Positions 1 through 64,000 of a DNA stretch of 64,000 bases are shown here, in pieces. Origin of the DNA: Candidatus Hodarchaeota archaeon (GTDB lineage Archaea; Asgardarchaeota; Heimdallarchaeia; Hodarchaeales; Hodarchaeaceae); assembly GCA_016840035.1 (NCBI GenBank), contig JAEOTC010000076.1, positions 1 through 64,000 on the forward strand. Direction: 5' to 3'. The number at the start of each line of letters is the position of its first letter. The stretch's first letter is position 1. The notes under the pieces are model-generated. The model saw only the letters and a list, made by a program, of their open reading frames with translations. It was not told where the DNA came from and ran no database searches. A program made the translations under genes and the position numbers.

Positions 1-21
1 AATTATTGATCATTTCTTACC

Positions 22-69
22 ATATGAACAATTTCCACATGTTTATATGAACAATGTTTATTGTCCATA
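22..69. promoter_or_regulatory. Operator-like direct and inverted repeat overlapping a TATA-like box
   Basis: ATATGAACAAT at 22-32 and 45-55; TATGAACAAT-gttt-ATTGTCCATA inverted repeat at 46-69 (1 mismatch); TTTATAT at 42-48. Confidence 0.55.
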
Positions 70-97
70 CTGAGAGAAAAAACAAGAATTCTACGAA

Positions 98-1837
98 ATG
101 ATTAGAATGGCTTCCTCTGACGCTGTATGGCACTCATTGAGCAAAGAAGATCGAAAAAAAGAATTGATACAGCGTAGATTAGATAATCAAACTTTTGAAC
201 AGATTGCAAAGGATTTATTAGGAACCCCGAAGAAAAAATCCACCATATGGGCATGGGCTCAGAGAAATATGGATAACAATGAAATTTACCCTGCTCTCAG
301 GGCATTATCCCCTGAACCTTTTAAGAAATTCGGGGAGGTTGAACAATGGATCATGTATGACGTTCTTCAATATCTATTTCCACGTTTAGACGCAATGACT
401 GAACATCTCCTTACTGAAGTTCAAAAGACATTAGATAAACAGGATAAACTGCGAGCTGAACAAGAGGTTAAGTTTAAACAAACAGCTGGTTTTTTGGATG
501 AACTTGAACAGCGAGTTATGTCATCTATTCAGCGAAATCTTCGATCAGTTCAAATTCAATCAGGTTCAGCTCCACAACCACCCCGACCTATGGTTGGTGG
601 GGCACCTCCGCCTCCCCCTCCTCCAGGAAGTACCGTACTTCCTACAAGTACCGTACCATCAGGTTCGATGGCCGCTCTACGAACAGATTTTGAAGAAATG
701 AACATGGAGGAAATAACATCTCTCCCACCTGACTTTTTAGAAGCTCTTACTCCTGTAGATCGGGGGAGAATTCAAAATCGGGTCAAAGAGCTGAAAATGA
801 TTGAGAAGATGGCACCTGAGGAACGAGAGGAGTATTTGAGGAAGAAGGAGGAGGAAAAAGCACGGTCCGAAGCAGCTGAAGGTCTAGGTACCTCTCTTAC
901 AGCAATGTTAGACGACGAAGACTCGTTGTTTGCACGGATGCGTCAATCTGCAGATGAATCTGAAGTATCTGGTACGGGTACATTTGGTAAATTCACCACA
1001 GAGTATACGTACATTTATTGTATTGCCTGTGGAAAGACCAATCGTTCAGAAGAAGAGTCGATTGAGGAATGCGGCTATTGTTATGCTGATTCGGATCATC
1101 TAGTTACTGATGACGAGAAATCTAACTTCACTTATCATGAGTGTTTATCCCAAAAATCTCGAGAATATGTTGACCTTGACTATACGCGTGGAAAACAAAT
1201 CAGAATTCTCTCTCGTTGGAAAAAACCCAATGAAGAAGCAACTCATCCTCATAAATGTCCTCCTGATCAAATCCGAGATATAACAACTGCAATTATGTCA
1301 AAAGCTGATCCAGATAAACAGTTCTCGTACTATCTTACACTATTTCGCTTGTACACGCAGTTTAAACTCCAACCCGATTTGAAACCCTTGTTTGAACAGC
1401 TTTCGGCAACCATCCAAAAGCTTCCAGACAGTCCATCCAAGGAAGTTGCAATTACAGATACCTATGAACTGATGGATCATATTCTAGCAATTATTGCTTG
1501 GATGACTGAAAGAAATGTGATTGAAGCTCTCTCTAACTATGCTGACATTCAAGCTAGTATTGATAATCTTGTACTTGATATTGATCCTCTAAGGGACTCT
1601 GAATCTCCTCAAGAGTTACGAAAAGCCAGTGATATAGGGAGTGTAACCTCCAAAGCTGACCAATTATTGAATAAATTTACTGCGATTATTCTACAGATCG
1701 AATCGGAAATTGTGATCCCCTCTCAATGGAAATGTACTAGTTGCAACAATGTCTTTGAAGTGAAGGATCGAAATAAGACTCCTGAAAAATGCGAGTCCTG
1801 TGGGAAAATTATTACCCAACTTCTGCCTGTAGATTAG
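98..1837 (+). CDS. Multidomain protein: N-terminal HTH, coiled coil, polyproline tract, two zinc ribbons
   Basis: TFEQIAKDLLG..KSTIWAW (HTH-like); GGAPPPPPPPG; CIAC..CGYC and CTSC..CESC. Confidence 0.75.
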   Translation: MIRMASSDAVWHSLSKEDRKKELIQRRLDNQTFEQIAKDLLGTPKKKSTIWAWAQRNMDNNEIYPALRALSPEPFKKFGEVEQWIMYDVLQYLFPRLDAMTEHLLTEVQKTLDKQDKLRAEQEVKFKQTAGFLDELEQRVMSSIQRNLRSVQIQSGSAPQPPRPMVGGAPPPPPPPGSTVLPTSTVPSGSMAALRTDFEEMNMEEITSLPPDFLEALTPVDRGRIQNRVKELKMIEKMAPEEREEYLRKKEEEKARSEAAEGLGTSLTAMLDDEDSLFARMRQSADESEVSGTGTFGKFTTEYTYIYCIACGKTNRSEEESIEECGYCYADSDHLVTDDEKSNFTYHECLSQKSREYVDLDYTRGKQIRILSRWKKPNEEATHPHKCPPDQIRDITTAIMSKADPDKQFSYYLTLFRLYTQFKLQPDLKPLFEQLSATIQKLPDSPSKEVAITDTYELMDHILAIIAWMTERNVIEALSNYADIQASIDNLVLDIDPLRDSESPQELRKASDIGSVTSKADQLLNKFTAIILQIESEIVIPSQWKCTSCNNVFEVKDRNKTPEKCESCGKIITQLLPVD

Positions 1838-1856
1838 ATGTTAGATAGTTTTGAGG

Positions 1857-3158
1857 TTAAGGAGTGGCACGATTAATTAATCGTGGATAGAGACATGCTT
1901 CGCGAATGTGATCTAAGTTAAGAATCGCTTGAACAAATCTCTCAAGACCGAGACCAAATCCTGAATGTGGAACGGTTCCATATTTTCTTTGATCTAAGTA
2001 CCAATAGTATGGACTAGGATCCAAACCTTCCTCTTTCATTCGATTGAGTAATAATTCGTAATCATCTTCCCTCTGAGAGGCGCCAATTATCTCTCCTACA
2101 TTGGGGATCAGCAGATCAGCGGCATTCATAACCTTTGGGTTGTTATCATTAAGTTTCATATAGAATGGTTTCATTCCAACGGGGAAGTGAGTTAAGAAGG
2201 TAGGTTTTCCTATAGCATCAACCAACATTCGTTCAGGTCCTTCCGTTAGGTCTTCTCCATATTCGAGAAAAGTCCCTGATTCACCTTTTATATCATACTC
2301 TCTTAATAGGTCAATCGCTTTCTCATATGATACTCTTTCAAAAGGTTTCTTAGGAATATCTACCTTCTGATCGAATTTTGCTACTGTAGGGGACTCTTTG
2401 GCACTTGAATAGACATGAATCATCATATCTTCCATAAAGTTCAACAGATCATCAAAATCATACCAAGGCATTTCTGCCTCGATATGGGTGTATTCAGTCA
2501 AATGCCTTCTTGTTCGTGATTTTTCAGCTCTAAAGGAAGGAAGGACGCAAAAAACGTTCCCCAAGCTAGCTAAAACCGTTTCTAAATATAATTGACTAGA
2601 TTGAGTTAGATAGGCTTCCTGTTCAAAATAATCAAAGCTGAATAGAGTGGATCCTCCTTCAACCTGCGTTTGGACAATTGTACTAGGTGTTACTTCCACA
2701 AAATCTCGTAAAAAGAAGAATTTTCTGAAACTTCTGGTCATCAAATCACGAAACCGCATGATATCAGAAGCTTGCTCACCACGAAGTACTAAATGCCGTT
2801 TATTCAGCAATACTTGTGGTCCTGAATCGGGACGTATTTCATGTTCCAATTCAGGTGATGCATAATCTATTACTGGAGAAATATTATTAATCTGAAGTTC
2901 TAACCCATTATAAGGAGCTCGCTTATCTTCTTTCACTACTCCCTTTGCCGTAACGGCTGTTTCACGTGTTAATTTTTTCGCAACAGTTGTAGCTGCTTCA
3001 CCACTGGCAGGTTTAATAACCGATTGAATATAACCAGTGTTATCACGAATAACAAGGAAAGTGAGCTTTCCCTGTCGTCTAACATGATGTAACCAGCCAC
3101 GTACTGAAACTTCTTCACCTATTCTACTTTTTAGTGATTTAATGGATTCAAAACTCAA
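1857..3158 (-). CDS. asnS: Asparagine--tRNA ligase
   Basis: N-terminal OB fold (VRGW..VRRQGKLTF); YLTQSSQLYLE; FRAEKSRTRRHLTEY; WYLDQRKYGTVPHSGFGLGLER. Confidence 0.93.
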   Translation of the reverse strand: MSFESIKSLKSRIGEEVSVRGWLHHVRRQGKLTFLVIRDNTGYIQSVIKPASGEAATTVAKKLTRETAVTAKGVVKEDKRAPYNGLELQINNISPVIDYASPELEHEIRPDSGPQVLLNKRHLVLRGEQASDIMRFRDLMTRSFRKFFFLRDFVEVTPSTIVQTQVEGGSTLFSFDYFEQEAYLTQSSQLYLETVLASLGNVFCVLPSFRAEKSRTRRHLTEYTHIEAEMPWYDFDDLLNFMEDMMIHVYSSAKESPTVAKFDQKVDIPKKPFERVSYEKAIDLLREYDIKGESGTFLEYGEDLTEGPERMLVDAIGKPTFLTHFPVGMKPFYMKLNDNNPKVMNAADLLIPNVGEIIGASQREDDYELLLNRMKEEGLDPSPYYWYLDQRKYGTVPHSGFGLGLERFVQAILNLDHIREACLYPRLINRATP

Positions 3159-3323
3159 TGTAAGACCTTCTTACAATTAATAAATATTGGAAATCATTTT
3201 TGTTCAAATTTCCAATTCAAGTAGAGCGTTCTAAGTTGTTCTTTTACCAGTTTTGAGAATGACTTTCTGATTTGTTTTCATCTAAATTATAATAAATAGA
3301 ATTCGTAGTACTAAGATGGACGA

Positions 3324-4088
3324 ATGAAAATGAGAAGATCAATCATTTTTATCTGTTTAAGTATAATACTATCACCTTCTTTTGTGTTATCTTCCTCTAA
3401 TAGTCTTGACACCTCAAATTTTGAATGGAAAGTAACAATGGGAGATTCCATAACATATACCTATACAAAATTTTTCGATCGGTTTGATACAGATAGAAAT
3501 GGAGATCCCTTCTCACGACTTCTTACGATAGTCAACACAGACTCAGAAGTGGTCAATATCACCGTGAAAAGGGGATTAGAGATCAAAGCCGTAATTCACG
3601 ATCTCCCAGAATCAGGAGAGGAAGGGCAACTAGTTGATATTCAGTTATCATTTAACGGAATCACCACAGAAGTAAATCAATATGTAGGTTTTTTGGGTGG
3701 TGTCATTGTAAGAGAAACTATCGATAATGAGAGCTATTGGAAAGATCTTGAAGTACAAGAATCTGAGGTTGGAATATCTTATAATTTTACGATTAGTGAG
3801 TACGTTGAAGGAAATGAGTTCATTAGAGAGTTTCATTCAATCTACTCATGGGGGGGAGTTGAACTCACGAAATTCAAAGTGAATTGGAAAACGGGTTGGT
3901 CTACCCATTTCTATATGAGATTAGCTAATAAAACTCATATATTGTCAGAATTTGAAGTAACTACAGACCCGTTAATATTGGAATATTTCTCGAATCTTGA
4001 GAGAATTTCTATTCCTCTCTTGTTCCTTCTGATCCTAACATGCATTGTCATTTTTGGGAAACTGAAAAATCGGAATTTCGGGTATTAA
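3324..4088 (+). CDS. Secreted, C-terminally membrane-anchored surface protein
   Basis: Signal peptide; C-terminal hydrophobic helix followed by basic residues; DTDRNGD loop. Confidence 0.7.
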   Translation: MKMRRSIIFICLSIILSPSFVLSSSNSLDTSNFEWKVTMGDSITYTYTKFFDRFDTDRNGDPFSRLLTIVNTDSEVVNITVKRGLEIKAVIHDLPESGEEGQLVDIQLSFNGITTEVNQYVGFLGGVIVRETIDNESYWKDLEVQESEVGISYNFTISEYVEGNEFIREFHSIYSWGGVELTKFKVNWKTGWSTHFYMRLANKTHILSEFEVTTDPLILEYFSNLERISIPLLFLLILTCIVIFGKLKNRNFGY

Positions 4089-4165
4089 ATTAGACAAAAT
4101 ATTAGTAGTGGTATTCTACTAGAACTCTCTTCTGAAGTAACACCTTTTTAAATTCTCAATACCAT

Positions 4166-4183
4166 TAGCTATTAGAATAGCTA
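4166..4183. promoter_or_regulatory. Perfect 8-bp inverted repeat upstream of the Rab-like gene
   Basis: TAGCTATT-ag-AATAGCTA. Confidence 0.35.
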
Positions 4184-4234
4184 TTTATTACTAACCATCT
4201 GACAGAGATATGAGCTGTTTATAATCTCGTTAAT

Positions 4235-4789
4235 GTGGTCATTTTTATGGTCATGTACAGTTGTAAAGTCATATTACTAGGACAGGGTGGCGTAGGTAAA
4301 ACCTCTGTCATCAGGCGATTTGTAGAGCAGGCTTTCAGTCATGATTATAAAACAACGGTTGGTAGTAACTTTTTACTCAAACGACTACAGCTCGATGCCG
4401 AAACACGTATGACAATTCAGATCTGGGATTTGTCAGGCCAAGATAGCTTTAGGAATATTCGCACACAGTATTTCTTGCACTCCCATGGTGGAATCATGGT
4501 ATATGATTTAACACGACCGGAAACACTTGAAAAACTGAATAAATGGCATGTTGATTTTACTGAGAAGGCAGGTGACGTTCCATTAATGCTCTTTGGCAAT
4601 AAGGTTGATTTGAAGGAAGCAAGAGTAGTTAAACCCGAGGCAGGTATTCAAAAAGCGGAGAAGTTTAATGCCACATATTATGAAACCTCCGCTCTTGATG
4701 GAACTAATGTTCAGGAAGCGTTCACTCAGCTAGCTCTCCAGATTATTGCACATATTGATGCTAGAAGAAGTAAAATTGCAAAAAAGTGA
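4235..4789 (+). CDS. Rab-like small GTPase (start may be a downstream ATG)
   Basis: G1 GQGGVGKT; G2 YKTTVG; G3 WDLSGQ; G4 NKVD; G5 ETSA. Confidence 0.92.
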   Translation: MVIFMVMYSCKVILLGQGGVGKTSVIRRFVEQAFSHDYKTTVGSNFLLKRLQLDAETRMTIQIWDLSGQDSFRNIRTQYFLHSHGGIMVYDLTRPETLEKLNKWHVDFTEKAGDVPLMLFGNKVDLKEARVVKPEAGIQKAEKFNATYYETSALDGTNVQEAFTQLALQIIAHIDARRSKIAKK

Positions 4790-4988
4790 CAATTTTACTT
4801 TTTACGCAATTCGGTTTTATCTATGTATTATTACTGAGATTATTGAGGCATTGGGAAACTTTTCACCTATCGATACCAGACTTTTTTCCATCCCTCATCC
4901 TTCTTCACAATCCATTCCTTTGAAAATAAATCTATTTATAGGAGTACTATGATTATTCAATTACCGGGTGTGAAAGAGCCGAGTAATT

Positions 4989-5186
4989 ATGAGTAAAAAG
5001 GACGATCCTCTATTAATATTTACTACGAAAGTTAGTCGTTGTGCCAATGGTTACCATCTAAAAATTCGGAAAAAAGATGTTGAATTACTAAAATTAGCCG
5101 GTCAGATGGTCAAGATAAAGGTGTACTCTGTCGGCCTAGATGAAGAGGAAGAAGCAAAAGATCCTTATGAAAAGTTAGTTGATTAA
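4989..5186 (+). CDS. Small AbrB/DUF2080-like swapped-hairpin protein
   Basis: TKVSRCANGYHLKI..L.GQMVKIKV pattern; acidic tail. Confidence 0.55.
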   Translation: MSKKDDPLLIFTTKVSRCANGYHLKIRKKDVELLKLAGQMVKIKVYSVGLDEEEEAKDPYEKLVD

Positions 5187-5238
5187 CGAAGGCTTTTAAC
5201 CATTTATTCCTACCCGATTATGAAGAGGTTTCATTCAC

Positions 5239-5997
5239 ATGTCCGAAGGATCGTTAAATGTAAAACCAACGGGGATCACAAATTTCGATAAAATTTTAGG
5301 TGGTGGGTTACCTGCAGGTTGGTTTATTGCATTACGAGGAGGAGCTGGTGTAGGAAAAACAACTCTTGCTATCCAGTTTCTACTTGAAGGAATTCTGAAG
5401 TATCATGATCCAGGTTTGTTAGTCACTTTCAATGAACCATTACCCGCATTGAATGCCATTATGCGAAATTATGGATGGGATTTACAGGGATTACAAGATA
5501 TGGGAGAACTATCCGTCCTAGATTTTAGTTCAACAGAAATGGGGATCATGCAACAAGCTAGCCGACTGCGGGAAGCCTCCCTTGATTATGTTACACAGAA
5601 AATCATAGACGAAGTTAGACGATTAGGTGTCAACCGATTAGTTATCGATCCATTAAACACATTCTCGTTACTCTTCCGAGATTTATTTGAAGTCCGTAAA
5701 GAACTCCATCGTGTAATCGGTATTTTGTGGCAAGAGAAATGTACAACATTAGCTGTGTATGAGAATACTGATGATGCAGTTACTGATGTCCAAAATCCAC
5801 AGTTTTCTACAGAGGATTTCTTATCGTATGGTGTAATCAATCTCCAATATATGCTTGTGAACTCCTCACGAGAACGAGCCATTGAAATTCTGAAAATGCG
5901 TGGTATGAATCACAGTAAACGTGTTCATCCTTTCGCAATAACTACTAAAGGAATTGACATTAAGGTAGACAAACCGATTGATTTTAGTAAAAGATGA
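5239..5997 (+). CDS. Single-domain KaiC-like (RecA superfamily) ATPase
   Basis: PTGI..FDKILGGG; Walker A GGAGVGKT; RLVID; ILKMRG..H. Confidence 0.9.
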   Translation: MSEGSLNVKPTGITNFDKILGGGLPAGWFIALRGGAGVGKTTLAIQFLLEGILKYHDPGLLVTFNEPLPALNAIMRNYGWDLQGLQDMGELSVLDFSSTEMGIMQQASRLREASLDYVTQKIIDEVRRLGVNRLVIDPLNTFSLLFRDLFEVRKELHRVIGILWQEKCTTLAVYENTDDAVTDVQNPQFSTEDFLSYGVINLQYMLVNSSRERAIEILKMRGMNHSKRVHPFAITTKGIDIKVDKPIDFSKR

Positions 5998-6080
5998 CTG
6001 ATTTCTTTTACTAGTACAGAACCATTTTTCAATTCGCATAGACTACTTCCTTTTACACATATTTAACACCCTGATGCATC

Positions 6081-6869
6081 ATGGAAGAACATCTTAAGAC
6101 TCAAACTTGGAGAATTATTCCCTATTCCCAAAACGATGCCTATCTCAATATGGGTATAGATGAAGCCATCTACCAGCTATATAAAGATCATAAAATTAAT
6201 ACCCTACGGTTATATAGTTGGTACCCGAGCACAGCATCAATTGGTCACCATCAATGTCTAAATGACGAAATAGATTTATCTATGGTTAAGAAACATCAGT
6301 TTCAAGCGGTAAGACGTATTTCTGGTGGAGGTGCCGTTTTTCATGATTCAACGAAAGAATTAACATATTCTGTCGTAACCAATACCGAGTATGTATCGAA
6401 TAAATCCATTGAAGCAAGTTACTATCAGATTGTGAACCTCTTATTCTCTCCCCTTGCCAAACTTGGCATTCTAGTGAATTATGACCAGGTTCACTGCCCA
6501 AGTGTATTTAGTAAAGGCAAGAAAATATCTGGGAATGCTCAAGCTAGATCAGGAAATGTGATTCTCCAGCATGGAACGATTCTCATTGATTATGATCCCG
6601 AATTAATGTATTCTGTTCTTAAAGCTCGTCCAGGGAGGACTAAAACGCAAATGGTACAGTCTGTGTATCAAAAGATTACTACGATACAGGAACAAACACA
6701 AACAACAACGTTTTCTCCTTCCTCCCTAGCAGAATTTATTATTCAAGATTTATTAGAAAGCCATCCTACGACTTTTTCATTGGGGAAATTAACTGAAGAA
6801 GAAAAACAACTCTCAGAGAGATTGACTGAAGAAAGGTATAAATCTGAAGAATGGTTATTTCTCAAGTAG
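6081..6869 (+). CDS. Lipoate-protein ligase family protein (LplA/LipM)
   Basis: NMGIDEA; RRISGGGAVFHD; KKISGNAQ; LQHGT. Confidence 0.9.
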   Translation: MEEHLKTQTWRIIPYSQNDAYLNMGIDEAIYQLYKDHKINTLRLYSWYPSTASIGHHQCLNDEIDLSMVKKHQFQAVRRISGGGAVFHDSTKELTYSVVTNTEYVSNKSIEASYYQIVNLLFSPLAKLGILVNYDQVHCPSVFSKGKKISGNAQARSGNVILQHGTILIDYDPELMYSVLKARPGRTKTQMVQSVYQKITTIQEQTQTTTFSPSSLAEFIIQDLLESHPTTFSLGKLTEEEKQLSERLTEERYKSEEWLFLK

Positions 6870-7824
6870 ATATTCCAACTTGATCCTGAAATTCTTGCTG
6901 AAGATAATAAACTAAAAAATTCTTTGGAAATAAATATCTACCATTTGTTTGATATTTATTCAGCTCTTGGGGGAATGTTTTCTCGAGATGATCCACTACC
7001 GATTCCGCTACCATCCTAGCTAAGGAGAGATCTGATTTATTATCCACAATTATCGCACATAGAAGTGTTTTTTTCTTAACTATTACTATCGAATAATTCT
7101 CAGCAATTAAGGAATCTAATCCCTCAGTAGCTCCCATCATACCTCTGGCAATTTCATCAATTGCATTCAAAAATCCAGGCACAATATCATTATCCATTGC
7201 TGATTTAGGTTGGTTCATAAATAAGTGAGAAGCAATAGGCATACCTGAACGAAGAAAAAGATAAATTCCCTCAATTTTGATATATTTTTTCGACATAGAA
7301 ATCGTTATTTTTTGAGAAAACCAGTTTAATGCCCGATAAATATTCAGGCCTGTTTTAACAGATATCTCGAAAATTTGAAATGATCTAGTAGGACTCTGAT
7401 GTGGTAAGTTCCGAAGCTTAACCTTATCAATTAGCTTGGGCAGTTCCATATGAGTTAAATCCGCCTTATTTGCTAATATCATGAGAGGGGCCTCTGGATT
7501 CCATTCTAGGCATTTCCACAGCCATTCCACCGAAACATCCAGCTTCTCGAGATCGCTCGCATCAATCATAAAGACAATGCCTTGTGAAAGTTTTACATAC
7601 TCTTCCCAAAACATTTCTCGGAATCTTTCCTGACCCCCCAGATCAAACAGCTGAAAAAGTGTGCCTTGAATTTCCAACATTTCGGTATCGAGTCCTGTAG
7701 TCGGAAGAGTTTTGCCAAATTCACCAGTTTGTAATCGTAACACAAAAGATGATTTTCCTGCAAATTCTAACCCGACGATAACAATTGGAATCCGTTTTCT
7801 GGGAAGATATTGCACGTTGTACAC
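6862..7824 (-). CDS. Arf/Sar-like small GTPase fused to a C-terminal longin-like domain
   Basis: GLEFAGKS; PTTG; FDLGGQ; ANKAD; ISVKTG; C-terminal GIYLFLRSGMPIASH..GFLNAI pattern. Confidence 0.8.
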   Translation of the reverse strand: MYNVQYLPRKRIPIVIVGLEFAGKSSFVLRLQTGEFGKTLPTTGLDTEMLEIQGTLFQLFDLGGQERFREMFWEEYVKLSQGIVFMIDASDLEKLDVSVEWLWKCLEWNPEAPLMILANKADLTHMELPKLIDKVKLRNLPHQSPTRSFQIFEISVKTGLNIYRALNWFSQKITISMSKKYIKIEGIYLFLRSGMPIASHLFMNQPKSAMDNDIVPGFLNAIDEIARGMMGATEGLDSLIAENYSIVIVKKKTLLCAIIVDNKSDLSLARMVAESVVDHLEKTFPQELNKYQTNGRYLFPKNFLVYYLQQEFQDQVGIST

Positions 7825-7996
7825 AACTTGGACACTTAGTACTAAGTAATTCGGTGCATTAGTGTGTCCTCAGTACGAATCACCACTACTCCTATTTAAT
7901 CATATCTTAATTAACTGAGAATGCAAACTCCCTCCTATTCCTCTTTGCTCTAGTTAAAACAGATTTCAGATTAGTCTCGTAAAGAGACTTTCAAAT

Positions 7997-9370
7997 TCAC
8001 TTTGTAAGGAATTCATCCACAATCGTTCGTGCAAATGTGATTAATTCTGACTGACGGTCAATATTTTCCTTTGGATCGTATACTTCTACCGTCAAAGTGT
8101 TCTCTTCTGTTGCTAAATGAAGATGAATCCATTCATTCTCTTGGGTGATAAGTTTGATGCCAATGAATGTATCGATTACATGGAATTCTGAGGGAGGGTT
8201 ATTTAAAACTGATTTAAAGAATTCAAACATCCTGTTTAATGGAAATGTTACTTCAGCTAATCTTTGTGTAAACACTTGATGATTTCTATAGAGATCAGTT
8301 GATTTCAATTTAGTTTTTGCCATCTGAGATAATACAGTAAATGATGCAACAATAGCATCCGATCCTGGGGAAAAAACAGGCAATACAAACAAGCCAGTAT
8401 CATTAAAACCATATATTCCTCGGTGAGTAAGTACAGCCCGACCTAATCCTCCGGGTTCTCCATGTCCAGAAAAGACAATGTTTTTATTTAATCCATAGTA
8501 TACTGATGGGTGGACTGAGCTTCCTACAACGACTGTTGCGTTGGAATTGGGATCATATCGTGAATGAAGATTGACAGAAGCGGTTTCCTCCGCTGTTCGA
8601 ATTCGTCCTTGACTATCAATTATTATAGCATGACGAGCTTCAGCATCCAAAGCAATGCCTAAATCTGCTCCAATTGCTCTTACCATTTCTCTCAATCGAA
8701 CTAATGAGCTTGGATTTGGCAAAAAAAGAGGATTACGAGGTCGATGAGCATTCAAAGTTATTACTTGACAGCCAAATTCACTAAGTAGATCAGGCATAAT
8801 TCTGGATGCTGGACCACATGCACAATCAACAACTACACGAAGATTTGCTTCTTTCATTGCTTCTTTACTCGAGTTGAAGAATCCAGCCAATGCCCTGTCA
8901 TAGACCTTCATAGCGTCCGCAACACTTATCCAACCTACATCAGGAGCTGCTGCTCTTCTAAGGTTTCCTGATTTTGCAATTTCAACGATTTTATCGACTT
9001 GTTGACTTTGGTATTCGATACCTGTCGCGTCAAAGAGCTTGATTGATACCATCCCTGCAAGATTATGACTTCGAGTAAGCATCACTCCAGCATCGGCACC
9101 ATATCTTCGTACTGCAAATTGTAAGATACTTGTGGGAATACCATGAAGATCAATTAGTTCGATCCCTGCGGAAAGAAGTCCTCCAGAAAATGAACGTTTA
9201 AGCATACGAGTATCCCGTCGATAATCTCGACCAATCATAACGACGGCATTGGAATTTAACGATGTACCCATTGCTCCACCTATAAGAGCAGCAAGTTCTG
9301 GAGTTAATTCGGTGTTAGAAAATGCAGTTATTCGACCGCCTTTTGTAAATTGTTCAAGTTCCTTTAACAT
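7997..9370 (-). CDS. Phosphohexomutase (PMM/PGM) family protein with a degenerate metal-binding loop
   Basis: GRDYR; TRSHN; VVDC..G; DAEARH in place of DxDxDR. Confidence 0.8.
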   Translation of the reverse strand: MLKELEQFTKGGRITAFSNTELTPELAALIGGAMGTSLNSNAVVMIGRDYRRDTRMLKRSFSGGLLSAGIELIDLHGIPTSILQFAVRRYGADAGVMLTRSHNLAGMVSIKLFDATGIEYQSQQVDKIVEIAKSGNLRRAAAPDVGWISVADAMKVYDRALAGFFNSSKEAMKEANLRVVVDCACGPASRIMPDLLSEFGCQVITLNAHRPRNPLFLPNPSSLVRLREMVRAIGADLGIALDAEARHAIIIDSQGRIRTAEETASVNLHSRYDPNSNATVVVGSSVHPSVYYGLNKNIVFSGHGEPGGLGRAVLTHRGIYGFNDTGLFVLPVFSPGSDAIVASFTVLSQMAKTKLKSTDLYRNHQVFTQRLAEVTFPLNRMFEFFKSVLNNPPSEFHVIDTFIGIKLITQENEWIHLHLATEENTLTVEVYDPKENIDRQSELITFARTIVDEFLTK

Positions 9371-9386
9371 CAGTTTAACTTCCTTC

Positions 9387-10541
9387 TCAATCCTTTGTAA
9401 ATGTCTGATCTATCTCAGAGATAATAATTTCATCAGTTGTAAAATTTGGGCCAATTACAGTTCCTTCACTAAGCTGAGAACCTGCTGGGATTAACACACC
9501 ATTACATACAACAGTATTTTTCATCTTTACGTTTTCCTCGATAACTACATCATCCCAAATGACAGAAGCTTCAATTTCACAGTTATTCCCAATTGAAACA
9601 CGATCCCCGATAACACTATGCCCTCTGATGGTTGTATTTGATCCAAGAGTAATTTCGTCACCCAATGCTGCAGGAGGTTCTATAACAGTACCACTGGGTA
9701 GGGATGGATATTTATGGTTTATCCAGACATTATTTTCCTCGGAAGTAGCCCTAGGAAAATAAGGAAAAGCCCACCTTCGTAAGACATCCCAATTTGTGTA
9801 TAAGTAAGTCTGGGGATTTCCTGCGTCCATCCAGTAATATGAAAGATTCTCAGCCCATCCATAAATGCCATATTCACGAGCTAAATAAGGAAAAACATCT
9901 TTTCCAAAGTCCATCAGATCATCCAAGGATTCTAAAATCCCTAATACATCATGTTTGAACGCATAGATTCCTGTATTTACTAAATTGGATTGAAGTCGAA
10001 TTGTTTCCTTTTTGGAAAACGTCAATGTTGCTAAACTTAATTCTTGAGGAATAGGCTTTTCGAGGAAGAGCAAAATTCGCGAATCCTGATTTAACATAAT
10101 AACTCCAAAAGCTCTTGGTTGAGCTACATCTTTCAAAGTTATACTAGCAATTCCATTCTTCTCCTGATGGAAAGCCATGAAATCTTGCAGAGGAATGTTG
10201 GTTACAATATCAGCCATTGAAACAATAAAATTATCAGTATCGATATAATTTGCGGATTTGCGAACTGCATCCGCGGTATCTAAGGGATCAAATACGGGTA
10301 ATACTATATCTAAATCACTGAAATGATCATTTTCCTTAAAATATTGAATGATTTCTTCCCGCATATATCTAGTAATAATTGCTATCTTACCAGTTATTCC
10401 AGCTTTTCGCAATAATTCCAAGTTATAATCAATCATTGGCTTATTGGCAACAGGAACTAGTGGTTTGGGAATATTATGAGTTAAGGGTCTTAATCGCGAT
10501 CCGATTCCTCCTGCGAGGACAATAGCACTCCATTCAGTCAT
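9387..10541 (-). CDS. NDP-sugar pyrophosphorylase (mannose-1-P guanylyltransferase-like) with a left-handed beta-helix
   Basis: LAGGIGSRLRPLT..PKPL; FLEKP; NTGIY; YWMDAG; C-terminal hexapeptide repeats. Confidence 0.9.
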   Translation of the reverse strand: MTEWSAIVLAGGIGSRLRPLTHNIPKPLVPVANKPMIDYNLELLRKAGITGKIAIITRYMREEIIQYFKENDHFSDLDIVLPVFDPLDTADAVRKSANYIDTDNFIVSMADIVTNIPLQDFMAFHQEKNGIASITLKDVAQPRAFGVIMLNQDSRILLFLEKPIPQELSLATLTFSKKETIRLQSNLVNTGIYAFKHDVLGILESLDDLMDFGKDVFPYLAREYGIYGWAENLSYYWMDAGNPQTYLYTNWDVLRRWAFPYFPRATSEENNVWINHKYPSLPSGTVIEPPAALGDEITLGSNTTIRGHSVIGDRVSIGNNCEIEASVIWDDVVIEENVKMKNTVVCNGVLIPAGSQLSEGTVIGPNFTTDEIIISEIDQTFTKD

Positions 10542-10680
10542 CCATGGTAAACTCCGACAAGACCGCGTTTAATCTGTGATTGATATTCTTACTCCTTCTA
10601 TCAAATCTCTTGAAGGATAAAAAATCCTCTAAGGTTAAAAATTCTACGTTGATAAACAAAAGAGATTCATTACTTATCAA

Positions 10681-10902
10681 TCAAAAATTCTTTCTGAAGT
10701 AGATCCTCCAGTGGCGTTGACACAAACGCTCTTCACAGGTAGAGCAGTCATATTCATCCCCACTGTCTGCGTGTTTTTTCTTATAACATGTATACGCGTT
10801 GCACATGGCTGGTTTCCCACAGAATTGACACTCCTGTACATCAGCTTCAGGCCTTGGTTCGTCATGTAATGTTTTATTTTTTTGTATAATCAGTGTTATC
10901 AC
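10681..10902 (-). CDS. Small Cys/His-rich zinc-finger protein
   Basis: CQFC-x4-C-x4-C-x4-H-x8-CSTC-x4-CQRH. Confidence 0.6.
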   Translation of the reverse strand: MITLIIQKNKTLHDEPRPEADVQECQFCGKPAMCNAYTCYKKKHADSGDEYDCSTCEERLCQRHWRIYFRKNF

Positions 10903-11158
10903 CTAAATTGGTATTGTATAGAAATAAGGCTTGATGATTCACAGAGTTTCTTCATTCTTCCCCCAGAGATTCATTCGTCCTTTATCCTCTTACATGGAGG
11001 GCTTAAATTAGAGGTTTTTAAGAGTTTTCTTAAATTCTTGGAAAAAAGAGTTCTTATGGGTTTGAAACCCTATGATTTAAAAATATCAAAAGATCTAAAT
11101 TATTAACTAACGAGACTTGTCCAGATTAAATTCTCACAATCAATCTTAGTGGTTTTTC

Positions 11159-11902
11159 ATGCAAGAGGAAAAAGTTCCGATGAACGAAGGCAATGAAGAC
11201 AAAAAACCCTCTCTCGACCTTGATGAAAAAGATATTATCATCAATGATTTACGTGAAGAAATTGAGCGCATGAAAAACAAATCACAATCAAAACTCAATG
11301 AAGCTTTTGGTGATTCTACTAATCTTGAAAAACAACTACAAGAAAGTCAAGATGTTCTCTGTAATGTCAAATCTGATCTTCAAACGGAGAAGGCAAAATC
11401 TGAAGTTTTAATTGCCGAGAAAGCAGATTTAGAAAAACAAATCGAAGAAATGACTGCGATTATTAATCAGAAAGAATCAACCGATGAGTCCTATCTCCAG
11501 CAAATTGCTAAAATGCAACAACTGCTTCAAGATACGGAACAGGAGATAGAGAGCATCGAAGCCGGTCATATAGCTATCCAAAATCAGCTTCAAGAGGAAA
11601 TAAAACGAACTGAAGATCGATATGGGCAAGTGAGTGAAGATTTGACTCGAGAATCATCTAGTACACACGCACAAGACATTCTCATTCGTACGGTTCTCCA
11701 GGAGACTGAACTAGGTAAAATTACAATGTTCATTGTAGATTATTTTGAAAATCCAAAGAGAAAAGTTCTTGCAAGAGAAACGATAGCCACAGAGTTACAA
11801 ATTGCCCCAATAATAATCCGATCTCATCTTAGATTGCTACATGGGTTAGGTGTTTTAGCATTCAACGAAGTTAGTGGGGAAGTAAAACTCGTTAGACAAT
11901 AA
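11159..11902 (+). CDS. Coiled-coil protein with a C-terminal winged helix
   Basis: Heptad-rich E/Q/K/L stretch; IATELQIAP..IRSHLRLLHGLGVL. Confidence 0.7.
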   Translation: MQEEKVPMNEGNEDKKPSLDLDEKDIIINDLREEIERMKNKSQSKLNEAFGDSTNLEKQLQESQDVLCNVKSDLQTEKAKSEVLIAEKADLEKQIEEMTAIINQKESTDESYLQQIAKMQQLLQDTEQEIESIEAGHIAIQNQLQEEIKRTEDRYGQVSEDLTRESSSTHAQDILIRTVLQETELGKITMFIVDYFENPKRKVLARETIATELQIAPIIIRSHLRLLHGLGVLAFNEVSGEVKLVRQ

Positions 11903-12042
11903 TATCCGAGTTGTTTATTTTCCTTTTTCATCCATTCATATTTTACTCATTAGGAGAATTACATGAAGAAAATATTACTATACAGCGAGATAAAAAATAA
12001 TTTTCTCCACCCAAACTAATTCGAATGAATTTGTTCCATGAT

Positions 12043-12390
12043 TTACTTTTTGGTAGAAGAATCAAGACGGATGGAATACACGCCATTATTTCCTGCTACC
12101 ACGGGAGACTTTTCTTTCTTAGTTTTTCGTTTTAACAAGGTGTCTACGTTAATATCGTAAATCCCAATTTGCCTCTCTCTGATGGTGAGGAACTCCATAT
12201 CTTCTTTTGAATACAGCGTTTTATCAGGAGTAAGTGAAGAAACCTTGGGTGTTTCGGGTTGCATTCGTAACCGAAAGAGTCGATGACCACAGGTACAACC
12301 AGTGAAGAGCTCATTCGCTTTTTCTGGAGTCCGATCGCATTTTGCGCATCGATACCGCGTTAAATTAACCTCTCCACTAGTTAAACTCAT
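12043..12390 (-). CDS. arvC: OapC/ArvC zinc-ribbon protein (DUF2072)
   Basis: YRCAKC..GCTCG..LF; IGIYDINVDTL; GVYSI; position in operon. Confidence 0.82.
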   Translation of the reverse strand: MSLTSGEVNLTRYRCAKCDRTPEKANELFTGCTCGHRLFRLRMQPETPKVSSLTPDKTLYSKEDMEFLTIRERQIGIYDINVDTLLKRKTKKEKSPVVAGNNGVYSIRLDSSTKK

Positions 12391-12405
12391 TTATCCACCT
12401 TCAAA

Positions 12406-12717
12406 TTAGACAAGAGCAATTGATAAGTGTTCATAATTATGGGGAGCAACGACAGTCATCTTGACGTTTTTGTGACTAAATAGGCCTTCTCTCATTCTAA
12501 GGGGTGCAGGATTCAGAATTTTATATCCCAAGAACTCTTGATGATCGATTTGAGTCATAGCTTCTTCTATTAAGGCTGCTTCTTCTTCAGGACTCAAACC
12601 GCCTTCAATTATTACAGCTGCTTCTTCTTTTAGCTTTGAAATGATGAAGTCACATTTTTGGGTGGAGTTCATCTTCCGTGTGGTGTTTTCTGTCACGAAA
12701 TTGATACGTAAGTCCAC
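12406..12717 (-). CDS. arvB: OapB/ArvB family protein (DUF2073); start placed at GTG 12717
   Basis: IIEGGLSPEEEAALIEEAMTQID..F.G; KMTVVAP; GAGGTG RBS upstream. Confidence 0.82.
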   Translation of the reverse strand: MDLRINFVTENTTRKMNSTQKCDFIISKLKEEAAVIIEGGLSPEEEAALIEEAMTQIDHQEFLGYKILNPAPLRMREGLFSHKNVKMTVVAPHNYEHLSIALV

Positions 12718-12727
12718 TTTTTGCACC

Positions 12728-13342
12728 TCACATTCCTGAAACCGATAGGATACTTCCATACAATTCATTCATTCCTGATCCGTCTTTTGCAGAGATTGGG
12801 ATAATATCACTCTGAAAAGTTTCTTTGACAAGTTCTGGATCAGCATCAGCTAAATCAGATTTATTAGCGGCTACGATAATGGGTATCCTTCTAGCTTCAA
12901 GATTTCCTATTACTGTCCAATTTATTTGATCAAATGGGGCACGAGCTGCATCAACAACTACTATGGCTGCATCCATTTTATCTAAGCTTTGAATCGCCTT
13001 AATTACTCCACGAGTTGCTTCTTTTGCTCGTTGAATACTATCTTGTCTTGTTAGTCCGTGTTGTTGAAATTCACGGTAGTCTATTGAGGTAGCAATACCG
13101 GGGGTGTCAACAATCGTTAAATCGAGAGAACCATTCTGGTCACTAATAACACAATGTTCTAGAGCACTGCATTCACGAGTTTCGTGAGGAACAGGGCTTA
13201 CAACCCCGAGAGGTTCACCGTTTCCGCATTCATTTGAGATCCGATTAGCTAAAGTTGTTTTTCCTGCATTAGGTGCTCCTAATATTCCAATTGTAAGTCG
13301 ACTTTTCCGACTACGGGCAAATAATCGTGATAAGATACTCAA
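12728..13342 (-). CDS. arvA: OapA/ArvA Era-like small GTPase; start placed at TTG 13342
   Basis: GAPNAGKTTLAN; PHETR; DTPG; RAKEATRGV; NKSD; ISA; AGGAGG RBS before the TTG. Confidence 0.85.
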   Translation of the reverse strand: MSILSRLFARSRKSRLTIGILGAPNAGKTTLANRISNECGNGEPLGVVSPVPHETRECSALEHCVISDQNGSLDLTIVDTPGIATSIDYREFQQHGLTRQDSIQRAKEATRGVIKAIQSLDKMDAAIVVVDAARAPFDQINWTVIGNLEARRIPIIVAANKSDLADADPELVKETFQSDIIPISAKDGSGMNELYGSILSVSGM

Positions 13343-13507
13343 TTTACTATGCCTCCTATTAGGTGTGTAATGATAAACATATTGAGTTAGGTTAGATACT
13401 CCCCTTCCCAATTAATAGACAACATATTATGGAGATGTTACACAATTCCGAGAATGAAATTAGATTCTTAACAAGAGGAAGTTAAAATAAGGATCATCGT
13501 TCTCTGG

Positions 13508-14866
13508 TTAATCTACCTTATTAAGCTGTTTTTCTAGATCAAAATCAAGTGGATTACTATAAATGTACTTATGCAATGTTGCTCCGATTATTCTCAGAAT
13601 TGTGATTAGAAGGAGAACCGCTATTAATACTGATTCGAACTCAGGGTCTTTATCTGTGATACTAAAGATTATCAGAAGAATTTCTACTAAAAATCCCGCA
13701 GCCAAGGAACCTGTAAATGCCAATACTCCCTCTAAAGTTAGTAATATTGAATAATAACGAGCGCGTGTTTCAGCAGTTGAACAATCCAGTGAATAAGAGG
13801 AAATTGCGGTATCTTCTGCACCAAATGCCAATCCACCTGGAATATTGACTAGGAGTAAAAACCACACGTTTCCTGTCACTAATCCAGCGGCATAACCAAA
13901 AGGTACGAGTGCATATCCAAATCGTGAAAAAATGATCACAATTTTCTTTCCATATCGATCTGCAAGAATTCCCCCAACCGATTGCCCAAATCCTCTCGGT
14001 AAATTAAAAACAGCCCATAAAATTGCTACTACTAGCCATGTATTGGCTAATTTGAGGGTTACATAAGGTAAAAGAGGCCACAACATGCTCATACAAAATT
14101 TGAAGAAACTATTAATCGGGAGTAATCGACGAAATGGTTCATTTCGACGTATTAAGTCTTTTGTGGGAAGATGGAGTTCTTGTTCTATGAAAGTCTTTTT
14201 TCGAATGGAATATTTCTCTTTTAAAAATAATTCACTGACTAAAGCAATTGCAAAAATAACCCCGCCAGTTATAAAGGGTATGAAAAAAACTGGTTTACTT
14301 TCTGCATAGAATATCGCTTCTGATGGGAATGGAAGTGATGTACTGTCCATCCACCAACCTAATCCAAGAATTACAAAAAGAGAACTCCAGGTCCCAATAG
14401 AATTGATAAATCCAATAAATGAGGCTCGTTTTTCTTCAGAGGTATAATCTCCAAGAAAAGCAATCCATGCTGGAATAAAACTGAATCCTAACGAAGTCAT
14501 CACCATAGAGATCAAAACGAGTTCAAAAGGATTGGTAACAAAAGGAGTAAGAATTATGGTTAAAGCTAATGTTGCTAATCCAATGGTCATGACTAGTTTA
14601 CGTCCTTTCAAATCAGCAAGCCACCCCCATATAGATTGAAATAAATTAGATCCTAAATTCCTTACTGATGTCAAAATAGATAGCTCTAAAGGACTTGCTC
14701 CAATGACGACTCCGAAATACGAAAGATAAGTAAAAATTGATGATCTTCCAGCCGCCCACGCAATACTTGTTGTGTAGATTGGTATTTTCTCCCTTCTCTC
14801 TGATGGTTTTTTTTCTAACTCTGAGCTTCCATTTTGTGAGACATTCAAAGCTTTATCGACACTCAT
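13508..14866 (-). CDS. MFS transporter (start placed at ATG 14866)
   Basis: About 12 TM helices; GWLADLKGRK and GILADRYGKK motif A. Confidence 0.88.
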   Translation of the reverse strand: MSVDKALNVSQNGSSELEKKPSERREKIPIYTTSIAWAAGRSSIFTYLSYFGVVIGASPLELSILTSVRNLGSNLFQSIWGWLADLKGRKLVMTIGLATLALTIILTPFVTNPFELVLISMVMTSLGFSFIPAWIAFLGDYTSEEKRASFIGFINSIGTWSSLFVILGLGWWMDSTSLPFPSEAIFYAESKPVFFIPFITGGVIFAIALVSELFLKEKYSIRKKTFIEQELHLPTKDLIRRNEPFRRLLPINSFFKFCMSMLWPLLPYVTLKLANTWLVVAILWAVFNLPRGFGQSVGGILADRYGKKIVIIFSRFGYALVPFGYAAGLVTGNVWFLLLVNIPGGLAFGAEDTAISSYSLDCSTAETRARYYSILLTLEGVLAFTGSLAAGFLVEILLIIFSITDKDPEFESVLIAVLLLITILRIIGATLHKYIYSNPLDFDLEKQLNKVD

Positions 14867-15033
14867 GAGGTAGAACAAATCCCGTACAGTTATTTTTCCG
14901 TGTGTTAATGGAAAATCTAAATGGAAAATCAAAAACCCAGAACATTTTTTGCAGAAGTCAGAGGGATTAATCAATATTCGTATCTTGACAGATCTTAGTT
15001 TCTACAAACAAATTTCTTTTCGTGGAAATGAGA

Positions 15034-16233
15034 TTATCCATCATGACGTTCAAAAGCAATATCAAATGCTCTTTTGAGCTTTGACGTGAATCCCTCTGGA
15101 GAGCATTTTAGAGCAGAAGTTTTTGCAATTTTACCCATTTTGAGAATCTCAGATGGATTATCTAAGCAGTAAAGGATTGCTTCTTGAAATGCCTCAACAT
15201 TATTCGACTCCACCAGGAGGCCATTCTTCTTATGCTCAATGTAATCTTTTACTCCACCCTCATTAACACCAATTACCGGTCGTGATTGGCTCATTGATTC
15301 TATTACAGTTAATCCTTGTGTTTCTGTATCACTAGGAGTTACCATGAACTCTCCGACTTGGTAATAATGCGGAAGTTTTGAATGGGCCACGAATCCTGTA
15401 AAGACCACATTTTTCAAATCTAGATTTTCTGCTTGCTTCTTATATGCCTTTAGATGAGGTCCATCACCAATGATGAGAAGAGTAACATCTTTGTGGCGCT
15501 TCTCGATATCTTTATAGCCATCAAGGACTATTTCTAGCTTTTTCTCAAAAGAAACTCTACCACAGTAAGTAATAATGCGATTATTCTCAGGAATGGAATA
15601 CTTTTGTCTTAGAGAGGAGTCAAATTCTTCTAATTCCGTTTTTGAAATTTTTGCGTTGAAGAATACCTCAGAAATCATATTTGGTAGTGAATAAACGGGT
15701 GGTTTCAGTCCATGTGCTATAAGATCATGCTGCAATGTTTTTGATGGTGTTACCACTACATCTGATTGGTTGTAGTAGCGATTTATAAACCACCATACGG
15801 CTCCCGCAAAACCTTTACTAAATTTTTCTGCTTGAAAACCCCCAACCAGATGTCCAGAATACTTTACCAGATCCGTATGATAAGTATTTACGAGAGGACA
15901 TTTTTTCAACGACTTAGCAGCGAATAATGCATACCAACCAGCTGAAAAGGGACCATGTGAGTGAATAATATCAAGATCGTACTTCTTCATTGCCCTATTG
16001 AATTCTGAATCTATTAATGCCAGATTGTACCCTGGATAATTTGGGATGGGAAAACTTCTAATTCTTACGATGGGTACACCCTTCATTTTGTAGGGAGTGC
16101 GTTCCTTCAATTTGGGAGTAACAAGAACGAATTCATGACCTTCCTTACTCAATGTTTTAATCTCATTTATGATTGAGATTGTCACACCATTAATATTGGG
16201 TACAAATGTGTCAGTAAATATGCCTATTCTCAG
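15034..16233 (-). CDS. GT4 glycosyltransferase; true start probably the non-canonical CTG at 16233
   Basis: In-frame upstream LRIGIFTDTFVPNINGV; TYHT; GRVSFEK; PSDTETQGLTVIESM. Confidence 0.88.
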   Translation of the reverse strand: MRIGIFTDTFVPNINGVTISIINEIKTLSKEGHEFVLVTPKLKERTPYKMKGVPIVRIRSFPIPNYPGYNLALIDSEFNRAMKKYDLDIIHSHGPFSAGWYALFAAKSLKKCPLVNTYHTDLVKYSGHLVGGFQAEKFSKGFAGAVWWFINRYYNQSDVVVTPSKTLQHDLIAHGLKPPVYSLPNMISEVFFNAKISKTELEEFDSSLRQKYSIPENNRIITYCGRVSFEKKLEIVLDGYKDIEKRHKDVTLLIIGDGPHLKAYKKQAENLDLKNVVFTGFVAHSKLPHYYQVGEFMVTPSDTETQGLTVIESMSQSRPVIGVNEGGVKDYIEHKKNGLLVESNNVEAFQEAILYCLDNPSEILKMGKIAKTSALKCSPEGFTSKLKRAFDIAFERHDG

Positions 16234-16387
16234 GAAAATCGCATCCTACACGTTCTTCTTACCGATATACATATGGCCTGGCTTTCGACTCAGATTGTAG
16301 TTGACAAATATCACCTATATTATAACATTGGTGAGATAATATCTCAATAATGTATTATTGAAGAATTTATCCTCTTAGAGAAATCGC

Positions 16388-18172
16388 TTAGATATCCTGT
16401 CCAGCAAACTGCTTCTCATATAAATCGGTAAAAATTCCTCCTTGAGACATTAATTCTTGAAAGTTTCCCATCTCTACGATTTTCCCTTGATCTAAAACAA
16501 CAATTTTATCAACAAATCGAATGGTACTCAATCGATGAGCAATTACAAGAGCAGTTCTGTTTTGTAGAATGTTTTTCATACTTTGTTGAATTACAAGCTC
16601 GGTATGAGCATCAACGGAGGATGTAGCTTCATCGAGAATCAGTATCCTTGGATTAGCTAGAAGAGCTCGAGCAAAACATATGAGTTGGCGTTCTCCCATT
16701 GATAGTCGAGAACCCCTCTCTCCAACTTCGAAGTCTAGTCCTTTACTCATTGTGAAGTCATATGCACCTACTTTAAGAAGAGCTCGCTCAATTTCTTCAT
16801 CAGAAGCGTTAGGATTCCCATATAGTAGATTATTCTTAATACTGTCACTGAATAAAAAACTATCTTGAGGAATGATAGCAATATTTTGACGATAATTTTC
16901 TATATTACATTCTCGTATGTCGACATCATCTAGTGTTATAGATCCATCCTCAAAGTCATAGAATCGCAATAACAAACTAGCAAGAGTGGTTTTTCCTGCT
17001 CCAGTATGACCTACTAGTGCAAAAGTCTGTTGAGGAGGAATCAAAAGAGAAAAATCTGTTAAGACTGGTTCTGAGGTCGATAGATATCGAAAGGTTACAT
17101 TCTCAAATTCCAGTTTACCTGAAACCTCTGATAGAAACTTATTATCTCTGGAAATTACTTGAGGTTTACTATCTAAAATATCAAAGATTCTCTCTATAGC
17201 AGCCATAGAACTTAATAAATTATTATAAAAGTTTGATAACACCATGATTGGTGTTGATAATCGTGTAATATACGATAGGAAAGCAACCAACGTTCCTGGA
17301 GATATCAATTCCTGACCCACAGAATATCCGCCTACAGAAAGAACCAAGGCTGTTCCTATTGTTAATAATAAATCCATGAGAGGGAACATTATTGCAAAAA
17401 GGATTAATGCACGAATTCGTGCCTGGTAATTATCAAGATTAAGTGTATTAAATTCATCAGTGACAAAGTCTTCGGCTGAAAGGGCTTTCGTGACAGTTAT
17501 TCCACTTATCGCCTCTTGATAATAACCTGTTACTTTTGCTAATGTGCGTCTTGTCCGTTGCCATGCAGCTCTTGATTTAATTCGGAAATAAACAATTGCC
17601 ACCGCAAGGAAGGGGAAAAATACGATGACAGTTAAGGTTAAAGCAACATCGAGTGAAAACAGGATAACAAACAAGAATCCTAGAAACATGAAATTTACAA
17701 CGGCATCAATTATCCCAGTAGAAAGTAAATTTAGTAATCTCTCGACATCATTAGTCACCCTAGACACGATACGTCCAGTTGCTTCTTTGTCATAGTAATC
17801 CATACTGAGCTCTTGTAATTGGTAAAAGGCTTCTTCACGAATCTGTGTAATTATCTTTAATCCTGTTATGGTAGTGATATAACTCGTAATTACGGCCAAC
17901 AAAAATGAAAATACGGTTACTGAGAAGTAAATTATGGCAATAGATCCTAACCCCCTTAAATCTGGCACAAGAACGTAATCATCAATAACAGATTTCAATA
18001 ATAATGGTTGTACGATAGTCAAGAGTGTAGATAATAGCATACCCACTAATGCAATAGAGAAAATCTTTCGATGGGGCACTGTATACCCGAGTAATCTTTT
18101 GAATAACTCAAAATCGGAATACTCGTGGTGCAATAAATCTCGTTGATCTTGCCTTTCTGCCATATTATTCAT
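16388..18172 (-). CDS. Heterodimeric ABC exporter subunit (TMD-NBD)
   Basis: GHTGAGKT; LSMGERQ; ILILDEATS; AHR. Confidence 0.93.
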   Translation of the reverse strand: MNNMAERQDQRDLLHHEYSDFELFKRLLGYTVPHRKIFSIALVGMLLSTLLTIVQPLLLKSVIDDYVLVPDLRGLGSIAIIYFSVTVFSFLLAVITSYITTITGLKIITQIREEAFYQLQELSMDYYDKEATGRIVSRVTNDVERLLNLLSTGIIDAVVNFMFLGFLFVILFSLDVALTLTVIVFFPFLAVAIVYFRIKSRAAWQRTRRTLAKVTGYYQEAISGITVTKALSAEDFVTDEFNTLNLDNYQARIRALILFAIMFPLMDLLLTIGTALVLSVGGYSVGQELISPGTLVAFLSYITRLSTPIMVLSNFYNNLLSSMAAIERIFDILDSKPQVISRDNKFLSEVSGKLEFENVTFRYLSTSEPVLTDFSLLIPPQQTFALVGHTGAGKTTLASLLLRFYDFEDGSITLDDVDIRECNIENYRQNIAIIPQDSFLFSDSIKNNLLYGNPNASDEEIERALLKVGAYDFTMSKGLDFEVGERGSRLSMGERQLICFARALLANPRILILDEATSSVDAHTELVIQQSMKNILQNRTALVIAHRLSTIRFVDKIVVLDQGKIVEMGNFQELMSQGGIFTDLYEKQFAGQDI

Positions 18173-19976
18173 CTCTCTCCTTGATGATTTTCTCCAATGT
18201 TATCTTTATGTCGATTTGTCCATTCTCTTGAGTTTTCCACAGTAAAGGGTAGATTTCACCTGTTTTCATCAATTCTTCGTGAGTGCCCTGTTCAATTATC
18301 GCCCCACGATTTAAAATAATGATTCTATCAACATTTTTTAATGTACTGAGACGTTGAGTTATGAATATAACCGTATGTTTGAGAGGAGAATCCTTTAACA
18401 TCTTATCGAACGCATCTAGGAATAGAGCTTCTGTATAGATATCGAGGGATGATGTAGCATCATCTAATATCATTATAGGATTTCGTCGAAGTAGCATCCT
18501 AGCAATGGCCAACCTCTGTTTCTGTCCACCTGAAAGAGTTACACCTCGTTCTCCTACAAGTGTATCAACCCCTTCTGGAAGTGAATTCACAAATTCAGAT
18601 AGTTGAGTAATAGCTAAAACCTTGTTAAGCTCCTCAGATGGAATATCACCGAGTTCAAATGATAAGTTCTCTGCTATAGTCCTACCAAAGAGAAATGGCT
18701 CTTGATGTACAAAACCGACTTGTTTTCTCCAGGTAGATAAATCAAGATCCTGTATATCATAGCTATTTTCTGCATACCGAATAGTTACCTTCCCGGAGGT
18801 TACATCTTGGAACCTGGGTATCAAGGAAATAAGCGTACTCTTCCCTGATCCAGTTGATCCTAATAAAGCAATTTTCTCTCCTGATCTAATTGTTAAAGAT
18901 ATATTGGAGAGTATCGGACGTTCTGTGAATTTGAAACTTACTCGATCAAAACACACATCAGGAGTTTCATTTGCAGGAACACCATATCCTAGCATTTCTT
19001 GCTCTGTAAATGAACTATCGTCAATTAAAGAGAACACTCGGTTTCCTGCTGCTACTACACGCTGATAAGTGATTAAAGAAAATGCTAAAAACCGTGTAGG
19101 AAGAGCTAGCATCGTAAAATAAGTAAAAAGTGAAATAAGTATACCAACTGTTATTCGTTCTTGAATAGCTGCTGCTCCTCCTGCATAGATGAGAATTGTT
19201 ACTAAGAGATTAACAACCAACACTATTGATGGAAGGAAGAGAGATCTGATCTTAAAAGCATATGCTCTGAGCTCCATATAGCCTTGATTCTGTTCGTCAA
19301 ACTTTCTTTTTTCACGAGTTTCAGCACGGAAAGCTCTGACAATTTGCGCACCTGAGATATTTTCAGTGATTACTGCGGTTAATTCGCCATATTTTTCTCT
19401 CAACTCAAAGAATAGAGGCCCTAGGATCCTCGAAATCCAATATGAAAGGAGTAGAAGACTTGGGGTTACAATAGCTACTAGAATAAACAGTATAGGGTCA
19501 ATAGATAAAAGTATGAGATAAATTCCGGTATAAGTCAAAAATGCCTGTAATAAAATACGTTCTCCCCATACTAGGAATTCTCCGATTGGCTCGAGATCTG
19601 TTGTTGCACGCGACATAAGATCACCTGTCCTATGTCGATCGAAGAATCTCATAGAAGATGTTTCATATTTGATAAAAAGATCTGTTCGAATTTTTCGTAT
19701 TATTGCTTCTCCCTGTAAGTACCCTGAGTATCTACCTAAGAAATGGGAAAGATTTCTGATAAGACTGGCAATGACAATTAATCCGACCCCCGAAAGGACT
19801 AATGAGGCCTTAAAATCACCAGTTTCTAGTGATACCAAGATATTGTCAATGGTTAATCCGATTAATAATGGAATGGCTAGCTCGGCTATCTGAGAAATAA
19901 GAATTGACACTATCACAATAGTGGCAAGAGCTTTTTGTGTAAGCACATAGGAGAAGAGCTTTTTTAAGACATTCAC
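18165..19976 (-). CDS. Heterodimeric ABC exporter subunit with a degenerate site
   Basis: GSTGSGKS; LSGGQKQ; Walker B LDDATS (E to D); switch TQR (H to Q). Confidence 0.93.
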   Translation of the reverse strand: MNVLKKLFSYVLTQKALATIVIVSILISQIAELAIPLLIGLTIDNILVSLETGDFKASLVLSGVGLIVIASLIRNLSHFLGRYSGYLQGEAIIRKIRTDLFIKYETSSMRFFDRHRTGDLMSRATTDLEPIGEFLVWGERILLQAFLTYTGIYLILLSIDPILFILVAIVTPSLLLLSYWISRILGPLFFELREKYGELTAVITENISGAQIVRAFRAETREKRKFDEQNQGYMELRAYAFKIRSLFLPSIVLVVNLLVTILIYAGGAAAIQERITVGILISLFTYFTMLALPTRFLAFSLITYQRVVAAGNRVFSLIDDSSFTEQEMLGYGVPANETPDVCFDRVSFKFTERPILSNISLTIRSGEKIALLGSTGSGKSTLISLIPRFQDVTSGKVTIRYAENSYDIQDLDLSTWRKQVGFVHQEPFLFGRTIAENLSFELGDIPSEELNKVLAITQLSEFVNSLPEGVDTLVGERGVTLSGGQKQRLAIARMLLRRNPIMILDDATSSLDIYTEALFLDAFDKMLKDSPLKHTVIFITQRLSTLKNVDRIIILNRGAIIEQGTHEELMKTGEIYPLLWKTQENGQIDIKITLEKIIKERDE

Positions 19977-20019
19977 TAAAGAATGGCACCTCTAGGTATT
20001 CGAGTGATTAAAGAAGATT

Positions 20020-20913
20020 TTATGCTGTAGATTCGTCAATTTTCTCCTCAAAAAACCCGAGCATATCACTTTTTAAATCAAAAATGATATATGGATTAGC
20101 TACAATCAGATTGAGCTGAAATAGCGACCTGGTTTTCATAAACCAGCTGATCTCGGTCACAACACGCGCACTGAACTCTTTGGATGTGGCTTCCAACGCA
20201 TTTCTCACCTGAGTAAAGGAATATTTATCGGCACTTACATTGACCTCTAAAGGATATAGAAAGTATTTCTGGTCATCCTGATTAGCAAATTTTGTTCTCA
20301 TTCCTTTCAGGATATCAACAACGTCATCAACACTATCGAATTTATCACCTTCATGATCTTTCCATGTTATTGTACCTTTATCTATTGATTCTGATGGGAT
20401 TCTTATTTCTGTATTCTTGATCATTGTTCCTAGGAGCTTTTGATTGGTAATTAGCATATGAACACCCTCTGGAGTGAGAATGCTTGTATAATTGATTGAA
20501 ATTTCTTCCACAATTCCCTCTGTTTTAAAGTTTGGAAGAATTACGTAATCTCCTACACTAAAGGGATTGGTTATTAGTAAATACAATCCACTAATGAAAT
20601 TCCCAATTGTGTCCTTTGAGGCAAAGCCAATAGCTGTTCCGAGTAATGCAGCTGCTCCAACGAATAATTCATTCCCACCTAACCATAACAATCCTAGGAG
20701 TAATATAGTAACTCGTCCTAGTATTTTAAGTGCGTTATGTTGAGTGGGAGTTAACTTTGACTTTGCTCTATCCAGTAAAATGCCCCAAAGAAGCCAGAAA
20801 AAAAGAATGATAATTATTCTGAAAATCACAAACTCCAGAATTGGGCGGGAATCGCTCAAGAATTCATAAATATAATCTAGGGTCTGAATAAGAGGATCTT
20901 GTAATACTGTCAT
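20020..20913 (-). CDS. MscS-family mechanosensitive channel
   Basis: AIGFASKDTIGNFISGLYL..PFSVGD; start placed at ATG 20913. Confidence 0.85.
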   Translation of the reverse strand: MTVLQDPLIQTLDYIYEFLSDSRPILEFVIFRIIIILFFWLLWGILLDRAKSKLTPTQHNALKILGRVTILLLGLLWLGGNELFVGAAALLGTAIGFASKDTIGNFISGLYLLITNPFSVGDYVILPNFKTEGIVEEISINYTSILTPEGVHMLITNQKLLGTMIKNTEIRIPSESIDKGTITWKDHEGDKFDSVDDVVDILKGMRTKFANQDDQKYFLYPLEVNVSADKYSFTQVRNALEATSKEFSARVVTEISWFMKTRSLFQLNLIVANPYIIFDLKSDMLGFFEEKIDESTA

Positions 20914-21074
20914 GTAAATCACTTCTAATGACAAACGGATTTTTTATTTTTAATTATCTTACCTCTCCAATTCTCCCCTTCAGGATATTTGCGAAATCTT
21001 TTGATTCAGAGACACAAAGGAAATTTCTTAGGGGTCTCAGAAATATGTTCAGAACTTCTTTTAGAAACCAGATC

Positions 21075-22205
21075 CTATCCTTTGAATATCGATATAGATC
21101 CTGTAGTGGTTTCGAGATTAGTAATATACTTTAAACTCGCTATACTAAAATTTGGACTAAAATATGGCAGATTAATTGATTCTGAAAACCCAGAAATAAT
21201 TGTTTGTCCAGTAGTAACCTGTGAATTCAGATAATATCCGATATCTCCTGAATCGTTGAAATTAAAGTTATAGTTGATCTGCCCCGTAACTGCTGCAAGA
21301 TCCAAGTGATATGTTGAATTATGTTGAGGAATAACTACCTGATCGAAATGTGCATAGATACTACCTGAAACAGTTTCAATATTCCAATATATGTCATTAT
21401 CGCAGATTAAATTATTAAACTGAGTATCAATATTTCCTGTGACGGTTTTTAGACTGTTCTTTGGATTCATGCCAGGAAAATAAGTATCTTCTAACGACGC
21501 ATATATACTACCTGTTGTAGTTTCGAGAGAGAGCTTTTCTATTTTGTTATTTCCTCCCGCTTGAAAACCAATTCCCCCAGTTATCACCTGCACATCAAAA
21601 GACGCTACTAATAAAGTTGAAACTTGAATAAAGATATCATAGTTAAAATGATCATTTGAATAGTCATTAAAGGAGTCAAACATGAATAAGGTCCGATTTC
21701 CAAATTCTTGTGTTTCAAACATATTTGCATCACCAATCGACTTGCCAGAAGGACCAAATACTTCTAATTCAATGAAAATAAGAGGTTCTGATTGGTTTTC
21801 TACAAAATCTATCTGGATATAACCAACGGAGTTATCAATAATGAACTCAACTTCAGTCATATTTGGGAGGTCAAGTCTCTCATACAGTGCAAAAGTACCT
21901 CCTAGATGTTCGTATGACATATCATTTGATATTAGAGCAACAAAAAGAGCTCCAGAAAGAGCAAGAATGACTACTATCGCCATAAATCCAAAAAAAACAG
22001 GTTTTCGTGAAGATGCATGTCTATAGGGGGAGGAATAAAACTGAGGAGGGGAGGATGATTTACTATGTTTGTGTCTTCCCGAGATAACATTTCTTTCATG
22101 AAGATTTTTCGAACTGAATGCAGGGAGTTTAGCACCACATTGTTCACAAAAAACTGAATCTACAGAGAGAATCTCAGAACCACAATTACTACAGTATTGA
22201 GTCAA
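21075..22205 (-). CDS. Zinc ribbon + TM + DUF4097-like beta-strand repeat protein
   Basis: CSNCG..FCEQCG; one TM helix; repeated (L/I)ET.TGSI motifs. Confidence 0.75.
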   Translation of the reverse strand: MTQYCSNCGSEILSVDSVFCEQCGAKLPAFSSKNLHERNVISGRHKHSKSSSPPQFYSSPYRHASSRKPVFFGFMAIVVILALSGALFVALISNDMSYEHLGGTFALYERLDLPNMTEVEFIIDNSVGYIQIDFVENQSEPLIFIELEVFGPSGKSIGDANMFETQEFGNRTLFMFDSFNDYSNDHFNYDIFIQVSTLLVASFDVQVITGGIGFQAGGNNKIEKLSLETTTGSIYASLEDTYFPGMNPKNSLKTVTGNIDTQFNNLICDNDIYWNIETVSGSIYAHFDQVVIPQHNSTYHLDLAAVTGQINYNFNFNDSGDIGYYLNSQVTTGQTIISGFSESINLPYFSPNFSIASLKYITNLETTTGSISIFKG

Positions 22206-22357
22206 GGTCTCATACCACGCCTAATATTACATTGTAAATTGATTTTATAATAGGCCAGATAGGGGAGGAAAAAATGGTGTATAAATTCCAGAAAATTCCC
22301 AAAGCCAAATGAACAATATTTAATCTTGTATAACTCTTAAGAGGATTCGTTTATCAA

Positions 22358-23281
22358 TCATCTAGAGGGGGAGAGATCATTCAAAGGATTGATTTCCCGT
22401 CTAAGAATGAATAATGCGATAAGAATACCAAGTAAACCAAAAATTTTGTTGAAAGATTGAATGGATAGTTCTCCGGCCACTTGGAAGATTAATTCCTCAT
22501 AAAATACAAAATATGCGCCAATAAAGGCAATAGTGACTGATAGGGCATTTGTAATCGGTGATACTATAGATAAACGTCCCCGCTCAAATGCTAATTGTTG
22601 AGCGATTGTTGCAAAACCGTAAGTGACAATAAGCATACACAAAGAGTAAATGATTAATCCATTCCTCGAAAGTATTCCTTGGAAATCATTATTAAGCCCG
22701 ATTAATAAGCTTTTTGTGAAAAAAGTCCCCACTCCAAAAAACGATCCAGCAAAGATTGGCAGTATAAATTCTGCTGGTCCCCCTGTTTTTGTCACAAAGA
22801 GTATAATTATCATCATTACGATAAGTCCAATGGTTACGGGGAATAATAATAATAGTAGAGGTTCGTTAATTTCGCTATTTGACTCAATACTAGGGGTCAA
22901 AGCAATCAGAAGAATGCCTATTATTAGTGTTCCAACCCCTACCCATTCAATGACTGATAACCGTTCCTTAAATACAACTGCAGCAAATATAAATGTAAAT
23001 AATAAATTAGTATTTACCAACGGTTTAACAATGGATACATCATAAATACTTAGCGCAACAGTATAAACAATAAAACCTGTTAACGCTGCTATTCCCCCAA
23101 TAAACCACATACGTGTGGTGAGTAAATTCCACGCAGCTGGAAGAACATCTCGAAAGAAATCATTTAGTTTAATCCCTCCAGATCTGAAAATACCGATTTT
23201 CATAATGATTGCAGAACCCCCCGAAATAATTCCATATATGAGCATGAAAACCAATACACCAATATTATTATCCAACGGCAT
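22358..23281 (-). CDS. DMT/EamA-superfamily transporter
   Basis: Multi-TM; VSIVKPL..FKERLS; SIVSPI. Confidence 0.8.
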   Translation of the reverse strand: MPLDNNIGVLVFMLIYGIISGGSAIIMKIGIFRSGGIKLNDFFRDVLPAAWNLLTTRMWFIGGIAALTGFIVYTVALSIYDVSIVKPLVNTNLLFTFIFAAVVFKERLSVIEWVGVGTLIIGILLIALTPSIESNSEINEPLLLLLFPVTIGLIVMMIIILFVTKTGGPAEFILPIFAGSFFGVGTFFTKSLLIGLNNDFQGILSRNGLIIYSLCMLIVTYGFATIAQQLAFERGRLSIVSPITNALSVTIAFIGAYFVFYEELIFQVAGELSIQSFNKIFGLLGILIALFILRREINPLNDLSPSR

Positions 23282-23337
23282 ACGTATACCTCTCTGTAAA
23301 TTTTTCTTCAGGGGTAATTAGGGGGAGGATTATACCT

Positions 23338-24027
23338 TTATTCTTCTTCTTCCATACGAATTTCGGATAATTCCTTAATTTCGTCCTGAAATGGATTCGA
23401 ACCATCTTCTTGAAGTATTTCAGGGTTTTGTGTTAAGTAGGAAAGCTCATCGGGGGATAATTCCACAGGAGAATCAACAGAATTAGTTTGTTGTTCAGAT
23501 TCAGTCGACTCCTCTAAGGAAGGGGAAGAGGAGGATTCTTCGTTCACATTTTCTTGGATTTCTTCTTCGGTCTTTTCTTCACCAAGAGTGAGATAGCGTA
23601 ATTCCTGGGAAGAAAGCTGATGCGAAGTATCTTGCATAATCGGTTGTGGCAAATTTGTTATAGCACCAGGTTCATGAACCGCAGGTTCCTTTCGTGTCTT
23701 ACCTGTAATTGATTCATAGGTTTCTTGGTCAACATAAGAAATTGTGGTCTCGTGAGTAATTCGATCATCTAATAAATCATTGTCTAATTCGATGTGAATA
23801 AAGAGTTTGCCATAATCCCGTAGAGGAATAACTGGTACGTGAACTTCCAAAAAATCACGATTAGAAGCCCCAGTATATTGGCTACGTACATGTTTTGTCT
23901 CATCTAAAATTTTCACGCGATATTTAGTAAGCCCTTCATTTAATTTGCAGCGAATGTAAAAAGGAATGGGGATATTCATAACAGAAAATTCGTCACCTGC
24001 ATCATCTACAATTTCTATTATTTTCAT
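23338..24027 (-). CDS. Hypothetical protein with an acidic disordered tail
   Basis: Beta-rich N-terminus; E/S-rich C-terminus with two LSxxELxYLT motifs. Confidence 0.65.
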   Translation of the reverse strand: MKIIEIVDDAGDEFSVMNIPIPFYIRCKLNEGLTKYRVKILDETKHVRSQYTGASNRDFLEVHVPVIPLRDYGKLFIHIELDNDLLDDRITHETTISYVDQETYESITGKTRKEPAVHEPGAITNLPQPIMQDTSHQLSSQELRYLTLGEEKTEEEIQENVNEESSSSPSLEESTESEQQTNSVDSPVELSPDELSYLTQNPEILQEDGSNPFQDEIKELSEIRMEEEE

Positions 24028-24676
24028 TCTTTTTTACCAGCTGGAACGGTAAGGATTTAGTGTTTCGTCTAAAATTTGTAGAGTAATATTTCAGAGATAA
24101 ATATTAGCCTTTCAATTTTTTAATCATCTGATGGTGTAACTAGATTCTTTAGTAATGCCTTTTTACTTATATTCGATTTATTTCCTAATATTACACCAAT
24201 TAGGGGAGATCAGTGGAATATTTTTCATTCATTAAATAAAACCGAGAATGATCTGAATTCAATCGACCATCATCAAAAATGAAGTCGATAAAAAGCAGAT
24301 TTCCTAATGAAATCTCAAAAGTAGTAATGTCTTGAAGTAATGGAGAATAGGAAGAAGGAGATGCCAAGTTATCTCCTTCATTCCAGAATGGGTTTGTTTT
24401 TGTTGAATTATGGGCAGATAATTCGGATATATCTACTTCACTATAGTTTATTCTCAGTCTAAATACGTACTCTTTCGATCTTCAGATGTGGAAATTGAAT
24501 ACTTCAAGGTTAGAAGATTATTAATTCATCTTTAGATTTCCTAATAATGGAATTCTGCTAAAAAAACAAACTTTCTGACTACCTGACTCCGTCATTCTCT
24601 TCATCTGTACATCATAATCAGTAATATATAAATGTATAAAACCAAGAGTTGTTATCAAAAGACTAAGTGAGAAGTT

Positions 24677-26419
24677 ATGGTTCCGAGATTGAATAATGTA
24701 ATCTCTAGAGGTTTTACTGCTTATCCAACTAGATTAAAAACCGTCTTAGTAATAATATTTCTTTGTTTCAATATTAGTCTTTTTTTTGGTACTTTTTCAG
24801 GAAATGTTGGTATGGTTGAAAGTACTGATGTACTCTCCAGCATAAATATGTCATCTAGTGTATCTGATTCTGTCAATCTCACCATTTTACACATCAATGA
24901 TCTTCATGGATGGCTTAATCCACGTGATGGCATTGGAGGAGTTGCTTCGTATATGGGATACTTCCAACAGGAAGGATTTGACCCCAATGAAGAGAATTCC
25001 TCATTTTTACTTCTCTCAGGAGGAGATCAAAATACTGGTCCTGCAACCGCGACTTTAAGCAAAGGTGAAGCAGTAATTGACGTAATGAATGCCATGGGAT
25101 TTGATGCGGCTTGTATTGGTAATCATGAATTTGACTACGGCGTAGAATGGATATATAAACGAAAAACTCAAGCTAATTTTCCCATTCTTTCCTCCAATAT
25201 TTATAATGTGGGTACCATGGATTTAGCGAACTTTTCCGTTCCTTGGACTCTTCAAAACCATTCAGGAGTCAATGTGGGGATCATTGGACTCACAACTCAA
25301 TCAACCTATACTTCTGCCCATCCAAAAGTAACGAGTAACTTCGATTTTGGAGATTATGAAGCCGCATTAAGAGCTCATATACCTGTTATGCGTGCGGCAG
25401 GAGCAGAACTGGTCATTGTACTCGCTCATTGCACTCCCAGTGAGTTATCCTCCTTAGCCTCTGACGTCTCTGATCTTGATATCAGTGTTTTCTTAGGTGG
25501 TCATGGTGGAACTGCAACTGTTACAGATGTAGGAGAATCAATTGTTGCAATGGCTGCTCATAAATCCAGACAGTATGTTAAGATCGAATTATCAGTCAAC
25601 CGCAGTACAGGAGAAGTTTTTGCTAGCACAGGGGAGCTTATTGATAATACCGATGGGGGCGTAACTCCTGATACTGGCATTCAGACAACTGTGGATCAAT
25701 GGGATGCTCAAATAAACGCAGGTGAAATTATTACTTACACCAGTGAAGATATTTATGACTCTTCAACAAATTCTGGTATAAGTGCACTTGTAACTGATGC
25801 ATTCATTCATTATTTTAATTATACATACAATTTTGGGATAACAAATCGTGGAGGGGGATTTCGGGATTATTTCAGGCAAGGAAATATTTCTATTGCCGAT
25901 ATAGTGTCAGTTATTCCTTTTGAAAATAACTTAATGATCTTTAATATCACAGGTGAAGATCTAGCACAATATACTTACTTCTCTGGGTATGCCCGTTCTG
26001 GATTGAAACAGATTGGGGATGATTATTATATTCAGGAGAATGGAGTATTCACCCCTCTAGATCCTTCAAAGAATTATACGGGAATTATCTGCGATTATCC
26101 TTGGTATGTCAATTATCAAAGTGTCTTTAATGCATCTGATACTGGAATACATTATCGTGATACTGTATTTTCATACTTCAGAGAATTAGATGATCTCGCA
26201 TTGCATGAAAGTGAAAATCGGACCTTATTCCCGCTATATAATCCTCCGAGCACGAGTACTACTGATACGACTTCCCAGGAATCCACCGAAAATACTAGCT
26301 CTACAAATCCAACAACCACAAATACTACTTCTGCAGGTTCTACAGGAGTGGATAATGCTTTACTGTTGATTATAGTGTCTCTATTCATATTTTCGCGAAA
26401 AATGACAAAAAAGAATTGA
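24677..26419 (+). CDS. Membrane-anchored 5'-nucleotidase / calcineurin-like phosphoesterase
   Basis: ILHINDLHG; SGGD; GNHEFDYG; GGH; PFEN; Ser/Thr linker and C-terminal TM. Confidence 0.9.
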   Translation: MVPRLNNVISRGFTAYPTRLKTVLVIIFLCFNISLFFGTFSGNVGMVESTDVLSSINMSSSVSDSVNLTILHINDLHGWLNPRDGIGGVASYMGYFQQEGFDPNEENSSFLLLSGGDQNTGPATATLSKGEAVIDVMNAMGFDAACIGNHEFDYGVEWIYKRKTQANFPILSSNIYNVGTMDLANFSVPWTLQNHSGVNVGIIGLTTQSTYTSAHPKVTSNFDFGDYEAALRAHIPVMRAAGAELVIVLAHCTPSELSSLASDVSDLDISVFLGGHGGTATVTDVGESIVAMAAHKSRQYVKIELSVNRSTGEVFASTGELIDNTDGGVTPDTGIQTTVDQWDAQINAGEIITYTSEDIYDSSTNSGISALVTDAFIHYFNYTYNFGITNRGGGFRDYFRQGNISIADIVSVIPFENNLMIFNITGEDLAQYTYFSGYARSGLKQIGDDYYIQENGVFTPLDPSKNYTGIICDYPWYVNYQSVFNASDTGIHYRDTVFSYFRELDDLALHESENRTLFPLYNPPSTSTTDTTSQESTENTSSTNPTTTNTTSAGSTGVDNALLLIIVSLFIFSRKMTKKN

Positions 26420-26441
26420 AAAATTCTGTAGATATTCAATA

Positions 26442-26912
26442 TTACGATTCTGGTCTTAGTCGTTTGGAAAAGTAGCAGACTTCTTCCCAGTTTTCATATC
26501 CATTACTCTCAAAACAATGCTTACTCGTAATATTATCCTTAAAAATCAATGCACCAAAGACTTCGATCCTTTTTTCGGTAAGTAGATATTCCTCTGCAGC
26601 TAATAACAATTCTTTCCCTATCCCCTGGTTTTGATCAGCTGGATTTACGGCTAATCTATTAATCCAGCCTTTACGTTCATCGTGAGATACTAATACGACA
26701 CCTATCAAACGATTATTCTCATACTTTCCAAGTAATATTACATTCCCAGTCTTTAATTGGTCTTTCATGAGATCAGGATGATCACGTCCATCCACCCGGG
26801 GATTCAATCCGACTTTTTCCCATAATTCTAGCACATCAGAATAATGAGCGAGTGAAAGTTTCTGAATCACGTAATCCGCCTTCTGTACTATATTTCTTTG
26901 AAAGAATTCCAT
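26442..26912 (-). CDS. GNAT acetyltransferase
   Basis: GWINRLAV.P..QNQGIGKELL. Confidence 0.88.
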   Translation of the reverse strand: MEFFQRNIVQKADYVIQKLSLAHYSDVLELWEKVGLNPRVDGRDHPDLMKDQLKTGNVILLGKYENNRLIGVVLVSHDERKGWINRLAVNPADQNQGIGKELLLAAEEYLLTEKRIEVFGALIFKDNITSKHCFESNGYENWEEVCYFSKRLRPES

Positions 26913-27682
26913 TTAGACATAAAATCGGTAGCTTTTTCCAGATCAATAGGTGAATGTAGATTTGAAGTGTCGTATTTTAAGGAACTTCCTATAATTACAC
27001 CTGAAATATGAGGAAATACTGTATCAACATTTTCTACAGTTACCCCGCTTCCTAGTATTGGTTTATACTTGGTTTTGTCCACGAATTGGGTCAATGAATC
27101 GAGTGAAAGAAGTGATCCAGTTTCTCTTCCAGACAATATAACAGCATCAGCACCTCCGCGGGATAACGCGTTTCTTGTAGCTTCCTCTAAAGAGAATTGG
27201 CCTAGTGGAGTAGCGTGTTTTACTCCAACATCTGCTAATATGAGCACCCCAGAGTTAAGTAACTGTTTTTCACGAACCACTTCTTCAGCTAATCCCTCAA
27301 TAATTCCCTGATCAGTGACATAAGCTCCTTCCCAGATATTACAGCGTATAAAACTCGCAGAATTCATAGTTGCGATAGTTAATGCTTGTAAACAAGCATT
27401 TCGAAGGATATTCACCCCAACAGCGATTGCAGGTACCGCATCAATTATTTTAGTGACGATTTTACTCATTAATAGGAATTTAGAATCAGAAATTCGTGTT
27501 TTAGCAAAAGGGATGTCATGAAAATTTTCTATAAGTATGGCATCAAATCCTGCCTGCTTCAAAGTAAGTGCATCCGCAAGACTGATACTGAAGGCTTCAT
27601 CAAATTTGAAATCAGGAGAATAAGAACTTTCAAAGGAAGGAAGATGTATCATTCCAATTGCTGGTTTAGCTTCAAGATCCAA
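26888..27682 (-). CDS. BtpA/SgcQ family TIM-barrel protein
   Basis: IGMIHLP; IENFHDIPF; GVNILRN; ADVGVKHA; ADAVILSG.ETG. Confidence 0.9.
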   Translation of the reverse strand: MDLEAKPAIGMIHLPSFESSYSPDFKFDEAFSISLADALTLKQAGFDAILIENFHDIPFAKTRISDSKFLLMSKIVTKIIDAVPAIAVGVNILRNACLQALTIATMNSASFIRCNIWEGAYVTDQGIIEGLAEEVVREKQLLNSGVLILADVGVKHATPLGQFSLEEATRNALSRGGADAVILSGRETGSLLSLDSLTQFVDKTKYKPILGSGVTVENVDTVFPHISGVIIGSSLKYDTSNLHSPIDLEKATDFMSKWNSFKEI

Positions 27683-27849
27683 TGGATGGTTAGGTACTGG
27701 TAATCACTTCACTTCCAAAAAATTTTATCATGTGAACAATAGCATAGATATTCTTAAGTTCCCCTCCACTAACAATCCTGCTCGAGAAGTTTAATTTTTC
27801 ACGAATCATTTCCCTCTTTTTGAATGTGATGACGGTTTTACCGGCTGAA

Positions 27850-27869
27850 CTAAATAGTTTACTATTTAG
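27850..27869. promoter_or_regulatory. Perfect 9-bp inverted repeat between divergent genes
   Basis: CTAAATAGT-tt-ACTATTTAG. Confidence 0.4.
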
Positions 27870-27911
27870 AGATGATGAGTACTGGCAACCTGATCATATA
27901 GATGAAATTAA

Positions 27912-28841
27912 ATGAGTACATGTAATTGTGGATCCATGGCAGTATATTTTGACCCGTTCAATCCTTATTCTCGCCACTTTTGTTCCTCTTGTTTTGTCAA
28001 ATATATTGAGAGTAAAGTATTAAAAAGAGTGCCCCGTAAAGTCCGTGGCCATCCAATTGCTGTTGCAGTCTCGGGAGGAAAAGATAGTCTAGCACTGCTT
28101 AATGTTTTATACACCTATCGAAGTGAGATGAAAATTCCTTCGATAAGTGTATTCATTCTTGAAGAAGAAATCCCAGAAATTCACCAAGAAAGGCAGTTAA
28201 TGCTTGAGTTTATCCATAAAAAATATCCAGATCTTCCGGTCCATTATGTAAAATACTCAGATATCTATGATTACAACCTTCCAGATCTCGTAAATCTGAA
28301 TGATGTAAAAGGTCTCGGTTATACCCCATGTACTATCTGTGGAATCCTTCGTAAACACGCTCTTTTCAATCTAGGAATTCAATTTGGAGTTGATTTTATC
28401 GCTCTCGGCACAACACTAGAGGATGAGACTGCTACATCGATATTGAATATTATTCGAGGAATTTCGCTTCAAAGAAATAAACAAAGTTCACAACTGGAAG
28501 AGAAACCCACACAAAAACTTCCTCAACGCATTAAACCTTTAGTCCGTGTATCAGAAGATCTGATTAATGAGTATATTCGGATTATGGATATCCCCATAAT
28601 TTCAAGCTCTTGCCCATATGCAGATCGGTCTTTAAGATCAGACATATCATCATTCATTTCAAAATTAAAAACTCGCGATCCCCAAGGATCATTTCTTTAT
28701 AATATCCTGAAAACTAGATATCGCTTCACAAAAACCGACAATCAAAGACAAATTTATCCCTGTAATCGGTGCCAGATGGTCTCCCACCAAGTTCTTTGTC
28801 CAAGTTGCACTATAATATCAAAATTAGAAGACTCGAGCTGA
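27912..28841 (+). CDS. TtuA/NcsA/Ctu1-family tRNA thiolation-like PP-loop ATPase
   Basis: VAVSGGKDS; PCTICGILR; RIKPL; CPY; terminal zinc fingers. Confidence 0.82.
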   Translation: MSTCNCGSMAVYFDPFNPYSRHFCSSCFVKYIESKVLKRVPRKVRGHPIAVAVSGGKDSLALLNVLYTYRSEMKIPSISVFILEEEIPEIHQERQLMLEFIHKKYPDLPVHYVKYSDIYDYNLPDLVNLNDVKGLGYTPCTICGILRKHALFNLGIQFGVDFIALGTTLEDETATSILNIIRGISLQRNKQSSQLEEKPTQKLPQRIKPLVRVSEDLINEYIRIMDIPIISSSCPYADRSLRSDISSFISKLKTRDPQGSFLYNILKTRYRFTKTDNQRQIYPCNRCQMVSHQVLCPSCTIISKLEDSS

Positions 28842-28958
28842 TATTCTTCTTACCGATACAGAATTTATTTTAGAGAGGGGGTGCAAATCTATATTAGCGG
28901 GATTTTTCGTTACAGAATCATACAACTTCAATTAAATTATCCTTTAATCGAACAATAA

Positions 28959-30845
28959 ATGGTAAAATCTATGCAAGAACAGCTCTTTTTAGATTTAAGA
29001 AAAGCCATAGCCAATAGGAATATACACCGGGTTAACGACATACAAAAGAAACTTCTATCACTAGATTCTGACCAAAAAGATGAGGATTTGTTTTGGAAAC
29101 TTCGCATAGAAGCAGAAATCCATCATTTCAGACGAAATTATTCCCAAGCAATTTCAATTCTTGAAGAAGCTCAAAATCTGCAAGTGAATCTTTCATTGAC
29201 TGACAATCAGCTTAGTAGTCTAAGAGGTAGATATGCCTCCTGTTTATATTCAATAGAAAACTATGAAAAAGCTCACGAGGAGTTTTCCAAAGCCAAAGAT
29301 TTGAGTGGCCACGATATTCCAAGATCTTTCTATTACAGATTAAGGATACTTCAATGCTTGCTTAAATTAGATAGAAAATCAGATTATTTTACCTATTATT
29401 TTGAGATAATTGAATGTTTCTTTACTAATCCGTTAGAAAAAGTGTGGAATCACCACTTAGATTATGCTTGGAATCTGATTTCAAGTATCCAGACGAGTAA
29501 CTGGTTTGGAGAAATCAAAAAGCTCACATTTGAATATTCCCCTGACAAAACAGAGAATTATACCTCATCACTTTTATATTTTCTTTTTGCCCTTCTCTCC
29601 CGGTCTGAAAGCAAATATGATGAGATGATCACACATATGAACTCTAGTCTTGCAGCTTTCAGGGAGGGATGGAACGTTAATGATCATAAAAACCTATTAC
29701 TTAATTGTGCAAATCTTGTTAGATACCCGTTCAGTGATTTCGCTACCGCTCAAACATTGTTGGAAAAGGCGTTGGCTTTAAGTCCTGATCCTGATGGGTG
29801 GAGAGCACAAATTTTAAATTCCTTAGGGTCTGTCTCACGATTTACAGGAAATTATCCTCGGGCTATTCAGGTTCTCGAGGAATCTATTGATATTAGTAGG
29901 AAATTTCCTTACTTATATCAATTAGGATTCGCATATAACACATTGGGAATGGTTTATACACTCTTAGGAGAAAACTTCAAGGCTAAAAAAGCTTTCGAAT
30001 CAAGTCTTGATTGTAATATCAAAGAAAACAATTTCACTGGGCAGGGATATACATTTGGATCAATGGGATGGCTTGAATCTGTGCTGAATAACTTTAAATC
30101 AGCTAATGTGTACTATTCCAAGAGTATAGATGCGTTTGAGAAGTTTGGGAACACACCCCCGATCATTCTTCTCGCAAAAGCGGAAGTCTTATCTCAAATT
30201 CATAATTTCATGACTCCTGATATAGAGAAGTTGCTAAAAAACGCACATGAGCTAATTTGGAAACGTAAAACACGATTAGATAAAGGCAGATACTATATCA
30301 CATTAGGACATATCTATTTCAACTTCAAGGATTACTCTAGAGCTGAAGAAAATTATTTAGAATCGCTAATATTTGATGATATTTACGAAGTTTATTCTCA
30401 AGGTCTTTTAGGCATAATAAAGGTAAAAACATTTCTTTATATCGAATCTGATGACATCAATTTCATGAACCAAGTTAAAACAAGACTATCAAGCCTCAAC
30501 TCTCTAACTCAAGAGAATTCATTGTTGTGGGCAGAGATGAATTTAATTTCATCAATTATTGATATATCGGAAGGAAAATTTGGACAAGCTACCAACAATT
30601 TAAAATTATTACGTACTTATTCAGAGAATCATGGATTGATCGGGCTTCAATCCCGAATATTAAAGCAAGAAGACTACCTAGCTATATATCAGAAGTACGT
30701 ACAAATTCAGGATCAAATTCAGGATCAATCAGAGATAGAAGATGCAAAATCACAGTCCTTAATGGATGTATTGGATTACTTAAAGGCAATTTCACGCCTA
30801 TTGACTACTCATTCGACTGACACCAAGTCTAAAGACCCTAAATGA
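28959..30845 (+). CDS. TPR-repeat protein
   Basis: LNSLG..G.Y..A; YNTLG; YITLG repeats. Confidence 0.82.
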   Translation: MVKSMQEQLFLDLRKAIANRNIHRVNDIQKKLLSLDSDQKDEDLFWKLRIEAEIHHFRRNYSQAISILEEAQNLQVNLSLTDNQLSSLRGRYASCLYSIENYEKAHEEFSKAKDLSGHDIPRSFYYRLRILQCLLKLDRKSDYFTYYFEIIECFFTNPLEKVWNHHLDYAWNLISSIQTSNWFGEIKKLTFEYSPDKTENYTSSLLYFLFALLSRSESKYDEMITHMNSSLAAFREGWNVNDHKNLLLNCANLVRYPFSDFATAQTLLEKALALSPDPDGWRAQILNSLGSVSRFTGNYPRAIQVLEESIDISRKFPYLYQLGFAYNTLGMVYTLLGENFKAKKAFESSLDCNIKENNFTGQGYTFGSMGWLESVLNNFKSANVYYSKSIDAFEKFGNTPPIILLAKAEVLSQIHNFMTPDIEKLLKNAHELIWKRKTRLDKGRYYITLGHIYFNFKDYSRAEENYLESLIFDDIYEVYSQGLLGIIKVKTFLYIESDDINFMNQVKTRLSSLNSLTQENSLLWAEMNLISSIIDISEGKFGQATNNLKLLRTYSENHGLIGLQSRILKQEDYLAIYQKYVQIQDQIQDQSEIEDAKSQSLMDVLDYLKAISRLLTTHSTDTKSKDPK

Positions 30846-31306
30846 TCCTGGGTCCTCCCTCCCCAGAGTCCCTATTTGACTCCCAGGCACACCACTCTTC
30901 TCATGTTTCCATGAAATTCATTCTACTATTGCCAAATGTAGTAGAAAGTCATTAATCGTTAATATTATTGTATCGAGTTTATCTACCGTGGTCGTATATC
31001 TTCTTTCTAGGCTTCTTTCGAACCAGAGAAGATAACCACCAAACTTTAGATGGTAATCTAATATATCTTTTGGTAGTTTTTATACTCCTTAAAAAAAAAG
31101 ACTATTAATTCGTGTACAGTATAATAAACACTTAATTATGGCCAATCCTCCCTATTCAATAACAGATTTTTAATCTAAGCACAATTTATGTGATTTAAAC
31201 AGATTTTTGTAGTTAGATAGTCTGATCTCATCAGAAAATGATTGATCAAGTAACCACAAAATTGAAGATTGCATCCTATCAATATTGAGAATAAGAGGTA
31301 AAACAG

Positions 31307-32458
31307 TTGAAATCATATATTCGAGACCATTTTCCAGTAGTAGATAAGGCCGTTTATCTCAATCACGCTGCTATCGGCCCTTCACCGAATCCTGTAACAC
31401 AAGAGGTTCAAAAATGGATGGTACATCACAAATCTTATGGTGATATGTATTTCTCGCCTTTAAACAAAATGTATGAAGATATAAATAAAGACCGTGATGT
31501 TCTGGGAAGACTAATCAATGCAAAATTTCCTAGAGATGAGATATCATTTACTTATAATACGAGTTATGGGTTAGCTGCAATAGCTGAGGCAATTCCCTGG
31601 AAGAAGGGAGATTCTATTATTCTGAATTATTTGGAATATACATCAAATTCTTATACGTACCAAGCTTTAGCTCGTAAATTCGATCTCAAAGTAAAGACAA
31701 TACCTCACATAAATGGGGTTTTACCCTTAGAAAAATTTCAAGCAGCTTTAGATCACACAACTAGGTTAGTGGCAATCTCACATGTTCAGTTTAGCAATGG
31801 TTTTCGTATTGATCTTGAGGAATTGGCTAATCTTGTGCATGAAGTAGGAGGAGAAATAATCGTTGATGGTATTCAGTCTTTGGGAGCAGTTCCTCTGGAT
31901 GTTCAAAAGACTAATATTGATTATTTGGCTGCAGGAGGATATAAATGGTTATTGGCCCCGATGGGAACTGGATTTCTCTATGTTCGCAAGGATTTAACAG
32001 ACACTTTGCAACCCTCTTTTATTGGGAGTATGTCAGATTCTTCCCCAATGAACCTATCGCATCACTACTATAGACCTGGCCCTTCTGCCAAGCGTTTTCA
32101 AGCTTCTCTAGGTCCTAATTCATATCTTCTTTCTGTAGCTGTAAAATTTCTTCTAGATATCGGCATTGAGAATATATTTAAGCATCTACTAAACTTAACC
32201 AATATTATTATCGATTTCGTTGCAGACTCTCCCAATTTTGACTTAAATTCTCCCGTGGCCGAGATTAAACAAAGAAGTGGAATTATTAATTTTTCATGTC
32301 CTAACGCAGAGAAGATTGTGACTCAATTACGAAAGTTAGACAAACCCATCGCGGTCTCATACCGTGAAAATGGTATTAGGGTTTCCCCACACTGTTACAA
32401 TACAGAAGAAGAGGTTCAAAGTTCTCTAGAAACTATTAAGAAATTAAGTTCCTCATAA
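31307..32458 (+). CDS. Class V PLP-dependent aminotransferase-family enzyme
   Basis: YLNHAA; VDGIQSLG; GGYKWL; RVSPH.YN. Confidence 0.88.
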   Translation: MKSYIRDHFPVVDKAVYLNHAAIGPSPNPVTQEVQKWMVHHKSYGDMYFSPLNKMYEDINKDRDVLGRLINAKFPRDEISFTYNTSYGLAAIAEAIPWKKGDSIILNYLEYTSNSYTYQALARKFDLKVKTIPHINGVLPLEKFQAALDHTTRLVAISHVQFSNGFRIDLEELANLVHEVGGEIIVDGIQSLGAVPLDVQKTNIDYLAAGGYKWLLAPMGTGFLYVRKDLTDTLQPSFIGSMSDSSPMNLSHHYYRPGPSAKRFQASLGPNSYLLSVAVKFLLDIGIENIFKHLLNLTNIIIDFVADSPNFDLNSPVAEIKQRSGIINFSCPNAEKIVTQLRKLDKPIAVSYRENGIRVSPHCYNTEEEVQSSLETIKKLSSS

Positions 32459-32482
32459 TTTCATGATTAAAAAATTGAAAAA

Positions 32483-33169
32483 CTAGTTTTGTTTTTCCTC
32501 TATCTTCCAAACACTCTCTCCTTGCCAATCTCGAATTCGCTTAACTGGACTCCCAGCGTAAATCGAATTTGGTTTAAGCACTCTATTTGCAGGGATCACG
32601 GAGTTACTAGCTACAATAACATTATCTTGAATCGTAACTCCAGGTAATATTATGGTTCCTGCTCCTATTGTACAATTTTTACCAATGATTATTCTCTTAC
32701 GAAAAAGTTCCCCCTGTGAAATAGCATGGGCGCCAATAATACACCCAGTTCCGATTGAGGTGTTCTCCCCGATCTCCATTAATTCTACATCCCAGATTCG
32801 TGTATAAATTGCTGCTCCTTTTCCTATTTTTGCACCAAATAATTTATAGAATAATGAGGGGAACATCTGGTTGATAAACATCTTATTTACAAAATAATAT
32901 GCTGTATCGGCCGCAGTCATACCCACACCCCAAAGTATTTGGTCACGGCCAGTTAAAATACCTTCCTCATTTTTCATGAGCATTCTAGCTGACTTATGTA
33001 TAGCTGCTAGAACAAACAAACCAGTAAATAAGGTTAATGTTATAGCAGATATTAAAGACAAGAACAAATTATTGAAAAACAAGTCATTATAAAATAAATC
33101 GAAGTAAAATACACCTACAAAGATAACTGATGCGAGTAAGACGATCTGAAAGAGAACCCAGGCAGCCAT
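32483..33169 (-). CDS. Membrane-bound hexapeptide-repeat acyltransferase
   Basis: Two N-terminal TM helices; IGKNCTIG..ILPGV repeats; YAGSPVK; start placed at ATG 33169. Confidence 0.82.
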   Translation of the reverse strand: MAAWVLFQIVLLASVIFVGVFYFDLFYNDLFFNNLFLSLISAITLTLFTGLFVLAAIHKSARMLMKNEEGILTGRDQILWGVGMTAADTAYYFVNKMFINQMFPSLFYKLFGAKIGKGAAIYTRIWDVELMEIGENTSIGTGCIIGAHAISQGELFRKRIIIGKNCTIGAGTIILPGVTIQDNVIVASNSVIPANRVLKPNSIYAGSPVKRIRDWQGESVWKIEEKQN

Positions 33170-33179
33170 TATGTATCCC

Positions 33180-34838
33180 TTAGATATCAATATTTTTGGA
33201 GGGGGACAAGTGGCCAAAGACCTCTTCTGCGATATCTACCGCTCCATCAAAGACACTTCGTGCTCCATTCCAAGTTGCAAGATATTTGCCGTACTGGGCA
33301 CAAAACTTTGTTTGAAATTCGTGTAAGGCTTTCTTTAATTCTAAATCGTGCTTATTACTGAAAATTACTGCAGAAATTCCACTACTACTATCCTTATCGG
33401 TTATTATAAAGTGATTACCGTGCCTAACTAAATTTAGGTCTCCTTTTTCTCTCATCATTTCAGACATGAATGAGGAGACTGCAGTTAAAGCTCCTGACAA
33501 GAGTGTAAGTTCAATATCCGTATCAAGTTCCTTTTGAAAGGCATAATCAAATAATGGTAATCCCCCTTCTTCAATTACCATTAGTAGGGTAAAATCCAGT
33601 GGTTCATAGCTATCAGTTGTCCAAAATAGGGGGAAAGCAGCAAAAAATGCCAATATGATAAGAACGTATGTTACATAATCTAGATTTTCTAAGAGAGGGA
33701 CCAATAACCAATGCCCTACACCATATCCCGCCCCAAGTCCAAATGCGAGTGAAATAAAACCTAACGCAAAGTAGCGACCTAATCCATCCCGCGGAGAAAG
33801 ATCAGCCCACAAAGAAGAGTCCAAAGTCGGATGAATTAGAGCAAATGAGAATCCAATTGTCAATGCAGAAATTGCGAAACTTAGCTCTGAATGTTCTAAT
33901 CCAAGGATCATGGCAGATAAAACGATACCGTACAAAGCAAGGACCATAAGATTCTTCCTTCCTATTCGATCAGCTATGATTCCAGCGGGTATGACTAGTA
34001 TTAAATCGCCAATTAACACCAAAACCCAGAAAAGCTTGTCAATGGTAAATTCTAATTCCCCAAGTGCGGGAATCTCATAAGTTTCCGAAATATTTAGAAC
34101 AGATCCAATTAAAGGGAAAATAGCGATGGATATACCTAGCATACAATACAATAAGAAGTGAGTACTCAAGTATGCTTGAACAGACCTTCGTCCTACAATT
34201 TTTGTAAATTTGGTGGGCCAAGCATCCGGAATCCAATATTTCAAGTCTCGTGAGAGAACGAAGAAGATAACAGTTAATATAAGTCCTAATATACCAATTC
34301 CAGGAATTATTACAGCCCAGCTATTACTAAGTGGATCCGAAGTAGCAAAATTAGAGGAGATTTCGTCACCAACTACAATACAGATGAGTACTAAGATTAT
34401 AAACATGAATATCGATGCTGAATATGTTTTTCCACGAGCAGTTGTGTCAGTCAAACCTGCGAAGATTGTGCCGCTACTAGTAAGAAGAATGGCAAAGGAA
34501 AAGGCCAAACCTACGAGAGAGAGGGAAAACAATATAGTAGAATTAATAAAAACGATAAATAGAATTGAAGTTATTGACGCACCCAGCATCCCGATTACAA
34601 CACCTTTCTTTAGGAACTCTGGGTGTGAATCAAGGTAATGGCCTGTAAAATACAGTACTAGGATGACAAGAAGAAGAAGGACCCCGAGAATAATAATTCC
34701 AAAACCCATGAAAGGGTTATCTTCCGATTGTTCAACATAATCCAATATATCAAAAGAGTAAATTAGCAATAATGTCGCAGCTAAGCACCATGTGAACGTA
34801 CTGGGGATCAAGATTAGAAAAAATCTTTTTATATTCAT
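33180..34838 (-). CDS. MFS transporter fused to a C-terminal longin-like domain
   Basis: About 12 TM helices; GIIADRIGRK; soluble C-terminus VIEEGGLPLFDY..LLSGALTAVSSF..WNG..VF. Confidence 0.8.
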   Translation of the reverse strand: MNIKRFFLILIPSTFTWCLAATLLLIYSFDILDYVEQSEDNPFMGFGIIILGVLLLLVILVLYFTGHYLDSHPEFLKKGVVIGMLGASITSILFIVFINSTILFSLSLVGLAFSFAILLTSSGTIFAGLTDTTARGKTYSASIFMFIILVLICIVVGDEISSNFATSDPLSNSWAVIIPGIGILGLILTVIFFVLSRDLKYWIPDAWPTKFTKIVGRRSVQAYLSTHFLLYCMLGISIAIFPLIGSVLNISETYEIPALGELEFTIDKLFWVLVLIGDLILVIPAGIIADRIGRKNLMVLALYGIVLSAMILGLEHSELSFAISALTIGFSFALIHPTLDSSLWADLSPRDGLGRYFALGFISLAFGLGAGYGVGHWLLVPLLENLDYVTYVLIILAFFAAFPLFWTTDSYEPLDFTLLMVIEEGGLPLFDYAFQKELDTDIELTLLSGALTAVSSFMSEMMREKGDLNLVRHGNHFIITDKDSSSGISAVIFSNKHDLELKKALHEFQTKFCAQYGKYLATWNGARSVFDGAVDIAEEVFGHLSPSKNIDI

Positions 34839-35058
34839 TTTAATTGTATCCTAGAAAGTTTAGTGATTTTTAGGGCGAGTTTTCCTTGTTTACTAAGAAG
34901 TCGACTGTTAATGTTATAAATATCTAAGGAGGATAAAGAGATTAAATTCTTTATTCAGGTTCACAGCATTATTGTAAGAGAAGAAATCAATAACTATTGA
35001 ACCTAAAGGGATGAAAATCTTTTTGGAAAAACTGTAATTGATACAGATTATTATATAG

Positions 35059-36120
35059 GTGCCTGTAAAAGTGACCATAAACAAAATGTACAACTTACTT
35101 TCGGAACTCGTTGTTATTCCTGGCCCAGTTGGGAGAGAAGAGCAAGTGCAGCAATTTTTAGCTGATAAATGGGAAAAATTCAATCTGAAAACTGAAATAG
35201 ATAGGATAGGAAATCTTTATGGCCATATTTCCGGTGAAGGGCCTCATTGGGCAATCGTATCCCATGCAGATACCATTGGATTTCTAGTGCAACAGATCCT
35301 AACAGACGGTTTCTTAAAGATGGCATTTAACACCGCAGCAACCACACCAGATGCACGTTTTCTTGCAGGATCAACGGTTAGATTTCTTACTGATAACTCA
35401 GAAGAAGTCCTTGGATATTTTGGTTTAAGAAGTGGGCATTTAGCAGGAATTGAGGGAAAGAAAAAACCAATCCTATTTGATGAGATGTTTATCGACTTGG
35501 GAGTAAAATCAAGTGAAGAGGTTACAAATTTAGGCATTGATATTGGTACCCCTGCAGTTTTTAATTCCCCCTTAGTTCAAATTCAAAATAATGTCGTTGG
35601 TCCCTCCATGGATAACCGAGTAGGATCCACAATTCAAACCATTTTAGCAGAAAACTTAATGAAGAAGAAAAACAAACCAAATCTCACGTTAATTTCTACA
35701 GTTCAAGAAGAAATTGGTATGAAGGGAGCTGCTGCTGCAGCTGTAGCTGAAAAAGGTAAGTTTGATGGAGTAATTAATTTGGATGTGGGATTGACAGGAG
35801 ATATTCCATCATCTAAAAACGACTTTCTACCAACTAAGTTGAGTTCTGGACCCATCCTTGTCGTAAAGGACTTTTCCATTCACTATTCACATTCATTGTT
35901 AACTTCACTGGCGAAATTAGCAAAAGAGAAGAATATTCCCGTCCAGAAGGCCGTATTCAAAAATTATAACACTGACGGAATGTATTTCTTTATGAACGGG
36001 CATCCTACCCTAACTGTTTCTATACCGTGTAGATATACACACACAAACTTTGAAACAATTAATTTATCAGACATTCAATATACACTAAAGCTCTTGGAAT
36101 CACTATTTACATCTTCATAA
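35059..36120 (+). CDS. M42 (TET-like) aminopeptidase
   Basis: SHADTIG; DNRVG; QEEIG; RYTH. Confidence 0.88.
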   Translation: MPVKVTINKMYNLLSELVVIPGPVGREEQVQQFLADKWEKFNLKTEIDRIGNLYGHISGEGPHWAIVSHADTIGFLVQQILTDGFLKMAFNTAATTPDARFLAGSTVRFLTDNSEEVLGYFGLRSGHLAGIEGKKKPILFDEMFIDLGVKSSEEVTNLGIDIGTPAVFNSPLVQIQNNVVGPSMDNRVGSTIQTILAENLMKKKNKPNLTLISTVQEEIGMKGAAAAAVAEKGKFDGVINLDVGLTGDIPSSKNDFLPTKLSSGPILVVKDFSIHYSHSLLTSLAKLAKEKNIPVQKAVFKNYNTDGMYFFMNGHPTLTVSIPCRYTHTNFETINLSDIQYTLKLLESLFTSS

Positions 36121-36134
36121 TACCTAATGACCAG

Positions 36135-37853
36135 GTGTGTACGCAAATTATGAATCAGAAGAACGTAATTCTAGTAAAACTAGGTGGAAGTTTAATAACG
36201 TATAAACAAGATGAGGACCGTATCAATAAATATTTATCTGTGATAGATCAATTTCGAGGAGGAACAGCGTCCTTAGAAGATTTAACTACCACAATAGCCC
36301 ATCTCTTAAATACGAGTACGTTGAAAGAAATTTTTAGAACTCTTAACATATATATAAAGAGTAATCCCATGTCAAAAGTTATTATAGTACATGGAGCTGG
36401 ATCCATTGGACATTCTCTTGTATTACACTTGTTGAAATCGGAAACAGACTTAGAATACGTTTATCCGATTATCAAGCTCGCTGTTTCCATTCAGAATCAT
36501 CTCATTGCTGGTTTAGGGATACAATTTGGAATAAACGCAATCTCCTTCTCCTCACATCAAATCATGCTTGGATATCCTACTGATCGAACATCCTCTCCCC
36601 GAATTGATGCAGCTGATCTTTCCACCCTTGAAACAATGATTACGAACACAGATTCTGTTCCAATCTTTTTTGGAGATGTAGGGTTTGCTCAAGGAACACA
36701 CGCGGATCTACCTGGAGAATGGAAGGTTTTTTCTGGAGATTTAATCCCAAATGCACTAGCACGTAGTTTTTCTTACCTGCAAATTGATAAAGCGATCTTT
36801 TTGACACAAGTTCCAGGAAAAATGACTGGGATCTATTCTAAAGATCCATCATTGCCAGACTCTCAGCTGATTCGAAGGATTGAAGTTGGCCCTCGAACAA
36901 ATCGTTACTATAATTCGGAGAATAATGAAATCCACTTTCAGCAAGAGGGTACTCAGTCAAAATTTGATGTAACTGATGCAATGGAAGGGAAACTAAGAAA
37001 TTTAATTGGTTTAGCTCATGAAAACGTTACTAGCTGGGTTATTGGATTCGAGGAATTTGATAAAGCATTACAAGGAGAAAATGTTGGGACAAGAGTCATT
37101 CCCGAGAAGGACCTTAACACCAATGTAGTATTCCTAGGAAGAGGAGATGCATTTGGATCAGGGGGGTATAAGAGCGCATCAATTCTCCTAGAGTTGGAAG
37201 TAAAAACGATATTGTTAGATTGCGGTCCTCATACACTTCAAGCACTCAAAGCATCTGGCAGAGAAACTACTCAAGTTGATTGGATAGTCATTTCTCATTT
37301 TCATGGAGATCATTTTGGGGGGATCCCCTATTTACTCCTAGAATTGACGTTTCAACACCAAAGAACACATCCTTTGAAGATCATTGGCCCTCCAGGAATA
37401 GAGAAAATTGTGAATGATCTTTTTACCGTACTTTATGAACGAGAATCATCAAAAACTCGTCCCTTCCCTATTGAATATACAGAAATTACCCCTGATACAC
37501 CTTATGAGAACAACGGTATTAAAATAAAAGCTTTTTCAATGAACCATACACCAGAGGCACAAGGATATAGAATACAATCGCGTTCGGTTACGATTGCTTA
37601 TACAGGTGATACTGGTTGGACTGAGAACCTTATCCCGTTAATTTCTGACACACAGCTAGCGATATTGGAATGTAATTTCTACCAAAGCCAATTTGAAACC
37701 CATTTAAATTGGCAAGAAGTGCTTAAACTTTATAATCTTGCAGAAAAAACTGCCGTAATTCATCTTGGTGCAGAAATGGTTACAGAGGTTCACAGACTAA
37801 TTGGCCAAAAGGGCCTATTGATTCCACTCGAAGGCCAAATCATCCGAATTTAA
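36135..37853 (+). CDS. Fusion of an isopentenyl-phosphate-kinase-like (AAK) domain and an RNase Z-like MBL hydrolase
   Basis: VKLGGSLIT; HGAGSIGH; GDV; SGD; DVT.AM.GK; then LDCG, SHFHGDH, YTGDT. Confidence 0.82.
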   Translation: MCTQIMNQKNVILVKLGGSLITYKQDEDRINKYLSVIDQFRGGTASLEDLTTTIAHLLNTSTLKEIFRTLNIYIKSNPMSKVIIVHGAGSIGHSLVLHLLKSETDLEYVYPIIKLAVSIQNHLIAGLGIQFGINAISFSSHQIMLGYPTDRTSSPRIDAADLSTLETMITNTDSVPIFFGDVGFAQGTHADLPGEWKVFSGDLIPNALARSFSYLQIDKAIFLTQVPGKMTGIYSKDPSLPDSQLIRRIEVGPRTNRYYNSENNEIHFQQEGTQSKFDVTDAMEGKLRNLIGLAHENVTSWVIGFEEFDKALQGENVGTRVIPEKDLNTNVVFLGRGDAFGSGGYKSASILLELEVKTILLDCGPHTLQALKASGRETTQVDWIVISHFHGDHFGGIPYLLLELTFQHQRTHPLKIIGPPGIEKIVNDLFTVLYERESSKTRPFPIEYTEITPDTPYENNGIKIKAFSMNHTPEAQGYRIQSRSVTIAYTGDTGWTENLIPLISDTQLAILECNFYQSQFETHLNWQEVLKLYNLAEKTAVIHLGAEMVTEVHRLIGQKGLLIPLEGQIIRI

Positions 37854-37858
37854 ACAGG

Positions 37859-38137
37859 TCATCGAACTTTTCCTAGTGATTCCAATCGCCATACAATATT
37901 TTTCCTTTTTCCATCCACCATTGTAACTACTCGATAGGAAACCTTCCCCTCGACTCGCATTTGAGTTAATACCATTGGAATTCTATCAGCACAGTCTTGA
38001 TTAAACATACTTACACGATCAACAATCTCAGTTGTACTTGCTTCTTGGAGCTCTCGCAAAACAACCTCTATCCATTTTTCCGTTCCAGAGGTATCAGAGT
38101 TATCCATTTTGAGTGAATCTCCAGTTTCATTCTTCAT
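37859..38137 (-). CDS. Small putative winged-helix protein
   Basis: ASTTEIVD..LTQMRVEGKV..WRL pattern. Confidence 0.55.
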   Translation of the reverse strand: MKNETGDSLKMDNSDTSGTEKWIEVVLRELQEASTTEIVDRVSMFNQDCADRIPMVLTQMRVEGKVSYRVVTMVDGKRKNIVWRLESLGKVR

Positions 38138-38344
38138 AAAACAAGGGAAAAAACATCTATTTCAGTATCAGTCTGTTTTGGTCAGGAATACGAATTTGTA
38201 TTTATTTCAGTTACCTTATATTTGAAAGAATTTATGAGATTAAATTGTATTCTATCATCATACGATATTTTAAGATTAACAAGTAAAGAAATGGGGATTA
38301 AAAGTATCTTCATCCTACCATGCCTCCAAGTATAAAACTTAAAA

Positions 38345-38947
38345 ATGTCGAACTCGGATAAGAACGCAAGTTTTAGGCGGAAAATCATGACAAATAAAGA
38401 AATTAAGCATGTATTAAAAATACTCTTACTTGGGGACGGAGCTGTAGGTAAAACTTCGTTAATTTTGAGATTTATAGAAAATAAATTCAAGGATGAATAT
38501 TCAGTTAGCTTAGGCGTTGATTTTCTAACTAAAACAATTGAATTCATTGATGAAGATGATATTAAGCGAACTGTTTCTCTACAGGTCTGGGATATCGCAG
38601 GACAGGCCCGACATGTCTCCTATTCACATCTATATTTGAAAGGGGCATTAGGTGCTTTCTATGTATTTGATTTAACAAGAAAGGAGACTCTCGCCCATAT
38701 TCAGAATCGTTGGCAACTTCAGGCTCTCAAAGCATCGCCCAACCATCTTGGAATCCTTATTGGAAATAAGGCTGACCTAGTTAAGGAACGAGATATTCCA
38801 AAAACACAATTAAAGAAAATAATTGATAGTATGCACGTCTTTGATTTCATTGAGACCTCCGCGAAGACCGGCAGGAACGTTAACAAGGCTTTCCGAGTGT
38901 TAACCACAGAAATCCTTAACGTAAAACCAAAAAAATTCCTGAAGTGA
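38345..38947 (+). CDS. Rab-like small GTPase
   Basis: GDGAVGKT; SLGVDF; WDIAGQ; GNKAD; ETSAKTG. Confidence 0.92.
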   Translation: MSNSDKNASFRRKIMTNKEIKHVLKILLLGDGAVGKTSLILRFIENKFKDEYSVSLGVDFLTKTIEFIDEDDIKRTVSLQVWDIAGQARHVSYSHLYLKGALGAFYVFDLTRKETLAHIQNRWQLQALKASPNHLGILIGNKADLVKERDIPKTQLKKIIDSMHVFDFIETSAKTGRNVNKAFRVLTTEILNVKPKKFLK

Positions 38948-38951
38948 GAAC

Positions 38952-39722
38952 ATGTCCCCTTTAACTGAATTTAAAGCTGTGAAAGCATTTTTTATTTTTG
39001 AGAAGGATCAAGGTACAACACTCTTCACACGATCATACGAACGAAGCTCTACTGCTCCCGATGCACATCTAGTGGTGGCATTTCTAACCGCAATGTTTTC
39101 CTTTGCTAAAACAACTTCATTAAGTGACCTCCGCGTTGTTGATATGACTGATATTCGGTTTTCTTTTATTGAGAAAAATGGGCTAATTTTTGCAGTTTTA
39201 GTCTCCCCATTAGTATCTCCGCTAGATATCCAATTTAAATTGTCCACTATTGCGAGTTTATTTTTTTCTGACTACGGGGCAAAATTAGAATCAATAGATA
39301 TTGTCGACACGGAAATGTTTTCAAGTTTCAATGATTGTGTGGATGAAGTATTTACTGGGGAAACACGACAGATGCTTAAATCTTCAAAAAATGCGGCACT
39401 GTTTTACCTAAAAAAATTAGTTTCTAAAGAGGAAACGGGGGCGCGTGGTGCAATGATTTTATCTTTCACTGGTGATATACTCTTAGAATATAAGATGGAC
39501 CAACCACGTATGGCTGCTGCTATTCGTATACTAAATGTTGGAACATACATGACAAATCTCCGATATCTAGTTGTAGCTTCGGAGTCAACTCATTTAGTGG
39601 CGTATAAAATAAGTGAAGGATTACTGCTTGCCGTTGATGGTCACCCCTCATATGGATTAGAAGATCTTGTGGTAAATGTTTCAGAAACAGTCAAGCAGAT
39701 TAAGGAAATAATCCCTCATTAG
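38952..39722 (+). CDS. Longin + roadblock-like two-domain protein
   Basis: N-terminal FIFEKDQGTTLF..LVVAFLTAMFSFA; C-terminal GAMILSFTGDIL..LVAYKI..LLLAV. Confidence 0.7.
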   Translation: MSPLTEFKAVKAFFIFEKDQGTTLFTRSYERSSTAPDAHLVVAFLTAMFSFAKTTSLSDLRVVDMTDIRFSFIEKNGLIFAVLVSPLVSPLDIQFKLSTIASLFFSDYGAKLESIDIVDTEMFSSFNDCVDEVFTGETRQMLKSSKNAALFYLKKLVSKEETGARGAMILSFTGDILLEYKMDQPRMAAAIRILNVGTYMTNLRYLVVASESTHLVAYKISEGLLLAVDGHPSYGLEDLVVNVSETVKQIKEIIPH

Positions 39723-39876
39723 CCTTGAGACTTAAAAAATATCGGAACTAATAGGATAATTTTGATATCTTTAACAAAACCCTCAAGTAATGAGATCGAT
39801 CAGCATAAATTAGAACGATAAACAAGGTTCCTATCACCTTATATGTGAACTAACTAAGATTTAAAGGTGTACCCAG

Positions 39877-40353
39877 ATGGAAAATGCTTCTTTTTTTCAA
39901 CAACCCCCATTCAGTGAATTTCCGTTCAATACATTCCCCCAAATAATGGACAAGCTAGAATATCTCGGCCGTGATGAGGAACAAACACCATATGAAATTT
40001 CTCCAGGAACTGACCTGTGCATCAGTGATACATATTATTCATTAGGGTTTTTAACCTTTCTTTGCTCCTTTGGTAGGGTGAAAACCAATGATGGCAAATG
40101 GTTTTTGGATCCCAAAGGAAAACCTATTGCTGAAAAGCCGTATCGGTATGCCTTAATTTCTGATGCAGTCTCAATCCTAAAAGAACTATTGAAGGGAGCC
40201 AAAACTATAAAAGAGCTTGATGAATCGTTATCTACCTTGTCTACGGATGATATAACATTATATCTCAAGATTCTAAGTTTAATTACTCAAAAGGGGAAGG
40301 TTATTCAAGAAGCAAAGGGTTGGGACGCTACCTATGTACTTAAAGATTGGTAA
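39877..40353 (+). CDS. Hypothetical protein, putative winged helix
   Basis: AKTIKELDESL..ITLYLKIL...GKV pattern. Confidence 0.55.
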   Translation: MENASFFQQPPFSEFPFNTFPQIMDKLEYLGRDEEQTPYEISPGTDLCISDTYYSLGFLTFLCSFGRVKTNDGKWFLDPKGKPIAEKPYRYALISDAVSILKELLKGAKTIKELDESLSTLSTDDITLYLKILSLITQKGKVIQEAKGWDATYVLKDW

Positions 40354-40478
40354 GATTAATCTTTGAAGTTCCTCACATTAGCAATACTTACAATCACATT
40401 AGTCTAACTCCTTCAATGTATCCTAGTTCCTTTCAAGAGGAAATAAAAACACAATTTTACTTCAAATTTGGGATTATC

Positions 40479-41543
40479 ATGACCGATGTTGACTTAAATT
40501 CATTAAAACAAACCCAACGCGAACTTTCTGAAATTATTGGAGTCTCAGGATTTGAATTGCCTGTAGTTGAATATATTCAATCCAAAATTGAGAGCTTAGT
40601 TGATAAAGTTTGGATTGATCCCTTAGGTTCATTACTAGCTGTAAAAGAAGGAGAAAATCCTACGGAAAGGATTCTTCTTGATGCGCATGTGGATGAAATT
40701 GGATTTATGATTAGTTATATTGAACCAAAGGGATTTTTACGTTTTGTACCTATCGGAGGATGGGATACTCGAATTTTACTTGGACAATCAGTGAAGATCA
40801 TTGGAAAAAATAACCAGATATATGACGGAATAACGGGTTCTAAACCTCCTCATCTAACAACACAGAAGGAACGAGAAACAGCGGCAAAAATATCTGAGAT
40901 GTATATTGATACAGGAATGTCATCAGAACAGATTAAAGAAGCAGGAATTGATATTGGTTCCGTAGGAACCTTATATGATCCATTTCTTGAATTTCCCAAT
41001 GGTATGATTAGAGGGAAAGCTTTTGATGATAGAACGGGAGTGAATGTCCTGATTCATATCATCAAAGAATTTTCAAAACGAAATCATAATGATTCACTGC
41101 TTTTCAGCTTTACTATGGGAGAGGAAGTAGGAGGACGAGGCGCGGGTCCCGCTGCTTTTTCATTAGATCCAACAATGGCTGTAGCAATTGAAAATACAAC
41201 CGCGGCTGATGTTCCAGGAATTCGGGATTCCGAATGTCCAGCTTATATTGGTCGAGGGCCAGCGATTTCTATCGCAGATCGTTCGATGATTGCGCATGCT
41301 AAAGTCAATAAACGGTTAATTGAGAATGCAAAATACGAAAATATTCCATACCACATGAAAAAGCCAATTTTCGGGGGAACTAATGCTGGAATCATCCATA
41401 AAACACGAGCAGGTATTCCATCCTCCGTTGTTTCTGTACCGTGTCGATATATTCATTCACCAACATCCTTATTATTACTTAAGGATATTTATCACACAGT
41501 ACAGTTGCTATCAGCATTTATTAGAAATCCTAAATCGGTATAA
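40479..41543 (+). CDS. M42 (TET-like) aminopeptidase, second paralog
   Basis: DAHVDEIG; KAFDDR; EEVG; RYIHSP; start placed at ATG 40479. Confidence 0.9.
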   Translation: MTDVDLNSLKQTQRELSEIIGVSGFELPVVEYIQSKIESLVDKVWIDPLGSLLAVKEGENPTERILLDAHVDEIGFMISYIEPKGFLRFVPIGGWDTRILLGQSVKIIGKNNQIYDGITGSKPPHLTTQKERETAAKISEMYIDTGMSSEQIKEAGIDIGSVGTLYDPFLEFPNGMIRGKAFDDRTGVNVLIHIIKEFSKRNHNDSLLFSFTMGEEVGGRGAGPAAFSLDPTMAVAIENTTAADVPGIRDSECPAYIGRGPAISIADRSMIAHAKVNKRLIENAKYENIPYHMKKPIFGGTNAGIIHKTRAGIPSSVVSVPCRYIHSPTSLLLLKDIYHTVQLLSAFIRNPKSV

Positions 41544-41645
41544 CGGATAGAATTCGAATAAGGGCAATTTACGAGTTAATATGGGATGCAAAGGATCATA
41601 AGTAGTGAACAGACTTAAACTGGTAGTGAATGGAGATTAGCTGGA

Positions 41646-44012
41646 ATGACTGAAGAATCGGTAATTTGGGATTTAAAGGATATTAAGAGTAAAGATACGG
41701 AAATAAAGTGGACTGCTGTTAATAATCTGAGTAAATTCTTAACTGATAACCCCGAAAATTTTCGTTCCCGGATGATCATTAAATCATTTCTAACCATGAT
41801 AAATGATCCTCATGATGGAATCCGTGAAACCATTTTCTCAACTTTAATGCGAAAACTTCAACCAAAGCAAATTGAGGGACTCATTAAGCGTGGGTTGGAA
41901 GATTCAAGTCCAAGTATACGGTCCTTAAGTTTAGAATGGTTAAATACGACAAATCACAATACTATTACTACTCAAGCTATAGCTAGCTTACAAGATCCAA
42001 GTGAAGCAGTACGGAAAATCGCTTTAGATATTGTAATAGCACGGGATATAAAGGGAGTTGAACAGAGATTATTGGAACTCCTTAGAAAGGAGAAAGGTGG
42101 ATTACGTAGGACTGTTATTTATGCTTTAGGGAAAATGCAGACTGTTGAAGCAGTAGGCACTCTTGTTGAAATAATGAGAAATCAAGAGTTTGATGATTGG
42201 ACTAGAAATCAAGCTAGTTCGGCATTGGAGCATTTAGGAGGGAAAGAATTAATAATTCCCTTTATTGGAAATTTAATTGACGAGAATGATTATGTTCGTC
42301 AAACTGCAGCCGCTTTTTTAAAGAAGAATGAAGCTGATGTGCTTTCCGTCATCTTGAATCAAGCTAAATTGGATTATGTTGCTCTTCTTCAGCATGCAAC
42401 GTCAACTACAAAGCAGGACTTTAGTGGAGTGATAAAAACTCTAACAACTCAAATGGCTACTACGATACTTTCTCTTACAGATCAGCTTCAGGGGCGCGAG
42501 CAATTCTCAATACATACTTTATCTGAAGAATGGGGGGCCTCACCAATTGCAGTACGTATTATTCTTAGCAATTTCCTTGATCTTAGACTCTTTCCCCAAC
42601 AAGAAGACAAATTTTACACTGAATTAGGATTAAAGAACATTCTAATCAAGGAAGTTCAAGAAAGAAATTCTCTTGATCTTAAAAGTATAAAGAAAGAGTC
42701 TCCTTTTGATACAATAGAACTTGAGGTTATTAAAGAAATATTAGGATCCATTGATACTATTCAATGTGTTTTCATGAATTTATATGTCAGTAGACAAACG
42801 TTTATGGAGATTTCCGAAGAATTCAAAGCTAGCGGCCAATTACCCCTCAAAACAATAAGTGACAAAGTGAATCAACCTCTAGAAATCGTTACAGAGGAAT
42901 TTACAAAAGGTTTGATTCCCTCCGATGAGGGATGGATTAATAATCAAGGCGAATTTCTTACTCTCAAATTTATCGGTCAAAAGGTTCAAGAATCTCTTTC
43001 AAAATATCATATTATTGGCATAAAACCATTCTTACATAGCTTAGGGGAACCTAATGTTGATCATGCTGTATTGAGGAGGATTATTGAACGACATTCTGCT
43101 GGAAAGTGGTTAAATGACATTCAAGTTTATATCACTGCAGATGAGTTCAAGGAGATTGAAGAAAATTCGGTTAGAATTGATGAAGAAATTGTTAGGCATC
43201 TACTCGAGCCTATAGACATGAAATTTCCAGTCTTTCTGGAAAGCTTACAAAAAGTTCTTGAAATAAGCACATATCAATCTTCAGGGGGACAGTTAATATC
43301 ACTAGAAAGTCTTTACCCCCTTATTCAGCAGGAAATCAAGGAGAAGAGATATTTACCTCTAGATGGGTTTTTGGAGAGTAATGCTTTGGAATTAAATGTA
43401 AAACCTGTGATCCTTGAGTATTTAAATCAGAATTACCAGGGTAGGACTGATAATAATTCCGTCTACTTCTTTACAAATGATGTTTTAAGGGATGTACAAA
43501 CAGAGTTTCAAAACAAGACCCGTGTAAATTATAGTGTACTTGGGTTTAAACTGAATTTACCTATTGAGATTTTACAACAAATTATTATTGAAATTCTTAA
43601 AATTTCAGGAATTCACAATAACCTTGGAGAATTCATTACTCTTGACGGTGTTAGGAACGAATATAAGCAAATTATCACCCATAAAGCAGAGTTCCCTTTA
43701 ATCACCCTCCATGAAATCTTAGAAGTTATCGAGAATCAAAAAGCAATCAAAGCAATCGCCGACATTATAAAAAAGGATCCAGCAATTTATTTGTCTGTAA
43801 ATGAAAAGCAAGTCTGGACAAATCGTCGTGCGATCGAAATTGTCAACAGATTTTTGAAAAATCCCTCAAATTTAACCAGAAAGTCAATTTCTCTTTCAGA
43901 AATTAGCCAAGAAACAGAAGTATCTCGATCTGACCTCGCCAATATCATTAATACGCTCACAGAGAAAAATCTAGTGCGTGGAAGAATAAAGAAGAATAAA
44001 TACGTCCAATAG
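41646..44012 (+). CDS. HEAT-repeat protein with a tandem winged-helix array
   Basis: D..P.(I/V)R..A HEAT repeats to about aa 230; repeated G.F.T..(I/V) units afterwards. Confidence 0.75.
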   Translation: MTEESVIWDLKDIKSKDTEIKWTAVNNLSKFLTDNPENFRSRMIIKSFLTMINDPHDGIRETIFSTLMRKLQPKQIEGLIKRGLEDSSPSIRSLSLEWLNTTNHNTITTQAIASLQDPSEAVRKIALDIVIARDIKGVEQRLLELLRKEKGGLRRTVIYALGKMQTVEAVGTLVEIMRNQEFDDWTRNQASSALEHLGGKELIIPFIGNLIDENDYVRQTAAAFLKKNEADVLSVILNQAKLDYVALLQHATSTTKQDFSGVIKTLTTQMATTILSLTDQLQGREQFSIHTLSEEWGASPIAVRIILSNFLDLRLFPQQEDKFYTELGLKNILIKEVQERNSLDLKSIKKESPFDTIELEVIKEILGSIDTIQCVFMNLYVSRQTFMEISEEFKASGQLPLKTISDKVNQPLEIVTEEFTKGLIPSDEGWINNQGEFLTLKFIGQKVQESLSKYHIIGIKPFLHSLGEPNVDHAVLRRIIERHSAGKWLNDIQVYITADEFKEIEENSVRIDEEIVRHLLEPIDMKFPVFLESLQKVLEISTYQSSGGQLISLESLYPLIQQEIKEKRYLPLDGFLESNALELNVKPVILEYLNQNYQGRTDNNSVYFFTNDVLRDVQTEFQNKTRVNYSVLGFKLNLPIEILQQIIIEILKISGIHNNLGEFITLDGVRNEYKQIITHKAEFPLITLHEILEVIENQKAIKAIADIIKKDPAIYLSVNEKQVWTNRRAIEIVNRFLKNPSNLTRKSISLSEISQETEVSRSDLANIINTLTEKNLVRGRIKKNKYVQ

Positions 44013-44029
44013 ATTCTCCTGAAGGGATA

Positions 44030-44755
44030 TTGAAGAAAATGAGTACACCTCTACATATAATTGTCGATCATCGAGAACCTCCAGAAATCAAAAAGAGATT
44101 AAAAAAACTAGGCATGGAGATAAAGGAAGAGCAGTTGGATATTGCGGATTACGTCCTTTCTGAAACTGTTGCTTGTGAACGAAAAACAGGGGTAGATTTA
44201 ATTTCTTCAATTATGGATAATCGCCTGTTTGAACAAATAGATCGGTTAATTGACACCTATGAGCAGCCTGTATTAATTTTAGAAAATCTAGAATTAGCTT
44301 TCGAGCGTACTGAATGGAAAAAAAGAAAAAAGCATGTTTTTGGCGCGTTAACATATATTTTTTTGCGGAGACAAGTTCCTGTTGTACCCACAACACGAAA
44401 AAGTGAAACAGCGATTCTATTAAATCGAATTGCATCATGGACTCAGGAGGAGAAGACTGATCCACTAATCGCACGTAAGTCTCCAAAAAAACGTACTCTA
44501 AGAGATGATCAGCTTTTCTTTCTTCAAGGATTGTATAACACTGGCCAAAAGAAGGGAGAAATTTTATTAGATTCATTTGGAAATAGTCCGGAAGAAGTAT
44601 TAAATTCAATTCTTACAACTGATGTTTTATATACTAAAACAGGTAATCCTAAAGGGCTTGAAGGGCCAATGAAAGGAATTGAGGGATTTGGACCAAAATA
44701 TGTTTTGAGTAATCAGCGACTACTCCGTACATCAAACAATGAAAAATCGGATTAA
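44030..44755 (+). CDS. xpf: ERCC4-domain structure-specific endonuclease (short XPF)
   Basis: IIVDHRE; DY..VACERKT..DL.SSI.D.RLFEQ; HhH motifs. Confidence 0.88.
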   Translation: MKKMSTPLHIIVDHREPPEIKKRLKKLGMEIKEEQLDIADYVLSETVACERKTGVDLISSIMDNRLFEQIDRLIDTYEQPVLILENLELAFERTEWKKRKKHVFGALTYIFLRRQVPVVPTTRKSETAILLNRIASWTQEEKTDPLIARKSPKKRTLRDDQLFFLQGLYNTGQKKGEILLDSFGNSPEEVLNSILTTDVLYTKTGNPKGLEGPMKGIEGFGPKYVLSNQRLLRTSNNEKSD

Positions 44756-44774
44756 CTCCCAAATTCTCTCATTA

Positions 44775-45038
44775 TCAATCCCAAACGTACCGAGCAGAGT
44801 CATATCTTGATCCTTGTGTACTTAATTCCTGATTAACAAAATGAAACATGCTTAGAATACATTCCTGCGGTTGATTTTCGGTACAAATTGATATCCATGT
44901 GCAATCTAATTCACAAAAAGGAAAAGGAATGATCTTTAACTTTTTCCTAAGTCGTTTTAATTCAGATAACAGAAGACTGTGTGTTGTACTTTGAGGCCTA
45001 GCTGTTTCCCTAAAATCAAGTTTTAAATCGGTATGCAT
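44775..45038 (-). CDS. Small hypothetical protein with Cys residues
   Basis: 87-aa ORF filling an intergenic gap; no family recognised. Confidence 0.3.
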   Translation of the reverse strand: MHTDLKLDFRETARPQSTTHSLLLSELKRLRKKLKIIPFPFCELDCTWISICTENQPQECILSMFHFVNQELSTQGSRYDSARYVWD

Positions 45039-45158
45039 TACACAATCAATACTATAGAGAAATCTAGGGTTTATAAAAACTCCTATGATTCTTATATAGG
45101 ATCAAACAGAGAGAGATCACCGATTATGACGAAAATGAACTTATCCTATCTTGAAAAT

Positions 45159-45965
45159 CTACTTGGGCATTTCATAGCTATAGCTAAGATCAGGAAAAGT
45201 ACCCTCGCGAACCTCTTTGTTATATTCCTTAACTGCGGACAAAATTTGTTCTTTAAGATTCGCATATCTCTTAACAAACTTCGCCTTGAAGTCAAAGTAA
45301 CCTAGCATATCATAAGTTACAAGCACCTGGCCTGAACAATGAGGACCAGCTCCAATCCCGATCGTTGGGATAGAGATAGCTTCAGTTATTTCCTTGGCCA
45401 CTTCCCATGGTATTGCTTCTAATACTAACGAAAAAATACCTGCTTCCTCTAATATACGAGCTTCCTCCACTAGCTTGTTTGCGGTTTCTTCTGATCTCCC
45501 TTGAACTTTGAATCCGCCGAATTTGTGATAAGATTGGGGAGTTAATCCTAAATGCCCCATTACGGGAATCCCCGCGTCAAGTATACCCTCAATCGCGGAA
45601 ACTCGTTCGCTTCCCCCTTCTAGTTTGATAGCTTCAGCATTCCCTAATTGTACTAATTTTATCGAATTTTTTATTGCTTCTTCACGAGAAACTTGAAATG
45701 TACCAAATGGGAGGTCTCCCACTACCATTGCAGACTTCGCTCCTCTTGATACAGCCTGCGTGTTTCGAATTGAATCTTCAAGAGTGACTTTAAGAGTAGT
45801 CTTTTGACCATAAACCACCATTCCAGCAGTATCTCCTGGAAGTAAGATATCAGTACCTGCTTCGTCAAGAATAGAAGCCATCACATAATCATACGCAGTT
45901 AACATTGTAATTTTTGCATCAGATTCATACAAATCCATTATATCTATTACAGTTTTCTTTTTCAA
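45159..45965 (-). CDS. panB: Ketopantoate hydroxymethyltransferase
   Basis: MLTAYD; DLPFG; KLEGG; GHLGLTPQ; TIGIGAG..CSGQVLV. Confidence 0.95.
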   Translation of the reverse strand: MKKKTVIDIMDLYESDAKITMLTAYDYVMASILDEAGTDILLPGDTAGMVVYGQKTTLKVTLEDSIRNTQAVSRGAKSAMVVGDLPFGTFQVSREEAIKNSIKLVQLGNAEAIKLEGGSERVSAIEGILDAGIPVMGHLGLTPQSYHKFGGFKVQGRSEETANKLVEEARILEEAGIFSLVLEAIPWEVAKEITEAISIPTIGIGAGPHCSGQVLVTYDMLGYFDFKAKFVKRYANLKEQILSAVKEYNKEVREGTFPDLSYSYEMPK

Positions 45966-45974
45966 TTTGTCACC

Positions 45975-46757
45975 TCACTTTAACATTAGATCACTTGTAG
46001 CAAGAGCTTTTAATCGCTCAGACATAAACAGCAGCGCCTCCTGTAACAGTTTTTCATTATTATACTGTTCTAATCTCTTCTTTAACTCTGTTTTAGAGAG
46101 TAGGGTCATGTCCTTAGTAATCTTGATCATCTCAGGAACAGAACGTATGATATTATTAGTAATGGAAACGGTAGCTGTTAACGATGTCCTAGATAATGGG
46201 TTAAGGTCGACAGTCACTACCGATTTACCTAAGCGTTTCAAGGCTTGAGCGCGGTCTCCATCTTCCAATGGAACAAAAACACAATCTGAAGTCGATATAC
46301 CCCGAGAATCGACTATACGTCTAAGATGAGATAATTCTTCAATGGTATCTTGATAGTCTGGATCCAGACCTAAGATTATATCAGCCCCCGCATCAATTAA
46401 TGTCTTCTTAATGGCTTGTTCCCTTTCCTGTGACCGATAAAATAAATTAATCTCGAGTGGAGCGTTAAGAAGCTTACCAAGAACGACCGTTTCCTCGGGG
46501 CACATTGCTGCAAGATTACCATTAACAGAAATTATTGGATTCTCAGCTTGAAGCATTGTCAAAACGGCAAATTCCTGTTGTCGCATCGCAAAAGGGGGTG
46601 ATCTTTCACCTAGTAAATAATCAAATGCTTCGCCTCTTCCATGAGCTATTAATCCGGCTTCAGCAACCACTTTTTGATGCATTCCTTTTATGATAGCTTC
46701 TCGAATGGTTAATGATAAATATCTTGGATGATCTTTCGGTATTTCATGATCTGGCAT
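45975..46757 (-). CDS. pps: 4-phosphopantoate--beta-alanine ligase (archaeal PPS)
   Basis: IP.DHPRY.SL; IAHGRGEAFDYLLGE; ISVNGN; VPLEDGDR; DLNPLSRT. Confidence 0.93.
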   Translation of the reverse strand: MPDHEIPKDHPRYLSLTIREAIIKGMHQKVVAEAGLIAHGRGEAFDYLLGERSPPFAMRQQEFAVLTMLQAENPIISVNGNLAAMCPEETVVLGKLLNAPLEINLFYRSQEREQAIKKTLIDAGADIILGLDPDYQDTIEELSHLRRIVDSRGISTSDCVFVPLEDGDRAQALKRLGKSVVTVDLNPLSRTSLTATVSITNNIIRSVPEMIKITKDMTLLSKTELKKRLEQYNNEKLLQEALLFMSERLKALATSDLMLK

Positions 46758-47641
46758 CAGTTTAACCTCAATAATGTCTGCTCACAAATCTCCTCTGGTT
46801 GAATTGAATTTGACATCTGAGCGACTTCTTCTAGCTCTTCTTTCCTATGATAAAATAGCAATAATCCGTCTCCAAGCATTATCTGACCACCAATCACACC
46901 TGGTGGTAGATTATCGACGAGGGATTGAACCTGTGGAGACCATAATTGCACTTTTCGAGAGAATTCCGCAATATATTGAATAAATAGATCAAATTCTGGA
47001 TTTTCAATTAGACTATCTATCAGTTTAGAACTTGCTGTATTAATCAATTCCCGCCTTTTTGGATTAGTAATAACTGATGCAGTTGAAAGTGTTCCAAAGG
47101 AAATAGTAGCGATTTTCCAATCATCATTTTTCTGCATACCAATGGTCTTCCCGTAACCTGGAGCTCCCTCTTTAGTACGAATTTCCAATCCTCCTTGATA
47201 TAATCCAATCACATCACCCAATCCTGATCGTGTTAGGATTTCAGCCTCATGTGCAACTTGAAATAGTTTAAGATCACTGAATCCAAGGTTAAAATATTTA
47301 TTGATACAAAAAGCAGTTCCCAATGCACCCGCAGCAGAAGCTCCAAAACCACTACTCAGGGGAACATCAAATTTATGATTTATACAAAAATTCATCTGGT
47401 CTTTTTTTGAGAGTAGTAAATCAATTACCTTTAGGGTTATTATAGCATTAGATATGGGTTGTAAGTTTCCATTGAATTTTACTTTAACAGAAGGACTTTC
47501 AGATTCCTGTATAGACGTTGTTACACCCCTTTGTATGGATAGTCCAGCACCTCTTGATCCAATCTCAAGAGAATTGGTATACTGGTCATTTATTTCAAAG
47601 AGGCCTGTTATATGGGATGCAACCCAGAATTCTGTACACAT
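46757..47641 (-). CDS. pok: Pantoate kinase (GHMP family)
   Basis: HITGLF; GSRGAG; PLSSGFGASAA; AHEAE..SGLGDV. Confidence 0.9.
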   Translation of the reverse strand: MCTEFWVASHITGLFEINDQYTNSLEIGSRGAGLSIQRGVTTSIQESESPSVKVKFNGNLQPISNAIITLKVIDLLLSKKDQMNFCINHKFDVPLSSGFGASAAGALGTAFCINKYFNLGFSDLKLFQVAHEAEILTRSGLGDVIGLYQGGLEIRTKEGAPGYGKTIGMQKNDDWKIATISFGTLSTASVITNPKRRELINTASSKLIDSLIENPEFDLFIQYIAEFSRKVQLWSPQVQSLVDNLPPGVIGGQIMLGDGLLLFYHRKEELEEVAQMSNSIQPEEICEQTLLRLN

Positions 47642-47658
47642 CGTATTATTAACCCAGT

Positions 47659-48576
47659 CTATGGATGATTTCGCTCAAGATGCCTAATAATATCTGTAAT
47701 AGCTAAATTAACAGGAGCGTTCATTCCATGAACTCGACTTGCATTGGCAATATATCCATTAATGTAATCAATCTCTGTTCGTCGCCCTCGTTCAATATCT
47801 TGAAGCATACTACACTTATTATCTTTTGTCTTATTAATAACTTCTTTTATAAAGTCAGGAGAGCTAGAAAAATCTTCATTTGGAAGAAGATGTTTGGCCA
47901 GTACCATACCCTCTTCTAGAATGGCATCAAAGATTCGTACAAAGGAGGGTCTATTTAAAATTTCCCCATTCTTTGCGTGAAGTATTGTTCCAAGAGGGCA
48001 GATTGCAGCGTTTGCTAGAAGCTTATACCACATTTTTCGTTGAATATTCTGAGTTTCTTTTATATCGAAACCCGATGAGGATAGAATTTTTTCCACCTGA
48101 CGGCTAAATCCGTTTCCTTCTCCAGAAACAATTCCAAAAGAAGTCTTTCCAAATGCGACATGTTTAACTACTGCTGGTTGTAACAGTTCTGCCGCTTCTG
48201 TGGTAACAGCGCGGTAAATTGGATTCTCAGGCAATGTTTCCTTGAACACTTCTTCATTTCCCATCCCGTTTTGAATTATAAATATTGGAGTTTCTCTACC
48301 TATATTATTAGATAAGGATTTAGCAACTGTTTGATTATCGTAAGCTTTAGTGGTTACGAAAAGAGCATCCGAATTGTGTTTACTTGGATGGAATTCTGTG
48401 TCAGCAGGGAAAAATGAGACAATATTTGAATCATCTTCTAAGATTGTAAGTCCTTTCTCCTGGATTGTTTTCACATGATCCTTTCTCCCCACTACGTCTA
48501 CATCAAAGCCCGAAAACGCCACTCTCCCTGCAAATAAGGAACCAATGCTTCCTGCACCAATCACAGATATATTCAT
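47659..48576 (-). CDS. panE: Ketopantoate reductase
   Basis: GAGSIG; KAYD; QNGMG; W.KL..N; SMLQD..GRRTEIDYING. Confidence 0.93.
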   Translation of the reverse strand: MNISVIGAGSIGSLFAGRVAFSGFDVDVVGRKDHVKTIQEKGLTILEDDSNIVSFFPADTEFHPSKHNSDALFVTTKAYDNQTVAKSLSNNIGRETPIFIIQNGMGNEEVFKETLPENPIYRAVTTEAAELLQPAVVKHVAFGKTSFGIVSGEGNGFSRQVEKILSSSGFDIKETQNIQRKMWYKLLANAAICPLGTILHAKNGEILNRPSFVRIFDAILEEGMVLAKHLLPNEDFSSSPDFIKEVINKTKDNKCSMLQDIERGRRTEIDYINGYIANASRVHGMNAPVNLAITDIIRHLERNHP

Positions 48577-49826
48577 TAGGTACTTTTCCTCCTTTCAAAC
48601 TCTTCTGCAATTATATTGGCAAGATCACTTCCAATAGACTCTTTTGACCCCTTTAATTCAATGGCTTCGAGTTGATCTCTTATAACAAATATTTCATTAG
48701 ATTTAGATACAAATCCCTTATCTGATTCACCAACCCAATTTGCACAAACAAGATTGACCTGATTTTCATTTAAAAAGTGAGTAGCCCTGGATATTAACTC
48801 ATCCACACTAACTCCAACCTCTGCTTTATAAGTAACAATGAATAATGAGGGAAATTCACTTCTAATTGTTTTAACTATTTTTATAGTGGGCTTGAGCTCA
48901 ATAAACAACCCATCTTGGCGAGAGGGAATCTTTCCTTTTTGTGAGATTGGTTGATAATCCGAAACTGCAGCAACAGAAATTAATCCATCTACTTTACCAT
49001 TTGTCAGTTGTTTCCTAATCATATCATACATATCAGATGTGGATCTCACAACAGTTACAGCTGGTGGGATGAGATTACTATCTAATGTATTTCCTTCTCC
49101 CAGTATAAAGGACACTTCTGCTCCAAGATTTTGAATTGCTTTTACCACGTATAAGGCAGATAAACCACTGGAGGGATTTGATAAAAATCTCACATCATCA
49201 AAATATTCTCGAGTCGCTCCACCTGTTACAACGAACTTTTTACCTTCTAGAGGTTGAGGTTCAGTAAGTATTTCAAAAATTCGATTCATTAGTTTATCCA
49301 TAGGAGGAAATTTGTACTTTTTCTCTTCTTTATCACTTGATAGAAACTGGACATTTAATTGTTTGAGATAATCTATATTTTTCTGGGTGATTGGATTGTC
49401 AAGTAACACATTATGAGCCGCAGGTACTATCAAACAAGGAATGTCAGCTCCAATACATGCTAATGCTGTTAAAGGGACTGGCCCATCAGCTATACCTGAG
49501 GCAAGCTTAGAAATTGTATTTGCTGTAGCAGGACAGAGTAAATAAAGATCAACACGATTTTCTGGATCCACACTCCATTTAATATGTTCAGAATGTCCAG
49601 AAATTTCGGAATATGGTTCTTCTCCCATTGACCATGTTATTGAATCAGCAGTAACAAATCTTTGAGCTTCTTTCGAGAGGACAACAATCGGTTTCCCAGA
49701 ATAACGGAGTATCTCGCGTACCAGATGTGGGATTTCTATTGCTGCTATAGAACCTGTAACGCCTATTAGGATACGCTTACCTTCCAGTAGCTTGCCCTTT
49801 GTACCATAAATTTCGGCGATACTCAT
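48576..49826 (-). CDS. coaBC: Bifunctional phosphopantothenoylcysteine decarboxylase/synthetase
   Basis: GVTGSIAA; PATANTISK; TGGATRE.FD.VRFLSN.SSG; AAVSDY. Confidence 0.92.
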   Translation of the reverse strand: MSIAEIYGTKGKLLEGKRILIGVTGSIAAIEIPHLVREILRYSGKPIVVLSKEAQRFVTADSITWSMGEEPYSEISGHSEHIKWSVDPENRVDLYLLCPATANTISKLASGIADGPVPLTALACIGADIPCLIVPAAHNVLLDNPITQKNIDYLKQLNVQFLSSDKEEKKYKFPPMDKLMNRIFEILTEPQPLEGKKFVVTGGATREYFDDVRFLSNPSSGLSALYVVKAIQNLGAEVSFILGEGNTLDSNLIPPAVTVVRSTSDMYDMIRKQLTNGKVDGLISVAAVSDYQPISQKGKIPSRQDGLFIELKPTIKIVKTIRSEFPSLFIVTYKAEVGVSVDELISRATHFLNENQVNLVCANWVGESDKGFVSKSNEIFVIRDQLEAIELKGSKESIGSDLANIIAEEFERRKST

Positions 49827-50142
49827 AGTAGAGACCTTAGCTAAAGTTCAATTTCCTTGGAGCTCTATTAAAAATCTAACGGTAATTTCTTTTAAGAATC
49901 AGGGTTATGCATGGAAAATATGAATATACAAAATATACTTGCATTCTGTCATATCGTATCTACAATATATCCTAGATGAGTAAGAACAGAAACTACAACG
50001 GATTAAAAGAATACCAATTATTCACTATTATAATTCTGAGAAAAATAATGAATCCTATTAAATAAATAGTACGGACTTGTTGGTACATAGTATTTTGCTA
50101 TTATTTCAAGGATTGAAAGCTTAAATCTTAGAGACGATTTCT

Positions 50143-50970
50143 ATGACCCTTCTTCAGTTTATCGGTGAACCAATCATAACAGATCCTATTCAGGCCATCT
50201 TTGCGATTATTTTTTCATTCTTTGTTGGTATAATATCTGCTGCTTTAGGTGTTGGAGGAGGATTTATTACTACTCCCGCTTTAATAATTGGAAGAATCGA
50301 GCCACCATACGCTGTTGGCACTGCTCTTTTCATGATAATTTTTACGGCATTATCCTCAACTCTTGCTTATTCTCGTCAGGGAGGATTAATACAATATCGT
50401 TCTGGATTACTAATTGCTGTTTTTACAGTTTTAGGGTCAATAACAGGAAGTGAAATAAGCTCAATATTAGGGGTTGAAGATCCACAACTCTTTAAGATAA
50501 TTTTTGCAATTTGTTTAATTCCAGTTGCCATTAAAATGATTGCTTATCCAAAAGAGAAAAAAAAGACTTTGTTAGAAGAAGAAGTCATTTCTGGAGATTT
50601 ACTTCTGCAGGGAGAGAGAAAACGTGCGATTTCCACAATTGTACTTGGTTTAGTTGCAGGATTTTCTTCAGGATTATTAGGAATTGGTGGAGGAGTGGTT
50701 ATGGTGCCAATTCTTGTTACAGTTGGAGACATACCCATGCACAAGGCAGTGGCTACCTCTATGTTCATAATGATTTTTACAAGTATTGGTGGGGCAGGAG
50801 TTAAGCTTGCATACGGGCATACACATCCAGATTTAGCGATTTTTCTGATCATAGGTATCGTAATAGGGGCTCAGGTCGGTGCTAGAATTGTAAAACGAAT
50901 AAATACCGTTAATTTGCAAATTATATTCGGTTTCATGATGGTTATTGCTCTCGTTTCCATAGTATTATGA
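50143..50970 (+). CDS. TauE/SafE (TSUP) transporter
   Basis: Duplicated G.GGG..P and AVGT/AVATS motifs. Confidence 0.9.
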   Translation: MTLLQFIGEPIITDPIQAIFAIIFSFFVGIISAALGVGGGFITTPALIIGRIEPPYAVGTALFMIIFTALSSTLAYSRQGGLIQYRSGLLIAVFTVLGSITGSEISSILGVEDPQLFKIIFAICLIPVAIKMIAYPKEKKKTLLEEEVISGDLLLQGERKRAISTIVLGLVAGFSSGLLGIGGGVVMVPILVTVGDIPMHKAVATSMFIMIFTSIGGAGVKLAYGHTHPDLAIFLIIGIVIGAQVGARIVKRINTVNLQIIFGFMMVIALVSIVL

Positions 50971-51184
50971 AATCCTCTCATCATCTAGCGAAAACAACGG
51001 TTATTTTGTTAAGATATTAGTGGAATCATCCACTTTTTGTAGTTCTAAAAGCCTATGAATATAAAGCTGGATTGTATTCGATACCTGAGGACTGCACAAA
51101 TCCGTCTGTGTGTAGCTTCTCAATATATCCAAGAAAGTTTGTGACTTAAAAGCACAAATCAGTTTCAACTTTAGGTGTATTTTC

Positions 51185-51571
51185 ATGAAGGGTGATTCTA
51201 TTCTAGTTGTAGACGATGAAGAGGATACAGTCGAATTAGCTAGAATGGTTTTAGAGTTTGAGGGCTACAAAGTCTTTTCTGCGAACAATGGCCAAGAAGC
51301 TATTGATTTTTTGAAATCACAAGAAGAAAAGCCAAATTTAGTTTTATTAGATGTTCTTATGCCCAAAATGGACGGATTAAAAGTATGTAAATGGATAAAA
51401 GATAATCCAAATCTTAAGGATATTCCTGTCCTTTTATTCACGGCAAAAGTAGGGAATAAAGATCGAAAGGAAGGAGAGAAAGTAGGTGCTGATGCCTATA
51501 TTGCAAAACCGTTTAGTGCAGACGATTTGTTGAACCTAATTCAGACTCATATTGATAAATCCAAAGCGTAA
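51185..51571 (+). CDS. Stand-alone response-regulator receiver
   Basis: VVDD; LLDVLMP.MDG; TA; KPF. Confidence 0.92.
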   Translation: MKGDSILVVDDEEDTVELARMVLEFEGYKVFSANNGQEAIDFLKSQEEKPNLVLLDVLMPKMDGLKVCKWIKDNPNLKDIPVLLFTAKVGNKDRKEGEKVGADAYIAKPFSADDLLNLIQTHIDKSKA

Positions 51572-51587
51572 ATTGTGATAAAGTACG

Positions 51588-51911
51588 TTATTCGGAATCA
51601 CTTAGATATAAAGTGGCGGAAGGGAAGAATTCCACTAATTGCGAATTGAAATCATCTGAAAGATTGTCTAGTTGAAATGTCAAGTGTAAATTGCCATATT
51701 CATTGGTAAAGAAAAGATGAATTAACAGATTTGGGGCTTCTTTCTCTTCCAAAAAGCGAAATCGAAACTTCTCACTGATTGGATGATTCAAAATTTTGAT
51801 AAAATCTTCTCCAGAATAGGTCAGAAACAGCGTATCAGGGGTTTGTTGATGACCTGATTTAAGAGTAATTTCTTCTGGTAAATACGTAAGAAATGTATCC
51901 AAAGTAGTCAA
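51588..51911 (-). CDS. Hypothetical protein, possibly a degenerate NuoC-like domain
   Basis: LLIHLFF..LHLTF..LVEFFPSA resembles the NuoC fold; abuts the FAH gene. Confidence 0.4.
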   Translation of the reverse strand: MTTLDTFLTYLPEEITLKSGHQQTPDTLFLTYSGEDFIKILNHPISEKFRFRFLEEKEAPNLLIHLFFTNEYGNLHLTFQLDNLSDDFNSQLVEFFPSATLYLSDSE

Positions 51912-52706
51912 TTATTCGACTCCTACGGTTAAAGTTCCGATCTTTTCTATAGAAGCGTGTATTGTATCTCCGTGATTAAACTGCGCTACTCCTTCAGGTG
52001 TACCAGTAGCAATTATATCGCCCGGTTCGAGCGTGGTTATACTACTGCAGTACTCAATGATGCGGTCAACCTTGTGGATCATATTTCGCGTGTTCCCATT
52101 TTGACGTACTTTATCATTTACTTTCAACATTATAGAAAGTGAATGAGGATCCTTAATTTCGTCTGAAAAGGTAATTGCAGGACCTATTGGACAAAATGTA
52201 TCAAATCCTTTTGACACAAACCACGGATGTCTCTTTTCTTTTGCTTTCGACTGAATATCACGAGCTGTGATATCTAACAGAATTGTATATCCAAAGACAT
52301 GCTCATATGCCTCTTCTAGAGGAATATCCTTTCCATATTTCCCAATGATAATTGCTAACTCAACCTCATGGTGTACTTCTTGGGTTTGTTTAGGAATTAT
52401 GATTTTATCCCCATGTCCAATAACAGAGGAAGGCGGTTTTAAAAACAGTGGGGGAAACGGGGGTAATTCCTCAGGATCAATTCCCATCTCTAGCGCATGA
52501 GCTGAATAATTTCTTGTCAGGCAAATGATCTTTGGAGGTATATAAGGCAAGTCTAATTTCGGAACTTCAGATAACGTGATGCTCCCTGTATTTTCTAAAA
52601 GATGTTTATCTTTAATACAGGGTAATAGATTATCAATGGTAGCAAATTTTTTAATTTCAGTGTCATTCCATACTATTACCGATCCTTCACTTACTCCAAT
52701 CTTCAT
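51912..52706 (-). CDS. Fumarylacetoacetate hydrolase family protein
   Basis: KIICL.RNY..H; FLKP; HHEVEL; DITARD; KGFDTFCPIGP; TGTPEGV. Confidence 0.92.
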   Translation of the reverse strand: MKIGVSEGSVIVWNDTEIKKFATIDNLLPCIKDKHLLENTGSITLSEVPKLDLPYIPPKIICLTRNYSAHALEMGIDPEELPPFPPLFLKPPSSVIGHGDKIIIPKQTQEVHHEVELAIIIGKYGKDIPLEEAYEHVFGYTILLDITARDIQSKAKEKRHPWFVSKGFDTFCPIGPAITFSDEIKDPHSLSIMLKVNDKVRQNGNTRNMIHKVDRIIEYCSSITTLEPGDIIATGTPEGVAQFNHGDTIHASIEKIGTLTVGVE

Positions 52707-52933
52707 AAATTACCCATCCTTTTCTGTGATAACGAGTTTGAGCATTCCTGGATAGTTTTTTCCCTAGATACTTGATAGGAAGGTATTCTTCTAACTCTTA
52801 TGAATCAATTTCTGAAATTTAGATCTCTAGTCTATCATTTATTTCGGGAAGAAAATACAAGAATTCAATTAAATGGGAGTATTAACTTGAAGACCAGTGT
52901 GATAATTCTCAATGATTACGTTTTTGAGGTTGA

Positions 52934-53863
52934 ATGATGAAAATTCTTGTAACTGGAGGAGCTGGCTTTGTAGGCAGCCACTTAATAGAGGAATTATTGG
53001 TAGAAGGGCATGAAATTGTTTGTTTGGATAACTTTTCTACTGGAAAAAAGAATAATCTTAACCAATTTCAAGAACAAATAACCCTTGTTGATGGTGACAT
53101 TGTAGATACAAAGGATCTCCAAACAGCTCTTGATGGGGTTGAATCTGTCTATCATTTAGCAGCACAAATATCAGTATCTCATTCTGTTCGAGATCCATTA
53201 TTTGATGCATCCATAAATATAAACGGATTTATTAATCTGTTAAACGCTCTCCTAAAAAGTTCTGTAAAGCGAATTGTATATGTCTCTACCGGGGGAGCCA
53301 TTTATGGTGAACCTCCTAAAATTCCGGCTTCAGAAACGACACCTGAAGCACCTATTTCTCCGTATGGACTAAGCAAATTAGTTGGAGAAAAGTATCTTAG
53401 ATGGTATTCAACAAATCATGGTCTTTCCTATGCCATTATCCGTCCAGCGAATATCTATGGACCGAGACAAGATCCACTAGGAGAAGCAGGAGTAATTTCG
53501 ATCTTCTTAGGACGAATTTTGAACCAAGAACCTTTAGAAATTTTTGGTGATGGCTCTGATACTCGAGATTATGTGTATGTCAAAGATATCGCTTCTATTT
53601 GTATGGCGGCTATGGATTCGAAGAAAAATGACACATATAATGCGGGAACTGGCATTCAGATAACATTGGAGGATTTGGTAGACACAATTGGAGAAGTCAC
53701 ATCTCTTCCATATAAAAAAGAATACAAAGAACCACGACCTGGAGATGTAAAGAAAATCGCTTTGGATATTACAAAAGCGAAAACTGAACTAAATTGGACA
53801 CCAAGGATATCATTGAAGGAAGGAATTCAGTATACTTGGGATTGGTTCAAAAATGAAACCTAA
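52934..53863 (+). CDS. NAD-dependent epimerase/dehydratase (GalE-like)
   Basis: TGGAGFVG; YGLSK; NIYGPRQ; RDYVYV. Confidence 0.92.
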
Positions 53864-54867
53864 GCATTAACCAATGAGCGAATAAACCCCATTTTTTCTG
53901 TTAACCATTCTTCATTTATCTCGTCTCCACCAAACCATTTCCAAAACGATGCAACTACCCATGGATCTAATTTCACTTCCGTTCTAGGGCTTTGAGCCAC
54001 CAAGAAATAAGCTTGCCAGAGTTCCCCTATCGCAGTTTCAAATAATCGACTCGACGGAGACATTGCATCATCCACTGTTTTTGAACTCAAACTTTGGTTA
54101 AGCCGTCGTTCTGATTCATTTATTGAAACGAAAGCTGACAAGATCCACATCTCTCTATCAGTACGTAGGTGTTGCTGGTATAAACGATCTGCTAAAAGTT
54201 CCAATTCTTGACGTGCTTTGAGCAACAAATCAGGATTAAATTGTGAGATCCTCAAAAGAGAATGGAAAAAATCATAAAGAGTTACATCAGCATTTCTTAT
54301 TGAATCAAGTAAAAATGGAGCAGTTCCTAAAATAAATGCGTTTTGTGTCATTAATGGGACGCAAATTGCCTCCTCGGCAGCCTTAATTAACCAGATGAGG
54401 GCATCAGCAATCATATCTTCTTGAATACGATTTTTTACTCTATCTAACAACATCCTTGTAGTATCTTTTTTTAACTCAATAATCTCAGAGGACCAACTAA
54501 CATTATCAGCTTGGGCTTTCCACTCATCTATCTTACCTCGCGGGTCGTAAACAATATCACTTGACTGTAGGAGTCTCATAACTGTTGCTACTTGCCAGAA
54601 GGGAACATTTTTTCCTATAAGAACGTCTTCAAAAAAAGCACGAGGTGCAAACGTCAGTTTAATTTCAAGATGTGAATAATTTTCTAAATCTGTAACAGTG
54701 GTCTCTTTTAAATCACGGAGTTTCTCTTTAATTGCCCAATAAGAAATTCGAGAATCCATGAAATCATATTTGTCTTGGACTAATAATCTCCCAATCTCCT
54801 GATCTTCAGAAGTTATCCTAGCAAGTAGTAATTCTGTAATCTGGGTTATAATCTTCTGATCTACCAT
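53860..54867 (-). CDS. Hypothetical protein, possible degenerate nucleotidyltransferase fold plus helical bundle
   Basis: IVYDPRG motif followed by a helical C-terminus; no catalytic GS/DxD seen. Confidence 0.5.
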   Translation of the reverse strand: MVDQKIITQITELLLARITSEDQEIGRLLVQDKYDFMDSRISYWAIKEKLRDLKETTVTDLENYSHLEIKLTFAPRAFFEDVLIGKNVPFWQVATVMRLLQSSDIVYDPRGKIDEWKAQADNVSWSSEIIELKKDTTRMLLDRVKNRIQEDMIADALIWLIKAAEEAICVPLMTQNAFILGTAPFLLDSIRNADVTLYDFFHSLLRISQFNPDLLLKARQELELLADRLYQQHLRTDREMWILSAFVSINESERRLNQSLSSKTVDDAMSPSSRLFETAIGELWQAYFLVAQSPRTEVKLDPWVVASFWKWFGGDEINEEWLTEKMGFIRSLVNA

Positions 54868-54978
54868 GATTTTCCCTACTAATATTTCATGAGTTTCTTA
54901 GTCTACTTCTATTTCAATATGATCCTTCCCAAATTATTTTAAAAAATCATTTATCTATGTACTAATCGACGAATATAG

Positions 54979-57354
54979 GTGTACTCTATGCCCAAAGTTC
55001 CCACAATTCAATTAATGATAATTCTACTCTGTTTCCCAATTTCTATGATGATTAGCAACTCACATATTAGTGGATCTGCATTCATTTCCTCCCAAGAAGC
55101 GATTCCAAACGAAATTAATGCGGATATTACTCTAACCGTTCTAGTTGTCTTGATGGAATTATCTGATGATCCACACCATCCGACTCATACTGTTCAACAC
55201 TTTAATGACTTGTTTTTCTCTCAGGAACCATTCAGCATACGTCAATACTACCTGAATGTATCATATGGTTCTGTGGATTTAACAGGAGATGTCCTTGGGT
55301 GGTATCAAGCAGATGAACCACTCGCATATTATGGAGAGGGGACACGAATACCCCCTGGACAGGATGTAGCTCCCAACCTGCTAGCAGAAGAAGCACACAA
55401 TCGCTCAATGGAAGCGGGGAAAAACCCAAATCTGTATGATCTTTTTGTTGTTATCCATTCTGGAGATGGACAAGAATATTCGGGAAATTCTAATGACCTA
55501 TGGAGTCATCAATGGTATGTAAGTACTGAATCAGGATGGGTAGCGTACTCAATGAATCATGAATATGTCGATTATGCCACACCATCTCATGAATTAGGAC
55601 ACGCCTTGCTTTTCCCAGATTTATACGATTATCGCTTTTACGAACACACTTTTGCTGGACCTTACGGCATGATGGGCCGCGGAGATAGCCATTTTTCAAT
55701 CTGGAATAAGTATTATAGCAAACTCTCCCAAGAAAATTCCGCACAATTCCTTACTTCAGATTACAGATTACAGATTGCAGATTATTCAACGGATACATAT
55801 GCAACAGTTACTCCTATAGGTGTAGAGTCTCCCCAAGGAATTATGTGGCTAGAAGTAGGATGGAACTCAACTGGATATGCGGATCCTAATCATGGTAAAG
55901 GATGGACCATCAGCATCCGTGAAGATTTGGATTATGATAAATTACTTCCCAAATTCGGAATGGTCGTAGCAGAGATTCAAGTAGGCCCCCGAACATATAC
56001 CCAAGTTGATGCAGAATATCCTCCTTGGAACGTAATTGATGCTCATCCAGAAACGGAGGAAAACAAAGATGATGCTCCTTTTTCCCTAGCATCTGGCGAT
56101 ATTGGAACATTTGTTTCTGGTGTGGGATGGGCAGCTCAAATATTAGACACATATACCAATAAGTCTTATTACATCAGAATAACTAACGAAAGTAATATCC
56201 CCGTAGTTAGTTTACCTGACCCTGCTGAACCCATTAAAGGAGAATATGACATAACTTTTACAGTTAGCCATTTAGACGACTCCAGTATTACTTCAGCCCA
56301 AGTTTCAATTGATAATGGTCCTTGGGAAGATGCCTCACCAGATCCATTAACAACTGATGGCTTTACCTTCGTTTGGGATTCTTCTTTAGAACGAGAAGGA
56401 AGCCACTTGATTAGAGCTCGAGCAGCAGATAATGCCAGTGATCCATATATTGGCTATTCCTCATTTAGAACAGTCGAAGTCGATAATAGAAACGGCTCAA
56501 TTCTTGTAATAGATGATGATTTAGGTCGTGATGCAGAAGTATGTGTATTGGAAGCTTTAGATTCACTTGGATTCACAGAAGAATATGAAATAATGCGAAC
56601 ATCATCCTTTACTGAGGCTGAAATAACTGCAGAGGAACTTGCTAAGTATACTTCCATTTTATGGATCGGAAATCCCGAAATTTCTCCACTCAGTAACTCT
56701 CACATCAATTATAACGAATTCAAAGAAATAAAACGATATTTCAATATGGATCTTGGTGAAGATCGCTCACCTGGTATCATCTTTATGTCTTCATATACCA
56801 TCTTTGATTTTAGTAACCAAGGAGCTATATATCAAAATGAGTATATTGAAACGTTTCAAGCAGAGTCAGTAAGAAATTTTAGAGCTCCTGCTACTTTATT
56901 ACAAGGATCTCTGTTCTTAAAAGACCTTCCTCTATTTACTCTAGGTAGTTCTGAGACACTACGCGCTACTAGAGGAGCTGATGGAGAATTAGTCACCCTT
57001 CGGCCTGGAGCTACAGCGATCCTTATCGATATTGATCCTCAATTTTCTTCTTACGACACCAAGGGATTTATTGTTGATAATGGACAATACAAGTTAATCA
57101 ACTACCAATTTCAACCTGAAATGGTACCTGAAGCAATTCTACCTGAACTCTTGGAACTTTCCATGGGTTATATGAGTACTCCTGCAAATGGGACTAAGAT
57201 TACTACAACTTCCGTCCCAATACCGACAGTTATTGATCCTGTGGCTATTTTCGGGGTTGTTTCGGTCGGAGGACTGATAGGGGCGACTCTCTACATACGA
57301 TTCAAACCGAAACCTCGTAAAGGGGAGTCAATTTGGATCAAGAATAATGATTGA
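54979..57354 (+). CDS. Membrane-anchored M6 (immune inhibitor A-like) metalloprotease
   Basis: YY..VSYG; IHSGDGQE; WSH; HELGHALLFPDLYD; Ig-like region; C-terminal TM. Confidence 0.87.
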   Translation: MYSMPKVPTIQLMIILLCFPISMMISNSHISGSAFISSQEAIPNEINADITLTVLVVLMELSDDPHHPTHTVQHFNDLFFSQEPFSIRQYYLNVSYGSVDLTGDVLGWYQADEPLAYYGEGTRIPPGQDVAPNLLAEEAHNRSMEAGKNPNLYDLFVVIHSGDGQEYSGNSNDLWSHQWYVSTESGWVAYSMNHEYVDYATPSHELGHALLFPDLYDYRFYEHTFAGPYGMMGRGDSHFSIWNKYYSKLSQENSAQFLTSDYRLQIADYSTDTYATVTPIGVESPQGIMWLEVGWNSTGYADPNHGKGWTISIREDLDYDKLLPKFGMVVAEIQVGPRTYTQVDAEYPPWNVIDAHPETEENKDDAPFSLASGDIGTFVSGVGWAAQILDTYTNKSYYIRITNESNIPVVSLPDPAEPIKGEYDITFTVSHLDDSSITSAQVSIDNGPWEDASPDPLTTDGFTFVWDSSLEREGSHLIRARAADNASDPYIGYSSFRTVEVDNRNGSILVIDDDLGRDAEVCVLEALDSLGFTEEYEIMRTSSFTEAEITAEELAKYTSILWIGNPEISPLSNSHINYNEFKEIKRYFNMDLGEDRSPGIIFMSSYTIFDFSNQGAIYQNEYIETFQAESVRNFRAPATLLQGSLFLKDLPLFTLGSSETLRATRGADGELVTLRPGATAILIDIDPQFSSYDTKGFIVDNGQYKLINYQFQPEMVPEAILPELLELSMGYMSTPANGTKITTTSVPIPTVIDPVAIFGVVSVGGLIGATLYIRFKPKPRKGESIWIKNND

Positions 57355-57370
57355 GGTTATCATTTCCTGA

Positions 57371-58285
57371 TTAGGTTTCCTCTGTTACAACAGCTAACAC
57401 TATACCTACACCAATGAAAATTCCCCCGAGAATGGTGGTTAAAGGTAAGGATTGCGAAAGAAAAATAAATCCGAGGACTGAAGCCCCTGCGGCTTCACCC
57501 AATACGGTCAAAGATACAACTTGAGCAGATATCTTTTTCATTGAATAAGTGTAGAGAGCATGACCTAACAAACTTGGACCTATCGCTAGAGCAAGAAACC
57601 ACACCATATCAAACGCTGGAAAGATCCACACTTTCTCTGATAATCCAAGAGAATAGAGAAACAGAAAAATCGTACAAAACCCATTTACAAAATACGTATA
57701 AGCAATATTTGAGACCTCAAACCGAGTCCGCATTTGTTTACCAATAATGAAGTAACAAGCTACCATAATTGCACCAAATAATGCCAAGACTACTCCTTCT
57801 TGAAAGGTACCGAAAATTTGGTCTGGATCTCCACCTGTAGCTATTAGAATAATTCCAATAAAGCATAAAACCAGCCCGAACACTTGGTAGCGAGTAATTG
57901 TTTCGCGAAGTAAAACGAAAGAGAGGAAAATTACCCAAAGTGGAGAGGAATTAACAACAATAACAGAGGCTGCAACTGTAATATACTCTAAGCTTTGCAT
58001 CCATGAAAAAAAGTGGAGAGATAAGAAGAATCCTGCGAGAATGAAAAAAAACATATGATTACTGGTGAAAACGACCCGAAATTGTTCTCGTATTCCTGAG
58101 AAAAGTAATAATGGTGTAAGAAGGATAACAACCAGAAATAATCTCCAAAACGCAATAAGAATGGGAGGAGATTCACATTTCACGATAAAAATCGAAGCTC
58201 CAGAAACTGCAATAGTAGCAATTATCAACGCTAAATATTCGTATCTAATTGGAAAATTGGTTTTAAATTGGGATTGTTCTTTCAT
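57371..58285 (-). CDS. EamA/DMT transporter
   Basis: IAFWRL; LHF.SW..SL.Y; LGHALY; start placed at ATG 58285. Confidence 0.87.
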   Translation of the reverse strand: MKEQSQFKTNFPIRYEYLALIIATIAVSGASIFIVKCESPPILIAFWRLFLVVILLTPLLLFSGIREQFRVVFTSNHMFFFILAGFFLSLHFFSWMQSLEYITVAASVIVVNSSPLWVIFLSFVLLRETITRYQVFGLVLCFIGIILIATGGDPDQIFGTFQEGVVLALFGAIMVACYFIIGKQMRTRFEVSNIAYTYFVNGFCTIFLFLYSLGLSEKVWIFPAFDMVWFLALAIGPSLLGHALYTYSMKKISAQVVSLTVLGEAAGASVLGFIFLSQSLPLTTILGGIFIGVGIVLAVVTEET

Positions 58286-58367
58286 TATCTGATTGTAGCG
58301 AATAAACACTAATAACTCTTCTGGAGGATGGGAGTTAAAGGTATTTAATACCTCCAGGAGTTGAATC

Positions 58368-59243
58368 ATGGTATCAGTCGATGAAAATATACTACCCCGA
58401 ATTGGAGCGCATAAATCTATTGCAAAAGGAGTAGATCAGGCAATTGATCGTGGATTAAAAAGCACGTGCGAATGCCTTCAAATATTCACCCGTCCACCAA
58501 GACGTTGGGAACCTGGGAAGACAGCTCTTAATGAAAATCGAGTGAGAGCTTTTATTCATAAAGCCAAGGAGGCTAATTATTATGATACAGCAATCCATAT
58601 GCCATACCTTCCTAATCTCTCCTCTCCAGACGATGATCTATATTTCAAATCAATCAAAGTCCTCCAAGAGGAAATTACTAAATCTGATCTTCTAAAAGCA
58701 CCATACGTGATAACACATCTTGGGAGCCCTAAGGAAGAAACACGAGAATTTGCTGTTAAAAGAGTTGCTGGGGCGATAGATAAAGCTATGGAAGTCCGAA
58801 ATAGTTCTACTATGGTCCTATTGGAAAATTCGACGGCAAAAAGAAGAAAATGGGGAAAATCTGTCGACGATATTGTTGAAGTTATCAACACAGTTAAAGA
58901 ACCTCAGCATGTAGGTATTTGTTTTGACACCGCTCATGCTTACGCTTCTGGATACGATATTTCGAGACCTGAAGTACTGCACGAGGTATTCGACACAATA
59001 GACTCACTTTTAGGAAAAGAAAAGGTACGAGTTATTCATTTAAATGATTCAAAAGGACAATTGAACTCAGGAATTGATCACCATGAACACATAGGAAAGG
59101 GAAACATTGGAATTCAATGTTTTCAGGAATTAATGCAACATGCTAGATTTAAGAAGATTTCAATGATCCTAGAAACTCCGAAAGATGACCACATCAATGA
59201 TAAAACTAATCTCGATCTACTTAGAAGGCTCAGAAAAAGATAA
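58368..59243 (+). CDS. nfo: Endonuclease IV
   Basis: IGAH.S; QIF; H.PY..NL; LLEN; CFDTAH; HLNDS; DHHEHIG.G; ILETP. Confidence 0.94.
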   Translation: MVSVDENILPRIGAHKSIAKGVDQAIDRGLKSTCECLQIFTRPPRRWEPGKTALNENRVRAFIHKAKEANYYDTAIHMPYLPNLSSPDDDLYFKSIKVLQEEITKSDLLKAPYVITHLGSPKEETREFAVKRVAGAIDKAMEVRNSSTMVLLENSTAKRRKWGKSVDDIVEVINTVKEPQHVGICFDTAHAYASGYDISRPEVLHEVFDTIDSLLGKEKVRVIHLNDSKGQLNSGIDHHEHIGKGNIGIQCFQELMQHARFKKISMILETPKDDHINDKTNLDLLRRLRKR

Positions 59244-59281
59244 ATCTCAAGTCGATTCTCCTAAATTGAGGTGACAATCAA

Positions 59282-59842
59282 GTGAAAACATCAGAAATTG
59301 ATTTAACGACTGCATATCGTTTTATGTATCCACGATTTACAATTATTGTGTCATCAGGAACTCTTTCCAAACCAAATGCTTTAGCGGTCGCATGGTCAAC
59401 TCCTTTATCTGCAGATCCTCCTTTAATTGGCATTCTCATTGCAGAAAAACGATTTTCTTATGAAACAATTAAGGAAGGAATGTGTTTTGTCGTAAATATT
59501 CCAAATTATGATCTAATTGAAGAAACTCACTATGTAGGACGTATTTCTGGTCGTGATAAACCGAATAAAATCCTAGAAGCAGGATTAACCTTGGAAGCAT
59601 CGAATATGATAGCAGCTCCTCGTATAAAGGAGTGTAAAATTAATTTAGAATGTAAACTTGTAGATATCATTACTACAGGTGACCATGAAATGTTTATCGG
59701 AGAAATTGTCGATATCGCTGTTGATTCGAGCATTCGGGATGATTGGTCTTACGATGTAACAAAACATGAATCTATTTACTGGCGACAATCAAAATTTAGT
59801 TCTGATGTTTATCGATTGAATGTAAACCTTGAGGATGATTAA
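59282..59842 (+). CDS. Flavin reductase-like protein
   Basis: S.DPPLIG; FVVNIP; ISGRD; LEC; GDH.MFIGE. Confidence 0.88.
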   Translation: MKTSEIDLTTAYRFMYPRFTIIVSSGTLSKPNALAVAWSTPLSADPPLIGILIAEKRFSYETIKEGMCFVVNIPNYDLIEETHYVGRISGRDKPNKILEAGLTLEASNMIAAPRIKECKINLECKLVDIITTGDHEMFIGEIVDIAVDSSIRDDWSYDVTKHESIYWRQSKFSSDVYRLNVNLEDD

Positions 59843-59844
59843 TT

Positions 59845-60867
59845 TTGAACCAATCCCCATCTAAGCTGGTCGTAGAAGATCAAGAAATTTACTTCCAATC
59901 TGCTGAAAAAATGGAAAGTGTGGATTCTAATTCTGTTACTCTCGTTGTTACCTCTCCTCCCTATTGGAATGTAAGAGATTATGGCAATGAGCAGATAGGG
60001 TTTGGTCAAAGTTATAAAGAATATATCAACTCACTGAATAAAGTATGGAAGGAGTGTGAGCGGATTCTTCAGCCAAATGGAAAAATAGCTATCAATGTTC
60101 AACCATTACCAATAGATAGTAAACATTCTGGGTTTGGACGACGAATCATATTAAATATCATGTTTGATATCGAAAAATTTTTCCGTGAAAACCATTTCTA
60201 TTTATCTGGAATGCATTACTGGGATAAAGCTCCTTATATTTCTAATGTTTCCTGGGGTAGTTACCCTAAACCTACAAATATTGCATCAAACACAAGCTTT
60301 GAGCAGATTTTTGTATTCGTGAAGAAGGGGAAAACACGGAAGGTACCACCTTCGGTTATGCAAGAAAGCATCATATCCAAAGATGAGTGGAGGCATTTCG
60401 CCGTACGAGGAATTTGGGATGATATCGCACCTGTCATCAAAATTGACTCAAAAGGGGTCAACAGGTTTGGCCATTCTGCACCGTTTCCAGAAGAAATTCC
60501 ATACCGTCTAATAAAAATGCATACTGCTATCGGGGAAACAGTTCTCGACCCTTTTCTAGGATCAGGAACAACTTTGAAGGTTTGTCGCATAACTGGGAGA
60601 AAAGGGATTGGTTTCGAGATTAATCCCGAATATAGAGAGTTGATAAAGACACGAATCCTTGAAGATTGGCAGACACCGTTAATAGAATCGCAGTACAAAA
60701 CAATAGGGACAGGTCTTTTTTATGAAACTCTTCAGTACGTCTACAATAGGATGAAAAGTGATCCTATGGTACCCTTCAATGAAATATTATCCGAGCTCCA
60801 GAAAAAATTTCCAAAAAAGTATACAAAGTCCTGGATATCACATCTAAAAACAATATTGGAACAGTAA
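59845..60867 (+). CDS. Beta-class N4-C/N6-A DNA methyltransferase
   Basis: VTSPPY precedes H.APFP and VLDPFLGSGTT; GFEIN. Confidence 0.9.
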   Translation: MNQSPSKLVVEDQEIYFQSAEKMESVDSNSVTLVVTSPPYWNVRDYGNEQIGFGQSYKEYINSLNKVWKECERILQPNGKIAINVQPLPIDSKHSGFGRRIILNIMFDIEKFFRENHFYLSGMHYWDKAPYISNVSWGSYPKPTNIASNTSFEQIFVFVKKGKTRKVPPSVMQESIISKDEWRHFAVRGIWDDIAPVIKIDSKGVNRFGHSAPFPEEIPYRLIKMHTAIGETVLDPFLGSGTTLKVCRITGRKGIGFEINPEYRELIKTRILEDWQTPLIESQYKTIGTGLFYETLQYVYNRMKSDPMVPFNEILSELQKKFPKKYTKSWISHLKTILEQ

Positions 60868-61096
60868 GTAAGACATTCATTAATATTGAATGTTCTACAC
60901 AAAACCTATCTCTTTTTGGTAAATTCAACCCTATTCGGGGGATTTGAGAAATGATTTCTTATAACAAAAACAAGTCTGTGAGATGTGCACATCTACTATA
61001 CTATCCAATACCTGAACTGAACTTCATTTCATGAAGATCTCATATATGGAAAGTACACATCTTAGGTTAAATTAAATCCCAAAATAAACGATTAAG

Positions 61097-61144
61097 TTTA
61101 TAAAGATAAGGAATTTCATGGTATATGTCGATATATCTTCGACA
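61097..61144 (+). promoter_or_regulatory. TATA box and 5' inverted repeat of the histone gene
   Basis: TTTATAAA at 61097-61104; TGTCGA-n7-TCGACA at 61126-61144. Confidence 0.55.
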
Positions 61145-61171
61145 AATTTTTGAGAAAAGGTGAAAATAAAA

Positions 61172-61375
61172 ATGGCAGGATTTGCAAGTGCTCGCGTAGA
61201 GAAGCTTATTCGTAATGCTGGTGCCCGCCGTGTATCCGCAGGCGCAATTTCTCGTCTTAACGAAGTTTTAACTGACTATAGCATGAGTTTAGCTAAATAC
61301 GCAGTCGAAATTGCTCGTCACTCTGGTCGTAAGACCGTTAAGGAAAATGATGTTAAATTAGCCGCAACCAAATAA
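61172..61375 (+). CDS. Archaeal histone (HMf-like, tailless)
   Basis: ARVEKLIRNAGARRVS..A.HSGRKTV..DV; AGGTGA RBS before ATG 61172. Confidence 0.95.
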   Translation: MAGFASARVEKLIRNAGARRVSAGAISRLNEVLTDYSMSLAKYAVEIARHSGRKTVKENDVKLAATK

Positions 61376-61411
61376 AGGTTAATCTAATTAAATATCATAA
61401 AATCCTTTAAA

Positions 61412-61426
61412 CCCCCTTTTTTTTTT
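61412..61426 (+). terminator. Oligo-T terminator of the histone gene
   Basis: CCCCC followed by T10, about 40 nt after the stop. Confidence 0.6.
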
Positions 61427-61506
61427 AAAATAACAGATTGTATTTCCCTTTTTATATCAAAATAAGGCCGATACAAACTTAGAACATGAGATCTAATCCT
61501 GAATCA

Positions 61507-61920
61507 TTAATTTTCGATTGGTCGTTCCTCTCGAGGCACCGATTTGAGTTTTTCCGTTTGTAACTCTTGGATTCGATCTATTTCAGCCAATAAGTTGCGT
61601 ATGCTTGTGGGTTTCGTAAAAAAACCAATAGCTCCTGATTCAAGTGCCTCTTTTTCAACTCTCTTTTCTGCAGAAACGAATAAAACTTTAGCTTGAGGAG
61701 TTTTTTTCAATATTTCCTTCATTGCTACAAGTCCATCAAGTACGGGCATACGATAATCCATGATTATGATATCAGGTTTTATAGGCAACTCTGAAAACTT
61801 TTCAATAGCTTCCTTTCCGTTACTGGCACTATCAATTACATCATGACCTTCCATCATTAATAATTTGGAATAGATCATGAGTAGATCTCTCTCATCATCA
61901 ACTAAGAGAATGCGTGCCAT
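61507..61920 (-). CDS. Stand-alone response-regulator receiver
   Basis: LVDD; MDYRMP.LDG; SA; KP. Confidence 0.92.
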   Translation of the reverse strand: MARILLVDDERDLLMIYSKLLMMEGHDVIDSASNGKEAIEKFSELPIKPDIIIMDYRMPVLDGLVAMKEILKKTPQAKVLFVSAEKRVEKEALESGAIGFFTKPTSIRNLLAEIDRIQELQTEKLKSVPREERPIEN

Positions 61921-62109
61921 TATTAATCCTCTAAACGATTAGATTCATCAAATCAAATTGAATTTCCAGACAAAACCTTTCTAGCTGGTGATTTGTGTAG
62001 TAATTTCTATACTACCCCACCTTATTTATTAAACTCACTATATAAATTCAGATCTGCAAAATGAGGAATATCCACTCTTCAAACTGAAATCGCTCTAAAA
62101 ATTAAAAAT

Positions 62110-62709
62110 TTAAATTAGATCAAGAGCATCTTTCAATTGATCTTTCTCGCTATCTGTAAGTCCTTCTTTACTTGGGATTAACAGATCGGATTCTCCAGTT
62201 AGGGACATAGATATCTGAAGGGATTTATCAAGATAATATGTGGCTTTTTCTTCCATTTTTTTATGTTTATATGCTGCGGAAATGATGTATAAGCTTGTAG
62301 CAATCCCCTTAATATAGCCAATATCTTGAGTTACTTCCAAAGCTTCTTCAGTAAAATCAAATGCCTTGATGAAGTCTTTTCTCTCCATAGCTAAAACCCA
62401 TGCTAAATTCAGCAAGGCCTCAGCCGTCCCCTTCTTGTATTTGTGTACTCGCGCATTTGCAAGGGAGGTAGCAGTGATTTCAAGGAATTTCTCGAATGCA
62501 TTGTTCTTCCAATGGAGAATCCCTAATGCATTCTGTACATCGATTTCTGGTTGGACATAATCTAATTTGGCAGCCTCTTTGAGGGTCTCTTCCAAAAGTA
62601 ATATGGCTTTTGAATATGCACCATCTTCTGCAAGGGAAACAGACTTTTGTAATATCGCCTTGAACTTTTCGATTACCTTAGGATCGATTTTTTTCATATG
62701 GTCGGCCAT
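62110..62709 (-). CDS. TPR-repeat protein
   Basis: NALGI; ALLNLA; TSLYII repeats; start placed at ATG 62709. Confidence 0.78.
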   Translation of the reverse strand: MADHMKKIDPKVIEKFKAILQKSVSLAEDGAYSKAILLLEETLKEAAKLDYVQPEIDVQNALGILHWKNNAFEKFLEITATSLANARVHKYKKGTAEALLNLAWVLAMERKDFIKAFDFTEEALEVTQDIGYIKGIATSLYIISAAYKHKKMEEKATYYLDKSLQISMSLTGESDLLIPSKEGLTDSEKDQLKDALDLI

Positions 62710-62959
62710 TTTGCTCACTTTACGAGTTCTGTGAAGCAATCAGTAGCTTACTTCTGTATTCCTTTGCAATTCAGTGAAAATCGTCTGAAATCATTAATTG
62801 AATATTTTCATAGGACACTGCCTAAATAATATTTCCCATTGAAGTGATGACAAATACTCAAACAAGAAGTGTAATTCAGTGTAACATGAAATATTTTTGT
62901 TAATGTTTTATTTAACGGAATTAAGAACTTAAAATCTCTTATCTGAAGGGTAGTAAGGA

Positions 62960-63676
62960 ATGCAGTGTTCTCAACAGATTGTTTTAGGGCAATTTCTTAC
63001 CCGACCAAATCGATTTCTTGCCCAAGTTAGAATAGCTGATTCTCAACAAGAAGAATTAGCCCATGTTCCTGATCCTGGACGTTTGCGTGAGTTATTAATT
63101 CCGAATGCGGAAATTGTTCTAGAACAACATGATAATCCAAAGCGAAAGACTCGCTATTCATTGATTGGAGTAAAATATGGCTCTACATGGGTCAATATCG
63201 ATTCACAACTAAGTAATCGGCTTTTTAAAGAAGAATTTAAAACGATTACTCGGTATAGGAATTTTAAACTTATAAGACCAGAGTTTACTTTTCAAAATTC
63301 AAGAATTGATTTTCTCATGGAAAACCATTCAAATCCTTCAAAACCACAAAAAACACTCATCGAGGTAAAAAGTGCCACCTTAGTAAAAGATCATATTGCA
63401 ATGTTTCCAGATGCCCCAACAATAAGAGGCACACGCCATATAAAGGAATTAACTGAGGCATTATCCACTGGATATCAAGCCGAAATCGTTTTTATTACGA
63501 AACGGAACGATGCAAAGAATTTTACTCCTCATCGAGAGATGGATCCCCAATTTTATGCTGCTCTAGTAAAAGCAAAAAAAGCTGGGGTAAACTTATGTGC
63601 AATTCTCTGTAATTATGACCCCTTAGTAAAACATGAGCTCTCCATCTTAAAAGAAATTCCAATAATCGGAGTATGA
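62960..63676 (+). CDS. sfsA: SfsA nuclease-family protein
   Basis: RPNRF; HVPDPGRL.EL; SRIDF; IEVKS; FPDAPT.RG.RH. Confidence 0.93.
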   Translation: MQCSQQIVLGQFLTRPNRFLAQVRIADSQQEELAHVPDPGRLRELLIPNAEIVLEQHDNPKRKTRYSLIGVKYGSTWVNIDSQLSNRLFKEEFKTITRYRNFKLIRPEFTFQNSRIDFLMENHSNPSKPQKTLIEVKSATLVKDHIAMFPDAPTIRGTRHIKELTEALSTGYQAEIVFITKRNDAKNFTPHREMDPQFYAALVKAKKAGVNLCAILCNYDPLVKHELSILKEIPIIGV

Positions 63677-63874
63677 TTCGGTATTGACAAAACACAGTAA
63701 GGAAAACACAGTGCAATGAATTTTTTCTAAATCTCATTAATGTACATTTAATAATCTCTTGTTTAAGGAGATAAAAATCAAGGAAAACACTTTTCGAGTA
63801 TGAACTACTTAAATTGGAGCTTTTCTTAGATTTATAAAAAGGTAAATTTCTTGTTTTAATTGAAGGTTTTCCGA

Positions 63875-64000
63875 TTGTGGGAACACGTAATAGCACATGT
63901 AGATCTTGATGCCTTTTTTGCTGCTGTTCACATTAAAATTAACCCTTTTTTAAAGAATTATCCAGTAATTATTGGTTCTGATCCCCAGGCAGGAAAAGGC
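63875..64000 (+). CDS. dinB: Y-family DNA polymerase IV (DinB/Dpo4), N-terminal part truncated by the window; absent from the ORF track
   Basis: Manual translation from TTG 63875: [30 protein letters not shown]. Confidence 0.88.

Follow-up and report, generated by a model that had tools for sequence, protein, structure and literature searches.

p42POP/MYPOP, studied by Lederer and colleagues in 2005, is reportedly a vertebrate Myb-related transcription factor, the 'partner of profilin', whose proline cluster binds profilin and modulates transcription. Ena/VASP proteins and formins, in the FH1 region, show G/A-(Pro)5-8-G tracts in a disordered linker beside a helical oligomerisation region. 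The window analysed here is a stretch of 64,000 nucleotides from a Candidatus Hodarchaeota archaeon, a member of the Hodarchaeales, the proposed closest archaeal relatives of eukaryotes. Its first gene, an ORF at 98..1837 (+ strand), encodes a protein of 579 aa that, like p42POP/MYPOP, contains a predicted tri-helical HTH-like domain, a helical region (involved in oligomerisation in p42POP) and a proline cluster in one polypeptide. However, there is no detectable sequence relationship between them, the domain order, acidic module, zinc ribbons and helical bundle are unique to the archaeal family, and profilin, which the proline cluster of p42POP/MYPOP is said to bind, is a candidate partner in the archaeal family. 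With Ena/VASP and formins, the protein shares the tract type and its position in a disordered linker beside a helical region, as well as the setting, a host profilin with a conserved polyproline site. Unlike them, it shows no EVH1, GAB/FAB or FH2, contains a single tract and not an array, has an acidic instead of a basic module downstream of the tract, and has an HTH-like N-terminus and a conserved putative operator upstream of its gene. The original prediction from this DNA had recognised no described protein with this architecture, and literature searches for a description of the family, or of DUF7130, a model with weak matches in it, likewise found none. The gene family is real, is found only in Hodarchaeales, and joins a DNA-binding-type domain to the longest polyproline tract of the genome. 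It is tentatively proposed, at slightly less than even confidence, that the protein is an autoregulated sequence-specific regulator with a proline-tract docking module, leaving open the identity of the tract reader.

Family members and anatomy of the long protein

A word-indexed search recovered 58 homolog clusters with 39-90% identity, whose source MAGs are labelled Hodarchaeales, Hodarchaeota or Heimdallarchaeota, save a few that are probably mislabelled, and only 28 were recovered when 1.84 billion representatives were searched exhaustively with HMMER. The profile of the family core matched 23 of 400 Asgard genomes, all of them in the order of the window, and none of the 376 outside it. By family, matches were found in 21 of 21 genomes plus the window's genome in one family, and in one of two in a second family. 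Since the family is absent from all other Asgard lineages with actin and profilin, it does not belong to the core actin machinery. Three architectures, A to C, share one core. Type A, which includes the gene at 98..1837, shows the HTH, a long helix, the Pro tract, the acidic module, a ribbon and a large C-domain. Type B has the type A layout without the C-domain. Type C, of 310-400 aa, lacks the HTH; its N-terminus instead has an NPF-containing motif and a zinc ribbon, after which comes a clear coiled coil. Most genomes contain one long and one short paralog, and the type C copy of the window's genome is at G000:C28:52218-53300. The features of the long paralog and of its upstream region are as follows:

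14..63, + strand: conserved promoter/operator block, with two direct ATATGAACAA copies and invariance in 5 loci
98..1837, + strand: whole gene, 579 aa plus stop, of the family of 58 homolog clusters
119..283, + strand: three-helix HTH-like domain, aa 8-62 (AF2 helices, sub-threshold HTH matches, invariant residues)
335..550, + strand: long helical region, aa 80-151 (AF2, conserved residues)
551..682, + strand: disordered Pro-rich linker, aa 152-195, with pLDDT below 40, containing PQPPRP and GGAPPPPPPPG, P7 at nt 605-625
683..967, + strand: conserved acidic helical module, aa 196-290, common to all three family architectures
968..1102, + strand: SGTGTFGKF motif and zinc ribbon 1 (C308, C311, C325, C328), with Cys invariant or nearly so across the family
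1103..1309, + strand: portion of the C-domain rich in beta structure, aa 336-404 (C349, SRWK and C387 invariant)
1310..1720, + strand: four-helix bundle, aa 405-541 (domain model with pLDDT 90 and pTM 0.85)
1721..1834, + strand: C-terminal zinc ribbon 2 (C546, C549, C565, C568), with conserved Cys

The ORF is present with the features first described for it, the coiled coil excepted, and an in-frame second ATG at 107 is an alternative start. Pfam and NCBIfam scans of the 579-aa protein gave no family at its cut-off, and a PDB sequence search gave no significant match. The AlphaFold2 model, built from a 24-sequence alignment, shows a three-helix N-terminus (aa 10-60), a long helix (80-151), disorder (151-195), helices between 203 and 288, and a compact C-domain. 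In Foldseek searches of PDB with the full model and with the C-domain, all E values were above 0.1, leaving no match at E 0.001 or better; a search of the ESM Atlas by shape stayed below TM 0.3, and one by feature had no usable match.

The N-terminal domain (aa 8-62) is mildly basic (pI 9.2) and shows three AF2 helices, 16-28, 33-41 and 44-57, with pLDDT 81-88, and the invariant residues W11, R27, I50, W53 and N57. HTH_38 and HTH_23 were each matched by 7 of 15 members, with best E values of 1.5e-4 and 1.7e-3, respectively, both below the Pfam gathering score. A PDB profile search with the alignment of this domain gave nothing significant, only Tfx at E 1.2. By its helices and sub-cut-off matches, the N-terminus looks HTH-like, as originally described, at the level of a predicted fold, and the conserved element upstream of the gene backs this indirectly. 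Its sequence pattern and predicted three-helix fold are like those of autoregulated homeodomain-like HTH regulators (HTH_23, HTH_38, sigma-70 region 4-like), and it is also like them in that repeated or palindromic sites overlap its own promoter. Unlike known HTH regulators, its matches are below curated thresholds and the remaining ~500 residues are without counterpart. The protein is probably a DNA-binding regulator.

The long helix contains conserved W84, D88, P95, H103, F126 and a TAGFLD motif. Of the coiled coil described at first in this region, the long helix stands and the heptad register does not: no register stands out between 80 and 151, with at most 10 of 21 a/d positions hydrophobic, and the invariant Pro95 lies inside the predicted helix. 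For both reasons a coiled coil is not established for the long paralog. The helix may mediate dimerisation.

The C-domain, refolded alone (pLDDT 90, pTM 0.85), shows a Cys4 ribbon with beta elements, the four-helix bundle and a second Cys4 ribbon. In this model, beta strands flank each knuckle of both predicted ribbons, as in Cys4 zinc ribbons, where two CxxC knuckles sit on beta hairpins about 12-20 residues apart, and the ribbons have weak Pfam matches to Zn_ribbon_8, HypA, DZR and L37e. The two CxxC..CxxC ribbons had been noticed from the beginning; the first is invariant and the second nearly so in 24 orthologs, and ribbon 2 is absent from four divergent full-length members (P0053, P0058, P0061 and P0062) and from the shorter architectures. 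The region of ribbon 1 shows weak matches to zinc ribbons and to DUF7130, which scores 26.6 bits over aa 273-337 in P0001, below the 35-bit gathering score, and which is matched by 13 of 29 members (best E 3.1e-10). This model also matches unrelated zinc-ribbon ORFs in the host genome and in 6 control genomes, so the likeness is mostly to the ribbon. The bundle contains the invariant residues P405, D406, Q408, F409, L424, L428, Q440, D444, N490, D494, Q505 and Q522. With VIA-align wide it matched only generic helical bundles at Z 8-10.7 (hemerythrin, alpha-catenin, vinculin, Rsd, FAT), which are not taken as evidence because the stated noise for helical bundles is about Z 13. A four-helix bundle beside a Cys4 (rubredoxin-like) ribbon is also the arrangement of rubrerythrin and hemerythrin, the best row being DcrH-Hr (Z 10.7, within that noise, rmsd 3.2 A, 123 residues). 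Unlike in these proteins, the ortholog alignment shows no conserved His/Glu metal ligands in the bundle, and the Foldseek E values are those given above; a rubrerythrin or hemerythrin identity was rejected on the missing ligands. The automatic 'rubrerythrin' names given by JGI stem from the bundle-plus-ribbon resemblance.

The polyproline tract and its candidate reader

The peptide segment carrying the Pro tract is GGAPPPPPPPGS. Its P7 run is present where it had been placed, at nt 605-625 (aa 170-176), and is written in mixed codons, CCT CCG CCT CCC CCT CCT CCA, with four different Pro codons, so the tract is not a slippage repeat. Conservation of the tract among homologs had been named as a check of the original prediction, and it was found: across 29 sequences of the family, with identities down to 22%, the only invariant columns are P173, P174, L217 and G294, and P172 is nearly invariant. 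In the two paralogs together, no feature is more conserved than the proline run. In 37 orthologs of both paralogs, it is 4-8 residues long, mostly 6-7, and its synonymous codons vary freely, which indicates that selection acts on the amino acids. The tract flanks, G-[GA]-x-Pn-G-[ST], are also conserved in the long paralog. When the genome (4.3 Mb, 87% complete, 4099 ORFs of at least 100 aa) was scanned for Pro runs, P5 or longer was found in 6 of the 4099 ORFs, and P7 only in the two family paralogs. The 58 homolog clusters and the P7 in two of 4099 ORFs place the features of the gene above chance. One of the other four proteins with P5 is a gelsolin-domain protein, which matches Heimdall 2DGel (PDB 7WHF) with E 1.4e-8.

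It is reasonably likely that the tract is a docking motif. The main rival is an unlikely one, in which the protein is also a DNA-binding regulator and the tract acts as a translational pause, setting the level of the protein in an aIF5A-dependent manner, or as a rigid PPII spacer, and not in docking. PPP and PPG are strong translational stalling motifs; the polyproline motif of E. coli CadC, in the work of Ude and colleagues from 2013, is said to depend on EF-P; and the two longest Pro runs of the genome sit in two regulator-type systems. The variation of the run from 4 to 8 residues is tolerable for either role. However, a pause or spacer does not account well for the conserved flanks of the long paralog, the tract occupies an exposed, disordered linker of the kind in which docking motifs sit, and a plain spacer needs no near-invariant consecutive prolines at 22% overall identity.

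A docking motif would have a reader, and the host encodes both partners assumed in the original prediction: an actin, with 440 bits to Pfam Actin, and profilin, in which the residues that contact polyproline in Heimdallarchaeota LC3 profilin are retained. The host genome contains two profilin paralogs, barely detected by the Pfam profilin model (E 0.012), and the main one matches PDB 6YRR at E 2e-36. PDB 6YRR is the LC3 profilin (PMC8410842), and LC3 is now placed in Hodarchaeales (bioRxiv 10.1101/2025.05.24.653377). This profilin and one from Thorarchaeota are the only Asgard profilins reported to bind polyproline, the binding was demonstrated only with a human VASP peptide, and the measured affinities are weak, 0.3-3 mM; for LC3, the Kd is 3.3 mM when the N-terminal extension is present and 0.3 mM when it is removed (PMC8410842). 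The residues of LC3 profilin shifted by the peptide include G49, Y52, W53, A111, A145 and F147 (PMC8410842), which align to G26, Y29, W30, A89, A119 and F121 of the host profilin. All of them except A119, which varies, are invariant in 18 Hodarchaeales profilins. The host profilin and these 18 are without the N-terminal extension, like the deltaN form with the Kd of 0.3 mM.

Pfam models of other proline readers (WW, GYF, WH1 and SH3_1) gave nothing above noise in the host genome (WH1 at E 0.79), a weak negative since the Pfam profilin model itself barely detects the host profilin. As the only such protein recognisable in the host genome, profilin is the leading candidate for the tract reader, an assignment that is possible but less likely than not. 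The natural proline-rich partners of Asgard profilin are described as undiscovered (PMC9433394), and a study of 2026 still names no Asgard actin regulators other than gelsolins and profilins (PMC13716822). Profilin ligands with a proline-rich motif of the ZPPPPP type dock in the N/C-helix groove of profilin, and both such a motif and a conserved profilin site are present here. For a natural profilin ligand in archaea, the family is currently the best candidate.

Downstream of the tract, the acidic module (aa 196-290, net charge -12) contains the motifs RTDFEEMxMEEIxxLPxxFLExL, RVKELK, MxPEERExY and SLTAMLDDxDSLFARMR. The short segments first noticed here (SMAALRTDF; LTAMLDDEDSLFARMR) are present and lie within the most conserved part of the protein. 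The acidic core module had no significant match in Pfam and PDB profile searches; weak matches to DUF7167 and TFIIE-A_C, and one to Sigma70_r4_2 at 232-269, were judged compositional and rejected. The original prediction had taken the post-tract helices as WH2/GAB-like, and this part of it is not supported: no LKK[TV]-type basic motif, the WH2/GAB hallmark, was found in the conserved post-tract segments, and in the RVKELK stretch, inside the predicted helix 219-237, Glu231 is nearly invariant in a module with the net charge given above. These observations bear on a minor rival, in which the protein assembles actin in the manner of Ena/VASP, formins or WASP and its tract would deliver profilin-actin to adjacent actin-binding helices that nucleate or elongate filaments. 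A GP5-like tract followed by conserved helices agrees with it, and so does the report that Asgard polyproline-using nucleation and elongation machineries are still undiscovered (PMC9433394; PMC13716822). The C-terminal bundle weakly resembles the actin-binding bundles of vinculin tail and alpha-catenin, but at Z 8.8-9.6, within the noise below about Z 13, and hemerythrin scores higher. This reading is nevertheless very improbable: no FH2, which in formins lies C-terminal to FH1, was detected when 29 family members were scanned against Pfam at E up to 0.1, and the C-domain is instead modelled as zinc ribbons with a four-helix bundle; the protein contains no EVH1 (WH1), its N-terminus being HTH-like; neither a WH2 family match nor a WH2 or GAB signature is present, and the strongly acidic module contrasts with the extended basic LKK[TV]/LRKV that WH2 and GAB need and that in WH2 comes after a short amphipathic helix; and an HTH and an operator are not expected of such a factor.

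The same motifs could be read as those of a ubiquitin/ESCRT adaptor, with LPxxFLExL as a UBM-like motif and DSLFARMR as a MIM-like helix for the MIT domain of Vps4. Asgard archaea encode both ubiquitin and ESCRT systems, and the resemblance is at motif level only. Even at E up to 1, neither UBM nor an ESCRT-related family turned up in the Pfam scans, the conserved neighbourhood contains no genes for ESCRT or ubiquitin, and this role is even less probable than that of an assembly factor.

Operator, short-paralog operon and gene neighbourhood

The two direct ATATGAACAA copies upstream of the gene are located at 22-31 and 45-54, 23 bp apart, and the second overlaps a TATA-like TTTATAT. In 5 orthologous loci, the stretch of about 60 nt that precedes the start codon does not vary, and the sequence farther upstream is unalignable. 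The ATGAAC/GTTCAT half-site averages 2.65 copies per 140 nt of upstream sequence across 20 loci, versus 0.083 in 1588 background windows, an enrichment of ~30-fold that is not a formal probability because the loci are related. All 20 orthologous loci show at least one copy upstream and 18 show at least two, versus 0.3% of background windows with at least two. Distant orthologs, with ~55% protein identity, contain GTTCATATGAACGTTCAT-type overlapping palindromes at the same position. The putative operator of ATGAAC repeats, recognised by its conservation, is new here. The ATATGAACAA pair is found in one genomic place only, the copy on contig C283 being an overlap with the start of C11. Another conserved cluster, with 4-5 half-sites, is intergenic, with no obvious downstream gene (G000:C123:18880-18945), and these are the only two site clusters in the whole genome. 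There is no genome-wide enrichment of ATATGAACAA, as a regulon search found 34 exact sites versus ~29 expected from a base-composition estimate. Half-sites are absent upstream of the profilin genes and of the short-paralog operon, and the site searches of the genome did not find an actin-related regulon. TTCATGAA also forms two further intergenic pairs, which have an MFS transporter and carotenoid genes as neighbours and look unrelated.

In 16 of 16 genomes, a winged-helix-like gene lies directly ahead of the type C paralog, on its strand and with a gap of -1 to 16 nt. The partner is 204-247 aa long and shows no homology to the long paralog by hhalign, the operon has its own palindromic upstream element, and the other neighbours vary. 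This tight operon of the short paralog behind a winged-helix gene is new here. The Pro-tract core is in this way tied twice to DNA-binding-type domains, by fusion in the long paralog and by operon in the short one. The operator and the short-paralog operon together suggest an autoregulated DNA-binding regulator, and we infer that both paralog systems are of this kind; another regulator could bind the operator instead.

The gene order around the long paralog is conserved on one side. In 15 of 22 loci, a convergent gene encoding AsnRS is followed by genes encoding a Ras-like GTPase, a KaiC-like ATPase and a lipoate ligase, and the genes upstream of the long paralog vary among loci. None of the neighbouring genes encodes an actin-like ATPase, and the host actin is on another contig. 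These data bear on the other minor rival, a ParR-like adaptor that would tether DNA sites to profilin-actin or filaments for positioning or segregation. Genes for ParR-type adaptors lie next to one for an actin-like ATPase (ParM), and the adaptors bind an array of centromeric repeats. The protein does combine an HTH-like domain with a specific repeated DNA site, the second half-site cluster has no obvious gene to control, and the host has actin and profilin. However, a ParR-like system is not what the locus shows: there are two repeats that overlap the promoter, in the manner expected of an autoregulatory operator, beside the block of AsnRS to lipoate ligase and variable upstream genes, with only two site clusters in the genome, no adjacent actin-like ATPase, no recognisable actin-binding motif in the protein, and a family missing from all other actin-bearing Asgard lineages. 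The chances of this tether are as slight as those of the assembly factor. Between the two roles offered in the original prediction, a tether or an actin-coupled regulator, the regulator is the better option, and ParR-like segregation finds no support in a gene with no such ATPase beside it and with a promoter-proximal pair of sites. The sequence findings that would have counted against the original prediction, an unconserved tract or an N-terminus unlike an HTH, were not seen, and as a whole it is partly supported.

Proposed regulator and its significance

In the proposed explanation, the HTH of the long paralog would bind the ATGAAC repeats that overlap the TATA box of its own gene. A flexible linker would present the polyproline tract of 6-7 residues and lead on to the acidic helical module with its zinc ribbon. 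The family would be defined by this effector module, which in the long paralog is fused to the HTH and in the short one shares an operon with a gene for a winged-helix protein. The tract would serve as docking site for a proline-recognition protein, with profilin as the leading candidate, and docking of profilin would couple the regulator to the pool of profilin and actin monomers, with a logic like that of p42POP/MYPOP or MRTF. A stronger form of the profilin reading is rather unlikely: that in two Hodarchaeales regulator systems the invariant tract is a physiological profilin ligand, with expression wired to the profilin/actin-monomer pool before the origin of eukaryotes. As a variant of it, specific DNA sites could possibly recruit profilin-actin.

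The family supplies concrete, testable candidates for natural proline-rich partners of profilin, with the only P7 tracts of the genome, and through its operator and operon partner it is placed in a defined DNA setting. Binding by profilin would make it the first case in archaea of the actin system being connected with gene regulation or DNA. Without such binding, the family would still be a lineage-defining pair of regulators with an effector module.

Contig junction and neighbourhood of the main gene

In the genome of the window (G000), contig C283 (4523 bp) closes at its 3' end with a stretch, G000:C283:4397-4523, that exactly matches the opening ~127 bases of C11, the contig of the window (window 1-127), and therefore C283 and C11 abut. 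Across this junction lies the true upstream neighbour of the main gene, which encodes the long paralog with the HTH-like N-terminus, the P7 tract and the zinc ribbons:

C283:2961-4316, +, 451-aa ORF, ~190 nt upstream of the main gene's start codon

On the 3' side, the main gene is followed by a synteny block (window 1857-7824) conserved in 15 of the 22 orthologous loci, which contains:

window 1857-3158, convergent with the main gene, AsnRS
window 4235-4789, Ras/Roc-type small GTPase
window 5239-5997, KaiC-like ATPase
window 6081-6869, lipoate-protein ligase
window 6862-7824, -, larger protein with similarity to the above Ras/Roc GTPase

A 254-aa ORF at window 3324-4088 (+) shows an N-terminal signal-like segment, a C-terminal hydrophobic segment and no Pfam match, and some close relatives have homologs at the equivalent position.

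Operator copy and other repeats in the genome

The operator, the ATGAAC/GTTCAT half-site block upstream of the main gene, has a second copy:

G000:C123:18880-18945, locus L099/L100, intergenic

This copy contains TCTTACCATATGAACAA, the same sequence as window 15-31, followed by three to four further GTTCAT/ATGAAC-like half-sites, and is kept in three close relatives (G002, G005 and G007). At its intergenic location it shows no obvious downstream gene and no Rfam match, and it may serve as a second target, as the promoter of a small RNA or as a decoy. Two divergent intergenic regions contain direct repeats of TTCATGAA(C):

G000:C208:4352-4377
G000:C218:2355-2379

Their spacing is ~18-20 bp at both sites. 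One site adjoins an MFS transporter, and the other is flanked by an amine-oxidase/phytoene-desaturase-like gene on one side and a phytoene/squalene synthase gene on the other. These repeats are probably the sites of a different regulator.

Short paralog, second profilin and a gelsolin-domain protein

The genome's other P7 tract is found in the short (type C) paralog, which belongs to a tight operon in all 16 of 16 genomes, behind a winged-helix-like gene:

L005 2591..3205, -, winged-helix-like gene, upstream
L005 1492..2574 (G000:C28:52218-53300), -, type C paralog, 360 aa

This operon has its own conserved palindromic element upstream, TTTAGACTTGCCTATA / TAGACAAGTCTA. At their N-terminus, proteins of type C carry the conserved motif KNPFxNLExxLxxLG and an additional zinc ribbon. 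Two further genes encode a profilin paralog and a candidate profilin ligand:

G000:C114:71919-72254 (L051), +, second, divergent profilin paralog
G000:C122:4133-4990 (L107), -, gelsolin-domain protein P0093, 285 aa

The L051 profilin shows 30% identity to the main profilin, and second copies akin to it are present in most genomes of the order. P0093 matches Heimdall 2DGel (PDB 7WHF; E 1.4e-8) and has a Lys/Pro-rich linker containing PPPPP, which places it among the only six ORFs of the genome with at least five consecutive prolines; P0093 is a further candidate profilin ligand.

Follow-up and report, generated by a model that had tools for sequence, protein, structure and literature searches.

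The gene at 33180-34838 of the window, by which we mean the whole stretch of 64,000 nucleotides analysed here, encodes a protein in which the twelve-helix body of an MFS transporter runs directly into a C-terminal tail with the fold of a longin domain. We give about even chances to the view that it is an MFS transporter with a longin docking tail, most likely paired with another longin or roadblock domain as a dimeric platform at the cytoplasmic face. The parts of the gene are as follows.

33180..34838, minus strand: MFS-longin fusion gene, 552 aa, a single ORF with an ATG start and the stop codon TAA at 33180-33182
33624..34838, minus strand: MFS body, residues 1-405, with 12 TM helices (AF2 secondary structure, Foldseek, Pfam MFS_1)
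33954..33983, minus strand: motif-A-like TM8-TM9 loop GIIADRIGRK, residues 286-295 (alignment of 41 sequences)
33594..33623, minus strand: tether between TM12 and the first longin strand, WTTDSYEPLD, residues 406-415 (conservation and AF2 boundaries)
33201..33593, minus strand: longin domain, residues 416-546, probably on the cytoplasmic side (AF2, Foldseek, VIA-align)

An earlier note on this DNA had read a full MFS body at 33180-34838, and the model of the protein bears this out. The full-length AF2 model, built on a 41-row alignment, has a pLDDT of 82.8 and a pTM of 0.82, and shows 12 TM helices in two six-helix bundles followed by a beta-beta-alpha-beta-beta-beta-alpha-alpha domain. Searched against the PDB with Foldseek it gave 413 matches at E<=0.001, and among the matches listed all are polytopic membrane transporters, nearly all of them recognisably MFS, including LmrP, YajR, VMAT1/2 and GLUT3, with a TM-score to the target of up to 0.81. 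Pfam MFS_1 scores 46.5 bits (E 3.2e-12; gathering cut-off 33.4), over residues 226-410 only. MFS motif A, G-x-x-x-D-R/K-x-G-R-R/K, lies in the cytoplasmic loops TM2-3 and TM8-9. In the 41-sequence alignment the motif-A-like sequence of the TM8-9 loop is intact, with G286, D290, G293 and K295 invariant, and that of the TM2-3 loop is degenerate, G66 and D70 alone being retained. Within the model helices D340 is invariant and D30, H227, D278 and H336 are nearly so, and the cytoplasmic loops of the body are strongly conserved at R135-G136, D346...R350-D351 and W207-P208-T209. The conserved intramembrane polar residues and the intact TM8-9 loop make the body look functional.

The MFS-longin gene is immediately followed by a second gene on the same strand.

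32483..33169, minus strand: membrane-anchored hexapeptide-repeat (LbH) acyltransferase, the downstream gene of the MFS-longin operon (Pfam Hexapep 8e-12)

The ATG of the acyltransferase is at 33169, 10 nt past the MFS stop, and a start at the alternative TTG, 33217, would make the two genes overlap. The acyltransferase has N-terminal TM helices and matches NCBIfam sugar/lipid O-acetyltransferase models, every one below its cut-off. Of the 18 ortholog loci that have a downstream flank, 10 have this gene next, on the same strand, and the gene arrangement points to an operon of MFS-longin and acyltransferase genes that includes no GTPase gene. The two genes would be transcribed together. This partner, and the body described above, also bear on the idea that the body is a membrane anchor only, which does not transport and which holds a longin platform at the membrane or sorts the protein to a membrane domain. 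The restriction of the MFS_1 match to the C-terminal half and the degenerate TM2-3 motif A make a loss of transport activity possible, and elsewhere in the tail family there are members with a single-helix anchor. Against this, conservation of all 12 helices and of several polar residues within the membrane extends to paralogues at 33-37% identity, and a bare anchor would need neither those conserved features nor an acyltransferase operon; we find this explanation improbable.

The tail was folded alone with AF2 (residues 416-546) and reached a pLDDT of 90.1. Its elements, in the numbering of the domain model, are E4-10, E16-21, H32-50, E58-61, E64-71, E76-82, H87-108 and H115-129, which is the longin topology beta-beta-alpha-beta-beta-beta-alpha-alpha without an N-terminal helix. 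The earlier note had placed a longin-like domain of roughly 130 residues at about 33200-33595, and had proposed a Foldseek search with it; the search returned longins, with Bet5/TRAPPC1 (3cue_C) at E 7.8e-6 and 60 matches at E<=0.001. In VIA-align the best match was the longin of Sec22b (Z 13.1, 123 residues aligned, rmsd 3.1), followed by a VAMP7-type longin (Z 13.0), synbindin (12.5), Bet5 (12.4) and Mon1/Ccz1 (about 11), and the best 14 rows are longin-type domains throughout, with Z from 11.1 to 13.1. In both searches solved longin domains match the tail across its whole length. On these models, the C-domain of the MFS protein is a true longin-fold domain. The densest run of invariant residues in the 41 sequences is alpha1 (LLSGAL.AVSSFMSE). 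In solved longin/roadblock dimers alpha1 forms the dimer and GTPase-binding face. Passages of PMC10933270 relate to alpha1 at this face.

Two other assignments of the tail were considered. A roadblock/LC7 domain has an N-terminal helix before its first strand (alpha-beta-beta-alpha-beta-beta-beta); the tail begins with a strand right after the tether, ends with two helices and has no N-terminal helix, and this assignment was rejected. Roadblocks also rank below longins in VIA-align, with shorter alignments of 94-107 residues. Membership of the GAP-longin class (FLCN, NPRL2, SMCR8, C9orf72) is not favoured either. In the passages of PMC12290439 concerned, the signature of these longins is an adjacent GP at the start of the second strand together with a universally conserved catalytic arginine. 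The tail has no adjacent GP; the position holds G-x-P, G426-L427-P428 (G in 41/41, P in 39/41), and at the best candidate for the arginine, R472, 33 of the 41 orthologues and paralogues have R, 6 have Q and 2 have K, with further variation in the wider family. GAP longins also rank lower in VIA-align, with NPRL2 at Z 9.6, C9orf72-SMCR8 at 8.8 and FLCN-FNIP2 at 8.2.

An M42 aminopeptidase is a neighbour of the MFS-longin gene alongside the acyltransferase. Three further genes of the window are given here as context only.

38345-38947, plus strand: Rab-like GTPase (Pfam Ras 1.1e-40)
38952-39722, plus strand: longin-roadblock protein (weak Fuz_longin_1, 0.0032; hhalign to the tail family 94.7%)
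6862..7824, minus strand: Arf-like GTPase with a C-terminal longin (Pfam Arf 8e-32, residues 8-173)

The tail had been said to share a sequence pattern with the two GTPase-linked longins of the window, and this was confirmed by alignment. Its closest relative in the window is the C-terminal domain of the Arf-like GTPase (residues 192-291; BLASTP E 1e-5, 23% identity). Plain BLASTP of the tail against the 38952-39722 product gave nothing; the tail-family profile aligned to residues 8-136 of that product in hhalign with a probability of 94.7% and E 5.7e-8. The common pattern is homology and not chance. No Pfam model, Longin, Sybindin, Sedlin_N and Fuz_longin_1 included, matched the tail at E<=1, and nothing better than E 1.5 was found among PDB sequences; one tail-family relative (P0094) matches Fuz_longin_1 at 9.6e-4, below the cut-off. 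The family is Asgard-wide, with 35 matches in the source genome. Ten of these are on membrane proteins (2 MFS, 3 7-TM, 2 other polytopic and 3 giant single-pass) and one is on an Arf-like GTPase; soluble proteins carry the domain too. Elsewhere, 6 of 57 sampled relatives belong to distinct MFS families, whose TM bodies have motif-level similarity alone to the body of the 33180-34838 protein, and none of the 57 has a GTPase domain.

The distribution of the fusion itself, which the earlier note had suggested surveying, is narrow and conserved. The fusion protein has 58 homologues, 48 of which cover at least 97% of the query, and full-length matches are confined to the source's own GTDB genus, where they occur in 10 of 10 genomes. 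A search with the TM body as sole query brought up these 58 proteins again, all of them fused or truncated, and no close relative without a tail; within its family the fusion is obligate. In 38 of 40 aligned relatives the tail is better conserved than the TM body, with a mean identity of 69% as compared to 58%, and the tail is under the stronger constraint. The tether has a mean identity of 69% as well, with D409 and P413 invariant and W406 and S410 nearly invariant; in the AF2 model it is bounded by the helix 386-405 and the strand 416-422. Public annotation calls these proteins "MFS transporter" only. The literature, including passages of PMC10933270, 10.1101/2020.10.19.343400, PMC7997004, PMC12290439, PMC13734099, PMC12962969 and 10.1101/2024.02.28.582541, yielded no paper describing an MFS-longin fusion, and the supplementary architecture tables of Asgard surveys may list it.

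The kinship with GTPase-linked longins raises the idea of a transceptor, in which binding or transport of the substrate alters the pairing of the tail with a GTPase-linked longin (38952-39722 or the Arf-like 6862-7824) and in this mTORC1-like way controls the state of a small GTPase. Most eukaryotic regulators of Rab, Rag and Arf are built around longin/roadblock dimers, and this known role counts in favour of a GTPase link, as does the homology of the tail to both longins and the presence of its family on an Arf-like GTPase. A short conserved tether would suit conformational coupling. In eukaryotes SLC38A9, with Ragulator, is a precedent for a transporter that recruits a longin complex. Another is PQLC2 with C9orf72-SMCR8-WDR41, described in passages of PMC12290439. 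The Rab-like/longin-roadblock pair is 3.5 kb from the MFS gene; 13 of 20 ortholog loci, with identities as low as 55%, have it upstream at a distance of about 3.5-6 kb. However, the pair is on the opposite strand and set apart by two or three unrelated genes, and the synteny extends to the whole block of about ten genes in which the pair lies. Of 12 loci of the dispersed paralogue of the MFS-longin gene, only 2 have a Rab-like gene at 8 kb or less, and in the source genome, which has 59 Ras-family proteins, the tail family shows no enrichment around GTPase genes: 5 of its 34 non-fused members lie within 5 kb of a Ras-family gene, as compared to 3.9 expected at random (P 0.36). A complex prediction of the tail with the longin-roadblock protein and the Rab-like GTPase, run without controls, gave scores of 0.25 and 0.24 against a mark of 0.32, and weighs neither way on binding. 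The claim that solute status is reported to Rab/Arf GTPases is left unsupported by the genomic tests, that is, by these two gene-neighbourhood counts, the acyltransferase as operon partner and the lack of a GTPase domain among the sampled relatives. We hold a transceptor to be rather unlikely, and the earlier note, taken as a whole, to be partly supported.

It is also conceivable that the longin domain needs no outside partner and acts as a plug or latch, docking on the cytoplasmic gate of its own transporter and regulating transport. A conserved tether of just 10 residues and the strongly conserved cytoplasmic loops would fit this, and YajR (3wdo), an MFS protein with an extra C-terminal soluble domain, was third in the fold search with the whole model, with 522 aligned columns. 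In Ykt6 and VAMP7 the longin domain folds back onto the SNARE motif of the same protein, which we also count in favour of the plug. Against it stands the range of proteins that carry the tail family, among them unrelated membrane proteins, soluble proteins and a GTPase; this spread implies a generic docking role rather than a plug specific to a transporter. Regulation in cis seems unlikely to us.

We return to the preferred reading, a transporter with a longin docking tail. The gene product is predicted to be a working MFS secondary transporter, and the longin domain would be its cytoplasmic C-terminus, held on the 10-residue tether directly beneath the C-terminal six-helix bundle. The tail is likely a protein-docking module of a family that decorates many membrane proteins across the Asgard archaea. 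Its partner would most likely be another longin or roadblock domain, that of a second copy of the protein or that of a soluble protein, and such pairing would place a dimeric platform on the cytoplasmic face of the transporter. The short tether would let the conformation of the transporter and the binding of a partner by the tail affect each other. MFS transporters usually work as monomers, and this counts against the reading. A far more specific form of the same idea, that the tail, as the half fixed to the membrane, and the soluble 38952-39722 product make up a heterodimeric longin platform acting on the Rab-like GTPase at 38345-38947, with the pairing gated by the transporter cycle through the tether, would make the protein an archaeal forerunner of the lysosomal transporter-longin/roadblock logic; we regard it as very improbable.

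Hodarchaeales are among the closest archaeal relatives of eukaryotes, which use the longin fold for docking small GTPase switches and whose nutrient sensing couples lysosomal transporters to longin/roadblock platforms. The covalent fusion of a transporter to a longin is a defined target that can be expressed, with which to ask which partners an archaeal longin domain binds and whether a link between transport across membranes and GTPase switching predates eukaryotes. Even if no GTPase plays a part, the tail family shows the longin fold serving Asgard archaea as a general cytoplasmic tail on membrane proteins.

Compared with known systems, the tail has the same fold and topology as the eukaryotic longins of TRAPP (Bet5/TRAPPC1, Trs23/TRAPPC4), of the SNAREs (Sec22b, VAMP7, Ykt6) and of Mon1-Ccz1, with Z of 11-13 over 117-132 aligned residues, but the sequence identity is only 9-16% and the tail has no Pfam longin match. 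The position differs too: here the longin follows the helices of a polytopic transporter as a C-terminal tail, whereas it is N-terminal in the SNAREs and soluble in TRAPP and Mon1-Ccz1. The tail belongs to the Asgard longin/roadblock expansion, whose Lokiarchaeota Roadblock-Longin (PDB 8yqg) matches it at Z 10.8 in VIA-align, and its sequence relative in the window, the Arf-like-longin fusion, is of the Asgard GTPase-longin type. Passages of PMC10933270 and 10.1101/2020.10.19.343400 describe fusions of Asgard longin/roadblock proteins to GTPases, TRAPPC3 and two-component domains and mention none to a transporter, supplementary architecture tables apart.

The operon recalls those of lacY-lacA type, where an MFS gene is likewise directly followed by an LbH acyltransferase gene, there an MFS permease with a hexapeptide acetyltransferase. 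The acyltransferase of the MFS-longin operon differs from the lacA type in its N-terminal TM helices, and it matches the LacA and Maa models at 1.5e-8 and 4.4e-10, far below the model cut-offs. YajR of E. coli (PDB 3WDO) is likewise a 12-TM MFS protein followed by a small cytoplasmic domain, which presumably is not a longin. In PQLC2 with C9orf72-SMCR8-WDR41 and SLC38A9 with Ragulator-Rag, a transporter is likewise physically linked to a longin/roadblock platform. These two transporters are presumably not MFS proteins and belong to the PQ-loop and amino-acid-transporter families, and their link to the platform is non-covalent, whereas in the Hodarchaeales protein it is a covalent fusion.

Both parts that the earlier note had read in this gene, a full MFS body and a longin-like C-terminal domain at about 33200-33595, were recovered in the structure predictions.

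33180-34838, minus strand: MFS-longin fusion gene, one ORF of 552 aa that starts with ATG

The full-length AlphaFold2 model (41 aligned sequences, pLDDT 82.8, pTM 0.82) has twelve TM helices, at residues 3-37, 47-71, 73-96, 101-129, 135-161, 173-195, 218-247, 266-292, 295-315, 318-340, 353-382 and 386-405, and a small beta hairpin at residues 253-263. Foldseek returned 413 PDB matches at E<=0.001, and those listed are all polytopic membrane transporters, nearly all of them recognisably MFS (LmrP, YajR, VMAT1/2, GLUT3, PfHT1), so the description of a full MFS body is correct. Pfam MFS_1 scores above its gathering score (46.5 vs 33.4 bits, E 3.2e-12), covering residues 226-410 only. From the MFS topology, with both termini cytoplasmic, the tail is expected to lie in the cytoplasm, which is consistent with the basic TM6-7 linker and the motif-A-like TM8-9 loop. 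An antisense 142-aa ORF (window 34210-34638, plus strand) lies wholly within the conserved MFS coding region and is probably spurious.

In the model TM12 is followed by ten residues and then by a beta-beta-alpha-beta-beta-beta-alpha-alpha domain. The last 140 residues match no Pfam family, even at E<=1. Modelled by itself from 33 aligned rows of diverse relatives, the domain reached pLDDT 90.1 and pTM 0.84, and its best PDB matches in Foldseek were TRAPP Bet5/TRAPPC1 (3cue_C, E 7.8e-6; 2j3t_C; 7b6d_C), with Trs23, Mon1-Ccz1, AP sigma subunits, Ykt6 and Sec22b also among the best. When it was compared with 48,161 representative chains by VIA-align, the top 14 rows were all longin-type domains. 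Z was 13.1 for Sec22b (123 aligned, rmsd 3.1), 13.0 for a VAMP7-like longin, 12.8 for VAMP7, 12.5 for synbindin, 12.4 for Bet5, about 11.5 for Mon1/Ccz1/Fuzzy and 11.1-11.2 for SRX. Roadblock proteins (MglB, LAMTOR, Asgard roadblocks) rank after the longins, with shorter alignments of 94-107 residues, and a roadblock identity is ruled out by the predicted topology, which has two C-terminal helices and no N-terminal helix (the two folds are compared in the accessible part of PMC10933270). The domain as modelled is a longin, at residues 416-546 (nt 33201-33593).

A word-indexed search found 58 relatives, 48 with at least 97% query coverage (540-567 aa) and ten shorter (320-474 aa), several of these labelled partial or on short contigs. 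Where named, they are labelled "MFS transporter", "MFS family permease" or "hypothetical protein", and the MAGs of origin are mostly labelled as Heimdall or Hodarchaeales. A search with residues 1-410, the TM body, retrieved these 58 again and, at the sensitivity of the method, no close tail-less relative. The MFS fold and the longin fold thus form an obligate fusion, joined by a short conserved tether (ten residues, 69% identity). The query was aligned with 40 of the relatives, omitting the ten short proteins and eight full-length near-duplicates. In 38 of the 40 the tail is better conserved than the body (average identity to the query 69% vs 58%); judged from these sequences, the tail is under the stronger constraint, and its alpha1 face is its most invariant part. 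The body, less conserved, retains a predicted fold of twelve helices, and a mere anchor that no longer transports seems improbable.

Across the phylum, 201 genomes were sampled and 141 of them gave matches at E<=1e-10. Of the matches, 150 are listed (159 more exist); among these, the ones spanning body and tail are restricted to the GTDB genus and family to which the window belongs, where all ten genomes, including the window's own, have them; in other taxa the match is confined to the tail region (about 410-545), a few rows adding the last helices, and the ORFs measure about 340 to 1570 aa. In many relatives (L005 and L007-L020, e.g. L008:6090-7712) a third paralogue lies in tandem, directly upstream of the orthologue (a second MFS-longin gene there, 35-42% identical); neither the window nor its four closest relatives have it.

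An exhaustive phmmer search of 1.84 billion representatives with the tail gave 239 matches at E<=0.001, 21 of them at E<=1e-10. The domain is mostly C-terminal, in host proteins of very different length. A Pfam scan of 57 of the 150 listed matches found MFS_1 on six, further domains such as TPR, KaiC, CBS, winged-helix, PKD/CARDB and AAA_31, no family at all on 35, and a GTPase domain on none. The TM bodies of other MFS-longin proteins resemble this one at motif level only (E 0.019, 3e-5, 0.004); therefore different MFS lineages bear the same kind of tail. The tail-family profile has 35 matches in the genome from which the window comes (4.3 Mb, 87% complete). Among them, ORF extension and a simple count of hydropathy recognise the present gene, another MFS-longin gene, at the end of a contig, that is orthologous to a dispersed paralogue (86% to loci L021 and L025), the Arf-like fusion, about two dozen soluble proteins, three 7-TM proteins (365-391 aa), two other polytopic ones and three single-pass giants (1458-1532 aa). 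In each of the giants (contigs of this genome, C6:15182-19558, C243:339-4937 and C211:663-5102) a signal-like helix stands at the N-terminus, and a single TM helix around residues 1190-1244 precedes the longin domain. A purely cis-regulatory latch, the tail acting only on the transporter to which it is tethered, is rather unlikely.

The pattern that the earlier note saw in the tail and in the window's two GTPase-linked longins reflects homology, on the evidence of sequence comparison. BLASTP aligns tail residues 12-107 to residues 192-291 of the Arf-like protein 6862-7824 (E 1e-5), whose Arf domain is at residues 8-173 (Pfam, 8e-32). The longin-roadblock product 38952-39722 gave nothing by BLASTP, and the tail-family profile matched its residues 8-136 at an hhalign probability of 94.7% (E 5.7e-8). 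The note went on to propose a transceptor that feeds small GTPases, which we regard as unlikely. The genome has 59 Ras-family matches, and five of the 34 tail-family genes not fused to a GTPase have one of these at 5 kb or less (random placement averages 3.9, P 0.36); at 1.5 kb it is three of 34 vs 2.0. Of the 12 loci of the dispersed paralogue, 2 have a Rab-like gene no more than 8 kb away. The adjacent GP of GAP-type longins, as described in the accessible part of PMC12290439, is missing from the tail, which has G426-L-P428 instead (G426 in 41/41 and P428 in 39/41 aligned sequences). R472, the best candidate arginine, is R in only 33/41, and GAP longins are lower-ranked in the VIA-align search. 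Two other tail-family genes of this genome, one for a 365-aa 7-TM-longin, the other for a 563-aa protein whose longin domain is central, lie about 0.9 kb from Rab-like genes (contigs C36:6591-9074 and C144:5212-8334). Two further ORFs of the window, the first about 2 kb from the Arf-like-longin gene, are:

4265-4744, plus strand: third small GTPase of the window (Ras-family match, E 5.2e-47)
5239-5997, plus strand: KaiC/RecA-like ATPase ORF, just downstream of it

The MFS-longin gene is in an operon with a membrane acyltransferase. Its stop TAA (33182-33180) is followed 10 nt later by the ATG of a hexapeptide-repeat acyltransferase with N-terminal hydrophobic helices, whose best NCBIfam matches are lipid/sugar O-acetyltransferases (heptaprenylglyceryl-phosphate O-acetyltransferase, WbbJ, WcaF, Maa, LacA), all far below cut-offs. 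Of the 18 ortholog loci with downstream flank, 10 have a homologue immediately downstream, in the same orientation, another five at a distance of up to about 1.5 kb, and three lack one. Upstream and divergent are an M42 aminopeptidase, an amino-acid-kinase-like/MBL-fold fusion and a small ORF, and beyond these the Rab-like GTPase and its longin-roadblock neighbour. This pair is upstream in 13 of 20 ortholog loci; five others have a flank below 5 kb or a block running off the locus, and L011 and L016 are without it. The whole block, from the second M42 peptidase through the class-V aminotransferase, is syntenic. Since it is conserved as a whole and the genomes are all of one lineage, we read the proximity of the pair as synteny by descent, a weak functional hint at most.

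Within this block, the Rab-like and longin-roadblock proteins (38345-39722, plus strand) have mean column identities of 78% and 82% over 13 sequences, far above the MFS gene. In the 572-aa kinase-like fusion (36135-37853, plus strand), kept beside the MFS gene in relatives, the kinase-like domain matches the isopentenyl phosphate kinase model at 2.1e-21; the E-value of the RNase Z-like MBL-fold domain is 1.2e-34. The M42 paralogues (35059-36120 and 40347-41543, both plus strand), with about 27% identity, lie on either side of the pair and the MFS gene, an arrangement that recurs in relatives.

By analogy with longins and roadblocks in solved complexes, the tail would use its alpha1 face to dock a small GTPase or a second longin or roadblock domain; we give about even chances to a working transporter with a protein-docking longin tail. 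The MFS-acyltransferase operon is reminiscent of lacY-lacA, and SLC38A9 is a lysosomal transporter coupled to a longin or roadblock complex. The nearest architectural precedent is YajR, an MFS protein with a soluble C-terminal domain. The tail is predicted to fold like eukaryotic TRAPP- and SNARE-type longins and putatively works like them, but it matches no curated sequence model, and it belongs to the Asgard longin expansion that Asgard surveys outline. The literature passages searched contain no description of an MFS-longin fusion. The fusion is a real and interesting architecture with a putative signalling role, for which the nearest functional analogy would be the lysosomal transporters coupled non-covalently to longin/roadblock complexes, as the accessible part of PMC12290439 presents them.
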